Shown here: positions 1 through 15,661 of the stretch, piece by piece
Numbering within the stretch: the first letter of the stretch is position 1
Layout: each line of letters opens with the position of its first letter
From: a candidate division WOR-3 bacterium
GTDB taxonomy: Bacteria > Hydrothermota > Hydrothermia > Hydrothermales > Hydrothermaceae
NCBI GenBank assembly: GCA_039803745.1
Contig: JBDRZD010000043.1
Location: 1-15,661, forward strand
Direction of reading: 5' to 3'
DNA length: 15,661 nucleotides
Notes under the pieces: generated by a model
Told to the model about the DNA's origin: nothing
The model's input: only the letters and a program-made list of their open reading frames with translations
Databases searched by the model: none
Made by a program: the position numbers and the translations under genes

Positions 1-4
1 TAAT

Positions 5-34
5 TTGACTTAATCTAAAAATTTCCTTTATAAT
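5..34 (+). promoter_or_regulatory. sigma70-type promoter of the rpsT-rpmH operon
   Basis: TTGACT (5-10), 18-bp spacer, TATAAT (29-34), 34 nt upstream of the rpsT ATG. Confidence 0.8.
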
Positions 35-68
35 TAATTTTTTAAAATTTTCAAATTTAATTTTAAAA

Positions 69-323
69 ATGGCTAAGAAAAAATTATCGGTTCTAAAAAG
101 AGTAAGACAGAACGAGAAAAGAAGGTTAAGAAATAGATGGCATAAAATTAGAATAAAGAATACATTTAAGAAATTATTAAAAGAAAAAAATGAAGAAAAG
201 AGAAAAGAATTTTTGAATTTGCTTTATAAATATGTAGATAAGGCAGTTAAAGAGGGTGTTATTCATGAGAATAAAGGTGCAAGAATAAAAAGTAAAGCAG
301 CAAAAGTTTTAACTGTTAAATGA
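69..323 (+). CDS. rpsT: 30S ribosomal protein S20
   Basis: 84 aa basic protein with [36 protein letters not shown] matching the S20 pattern. Confidence 0.95.
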
Positions 324-454
324 AAAGGCCTTATCAACCAAGTAGATTAAAGAGGAAAAGAAGACATGGTTTTAGAGCAAGGATGAGGACAAGAGGAGGG
401 AGAAGAGTGATAAAGAGAAGAAGGAGGAAAGGAAGAAAAAGATTAACACATTAA
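320..454 (+). CDS. rpmH: 50S ribosomal protein L34 (not in ORF track)
   Basis: Manual translation [44 protein letters not shown] (44 aa), the L34 signature; ATG overlaps rpsT stop (ATGA); lies directly before rnpA. Confidence 0.97.
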
Positions 455-458
455 GAAA

Positions 459-776
459 CTGAACGAAAGATTACCTAAAAAAGAAATATTAAAAGATTTG
501 GATTTTGTTTTTAAAGAAGGAGAATTTTTTAAAGGTAATAATTTGGTAATTTATCATATTGATTCAGAAGAAAGAAAGTTTGGTGTGACAGTTTCAAAAA
601 ATATTAAAAAGAAAGTAGAAAGAAATAGATTAAAAAGACTTGTAAGGGAGGTTTATAGAAAGAATAAAGAACTTTTTAAAGGAATAAATGTTTTTTTAGT
701 TAGAAAAGAAGGGTTAAGTTATAAGGAAATTGAAGAGGAATTAAAAAAGTTTGCAGAAATTTTTAAAAATGCTTAA
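459..776 (+). CDS. rnpA: ribonuclease P protein component; start uncertain (CTG 459, ATT 450 or TTG 498)
   Basis: FGVTVSK and RNRLKRLVRE (RNR motif); frame is open from 447 and encodes a typical N-terminus LNERLPKKEILK upstream of the tracked TTG; rpmH-yidD context. Confidence 0.9.
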   Translation: MNERLPKKEILKDLDFVFKEGEFFKGNNLVIYHIDSEERKFGVTVSKNIKKKVERNRLKRLVREVYRKNKELFKGINVFLVRKEGLSYKEIEEELKKFAEIFKNA

Positions 777-1005
777 AATTTTTGTAGTTAATTTAATAAA
801 AATTTATAAAATATTTATTTCACCTATTTTGCCTTCCTCCTGTAAATTTTATCCCTCCTGTTCTGAATACTCAATAATTTCAATAGAAAAATATGGTATC
901 ATAAAAGGTTTTATTTTATCCTTGTGGAGAATCTTAAGGTGCAACCCATTTTCAAAAGGAGGTGTTAATTTTCCTGAAGATGATGCAAGGAGGATTTTTA
1001 AATGA
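769..1005 (+). CDS. yidD: membrane protein insertion efficiency factor
   Basis: YKIFISP..CKFYPSCSEY..RILRCNPFSKGG motifs; ATG 769 overlapping the rnpA end is more likely than TTG 751. Confidence 0.93.
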   Translation: MLKIFVVNLIKIYKIFISPILPSSCKFYPSCSEYSIISIEKYGIIKGFILSLWRILRCNPFSKGGVNFPEDDARRIFK

Positions 1006-2441
1006 GAAGAGATTTTTTATTTTTAATTTTACTTTTCCTATTTCTTATATTTTATAACATCCTTATATTCAATATATTTAGAAAAGAACAGAAAAAGGAG
1101 ATAATTAAGGAAGAAACAAAAAAGGAGACTATAGAAAGTAAAAAATTTAATGTGGAGAGAGATAATCCACTTATAATAGAAAGTAAAATTTATAAAATAT
1201 ATATTGATCCTTCAAGAGGCGTGATTTATAAAATTGAATTGAAAAAATATAAAGATGAGAATAAAAATGAAGTGGTGCTCATTGATTCCCCACTTTTTAT
1301 GTTTTTAGAGGATACTTTAAAATTTTATAAATATTCAGGCGAAAATAAAATATTCATTGATGAAAAAGAATCAATTTTTGTAGAATTTGAGGGGAAGGAT
1401 AAAAGATTTAAGAAATATAGATTTTATGGGGACTCATATAAATTTAATTATTCTTCAGGTAATTATGGAGAGGTGTTTGTATATTTTATCCAGCCACTTG
1501 ATAAAAAAGAAGACTTAAAAGAAAACCAACTCTTTATTTATGAAGATGGTAAATTTAAGAAGTTTGATAGAAATAAATTTTCTGAATATAATTTTACAGA
1601 GAAGACAAACTGGATTACTTCTAAATCTATGTATTTTATTTTTTCAATAATTCCCTCTGAAGATGGGATTCCTTCTCTTTTGAAAAAAATAAATGAAAAT
1701 TATTTTTCTTTAAGTTTCAAAAAAGAAAAAATTTCTTTTGAAGGATATGCAGGTCCATTAGACTATTTTATTTTGAAAGATATTGGATACGGGCTTGAAG
1801 GTGTATACCCATCTGGCTTTGGAGTTATTAAACCTTTTACTCTTTCTATTCTTTATATTTTTAGGACATTCGCGAAATTTATTAAAAATTATGGATTAAT
1901 AATAATTATCTTTTCTCTTTTAATGAAAATCATTTTTATGCCCCTTTCAATTAAATCTTTGAAATCAATGCAAAAACTTTCTCAACTCCAGCCAAGGCTT
2001 AAAGCAATTCAAAAGGCATATAAGGACGATCCAAAAAGACTTCAGGAAGAAACATTTAAAATTTATAAAGAAATGGGAGTTAATCCATTTTCAGGATGTT
2101 TACCACTTTTACTTCAGTTACCCATATTCTGGGGATTATATCAAGTTTTAAGATATGATATAATGTTCAGGAAAGCACCTTTTATTTTATGGATAAAGGA
2201 TTTATCATTCAAGGATCCTTATTATGTTCTGCCAGTTTTAATGGGTATTACAAGTATTTTTCAGCAACTACTTCAACCAGCTCAGGAAAAACAAACACGT
2301 AATATTGGATTTTTTATGTCTGCTTTTATTACAATTATATTCTTAAATTTTCCAGCAGGGCTGGTGCTTTATTGGCTTATATATAATGTATGGAGTATTT
2401 TTGAAACTTTAACTTTGAAAAAAATGGGATTTAAAAAATAG
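1002..2441 (+). CDS. yidC: membrane protein insertase
   Basis: N-terminal TM helix, soluble domain, then NYGLIII, VNPFSGCLPLLLQLPIF, FILWIKDLS..DPYYVLP, FPAGLVLYW; AGGAGG at 988-993. Confidence 0.96.
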   Translation: MRRDFLFLILLFLFLIFYNILIFNIFRKEQKKEIIKEETKKETIESKKFNVERDNPLIIESKIYKIYIDPSRGVIYKIELKKYKDENKNEVVLIDSPLFMFLEDTLKFYKYSGENKIFIDEKESIFVEFEGKDKRFKKYRFYGDSYKFNYSSGNYGEVFVYFIQPLDKKEDLKENQLFIYEDGKFKKFDRNKFSEYNFTEKTNWITSKSMYFIFSIIPSEDGIPSLLKKINENYFSLSFKKEKISFEGYAGPLDYFILKDIGYGLEGVYPSGFGVIKPFTLSILYIFRTFAKFIKNYGLIIIIFSLLMKIIFMPLSIKSLKSMQKLSQLQPRLKAIQKAYKDDPKRLQEETFKIYKEMGVNPFSGCLPLLLQLPIFWGLYQVLRYDIMFRKAPFILWIKDLSFKDPYYVLPVLMGITSIFQQLLQPAQEKQTRNIGFFMSAFITIIFLNFPAGLVLYWLIYNVWSIFETLTLKKMGFKK

Positions 2442-2450
2442 GGGTTTGAT

Positions 2451-3047
2451 ATGAGGTATTATGAATTTGAAGGAAGGACCCCAGAGGAAGCAATAAGGAT
2501 TGCTCTTGCTGATACTCAATTCAAAAAGGAAGAGATAAAAATAGAGATACTTCGTGAAGGAGACGAAAAAAGACCTGCTAAAATCAGAATATATGTTGAT
2601 TATCCAGAATTTGAATTTATTGAGAACTTTATTCTTGGTATAATTGAAAGAATGGGAGACAAAGGTGAATGTTATTTTTCTTATAGACCCCCAAAAATTC
2701 ACATAAACTTAAAAACAAAAAAGAGTGATAACATTTTAATAGGTAAAAAGGGGCATGTTCTTGATGCCCTTGAATTTTTACTATACCAGGCCTTTAAAAA
2801 GAAATTTCCAGATTATAAAGTGTATCTTGATATAAATAATTATAGAAAAAAAAGAATAGAATTTTTAATAAATAAAGCAAAGGCAATATGTAATGTTGTA
2901 AGGAAGACAAAAAAAGAGATGTCTTTTGATCCTGTTGATGATAATGAGTTAAAACTTATAAGAAATGCTCTTAAAAATGAAAATGATATAAAGACATATC
3001 TTGTTAAAAGAGGAGAGGAGAAAATTTTAGTTATAGGTCCTAAATAA
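2451..3047 (+). CDS. jag: Jag/EloR/KhpB RNA-binding protein with degenerate R3H domain
   Basis: Jag_N (FEGRTPEEAI), KH motif LIGKKGHVLDAL, LDINNYR; conserved position between yidC and mnmE. Confidence 0.85.
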   Translation: MRYYEFEGRTPEEAIRIALADTQFKKEEIKIEILREGDEKRPAKIRIYVDYPEFEFIENFILGIIERMGDKGECYFSYRPPKIHINLKTKKSDNILIGKKGHVLDALEFLLYQAFKKKFPDYKVYLDINNYRKKRIEFLINKAKAICNVVRKTKKEMSFDPVDDNELKLIRNALKNENDIKTYLVKRGEEKILVIGPK

Positions 3048-3100
3048 GCAATATGTGGAGTTGCAACAACGAAGAGTTTCCATGTAAGCTCTTTTAGGTA

Positions 3101-4450
3101 ATGAGCACAATATGCGCAATCGCAACAGCAAAGGGGATATCTGCACTTTCAATAGTAAGGGTTTCAGGAGAGGAAGTCCCTTCAATATTTGAAAAAATTT
3201 TTCTAAAAAATATTTCAGAAATTATTCCAAAAAAAATTTATAAAAGTTTTTTATACGAGCCTGAGACAAAGGAAATTATTGATGAAATTACTTTTATTTA
3301 TTATAAAGCACCGGATAGTTATACAGGAGAAGATATGCTTGAGATAATATCACATGGTGGTTATATTGTTCCAAAACTTATTGAAGAGGCAATAATAAAA
3401 GCAGGAGCAGTTCCTGCTTCTCCCGGTGAATTCACAAAGAGAAGATTTTTAAATGGTAAAATAGATTTATTTCAGGCTGAAAGCATAAATGAGATATCAA
3501 GAGCAACTACAAAAAGCGCTGTTATGATTGCTTTGAATAAATTAAAGGGTGAAGTTTCAAAGGAGTTTAAAGAAATTCAGGAGGAGATAATAGACCTTGT
3601 GAAAGATTTTGAAGTTATAATTGATTTTCCAGAAGAGGATGTTCCACCTTTAAATAAGGAAGAAGTAATAAAAAAATATAATTATATAATTGAAAAATTG
3701 AGTGAATTTATAAATGAGGGAGAAAGGGGAAAGAAATTTTTAATGGGTCCAAGAGTTGCAATATGTGGTAAAGTGAATGTGGGTAAATCAACTCTTTTTA
3801 ATGCAATTTTAAAAAAGGAAAGAGCAATAGTTTCAGAAATTCCAGGAACAACAAGGGATTATATTTTAGAAGAAATATTTATAAAAGATTTTTTAATAAA
3901 AATATATGATACTGCCGGGATAAGAAAGGCAAAAGGAAAGGTTGAGAAAATAGGAATTATAAAAACAGAAGAGATAATAAAAGAAAGTGACATAATAATC
4001 TATGTTGTTGATGCCTCAAAAAAGGACGGGGATTTTGAATTCATAAAAAATTTAAAAAACAAAGAGGTTATTGTTGTGTTTAATAAAATTGATAAAGGTA
4101 TAAAATTTTCTGAAGAAGAAATAAAGAAAAATTTAGAGGGTTTGCCCTATCTTTTTATAAGTGCAAAGGAAGGGAAAAATATTGACAAATTAAGGAATAT
4201 GATAGAAGAAAAAACTTTAAAAATTTTTGAAAATCCGAGTTTTTCCTTAAATGAAAGAGAAGAAAAGATATGTTTAAAGGTTTTAAATCTTGTTAAAGAA
4301 TCCTTTAATAATTTCAAAAATTCTCTTTCAGAAGAAATAGTTGTATTGCCATTAAGAGAGTCTCTTTCTTTAATGAATGAACTTATAGGAGTAGATGTTG
4401 AGGATAAAATTCTTGAAAAAATATTTGAAAATTTCTGTATAGGGAAATAG
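3101..4450 (+). CDS. mnmE: tRNA modification GTPase
   Basis: TICAIAT, SYTGED, PGEFTKR..LNGKIDL, GKVNVGKS, GTTRD, DTAG, NKID, terminal FCIGK. Confidence 0.97.
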   Translation: MSTICAIATAKGISALSIVRVSGEEVPSIFEKIFLKNISEIIPKKIYKSFLYEPETKEIIDEITFIYYKAPDSYTGEDMLEIISHGGYIVPKLIEEAIIKAGAVPASPGEFTKRRFLNGKIDLFQAESINEISRATTKSAVMIALNKLKGEVSKEFKEIQEEIIDLVKDFEVIIDFPEEDVPPLNKEEVIKKYNYIIEKLSEFINEGERGKKFLMGPRVAICGKVNVGKSTLFNAILKKERAIVSEIPGTTRDYILEEIFIKDFLIKIYDTAGIRKAKGKVEKIGIIKTEEIIKESDIIIYVVDASKKDGDFEFIKNLKNKEVIVVFNKIDKGIKFSEEEIKKNLEGLPYLFISAKEGKNIDKLRNMIEEKTLKIFENPSFSLNEREEKICLKVLNLVKESFNNFKNSLSEEIVVLPLRESLSLMNELIGVDVEDKILEKIFENFCIGK

Positions 4451-4451
4451 A

Positions 4452-5507
4452 CTAAAAAATTACACAAAAAGGGTCTTCTTCAAGATAATCTTCATAAATT
4501 GCATAAGCCCTTGCTCTTGAACCTCCACATATTTTTTTATATTTACATTTTCCGCATTTCCCCTTTAACAAATCGGTGTCCCTCAGTTCTTTAAAAATTT
4601 TATTATTTTTATAAACAAAAGATAATTTTTCATTTTTTATATTAGAGACCTTCAAATTTAAAAAACCTGATGGATAAATATCGCCCTTATGGGAAACAAA
4701 AACAACTCCATTTCCATCTCTTACTCCAAATCCCAATTTTTTATTTTCCCTTATTACTTCATCAATATTTTTCCCTTTTTTAATCTCTTTTAAAACATAA
4801 AAAACTCTATAAAAGGGTGCCTCTGTGGTTGCAATTTGAAATGGTGCCTCTTTTGATTTTTCATATAAAAATTCAATTATTTCTTTTATTTCATCTTTAG
4901 AAGGTAATTTTAATTCTTTTCCCCTTCCAACAGGGACAATGAAGAATATGCTCCATCTCTTTACAATTTCAGAAAAATTTTCTTTTAAGAAATAATAAAT
5001 TTTTTCAATTTCATTAAAATTTTCCTTTGTAAAAGTTGTATTTACCTGAATGGGTATATTCAATTCCTTTGCAAATTTTAAAGCATTTAATGATATTTCA
5101 AATGTTCCTTCAACGCCTCTAAAACTATCCTGTGCCTCTTTGTTACTCCCGTCAAGACTTATACTCATTGCATACGCTCCTAAATCTTTAATTTTTTTAA
5201 TTTTTTCAAAATTCAAAAGAGGCGAAGTTGTGGGTGCTATTCCAAATGGCAGGTTTATTTTTCTTGCGTATTCAAGTACTTCAAAAATATCTTCTCTTTT
5301 TAAAGGGTCTCCACCCGAAATAATTAAATTTGAACCAAGATTTTTTATATCATCAAAAAATTTTTTAATTTCATTTATATTAAGTTCTTCAGGGCTTCTT
5401 TCAGGAATTGCTTCTGCCCTGCAATGCTTGCATTTTAAATCGCAGGCAATTGTTATTTCATAATAAACATTTATTGGTTTTTCATAAATAAATTCTATTT
5501 TATCCAT
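4452..5507 (-). CDS. radical SAM/SPASM protein, AhbD/NirJ-like (resembles TIGR04053 family)
   Basis: CDLKCKHC (CX3CX2C), SGGDPL, SISLDG, C-terminal [24 protein letters not shown]; last gene of the hem operon. Confidence 0.8.
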
Positions 5508-6469
5508 TTTATAGCATCCCTTGCATGATATGTTAAAATTAAATCGGCACCTGCTCTTTTAATAGATGTTAAAATTTCAAGAACAACTTCTTTTTCATCT
5601 ATCCATCCATTTAAACTTGCAGCCTTTACCATTGAATATTCACCTGAGACATTGTATGCAGCGAGAGGTAAATTAAACTTTTCTTTTATTCTATAGATTA
5701 TATCAAGATAGGGGAGTGCAGGTTTTACCATTAATATATCCGCCCCCTCTTCAAAATCAAGTTCTGCTTCTAAAATTGCTTCCCTTGCATTTGCAGGGTC
5801 CATCTGATATGTTTTTCTATTTCCAAATTTTGGAGCCGATTCTGCTGCTTCTCTAAAAGGCGCATAAAAGGAAGAAGCATATTTAACTGAATAGGATAAA
5901 ATCAATATGTTTTTAAATCCATTTTCATCAAGTGCCTTTCTTATTGCCTTTACCTGCCCATCCATCATTCCAGAAGGTGCAACAATATCCGCACCTGCTT
6001 TTGCCTGTGAAATTGCAATTTTTCCTAAATATTCAAGTGTTAAGTCATTATCAACTTCACCATCCTTTAGAATTCCACAATGTCCATGGGAAGTATATTC
6101 GCACATACATAGATCAGTAATTATTATCATTTCCTTTTCATATTTTTTTATCTCCCTAACAGCCCTTTGAATTATACCTTCATCTAAAAAGGCTTCGGTC
6201 CCAAATTCGTCTTTTTTTTCCGGTATCCCAAATAAAATTATTGCTTTTATTCCTTCCTCTTTTATTTTCTGAACCTCCTCAACAAGCAAATCAATTGAAT
6301 ATCTATATTGCCCGGGCATTGAGGGAATTTCTTCTTTTTTATTTTTACCCGGAATAACAAATAAAGGGTAAATAAGGTCATCAGGAGATAATTTTGTTTC
6401 CCTAAGAATGCTTCTTATATTTTCATTTATTCTTTTCCTCCTGAGTCTTAAATATGGAAACTCCTTCAT
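5495..6469 (-). CDS. hemB: porphobilinogen synthase (Zn-binding type)
   Basis: [54 protein letters not shown] upstream. Confidence 0.98.
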
Positions 6470-7505
6470 TTTTTCCCTCCTTTTTTATCAAATCTTTTAT
6501 AATTTCATCAGTTATAAACTTTTTAGGAGTTAAGTAAACTTTAAAACCTTTATTTTCTATAAAAGAACCTGTTATTTTCCCAATTGTTATAATTCTTTTA
6601 TTTTTTAAAAAATTTTCACCTATCTCCAAAAATATTTCAAAAAGTCTTGGACTTGTAAATACAAAATCCGTGACTTTTTTAAGCAAAGGCAAAAAAATAT
6701 CTATTTTTTTCTTTTCTTCTTTCACCATCTCATAGATTTTCATTTCTTTTACATAAAATCCCATTTTTTCTAAATTTTCTTTAAGTATTTTTCTTCCTTC
6801 TGTTCTTAAAATTAAAACCCTTTTATTTTTATTTTCCAGTTTTTCAAAAATTTTTAATATGCCTTCTTGAGTATATTCATCCGGGACTATTGAAGAGAAT
6901 CCAATTTTTTCAATTTCTTTTGCGGTTTCAGGTCCTATTGATATTATTTTTTTATTTTTAAGAATTTCAAAAGTTTCTTTTAAAGAAAAATTTTCCTTTA
7001 AGGCATAAATTCCTCTTTTACTTGTAAAGATTATATAATCAAAATCTTCTTTTAAGTCTTTTATATCTAAATTTATTTTTTTAAATTTTAAAAGCGGTAA
7101 TGGAATGCTTTTTGCTCCAAGGGATTCAATTTTATAGGAAAATTCAAGGGCATCGGGTAATGGTCTTGTAATACAGAATATTCTTTTTTTTAAAATTCCA
7201 TCAGGTAGGTTATATTCCATATAAATTTCTCTAAAGTTTATTTTTTTCTTTTTTAAAAATTCTTTTAAATTTTCCTTATTTTTTCTTTCTCCTAATAAAA
7301 ACAATTTACTTTTTTCATTTTCTTTAAATTTTATATCTTCAAATCTTATCCATTCAGAATCTTTTCCTGCCCATAAAATTCCATAAGGAGATTTTCTATC
7401 AAAATATATTTCTTCAAATTTTGAAATAAAATTCCAGATTTCTGAAAATAAGACAAAACTATCAGTCTTTACATGAAGTATGAAAATTTCATTTAATGAA
7501 TTCAT
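6423..7505 (-). CDS. hemD: uroporphyrinogen-III synthase with ~105-aa N-terminal extension
   Basis: [32 protein letters not shown]; located between hemC and hemB. Confidence 0.88.
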
Positions 7506-8343
7506 AAACTTTTTCCAGAATTTCCTCTTTATTTTTCCCTCTAAACATAGCCTTTTTCACTTTATCATCTTTAACATACATCATTTTCAAAATTATTTCA
7601 GAACCATTTATCTCTGCATAACATCCAAATGGAACAGCACATCCACCTCCTATTTTTTTAAGTATTTCTCTTTCAATATTGACTTCTGTTTCAACTTCTT
7701 TATTGTTTATTTCCCTTAAAATTTGAACAAAAGGGGAATTCTTTAATGTTTCAACGCATATTGCACCCTGACCAGGAGAAGGTGGAAAATCTTCAATTGG
7801 CAATTCAATATAGGGAACATTTAAAGAGAGTCTTTTAATAGCACATTTTGCCATAACTATTCCTTCATATTCTCCATTTTCCCACTTTTTTATCCTTGTT
7901 TCAATATTTCCTCTTAAAGGTAAAAATTTAAAATCAGGCCTTATTATTTTTAAAAAATATTCCCTTCTTTTACTACCTGTCCCAATTCTTGCATTTTGAG
8001 GTATTTCCTCAATTTTTTTATAATTACATACAATAACATCAACTGGTTCTTCTCTTTCAATATAAAAAATCATAAAATTTTCAGAAATTTCTGTTGGGAC
8101 ATCTTTAGCACTATGAACAGCAATATCTATTTCATTTCTGAGTAGGCTTTCTTCAAGCGCTTTAACAAATATTCCTTTTTCTCTTAATTTATAAAGGGGT
8201 GTTTTTTTATCAATATCACCTTTTGTTTTAATTGGAACAAAAATTGTCTCAAATCCTTTATCCTTTAAAATTTTAATAACTTTTTCAGTTTGTATCCTGC
8301 TTAATTTAGAAGAGCGAGCCCCTACCCTTATTTTTTTAACCAT
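7489..8343 (-). CDS. hemC: hydroxymethylbilane synthase
   Basis: GARSSKLS, TKGD, KGIFVK, AVHSAKDVP, LRGN, PGQGA, GGCAVP (cofactor Cys). Confidence 0.97.
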   Translation of the reverse strand: MVKKIRVGARSSKLSRIQTEKVIKILKDKGFETIFVPIKTKGDIDKKTPLYKLREKGIFVKALEESLLRNEIDIAVHSAKDVPTEISENFMIFYIEREEPVDVIVCNYKKIEEIPQNARIGTGSKRREYFLKIIRPDFKFLPLRGNIETRIKKWENGEYEGIVMAKCAIKRLSLNVPYIELPIEDFPPSPGQGAICVETLKNSPFVQILREINNKEVETEVNIEREILKKIGGGCAVPFGCYAEINGSEIILKMMYVKDDKVKKAMFRGKNKEEILEKVYEFIK

Positions 8344-9476
8344 TTATCAATGAATTCTTCAACAGGTTTTCCACTTCTTAACGATTTTAATACTGGATAA
8401 ATTAAAAATTTTTTTAACTTTTCATAACTTATTTTATTATTTTCACCATTCCTTTTTATAATTTCATTAACTTTTTTATCAACAAAATCAAGAACCTCAA
8501 TTATTTTTTCCTCTTTTAAAATCCATTTTTCAAACTCTTTCCCTTCTTTTTTTGCTCTTAATTTAACATACGAACTTATTTCCTCTTTTTCCTTAATCCT
8601 TTCTTCTATTACCTTTTTAAACTCATCTATTCCATGATATATTATATTGTTTAACTTTTTAATTTCTTTTGATACATTTTCAGGGAATCCGAGATCAATT
8701 ATAATTTTTGGGTTGCTCTTCTCTTCAATATGGTGAGGGTAAATTAAAGGGTTTTTTGAATTTGTTGCAAAGATAACTGCTTCATATTCTTTAATTAATA
8801 ATGGCAGTGTTTTTTCATTATATAATACAACATCAAGATGGGCATGCTCTTCAAGAAATTTTTTCCTTTCTTCACTTTTTGTTGCAATTTTAAAAGGTAT
8901 TTTATTTTTAACAAGATATCTTGATATTGCTATCCCCATCTCACCTGTGCCAACAAGAAGCACATTTAAATTCTTAATATCTTCATTTAACTCCCTTATA
9001 TATATTGAGACAATTGCAGGTATTGATAAGGAGCCCTTCTGGAGTTCTGTTTCTTCTCTTATCTTTTTAGAAATGGATAGAGCCTTTTCAAAAGTTTTAC
9101 CAAGATATTTACCTATCCATCCCTTTTTCTTTGCCTCAATGTAAGCCTTTTTTACCTGTCCCTGAACCTCAGGCTCACCAATTGCAGGGGAATCAGAGCC
9201 TGTTGCAACAAGAACAAGATGTTCAAAAATTTCTGAAGGTTGAATAAGGATTTCCGCGTAGTGAATTAAATCAGAAGGAACAAATTTTTTTATAATCTCA
9301 TCTTTTTTATTTTTCTCTATAAAAAAATAACCTTCAACCCTATAGCATGTAACAAGAAGAACTTTCTCTTTTATAAAAGGGAGATCTTCTTCAATTTTAT
9401 TTTTGAAAATGTTGAAAATTTCTTCTCTTATTTTTACAGGTGCTTTTCTATGGGTGAAGAGAACACCAAGAAGCAT
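8328..9476 (-). CDS. hemA: glutamyl-tRNA reductase; ATG 9476 preferred over TTG 9512
   Basis: HRKAPVKIRE, TCYRVE, GSDS..GEPEVQGQVK, GTGEMG (NADPH binding), DLGFPENV; the tracked TTG 9512 is the -35 box of the promoter. Confidence 0.92.
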   Translation of the reverse strand: MLLGVLFTHRKAPVKIREEIFNIFKNKIEEDLPFIKEKVLLVTCYRVEGYFFIEKNKKDEIIKKFVPSDLIHYAEILIQPSEIFEHLVLVATGSDSPAIGEPEVQGQVKKAYIEAKKKGWIGKYLGKTFEKALSISKKIREETELQKGSLSIPAIVSIYIRELNEDIKNLNVLLVGTGEMGIAISRYLVKNKIPFKIATKSEERKKFLEEHAHLDVVLYNEKTLPLLIKEYEAVIFATNSKNPLIYPHHIEEKSNPKIIIDLGFPENVSKEIKKLNNIIYHGIDEFKKVIEERIKEKEEISSYVKLRAKKEGKEFEKWILKEEKIIEVLDFVDKKVNEIIKRNGENNKISYEKLKKFLIYPVLKSLRSGKPVEEFIDKWLKK

Positions 9477-9482
9477 AGTTTT

Positions 9483-9512
9483 ATTATATGGAAATTTTGA
9501 ATTTTTTTTCAA
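9483..9512 (-). promoter_or_regulatory. sigma70-type promoter of hem operon (leaderless geometry)
   Basis: TTGAAA (9512-9507), 18 bp, TATAAT (9488-9483), 6 nt, ATG 9476. Confidence 0.75.
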
Positions 9513-9518
9513 TATAAT
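9489..9518 (+). promoter_or_regulatory. sigma70-type promoter of the chelatase gene, overlapping the hem promoter
   Basis: TGGAAA (9489-9494), 18 bp, TATAAT (9513-9518), 6 nt, ATG 9525. Confidence 0.6.
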
Positions 9519-9524
9519 TTATTT

Positions 9525-10028
9525 ATGAAAAAAGTTTTAATTTTAATAGGACATGGTGATATTCCTTATGATTTTCCAAAAGAGAAACTAAAAGAATATT
9601 TCAAGTTAAGAACCTTGCAAAGGAGCGGTTCAATAAATGAAGAAGAAAAAAGATATTTTTTAAAACTTGAAGAGGAATTGAAAAAATGGAAAAGGAATAA
9701 ATCAAATGATTATCATTATTTTAATATAAAGAAATTTTCAAAATATTTGCAAAAAGAAATTAATATAAAGGTTGATTTTGCCTTTAACGAGTTTTGCTCT
9801 CCAGATATTAAAGAAAAATTTGAAGAAATAAAAGATAAATATGATGAATTTTATTTTTTACCAACTATGATATTTAGTGGAAAACATACTCATTTTGAAA
9901 TAAAGGAAAAAATTGAAGATTTAAAAAAAGAAAATCCTGATAAAAAAATTTTTTATGTTTATCCCTTAAAAGAAGATTTGGTAAAAAAATTTTTTGTTGG
10001 AATTATAAAAGAATTTATTAATAAATGA
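9525..10028 (+). CDS. small CbiX/SirB-family class II chelatase
   Basis: LILIGHG (His1), AFNEFCSPDI, LPTMIFSGKH (His2); divergent from hemA; metal and substrate not determinable. Confidence 0.8.
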   Translation: MKKVLILIGHGDIPYDFPKEKLKEYFKLRTLQRSGSINEEEKRYFLKLEEELKKWKRNKSNDYHYFNIKKFSKYLQKEINIKVDFAFNEFCSPDIKEKFEEIKDKYDEFYFLPTMIFSGKHTHFEIKEKIEDLKKENPDKKIFYVYPLKEDLVKKFFVGIIKEFINK

Positions 10029-10506
10029 ATTTGACCATTTCTTCTTTTTTTCTCCTTGGAGGAGGCTCAGGGATAAATTCAGGATAGCCAACAGGTGTAA
10101 TTGTTGCAATATAATGTTCTTTTGGTATATTAAGTTTTTCTTTAACATCTTCTCTATCCATTGCTGCTATCCAGCACGTTCCAATTCCATAACACCATGC
10201 AGCAAGCATAAAATGGTATGCGGCAATGTGTCCATCTTCATATACTCTTTTTGTTTTACTTGGATCAACGCATATTGCAACAGCCATTGGAGCGTTTTTT
10301 AAAGGTAAGCTGTATTCTCTTATATGTGCGAGGAAGTTCAAAATTTCCCTATTTTTTATAACTATATAATAATAAGATTGGGAGTTTTTTGATGTTGGAG
10401 AGAATCTACATATTTCAAAAATTTTCCACAAGATCTTTTCAGGTACTTCATCTTTTTTAAAATTTCTTATACTCCTTCTTGTTAACAAGAGTTTTCTTCC
10501 TGTCAT
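10018..10506 (-). CDS. nitroreductase-family flavoprotein
   Basis: RRSIRNF, SPTSKNSQ, MLAAWCYGIGTCWI, TPVGYP; GGAGG upstream; ATGA overlap with ispG. Confidence 0.92.
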   Translation of the reverse strand: MTGRKLLLTRRSIRNFKKDEVPEKILWKIFEICRFSPTSKNSQSYYYIVIKNREILNFLAHIREYSLPLKNAPMAVAICVDPSKTKRVYEDGHIAAYHFMLAAWCYGIGTCWIAAMDREDVKEKLNIPKEHYIATITPVGYPEFIPEPPPRRKKEEMVKFIY

Positions 10507-11684
10507 TTTGTCCTCCCTTTTAAATAATTTTCAATTTCAACTTTAAATTCTTCTTCTGCATTTTCTATCTTTACATTTTTTAAAAAATTTCCGTCTTTAT
10601 ATATAGCTGCCTTTTTTTCACCTTTTCCGGGTAAACATAATGCTAAATCTGCAAATTTTGCTTCACCAGGACCATTTACCACACATCCCATTATAGCAAT
10701 TTTTAATTCTTTAAAATGAGGATAAATTTTTTCCCATTCCTTTCTTTTTGTTTTTAGATAATTATCTATCTTCTCTGCTATTTCTTTAAAAATTTCGCTA
10801 TCTGTCCTACCACATCCAGGACAACTTATTATTTCTGGATGGAAGCGCCTCAAATTGAGTGCCTGTAAAATCTCCTTTGCAACTTCAACCTCTTTTCTTC
10901 TTGATTCATCTTTTCTTTCTGTTAAGGAGACCCTTATTGTATCACCAATCCCTTCAAGTAAAAGTGTTCCAATTCCTATTGAAGATGATACTATTCCTTT
11001 TATATCTCCACCTGCTTCTGTTAATCCTATGTGTAAGGGAAACCTTGTTCTTTTTGCAAGTTCTCTATAAACATAAATCAAATCTTTTACATCAGAAGTT
11101 TTTGCTGACAAAATGATTTTATTTTCCGCAAGTCCAATTTCAATAGCCCTTTCAGCACTCCTTATAACTGATTCAATCAATGCTTCAAGAGAAATTTCCC
11201 TTAAACTCTTTTTAAAATCTTTATTCTCTTTTATTTTTTCATCAAGTATTTTTTTATCAACTGAACCCAAATTTCCACCTATTCTAACAGGTTTATCATT
11301 TTCAATTGCTATTTTTATCATTTCATCAAAATCCTTTTGATGAACCGTTGTTCCAGGATTTATTCTATATTTATCCAAAATTTTTGCAGTCTGAGGGAAT
11401 TTTTTTAAAAGATAAGCACCATTAAAATGAAAATCACCAATTATTGGGATATTATATCCTTTATCTTTTAACTCCTCTATTATAAAAGGAACTGCTTTTG
11501 CTGCCTCCTCTGTATTAACTGCAATCCTCACCATCTCACTTCCTGCCTCAATCAATTCTTTTATTTCTTTTAATACCTCTTCTTTTTTTTCTGTTCTTTT
11601 TTCTGCCATTGATTGAATTATAACAGGGTTTTCCCCACCTATAAAAATATTTCCAATTTTTACAACAATACTTTTCCTTTTCAT
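10503..11684 (-). CDS. ispG: (E)-4-hydroxy-3-methylbut-2-enyl diphosphate synthase
   Basis: IQSM, GDFHFN, RINPG, PLHIGLTEAG, GIGDTIRVSLT, CPGCGRT, AIMGCVVNGPGE. Confidence 0.97.
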   Translation of the reverse strand: MKRKSIVVKIGNIFIGGENPVIIQSMAEKRTEKKEEVLKEIKELIEAGSEMVRIAVNTEEAAKAVPFIIEELKDKGYNIPIIGDFHFNGAYLLKKFPQTAKILDKYRINPGTTVHQKDFDEMIKIAIENDKPVRIGGNLGSVDKKILDEKIKENKDFKKSLREISLEALIESVIRSAERAIEIGLAENKIILSAKTSDVKDLIYVYRELAKRTRFPLHIGLTEAGGDIKGIVSSSIGIGTLLLEGIGDTIRVSLTERKDESRRKEVEVAKEILQALNLRRFHPEIISCPGCGRTDSEIFKEIAEKIDNYLKTKRKEWEKIYPHFKELKIAIMGCVVNGPGEAKFADLALCLPGKGEKKAAIYKDGNFLKNVKIENAEEEFKVEIENYLKGRTK

Positions 11685-11691
11685 AAGATAA

Positions 11692-11697
11692 ATTATA
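11692..11697 (-). promoter_or_regulatory. possible -10 box for ispG
   Basis: TATAAT 7 nt before ATG 11684; no good -35 and no SD. Confidence 0.4.
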
Positions 11698-11710
11698 ATG
11701 GAAGATGTAG

Positions 11711-12079
11711 TTATTCCACTATTTTGAAATTTATTTCCTTTAAAAGGCTATCTTTTTTGTCTTTAATCCTCACTTTCCATTCACCTATCCATAAAGAAAA
11801 GATTCTTTTTTTACTCCATACCCTATAATTTTCAGATGCAAAATTTATTGGAAGTTTTATCTTAGCCATAACACTATCTTTATATATCCATTCATGATAG
11901 ATTGTATCAGGACTTTCTATTTTAAGATTACACCAGCAAATTAATTCCCCAATTCCTGAAACAAATACACTATCTATTTCCTGTGGTAATCTATTTGATA
12001 TTCTCTTACATATTACTGCTTCTTTAACCTCAATAGCAAAAAGAGTTGAAAATAAAAATAAAACAAGGAATTTTTTCAT
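11711..12079 (-). CDS. exported protein, DUF2914-like; ATG 12079 preferred over TTG 12115
   Basis: Signal peptide MKKFLVLFLFSTLFA; ICKRISNRLP, IYHEW, YRVWSKKRI, GEWKV pattern typical of DUF2914. Confidence 0.78.
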   Translation of the reverse strand: MKKFLVLFLFSTLFAIEVKEAVICKRISNRLPQEIDSVFVSGIGELICWCNLKIESPDTIYHEWIYKDSVMAKIKLPINFASENYRVWSKKRIFSLWIGEWKVRIKDKKDSLLKEINFKIVE

Positions 12080-12085
12080 ATTTAA

Positions 12086-12115
12086 ATTATAAAATAAATT
12101 TAAAGAACAGTTCAA
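12086..12115 (-). promoter_or_regulatory. sigma70-type promoter (leaderless geometry)
   Basis: TTGAAC (12115-12110), 18 bp, TATAAT (12091-12086), 6 nt, ATG 12079. Confidence 0.7.
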
Positions 12116-12116
12116 C

Positions 12117-12146
12117 TTGAAAAAATAAAAACCTTTTTTTTATAAT
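12117..12146 (+). promoter_or_regulatory. sigma70-type promoter of tRNA-Asp unit
   Basis: TTGAAA (12117-12122), 18 bp, TATAAT (12141-12146), 15 nt before the tRNA. Confidence 0.8.
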
Positions 12147-12161
12147 AAAAAACTCCCCTGC

Positions 12162-12236
12162 GGGGGCGTAGTTCAGCCTGGTTAGAACGCCGGCCTGTCA
12201 CGCCGGAGGTCGCGAGTTCAAATCTCGTCGCCCCCG
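12162..12236 (+). tRNA. tRNA-Asp (GTC), CCA not encoded
   Basis: Acceptor GGGGGCG/CGCCCCC, D arm GTTC..GAAC, anticodon arm CCGGC-CTGTCAC-GCCGG, T arm GCGAG-TTCAAAT-CTCGT, discriminator G followed by CTT. Confidence 0.97.
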
Positions 12237-12250
12237 CTTATTTTTAGTAT

Positions 12251-13570
12251 ATGAGAAGAAGAGTTTTGATTTTAGGTGCTGCTGGAAGAGATTTTCACAA
12301 TTTCAATATTTTTTTTAAAGATAAGGAAGAATATGAAGTTGTAGGTTTTACTGCAACGCAGATTCCAAATATAGAGGGAAGGGTTTATCCGCCAATTCTT
12401 GCAGGTAAACTTTATCCAGATGGAATAAACATTTATTCAGAAGAAGAACTTGAAAAATTAATTGAAGAATTAAAAGTTGATATATGTGTATTTTCCTATT
12501 CTGATGTTTCCCATGAACATGTTATGCATATTGCATCAAGGTGCCTTTCAAAGGGGGCTGATTTCTGGCTATTAGGACCTAAATCAACAATGCTTAAATC
12601 AAAAAAACCTGTTATAAGTGTATGTGCTGTAAGAACAGGATGCGGGAAAAGCCAGACTTCAAGAAAAGTTGCAAGGATTTTAAAGGAAAAGGGAAAGAAT
12701 GTGGCAATTGTAAGACATCCAATGCCTTATGGTGATTTAAAAAAGCAGGTTATCCAAAAGTTTGAAAATATTTCTGACCTTGACAAATATAATTGCACAA
12801 TAGAGGAAAGAGAAGAATTTGAACCCCATTTAAGATATGGATTTAAAGTTTTTGCGGGTGTTGATTATGAAAGAATTTTAAAAGAGGCTGAAAAGGATGC
12901 GGATATTATTTTATGGGATGGGGGGAATAATGATTTTCCATTTTATGAGCCTTCTCTTCATATTGTGGTTACTGACCCTTTAAGGGCAGGGCATGAAGAA
13001 AAATATCATCCTGGTGAGGTAAATATAAGGATGGCAGATGTTGTAATAATAAATAAGATAGATTCAGCACCCATTGAAAAAATAAATATTTTGAGAGAGA
13101 ATATAAGGAAACTTAATAAAAAGGCAAGAATAATTGAGGCAGCATCACCAATATTTGTTTCTAATGCTGAAAAGATAAGGAACAAAAAAGTTTGTATTGT
13201 TGAGGATGGACCAACTTTAACCCATGGTGAGATGGCTTTTGGTGCTGGGTATGTTGCTGCATTAAAATTTGGAGCAAAAGAGATTGTTTCACCAAAACCT
13301 TATGCCTGTGGTAGTATAAAACAGACTTTTGAAAAGTATCCGCAGGTTGAACTTGTTTTACCTGCAATGGGATATGGAAAAGAACAGATAAAGGACCTTG
13401 AAGATACTTTAAATAATGTTCCATGTGATATTATTATAAGTGCAACACCTGTTGACCTTTCAAAAATTTTGAAAACAAATAAAGAAATTTTAAGAGTTTA
13501 TTATGAATTACAGGAAATTGGGAGCCCGAATCTTGAAGAAATACTGGATGAATTTCTTGAAAAAATATGA
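12251..13570 (+). CDS. COG2403 P-loop enzyme (cyclic 2,3-diphosphoglycerate synthase-like; probable arginine synthetase ArcE family)
   Basis: GAAGRDFHNFN, AVRTGCGKS (Walker A-like), RHPMPYGDL, TIEEREE, WDGGNND, EDGPTLTHG, LPAMGY; family recognised from memory. Confidence 0.75.
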   Translation: MRRRVLILGAAGRDFHNFNIFFKDKEEYEVVGFTATQIPNIEGRVYPPILAGKLYPDGINIYSEEELEKLIEELKVDICVFSYSDVSHEHVMHIASRCLSKGADFWLLGPKSTMLKSKKPVISVCAVRTGCGKSQTSRKVARILKEKGKNVAIVRHPMPYGDLKKQVIQKFENISDLDKYNCTIEEREEFEPHLRYGFKVFAGVDYERILKEAEKDADIILWDGGNNDFPFYEPSLHIVVTDPLRAGHEEKYHPGEVNIRMADVVIINKIDSAPIEKINILRENIRKLNKKARIIEAASPIFVSNAEKIRNKKVCIVEDGPTLTHGEMAFGAGYVAALKFGAKEIVSPKPYACGSIKQTFEKYPQVELVLPAMGYGKEQIKDLEDTLNNVPCDIIISATPVDLSKILKTNKEILRVYYELQEIGSPNLEEILDEFLEKI

Positions 13571-14205
13571 AAGAATATTTAATTTCTATTCTTGCTTTTA
13601 TTAGTTTTTCAATCTCTTTATATTTTTCTTTAATTAATTCTCCGCCTGAAGAAAAAATGGGTGAACTCATCAGAATTCTTTATATTCATGTTCCCTTTGC
13701 GTGGTATTCTTTTGTTTCATTTACAATTACATTTATATGTAGTATCTTATATTTTTTAAAAAGAGAGGATAGATTTGATAAACTTGGAGCATCAGGAGCA
13801 GAAATTGGCTTTATTTTTATTACAATTGCAATTTTAACAGGCTCTTTATGGGCAAAATCTGTTTGGGGGGTTTTCTGGGTATGGGAACCAAGGCTCACAA
13901 CAACCCTTATCTTATGGTTTTTATATTTATCCTATCTTTTACTTAGAAAATTTATTGAAATACCTGATAAAAGAGCAAGAATTTCAGGAGTTCTTGGAAT
14001 AATATTTTATGTAGATATACCAATTATTTATTTTTCAGTTTATTTATGGAGGAGTGTTCATCCATTAATTTTTAAATTAGGTAAAATTGGAATTGAAACT
14101 CCAATGCAAATTGCACTTTTTTCAAATTTAGTTTCCTTTCTTTTTTTATTTTTGCTAATTTTTGATTTAAGATATAAAATTTATTTAAAGGAGAAAATTC
14201 CATGA
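13567..14205 (+). CDS. ccmC: heme exporter / cytochrome c biogenesis protein C
   Basis: Six hydrophobic segments, YIHVP (His1), WGVFWVWEPRLT (WWD motif), WRSVHP (His2). Confidence 0.92.
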   Translation: MKEYLISILAFISFSISLYFSLINSPPEEKMGELIRILYIHVPFAWYSFVSFTITFICSILYFLKREDRFDKLGASGAEIGFIFITIAILTGSLWAKSVWGVFWVWEPRLTTTLILWFLYLSYLLLRKFIEIPDKRARISGVLGIIFYVDIPIIYFSVYLWRSVHPLIFKLGKIGIETPMQIALFSNLVSFLFLFLLIFDLRYKIYLKEKIP

Positions 14206-14300
14206 AATTCATTTTTCTTTATATTGCCTATTTAATTGGAATTGTTGGAATTTTAATGTATCTTATATATCTTCACAAAAAAATAGATAGAATTAAATAA
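14202..14300 (+). CDS. ccmD: CcmD-like small membrane protein (not in ORF track)
   Basis: MKFIFLYIAYLIGIVGILMYLIYLHKKIDRIK (32 aa): AY motif, single TM helix, basic tail; ATGA overlap with ccmC and AAGGAG at 14188-14193. Confidence 0.8.
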   Translation: MKFIFLYIAYLIGIVGILMYLIYLHKKIDRIK

Positions 14301-15446
14301 TTATTCTTTTTTCTCTTCTTCCGCCACTTTTTCTTCCTCTTTCTTTTCCTCTTCTATTTCTTCCTCTTCTTCAGGAGCCAGAAGGTCTATCTCATCTTTT
14401 TTCTTATAAAGAATTATGAAAATTAAATTGTTGCCACTATAAAACATTGAAAGATAATAGGCTAAAACCATAAAGATTAAAAGATAGCCAATAAAGCCAA
14501 GGATATAGGAAATTGCTGCATGGAATCCTGAAAGTTTCAGAAATGATGGAATCATAACAATTTCCTCTATTCCAAGGAATTTAAAGTAGGATGAAATATT
14601 TGCTAAAAATGGATAGGAAGGCAAGAATGCCCATGCATTGTTGAGTATATTTAAAAATTTTTCCCCCATAAGCCATTTTGCAGATAAAACCCATATGCCT
14701 ATACCTATTGCTTTTCCCACAAAGAATGTAAATATACTTCCTGCTACAAACATTGTGAAGAAAAGAAGGATTTCATATACAAATAGTCTCCATGGTTGTT
14801 CATTTAAAGTTGAAAAGATTTCAAAAAGGGTATCAAATGTATCATTACTTGTTGTTCCAACTATTGATGGAGAAATGAATAAAGAAACCAAAAATGAAAC
14901 AAGTAAATAGACAATAAAAAGACAAACAAAGAATGCAGGTATTACAAAAATTATAAAAAATATCTCACCAAAATATGGTATTTTATTTATTGCCCCATAA
15001 ATTACTCCTGAAAGCAGGATTAACCCAACTATTAAGAGAATTGAAATTGGAGCGAAAAATGAAGCCAATCCTTTTGTGAAGGCAAATTTTAAAGCCTCCT
15101 TTATTTCATAAAATTCATCCCCTTTCAATTGCTCAAAATGGACTTTTGAAACTGCTGTTCCAAAAATAAAAATAAAGAATGCAAATATGAGGATGCCTAT
15201 TATATAAATTATCTTTGCCCAAGAATAAATTTCACCAAAACCAAGGATTGGTAATAGATGATATTGATCCCATAATTCCTTAAAGGTATATCCGCTTAAA
15301 ACACCAGCAATGTATGTGAAGATTGAATAGAAGATGCTGCCAATAAGAATTCCGAGAAACATTATCCATATTTTTTTAATTGATAATCCGAATCTTGCTG
15401 CTCTGAATACATCTTTAAAATTATAATGCAATTTTACAGGCATCAT
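14301..15446 (-). CDS. uncharacterised polytopic membrane protein with acidic C-terminal tail
   Basis: About 6-7 long hydrophobic segments, E-rich tail; own promoter and AGGAGG (15454-15449), spacing favours second ATG at 15443. Confidence 0.85.
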   Translation of the reverse strand: MMPVKLHYNFKDVFRAARFGLSIKKIWIMFLGILIGSIFYSIFTYIAGVLSGYTFKELWDQYHLLPILGFGEIYSWAKIIYIIGILIFAFFIFIFGTAVSKVHFEQLKGDEFYEIKEALKFAFTKGLASFFAPISILLIVGLILLSGVIYGAINKIPYFGEIFFIIFVIPAFFVCLFIVYLLVSFLVSLFISPSIVGTTSNDTFDTLFEIFSTLNEQPWRLFVYEILLFFTMFVAGSIFTFFVGKAIGIGIWVLSAKWLMGEKFLNILNNAWAFLPSYPFLANISSYFKFLGIEEIVMIPSFLKLSGFHAAISYILGFIGYLLIFMVLAYYLSMFYSGNNLIFIILYKKKDEIDLLAPEEEEEIEEEKKEEEKVAEEEKKE

Positions 15447-15469
15447 TTCCTCCTTTTTAAAGTTTAACT

Positions 15470-15499
15470 ATTATAATTTAAAAAGATGTTGGAAGTCAA
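15470..15499 (-). promoter_or_regulatory. sigma70-type promoter of the membrane protein gene
   Basis: TTGACT (15499-15494), 18 bp, TATAAT (15475-15470). Confidence 0.8.
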
Positions 15500-15547
15500 A
15501 ATATATAATTCCATAAAATTTTAAAAGTGCAGGATTATTGAGAAAAA

Positions 15548-15661
15548 TTATATCTTCAAAATTTTAAATTTTTTCTTCTTTTCATTAACTTTTATCTCTA
15601 AAAAATAAACTCCCTTTTTAAGGTTATCTATTTCAAATTTATTTATACCTGAATTTAATTT
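15548..15661 (-). CDS. 3' end of a gene truncated by the window; T9SS type A C-terminal sorting domain-like
   Basis: Manual translation KLNSGINKFEIDNLKKGVYFLEIKVNEKKKKFKILKI-stop; LxxGVYF plus terminal K-hydrophobic-K pattern. Confidence 0.7.
   Translation of the reverse strand, partial: KLNSGINKFEIDNLKKGVYFLEIKVNEKKKKFKILKI

Follow-up and report, generated by a model that had tools for sequence, protein, structure and literature searches.

A CbiX-type chelatase beside a heme gene cluster in candidate division WOR-3: candidate enzyme for iron insertion in a proposed coproporphyrin-type route

The uncultivated, heat-loving bacterium whose DNA is described here appears, on balance, to make heme without oxygen, by a route of the coproporphyrin type that has a homodimeric class II chelatase in the place of CpfC. 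We infer the late steps of this route, namely oxidation, iron insertion and decarboxylation. A CbiX-type chelatase is the best candidate for iron insertion, and no known heme ferrochelatase was found in the genome. An earlier note on the same DNA had suggested, should CobA truly be lost, an undescribed hybrid with the siroheme route, in which the CbiX-like protein acts as coproporphyrin ferrochelatase and a radical SAM enzyme as coproheme decarboxylase. That pairing is still the leading reading by comparative genomics, with the chelatase in a presumed role and its wider family rarely near heme genes; the route is instead a variant of the coproporphyrin route.

The heme locus

The window (the whole stretch analysed, 15,661 nucleotides) comes from a genome, G000, that is 93.48% complete in 100 contigs. 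Comparisons covered 41 genomes of the class, 11 of the order (G000 included) and 272 of the phylum. On the minus strand the genes for a radical SAM/SPASM enzyme (rSAM), hemB, hemD, hemC and hemA form one string (4452-9512), and the gene for the 167-aa CbiX-type chelatase lies back to back with it (Table 1). The six genes are where the earlier note had placed them, and the chaining by overlaps that it described is borne out (13, 47, 17 and 16 bases between successive neighbours). Family profile searches likewise found no hemL, hemE, sirC, ahbA/B/C, hemN, hemY, hemH or chdC in the window.

Table 1. Features of the heme locus and its surroundings in the window.
Feature	Position	Strand	Evidence
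Radical SAM/SPASM enzyme, AhbD-like, TIGR04053 type	4452-5507	-	TIGR04053 393.9 bits, TIGR04545 288.6 bits
hemB, porphobilinogen synthase	5495-6469	-	ALAD 508.6 bits, NF006762 516.6 bits
hemD, uroporphyrinogen-III synthase (residues ~107-343) with ~105-residue N-terminal extension	6423-7505	-	HEM4 142 bits
CobA vestige (uroporphyrin-III C-methyltransferase, N-terminal subdomain only)	7215-7493	-	Structural match of model
hemC, hydroxymethylbilane synthase	7489-8343	-	TIGR00212 286.1 bits
hemA, glutamyl-tRNA reductase	8328-9512	-	GlutR_N 88.6 bits
hemA-chelatase divergent intergenic region, facing promoter-like sites	9468-9524		Consensus matches
Small class II chelatase, CbiX family, two-helix insertion	9525-10028	+	PF01903 51 bits
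Nitroreductase-family flavoprotein	10018-10506	-	PF00881 75.6 bits
ccmC and ccmD-like 32-aa ORF	13567-14300	+	Cytochrom_C_asm 113.3 bits (ccmC); size and place (ccmD-like)

HemA scores below the cut-off of TIGR01035 (176 vs 209.55 bits). For its start, the ATG at 9467 is a likelier choice than the TTG at 9512, since the family match sets in only at residue 17 and a promoter-like site occupies 9512-9483(-). This 11-of-12 site faces a 10-of-12 site at 9489-9518(+), and the two correspond to the overlapping promoters of the earlier note. Over the whole window, 35 such sites compare with 28 +/- 5.5 in shuffles, that is, without enrichment, and the promoters are thus consensus matches only.

A gene for a nitroreductase-family flavoprotein is convergent with the chelatase gene. 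It directly adjoins that gene in the window, in G004 and at locus L067, lies 1.3-1.5 kb off, beyond ispG, in L066 and L013, and was not seen within 1.5 kb of it in G005, G007 and G008. As a possible member of the pathway, the flavoprotein is a weak candidate.

Heme genes and heme demand of the genome

Family matches to HemA, HemL, HemB, HemC, HemD and HemE cover the path from glutamyl-tRNA to coproporphyrinogen III. The suggestion that missing genes may be elsewhere in the genome proved true for hemL, whose product is 54.5% identical to a relative's HemL, and for hemE (296.3 bits), each found on another contig; hemE is cut by the contig end, with its downstream neighbour out of view.

Elsewhere in the inventory of this genome, profile searches gave no match to HemH, ChdC or AhbA/B, searches of the assembly found no AhbC and no CobA, and the HemY and HemN profiles yielded only scraps of 19-24 bits. 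tblastn with the class's own HemH (three queries) and ChdC (one query) returned no match, and with HemY (two queries) a single 43-residue match of 38 bits. The chelatase is the only CbiX match, and the chelatase families covered, HemH and CbiX, gave no further member. A complete canonical set elsewhere in the genome had been named in the earlier note as refuting the hybrid idea; cobA, ahbA/B/C, hemN, hemY, hemH and chdC were looked for and not found in this genome, which left the idea unrefuted.

The organism needs heme, because eight ORFs of its genome hold two or more CXXCH motifs (17, 14, 9, 9, 9, 8, 4 and 4) and ccmC is present. The earlier note had placed ccmC-ccmD downstream of the cluster. 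The former, at 13567-14205(+), is confirmed by family match (TIGR01191 151.1 bits vs a cut-off of 186), and a 32-aa hydrophobic one-helix ORF that overlaps its stop, at 14202-14300(+), resembles ccmD in size and place only. In this context the two genes point to heme delivery for c-type cytochromes, i.e. to a heme consumer.

Loss of CobA and the extension of HemD

The HEM4 match of HemD covers residues 122-336, and in the predicted model (pLDDT 83.8) residues 107-343 match HemD 4es6 (Z 17.7). The N-terminal extension gave no Pfam match at E up to 5. In the model, its residues 5-97 match SUMT 1v9a (Z 10.0, rmsd 2.5, 92 aligned), the methyltransferase part of CysG 1pjq (Z 9.4) and CbiF 2cbf (Z 8.9), and they are a vestige of CobA, the N-terminal half or subdomain only, folded as in uroporphyrin-III methyltransferase. 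The statement that no intact cobA is present was therefore right in a precise sense. The extension is conserved in three relatives (whole-protein identity 58-64%) and is missing from the HemD of G034.

CobA-HemD fusion proteins occur in clostridia and sulfate reducers. Here too a methyltransferase-like domain precedes HemD, but only as its first subdomain (~95 residues), with no detectable family signal and, judged by eye, without the glycine-rich SAM loop. CobA is really lost: its profile exceeds the cut-off in 0/41 genomes of the class, and what survives is the truncated remnant fused to HemD. In the reading favoured here, an ancestral cobA-hemD fusion has lost its methyltransferase, so that the chelatase cannot use sirohydrochlorin.

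An ordinary role for the chelatase in B12 or siroheme synthesis, inserting cobalt or iron into sirohydrochlorin, is accordingly extremely unlikely, even with its PF01903 match, with SirB and CfbA as its closest solved relatives and with Atlas clusters of the same features auto-named sirohydrochlorin cobaltochelatase. The genome has no uroporphyrin-III methyltransferase, its sole TP_methylase match being RsmI, and no AhbA/B was found in it; the CobA part of HemD is half a domain; CobA over cut-off is also lacking (0/5) in g87, a second lineage with the chelatase family; and the chelatase scores 30.4 against the NCBIfam CfbA model, whose cut-off is 120.

The radical SAM/SPASM enzyme

The rSAM enzyme falls just under the cut-off of TIGR04053 (395) and far under that of the AhbD model TIGR04545 (500). 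The 6/6 aligned sequences share, without variation, its C22x3C26x2C29 motif and, towards the C terminus, C318, C321, C327 and C348. Copies inside the hemE-hemH clusters of G034 and G014 show 45% and 44% identity to it. A literature search found no published function for TIGR04053. The heme b synthase AhbD of Methanosarcina barkeri and Desulfovibrio, the best-scoring named family after TIGR04053, shares with it the CX3CX2C motif of radical SAM enzymes and a SPASM part rich in cysteine at the C terminus; the enzyme here differs in belonging to a sister family and in having no ahbA/B/C partners. The substrates of AhbD, NirJ and AhbC are all iron tetrapyrroles. The enzyme is proposed to be an oxygen-independent coproheme decarboxylase.

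This half of the earlier proposal is not undescribed: passages of PMC10548856 and PMC13564367 report AhbD-type genes beside hemY/hemH/hemQ and describe a coproporphyrin-dependent (CPD) heme pathway with AhbD replacing ChdC (Dailey et al. 2015). As in that pathway, the route here passes through HemE, an AhbD-type gene lies among heme genes without ahbA/B/C, and relatives in the class hold the rSAM gene inside hemE-hemH-hemY clusters, some with ChdC as well. Unlike it, the order has neither HemH/CpfC nor HemY/CgoX (0/11 each), and a CbiX-family protein is found at the heme locus instead.

Heme gene sets in the class and order

The class is a mosaic of heme gene sets across its 41 genomes. Relatives keep classical hemE-hemH-hemY clusters with the same rSAM enzyme or ChdC, as in hemAC-hemD-hemB-rSAM-hemL-hemE-hemH-hemY (G034), rSAM-hemL-hemE-hemH-hemY (G072, G074 and G078) and chdC-hemL-hemE-hemH-hemY (G028); further arrangements are hemB-rSAM-PNPOx-CopD-like-hemE-hemH-hemL (G014) and hemB-chdC-rSAM (G020).

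Within the order HemE and rSAM each occur in 9/11 genomes, the PNPOx-like protein in nine, the CopD-like protein in eight and the CbiX-type protein in seven. All five are absent together from G006 and G009, bar a single weak CbiX-type match in G009 (E 2.9e-4) with an in-frame stop. In G002 and G010 (75% complete; 270 contigs with 8% contamination) HemE and rSAM are present and the chelatase gene was not found. Three of the 11 genomes (G005, G007 and G010) carry ChdC without HemH, and coproheme must therefore be made there; in G005 and G007, which also have the CbiX-type protein, ChdC is 49-50% identical to that of the G028 heme cluster.

A classical coproporphyrin route with hemH and hemY hidden in assembly gaps might be suspected from the incompleteness and 100 contigs of the genome, from a hemE that stops at a contig end and from relatives of other families, in which hemH and hemY directly follow hemE. 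This is very unlikely, since neither gene was found in any of the 11 genomes of the order, five of them 95-96% complete (20 to 100 contigs), and the gene after hemE, visible in G004, G007, G008 and G002, is never hemH.

Candidate porphyrinogen oxidases

The missing porphyrinogen oxidase was overlooked in the earlier note. Two candidates lie outside the window: a membrane protein of the CopD/DUF4149 type (144 aa), here called CopD-like, and a PNPOx-like FMN flavoprotein (~165 aa). In G000 their genes are back to back on contig C8. Relatives have CopD-like and PNPOx-like genes between the rSAM gene and hemE, and in seven genomes the gene for the CopD-like four-helix membrane protein lies directly upstream of hemE.

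Like HemJ (PgdH2, PF03653), the CopD-like protein is a small, four-helix membrane protein within the CopD-like superfamily, which we take to be in the same Pfam clan as HemJ. It differs in that PF03653 has no match in it, or anywhere in its genome, at E up to 10, and the only matches are weak CopD hits in the relatives' proteins (18-28 bits vs a cut-off of 32.1). Among its nearest Atlas clusters there are some in which 12-59% of members carry PF03653.

The same gene set would fit a protoporphyrin-type order, in which the rSAM enzyme is HemN-like and acts on coproporphyrinogen III, the CopD-like protein is HemJ-like and acts on protoporphyrinogen IX, and the CbiX-type protein metalates protoporphyrin IX. 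The superfamily and Atlas neighbours of the membrane protein agree with this order, as does the rSAM score below the AhbD cut-off. We consider it improbable, given the coproheme-specific ChdC of G005, G007 and G010, which in G020 adjoins the rSAM gene, the lack of a PF03653 match and the iron tetrapyrroles on which the nearest named rSAM families act, as is established and stated in the abstract of PMC10114771.

The CbiX-type chelatase

The chelatase exceeds the PF01903 cut-off of 22 bits, and its model (pLDDT 97.3) retrieved SirB 6jv6 (E 1.4e-5) and CfbA 6m2e (TM by target 0.77) with Foldseek. Both metal-binding histidines, H10 and H121, show conservation of at least 90% across 54 sequences. 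A homodimer was predicted with a score of 0.76 vs 0.00 for the best control, the runs agreeing in at least 89% of contacts with partner pLDDT of at least 87; the mark was reached by 20/30 solved pairs and 1/23 single chains, and the pass may stem from likeness to solved CfbA and CbiX dimers. A two-helix insertion spans residues ~19-62 (~45 residues), and its family-conserved R57, N61 and D62 lie at the predicted dimer cleft. These results support a class II chelatase fold, the histidine pair and a homodimer.

With CfbA/CbiXS (6m2e, 2dj5, 1tjn) the protein shares the fold (TM by target 0.71-0.78), the conserved histidine pair and a predicted homodimer with active-site residues at the interface; it differs in its identity of 13-16%, in the extra insertion with its conserved residues and in a genome without sirohydrochlorin supply. 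According to PMC11568245, neither coproporphyrin III nor protoporphyrin IX was a substrate for metal insertion by CfbA and CbiXS in vitro. Its best sequence-profile match is SirB of Bacillus (6jv6, 5zt7; E 2.7e-18), an iron-inserting CbiX-family member, to whose 'AAHAKHDIPE' the motif around H121 aligns, as 'GHG' does to 'VGHGS'. SirB, however, is a two-domain monomer of ~260 residues, whereas the protein here has a single domain and is predicted to pair, and the substrate pathway of SirB is absent from this genome.

The gene divergent to that of the chelatase is hemA in G000, G001, G003, G004, L066 and L067 and hemL in G005 and G007; one or the other takes this place in 6/7 carrier genomes of the order, and in G008 no heme gene lies within 1.5 kb of the chelatase gene. 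Across the 272 genomes of the phylum the CbiX-type family occurs in 13, HemH in 11 and both together in none. Among 79 metagenome loci of the wider family, 22 of them shorter than 3.1 kb, three have heme genes beside (hemA-C-D in two, ChdC in one), and the two copies adjoining hemA-C-D, both 53-58% identical, are probably from the same order.

The remaining 76 loci favour another role, in which the protein deals with a metal or a completed porphyrin (as metal chaperone, dechelatase, heme-binding protein or enzyme of heme-iron salvage) and an unrecognised protein inserts iron. At four loci the neighbours include a TonB-dependent receptor and an HmuY-like protein, in 14/58 metagenome copies the N-terminus is long and could be an export signal, and the family profile touches the heme-binding protein FetB 9b86 (E 1.8e-4). 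Five g87 genomes (one with a completeness of at least 90% and contamination not above 5%) keep the family without ALAD or CobA match, one copy following a cation-efflux gene, and the family can therefore serve another purpose. For the order itself such a role is rather unlikely. In a quick tree its copies fall to one side of a branch with SH-aLRT 94 (not starred), while the g87, ChdC-adjacent and HmuY-adjacent copies form another group (52 rows, support 83), which allows different roles in each. The order's copy has no export signal, stands head to head with hemA or hemL and keeps the histidine pair, and the chelatase families covered (HemH and CbiX) gave no second candidate.

The proposed pathway

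In the coproporphyrin-type route favoured here, coproporphyrinogen III would be oxidised to coproporphyrin III in an oxygen-free reaction, with the CopD/DUF4149-type and PNPOx-like FMN proteins as candidates. The homodimeric CbiX-type protein would then insert Fe(II), in place of HemH/CpfC, to give coproheme. Finally, as its homology and its position in the relatives' hemE-hemH-hemY clusters suggest, the AhbD-like enzyme would convert two coproheme propionates to vinyls, yielding heme b. The window would then contain the central part of heme b synthesis, with the last three steps carried out by enzymes other than those reported, and the heme b made would go to CcmC and the multiheme cytochromes.

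Gene order in the window

The 15.7-kb window has a G+C content of about 28%. Its annotation confirmed the gene arrangement described in the earlier note, an overlapping minus-strand string running from a radical SAM/SPASM gene to hemA, with a CbiX-type gene diverging from hemA. The spacer between hemA and the chelatase gene holds two promoter-like sites facing each other, which are consensus matches only and of a kind not enriched in the region.

Features of the heme gene region and of the candidate membrane protein on contig C8
Feature	Position (nt)	Strand	Remark
rpsT, rnpA, yidD, yidC, jag, mnmE	start of window	+	
Radical SAM/SPASM gene	4452-5507	-	overlaps next gene in string
hemB	5495-6469	-	overlaps neighbours
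hemD	6423-7505	-	overlaps neighbours
hemC	7489-8343	-	overlaps neighbours
hemA	8328-9512	-	likely true start at ATG 9467
CbiX-family gene, 167 aa	9525-10028	+	divergent from hemA
Nitroreductase-family gene	10018-10506	-	downstream of and convergent with the CbiX-family gene
ispG, DUF2914 gene			between nitroreductase and P-loop genes
439-aa P-loop protein	12251-13570	+	stop overlaps ccmC start
ccmC, then 32-aa ccmD-like ORF			downstream of P-loop gene
381-aa multi-pass membrane protein	14301-15446	-	glutamate-rich tail
Four-helix membrane protein, 144 aa	C8:29191-29622 (G000)		CopD/DUF4149-like only

The P-loop protein gave a weak match to the CobW/HypB/UreG group (23.7 bits) and none to any NCBIfam family; it would be unusual for ccmC to be coupled to a metal-chaperone-like GTPase. 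The 381-aa membrane protein matched no Pfam or NCBIfam family.

Heme genes in the genome

The genome (G000; 1.67 Mb, 100 contigs, 93.48% complete) clearly has a demand for heme, with eight ORFs carrying 2 to 17 CXXCH motifs and with ccmC. The earlier note had allowed that the missing genes may lie elsewhere. This held for hemL, on contig C42, and for hemE, which follows malQ on contig C79 (296.3 bits on PF01208); the copy is cut by the contig end and scored 293.5 bits on TIGR01464 against a cut-off of 302.95. It did not hold for HemH, ChdC, AhbA/B, CobA, HemY, or HemN, none of which was found in the genome. The ferrochelatase family PF00762 matched no gene, the CbiX-type gene included, nor did ChdC or the AhbA/B domain PF17805 give any match, and HemY and HemN yielded scraps of 19-24 bits only. 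Searches of the genome by tblastn with three HemH queries and one ChdC query from the same class returned nothing, and with two HemY queries a single match of 43 residues (38 bits). The window gene is the only CbiX match in the genome, and the sole TP_methylase match is RsmI (TIGR00096, 231.8 bits against 167.9). Adjoining rsmI on contig C4 (L001:2144-3596) are archaetidylinositol-phosphate-synthase-like and inositol-3-phosphate synthase genes, a pair consistent with solutes or lipids built on inositol in a thermophilic organism.

The coproporphyrin-dependent (CPD) route as reported comprises HemE, CgoX or CgoN, CpfC, and ChdC or AhbD. HemE was found, while CgoX (HemY type) and CpfC (HemH type) were found neither in the genome nor in any of the 11 genomes of its order. 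More than 98% of CgoN (YtpQ) proteins occur in Bacillaceae, according to one report (PMC10965808). The CobA, AhbA/B, and AhbC proteins of the siroheme-dependent Ahb route were likewise not found in the genome. Contig C34 (L009:400-3938) carries another radical SAM/SPASM gene, of 341 aa, which scored 149 bits on the AhbD model and 96.9 bits on the AhbC model against a cut-off of 650; its four neighbours belong to no NCBIfam family detected, and the locus may be a peptide-maturation cassette.

Heme clusters and gene content in relatives

The genome was compared with 40 relatives of its class, several families of which carry textbook coproporphyrin-type heme clusters. In G034, a hemA-hemC fusion is followed by hemD, hemB, a radical SAM gene of the same type as that of the window (480.6 bits), hemL, hemE, hemH, and hemY; the fusion is a single reading frame of 682 aa (L038:13588-15636). 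The order is radical SAM-hemL-hemE-hemH-hemY in G072, G074, and G078, chdC-hemL-hemE-hemH-hemY in G028, hemB-chdC-radical SAM in G020, and hemB-radical SAM-PNPOx-like-CopD-like-hemE-hemH-hemL in G014. These layouts place the radical SAM gene in the position of chdC. In the cluster of G020 (L037, contig C286), ChdC and the proposed radical SAM decarboxylase of coproheme occur together, as one expects of enzymes paired for aerobic and anaerobic conditions.

Within the order of the window (families f1 and f2, 11 genomes counting G000), HemE and the TIGR04053-type radical SAM enzyme are each present in 9/11 genomes, as is a PNPOx-like protein; a CopD-like protein is present in eight and the CbiX-type protein in seven. 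That hemH and hemY were lost in assembly gaps would be compatible with a draft whose hemE is itself truncated, yet is very improbable, and was rejected as the main reading because HemH and HemY were each found in 0/11 genomes of the order. Two genomes, G006 and G009, jointly lack HemE, the radical SAM enzyme, and the PNPOx-like, CopD-like, and CbiX-type proteins. The one exception is a weak CbiX-type match in G009 (E 2.9e-4), whose frame is interrupted by a TAG. In G002, which is 75% complete, and in G010, an assembly of 270 contigs with 8% contamination, HemE was found but neither kind of chelatase.

The chelatase gene stands head to head with hemA in G000, G001, G003, G004, and two metagenome contigs, and with hemL in G005 and G007; in G008 there is no heme gene within 1.5 kb of it. 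A single contig of G001 carries the chelatase gene and, divergently, hemA-hemC-hemD-hemB-radical SAM-PNPOx-like-CopD-like-hemE. In G004 (L047:641-1459) and G002 (L052:634-1482), hemE is followed by a gene for a protein of 272-282 aa whose N-terminus is hydrophobic and for which Pfam has no family; it was not found in the assembly of the window, where the hemE contig ends at that point.

ChdC is also present in G005, G007, and G010, and the proteins of the first two are 49-50% identical to ChdC from the heme cluster of G028. Since coproheme is the substrate of ChdC, these three genomes, which lack HemH, must make coproheme, and the only chelatase candidate among the families searched is the CbiX-type protein. 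Directly after the ChdC gene, G007 (L159:4253-5864) and G005 (L158:3376-4987) encode a thioredoxin-reductase-like flavoprotein of 332 aa (Pyr_redox_2, 119.9 bits).

Across 272 genomes of the phylum, the CbiX-type family was found in 13 and HemH in 11, with no genome having both. URO-D (PF01208) matches of about 165-265 bits occurred in 114 of the 272; they are probably methyltransferase-like paralogues rather than HemE, which makes the HemE search uninformative at this level and confines the union test, in which HemE is matched by HemH or the CbiX-type protein, to the class. A genome often has a pair of these matches, spaced about 5 kb, and most of the genomes concerned lack HemH.

The radical SAM enzyme

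The radical SAM protein of the window scored 393.9 bits on TIGR04053, against a cut-off of 395, and its orthologues 402.8 (G003), 396.1 (G004), and 395.9 bits (G010); the protein of G014 scored 408.5 bits. On the AhbD model TIGR04545 it reached 288.6 bits against a cut-off of 500. The CX3CX2C motif and the auxiliary-cluster cysteines (C22, C26, C29, C318, C321, C327, and C348) are invariant in 6/6 aligned sequences, so that the protein shares the cluster motif and C-terminal auxiliary cysteines of the AhbC, AhbD, and NirJ class. A sequence search of the PDB returned distant radical SAM enzymes only, with no AhbD structure among them, and a literature search found no paper on TIGR04053. Its placement at the ChdC position agrees with that published for ahbD, which is reported beside hemY/hemH/hemQ in one study (PMC10548856); AhbD also occurs in organisms without other Ahb enzymes, as stated in a recent review (PMC13564367).

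A remnant of CobA in HemD

HemD of the window has 360 residues, and its HEM4 match begins at residue 122. The first 105 residues or so are kept in three relatives, are absent from HemD of G034, and matched no Pfam family at E up to 5. In a structure model (pLDDT 83.8), residues 107-343 resemble the solved HemD 4es6 (Z 17.7), and residues 5-97 resemble the first subdomain of the uroporphyrin-III methyltransferase 1v9a (Z 10.0, rmsd 2.5, 92 aligned residues), as well as the methyltransferase part of CysG (Z 9.4) and CbiF (Z 8.9). The modelled residues align only to the first 113 or so residues of 1v9a, and residues 1-105 fall short of a PF00590 domain, which would comprise both subdomains and carry a family signal. 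Because the N-terminus corresponds to half of a CobA domain, HemD derives from a cobA-hemD fusion that lost its methyltransferase.

The cut-off of CobA TIGR01469 was exceeded in 0/41 genomes of the class, and sirohydrochlorin is thus unavailable there. All CbiX, SirB, and CfbA proteins characterised so far use sirohydrochlorin, and the family assignment by itself would suggest a plain sirohydrochlorin chelatase. This is hardly credible for the protein of the window, and a role in siroheme or B12 synthesis was rejected since neither CobA nor AhbA/B was found.

Fold and predicted dimer of the CbiX-type protein

The chelatase matched PF01903 with 51 bits (cut-off 22; 51.7 bits in a six-frame search), and scored 30.4 bits against 120 on CfbA NF033198 and 21.4 against 298 on PRK05782. 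A word-index search returned only eight homologues, and a scan of genome contigs with the close alignment A1 only one locus; an exhaustive search among 1.84 billion representatives gave 147 clusters with E of 1e-3 or below, of which 57 also pass 1e-10. In an alignment of 54 family members, G11 is invariant and H10, D16, P18, R57, N61, D62, E89, C91, P93, G118, H121, I126, Y144, and P147 reach at least 90% conservation. A smaller alignment of 23 sequences has H10 and H121 invariant, and within the order H64 is invariant as well. By profile search, H10 falls on the VGHGS stretch of SirB and H121 on AAHAKHD, its metal-site stretch. We take the aligned histidines to be the metal-binding and catalytic pair of SirB and CfbA.

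The structure model (pLDDT 97.3) has a chelatase core with two extra helices, at residues 19-34 and 39-53. Foldseek ranked SirB (6jv6, E 1.4e-5) and CfbA (6m2e, E 3.5e-5, TM by target 0.77) best, then CbiXS, with ferrochelatases matching weakly; for chains of the B. subtilis ferrochelatase (E 9e-3 to 8e-2, TM by query 0.45-0.59), the likeness is that of the shared class II fold only.

Small class II chelatases act as homodimers. The predicted homodimer of the window protein scored 0.76 against 0.00 for the best control, passing a mark reached by 20/30 solved pairs and 1/23 single chains, with at least 89% of contacts agreeing between runs and pLDDT of at least 87; solved structures of CfbA dimers exist, and resemblance to them may account for the pass. 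The predicted interface includes residues 9-15, 22-31, 62-64, and 114-121, which would place the histidines and the insertion at the dimer cleft, an arrangement known from CfbA. CfbA and CbiXS did not metalate coproporphyrin III or protoporphyrin IX in vitro, according to one report (PMC11568245), so a member using porphyrins would need a changed pocket. The modelled two-helix insertion is the obvious candidate for such a change.

The wider family

A metagenome scan found at least 530 copies of the CbiX family with the insertion. Among 79 loci, only the two closest adjoin hemA-hemC-hemD and one adjoins a ChdC gene (191 bits); 76/79 have none of twelve heme query families nearby, 22 of the 79 loci being under 3.1 kb. 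No conserved neighbour was found, the commonest being a class II aldolase-like protein (8/58 loci). Neighbours vary, with a TonB-dependent receptor and an HmuY-like protein at four loci and Rieske and cytochrome c genes at three to four. On one metagenome contig (L117:412-4311 and 7316-7825), the family occurs twice, and genes for a TonB-dependent receptor and an HmuY-like protein come after one of the copies, a heme-uptake setting. The family gene is also carried by five genomes of another lineage, g87, which gave no ALAD or CobA match; only one of the five is at least 90% complete and no more than 5% contaminated. In a genome of this lineage (G214, L145:858-2040), the family member directly follows a cation-efflux (CDF) gene.

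These varied, heme-poor loci and the g87 genomes suggest that the whole family may deal with metals or finished porphyrins. They also favour the view that the window protein is chelatase-like with another role and that the true ferrochelatase is some other protein, as the wider family is not a heme-cluster gene. We regard this as unlikely; in the order of the window, the gene pairs with hemA or hemL in six genomes. A branch in a quick tree (SH-aLRT 94, not starred) sets the copies of the order apart on one side; P0010 and P0011 are the outsiders nearest to them. The g87, ChdC-adjacent, and HmuY-adjacent copies belong to another group, of 52 rows (support 83). The sequences of the order are AT-rich, which may have biased the tree.

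Candidates for the oxidase

HemJ PF03653 gave 0 matches in the genome at E up to 10, and the description of the 144-aa membrane protein as HemJ-like was withdrawn on this result. The protein matched no Pfam family at E up to 5. Its frame abuts or overlaps hemE in G001, G004, G005, G007, G008, G010, and G014. The gene of the PNPOx-like protein (about 165 aa, 60 bits) adjoins the radical SAM gene in G001, G008, and G014, and stands back to back with the membrane protein gene in G000 and G003; a PDB sequence search with it returned nothing at E up to 0.01. From gene neighbourhood alone, it is reasonable to propose an oxygen-independent coproporphyrinogen dehydrogenase in which an FMN protein gives its electrons to a small membrane protein. 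The nitroreductase is a weak candidate for the oxidase; its gene adjoins the chelatase gene, or lies at most 1.5 kb away, only in family f1. On C8 (29191-30850; L053:5189-6653), the stop of the PNPOx-like gene overlaps a bacterioferritin gene (TIGR00754, 164.9 bits), so that an iron store adjoins candidate heme-pathway genes.

A possible terminal heme branch

We lean, with slightly more confidence than doubt, towards a variant of the CPD route, with a decarboxylase of an already proposed kind, a CbiX-type homodimer replacing HemH, and an oxidase other than HemY. Use of the same proteins in the protoporphyrin order is improbable.

A stronger form of the CPD variant is doubtful as a whole, namely a fully oxygen-independent, three-part terminal branch in this order, with no textbook enzymes and with a porphyrin-directed wider family. 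The PNPOx-like FMN protein would hand electrons to the CopD-like membrane protein, the two forming the coproporphyrinogen dehydrogenase; a homodimeric CbiX-type coproporphyrin ferrochelatase, its cleft reshaped for porphyrin by the insertion, would then insert iron; and the TIGR04053 radical SAM enzyme would act as coproheme decarboxylase. The wider family of at least 530 metagenome copies would be directed to porphyrins and not to sirohydrochlorin. Two-domain ferrochelatases are thought to derive from a single-domain ancestor, of which this chelatase would be a living example.

A literature search, which covered the texts of papers, found no description of a ferrochelatase of CbiX type that serves heme b synthesis. 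According to section 16 of a 2026 review (PMC13564367), the reported PPD, AHB, and CPD enzymes cover heme synthesis in all known heme makers; the order of the window would depart from this at two of its three terminal steps. If the role of the chelatase is true, another branch of the class II chelatases would have acquired the insertion of iron for heme b, and hundreds of genes automatically named sirohydrochlorin cobaltochelatase would be misnamed. Predictions of heme auxotrophy made from genomes on the strength of hemH would then be mistaken in these lineages, and a compact oxygen-independent enzyme set would be available for heme production.
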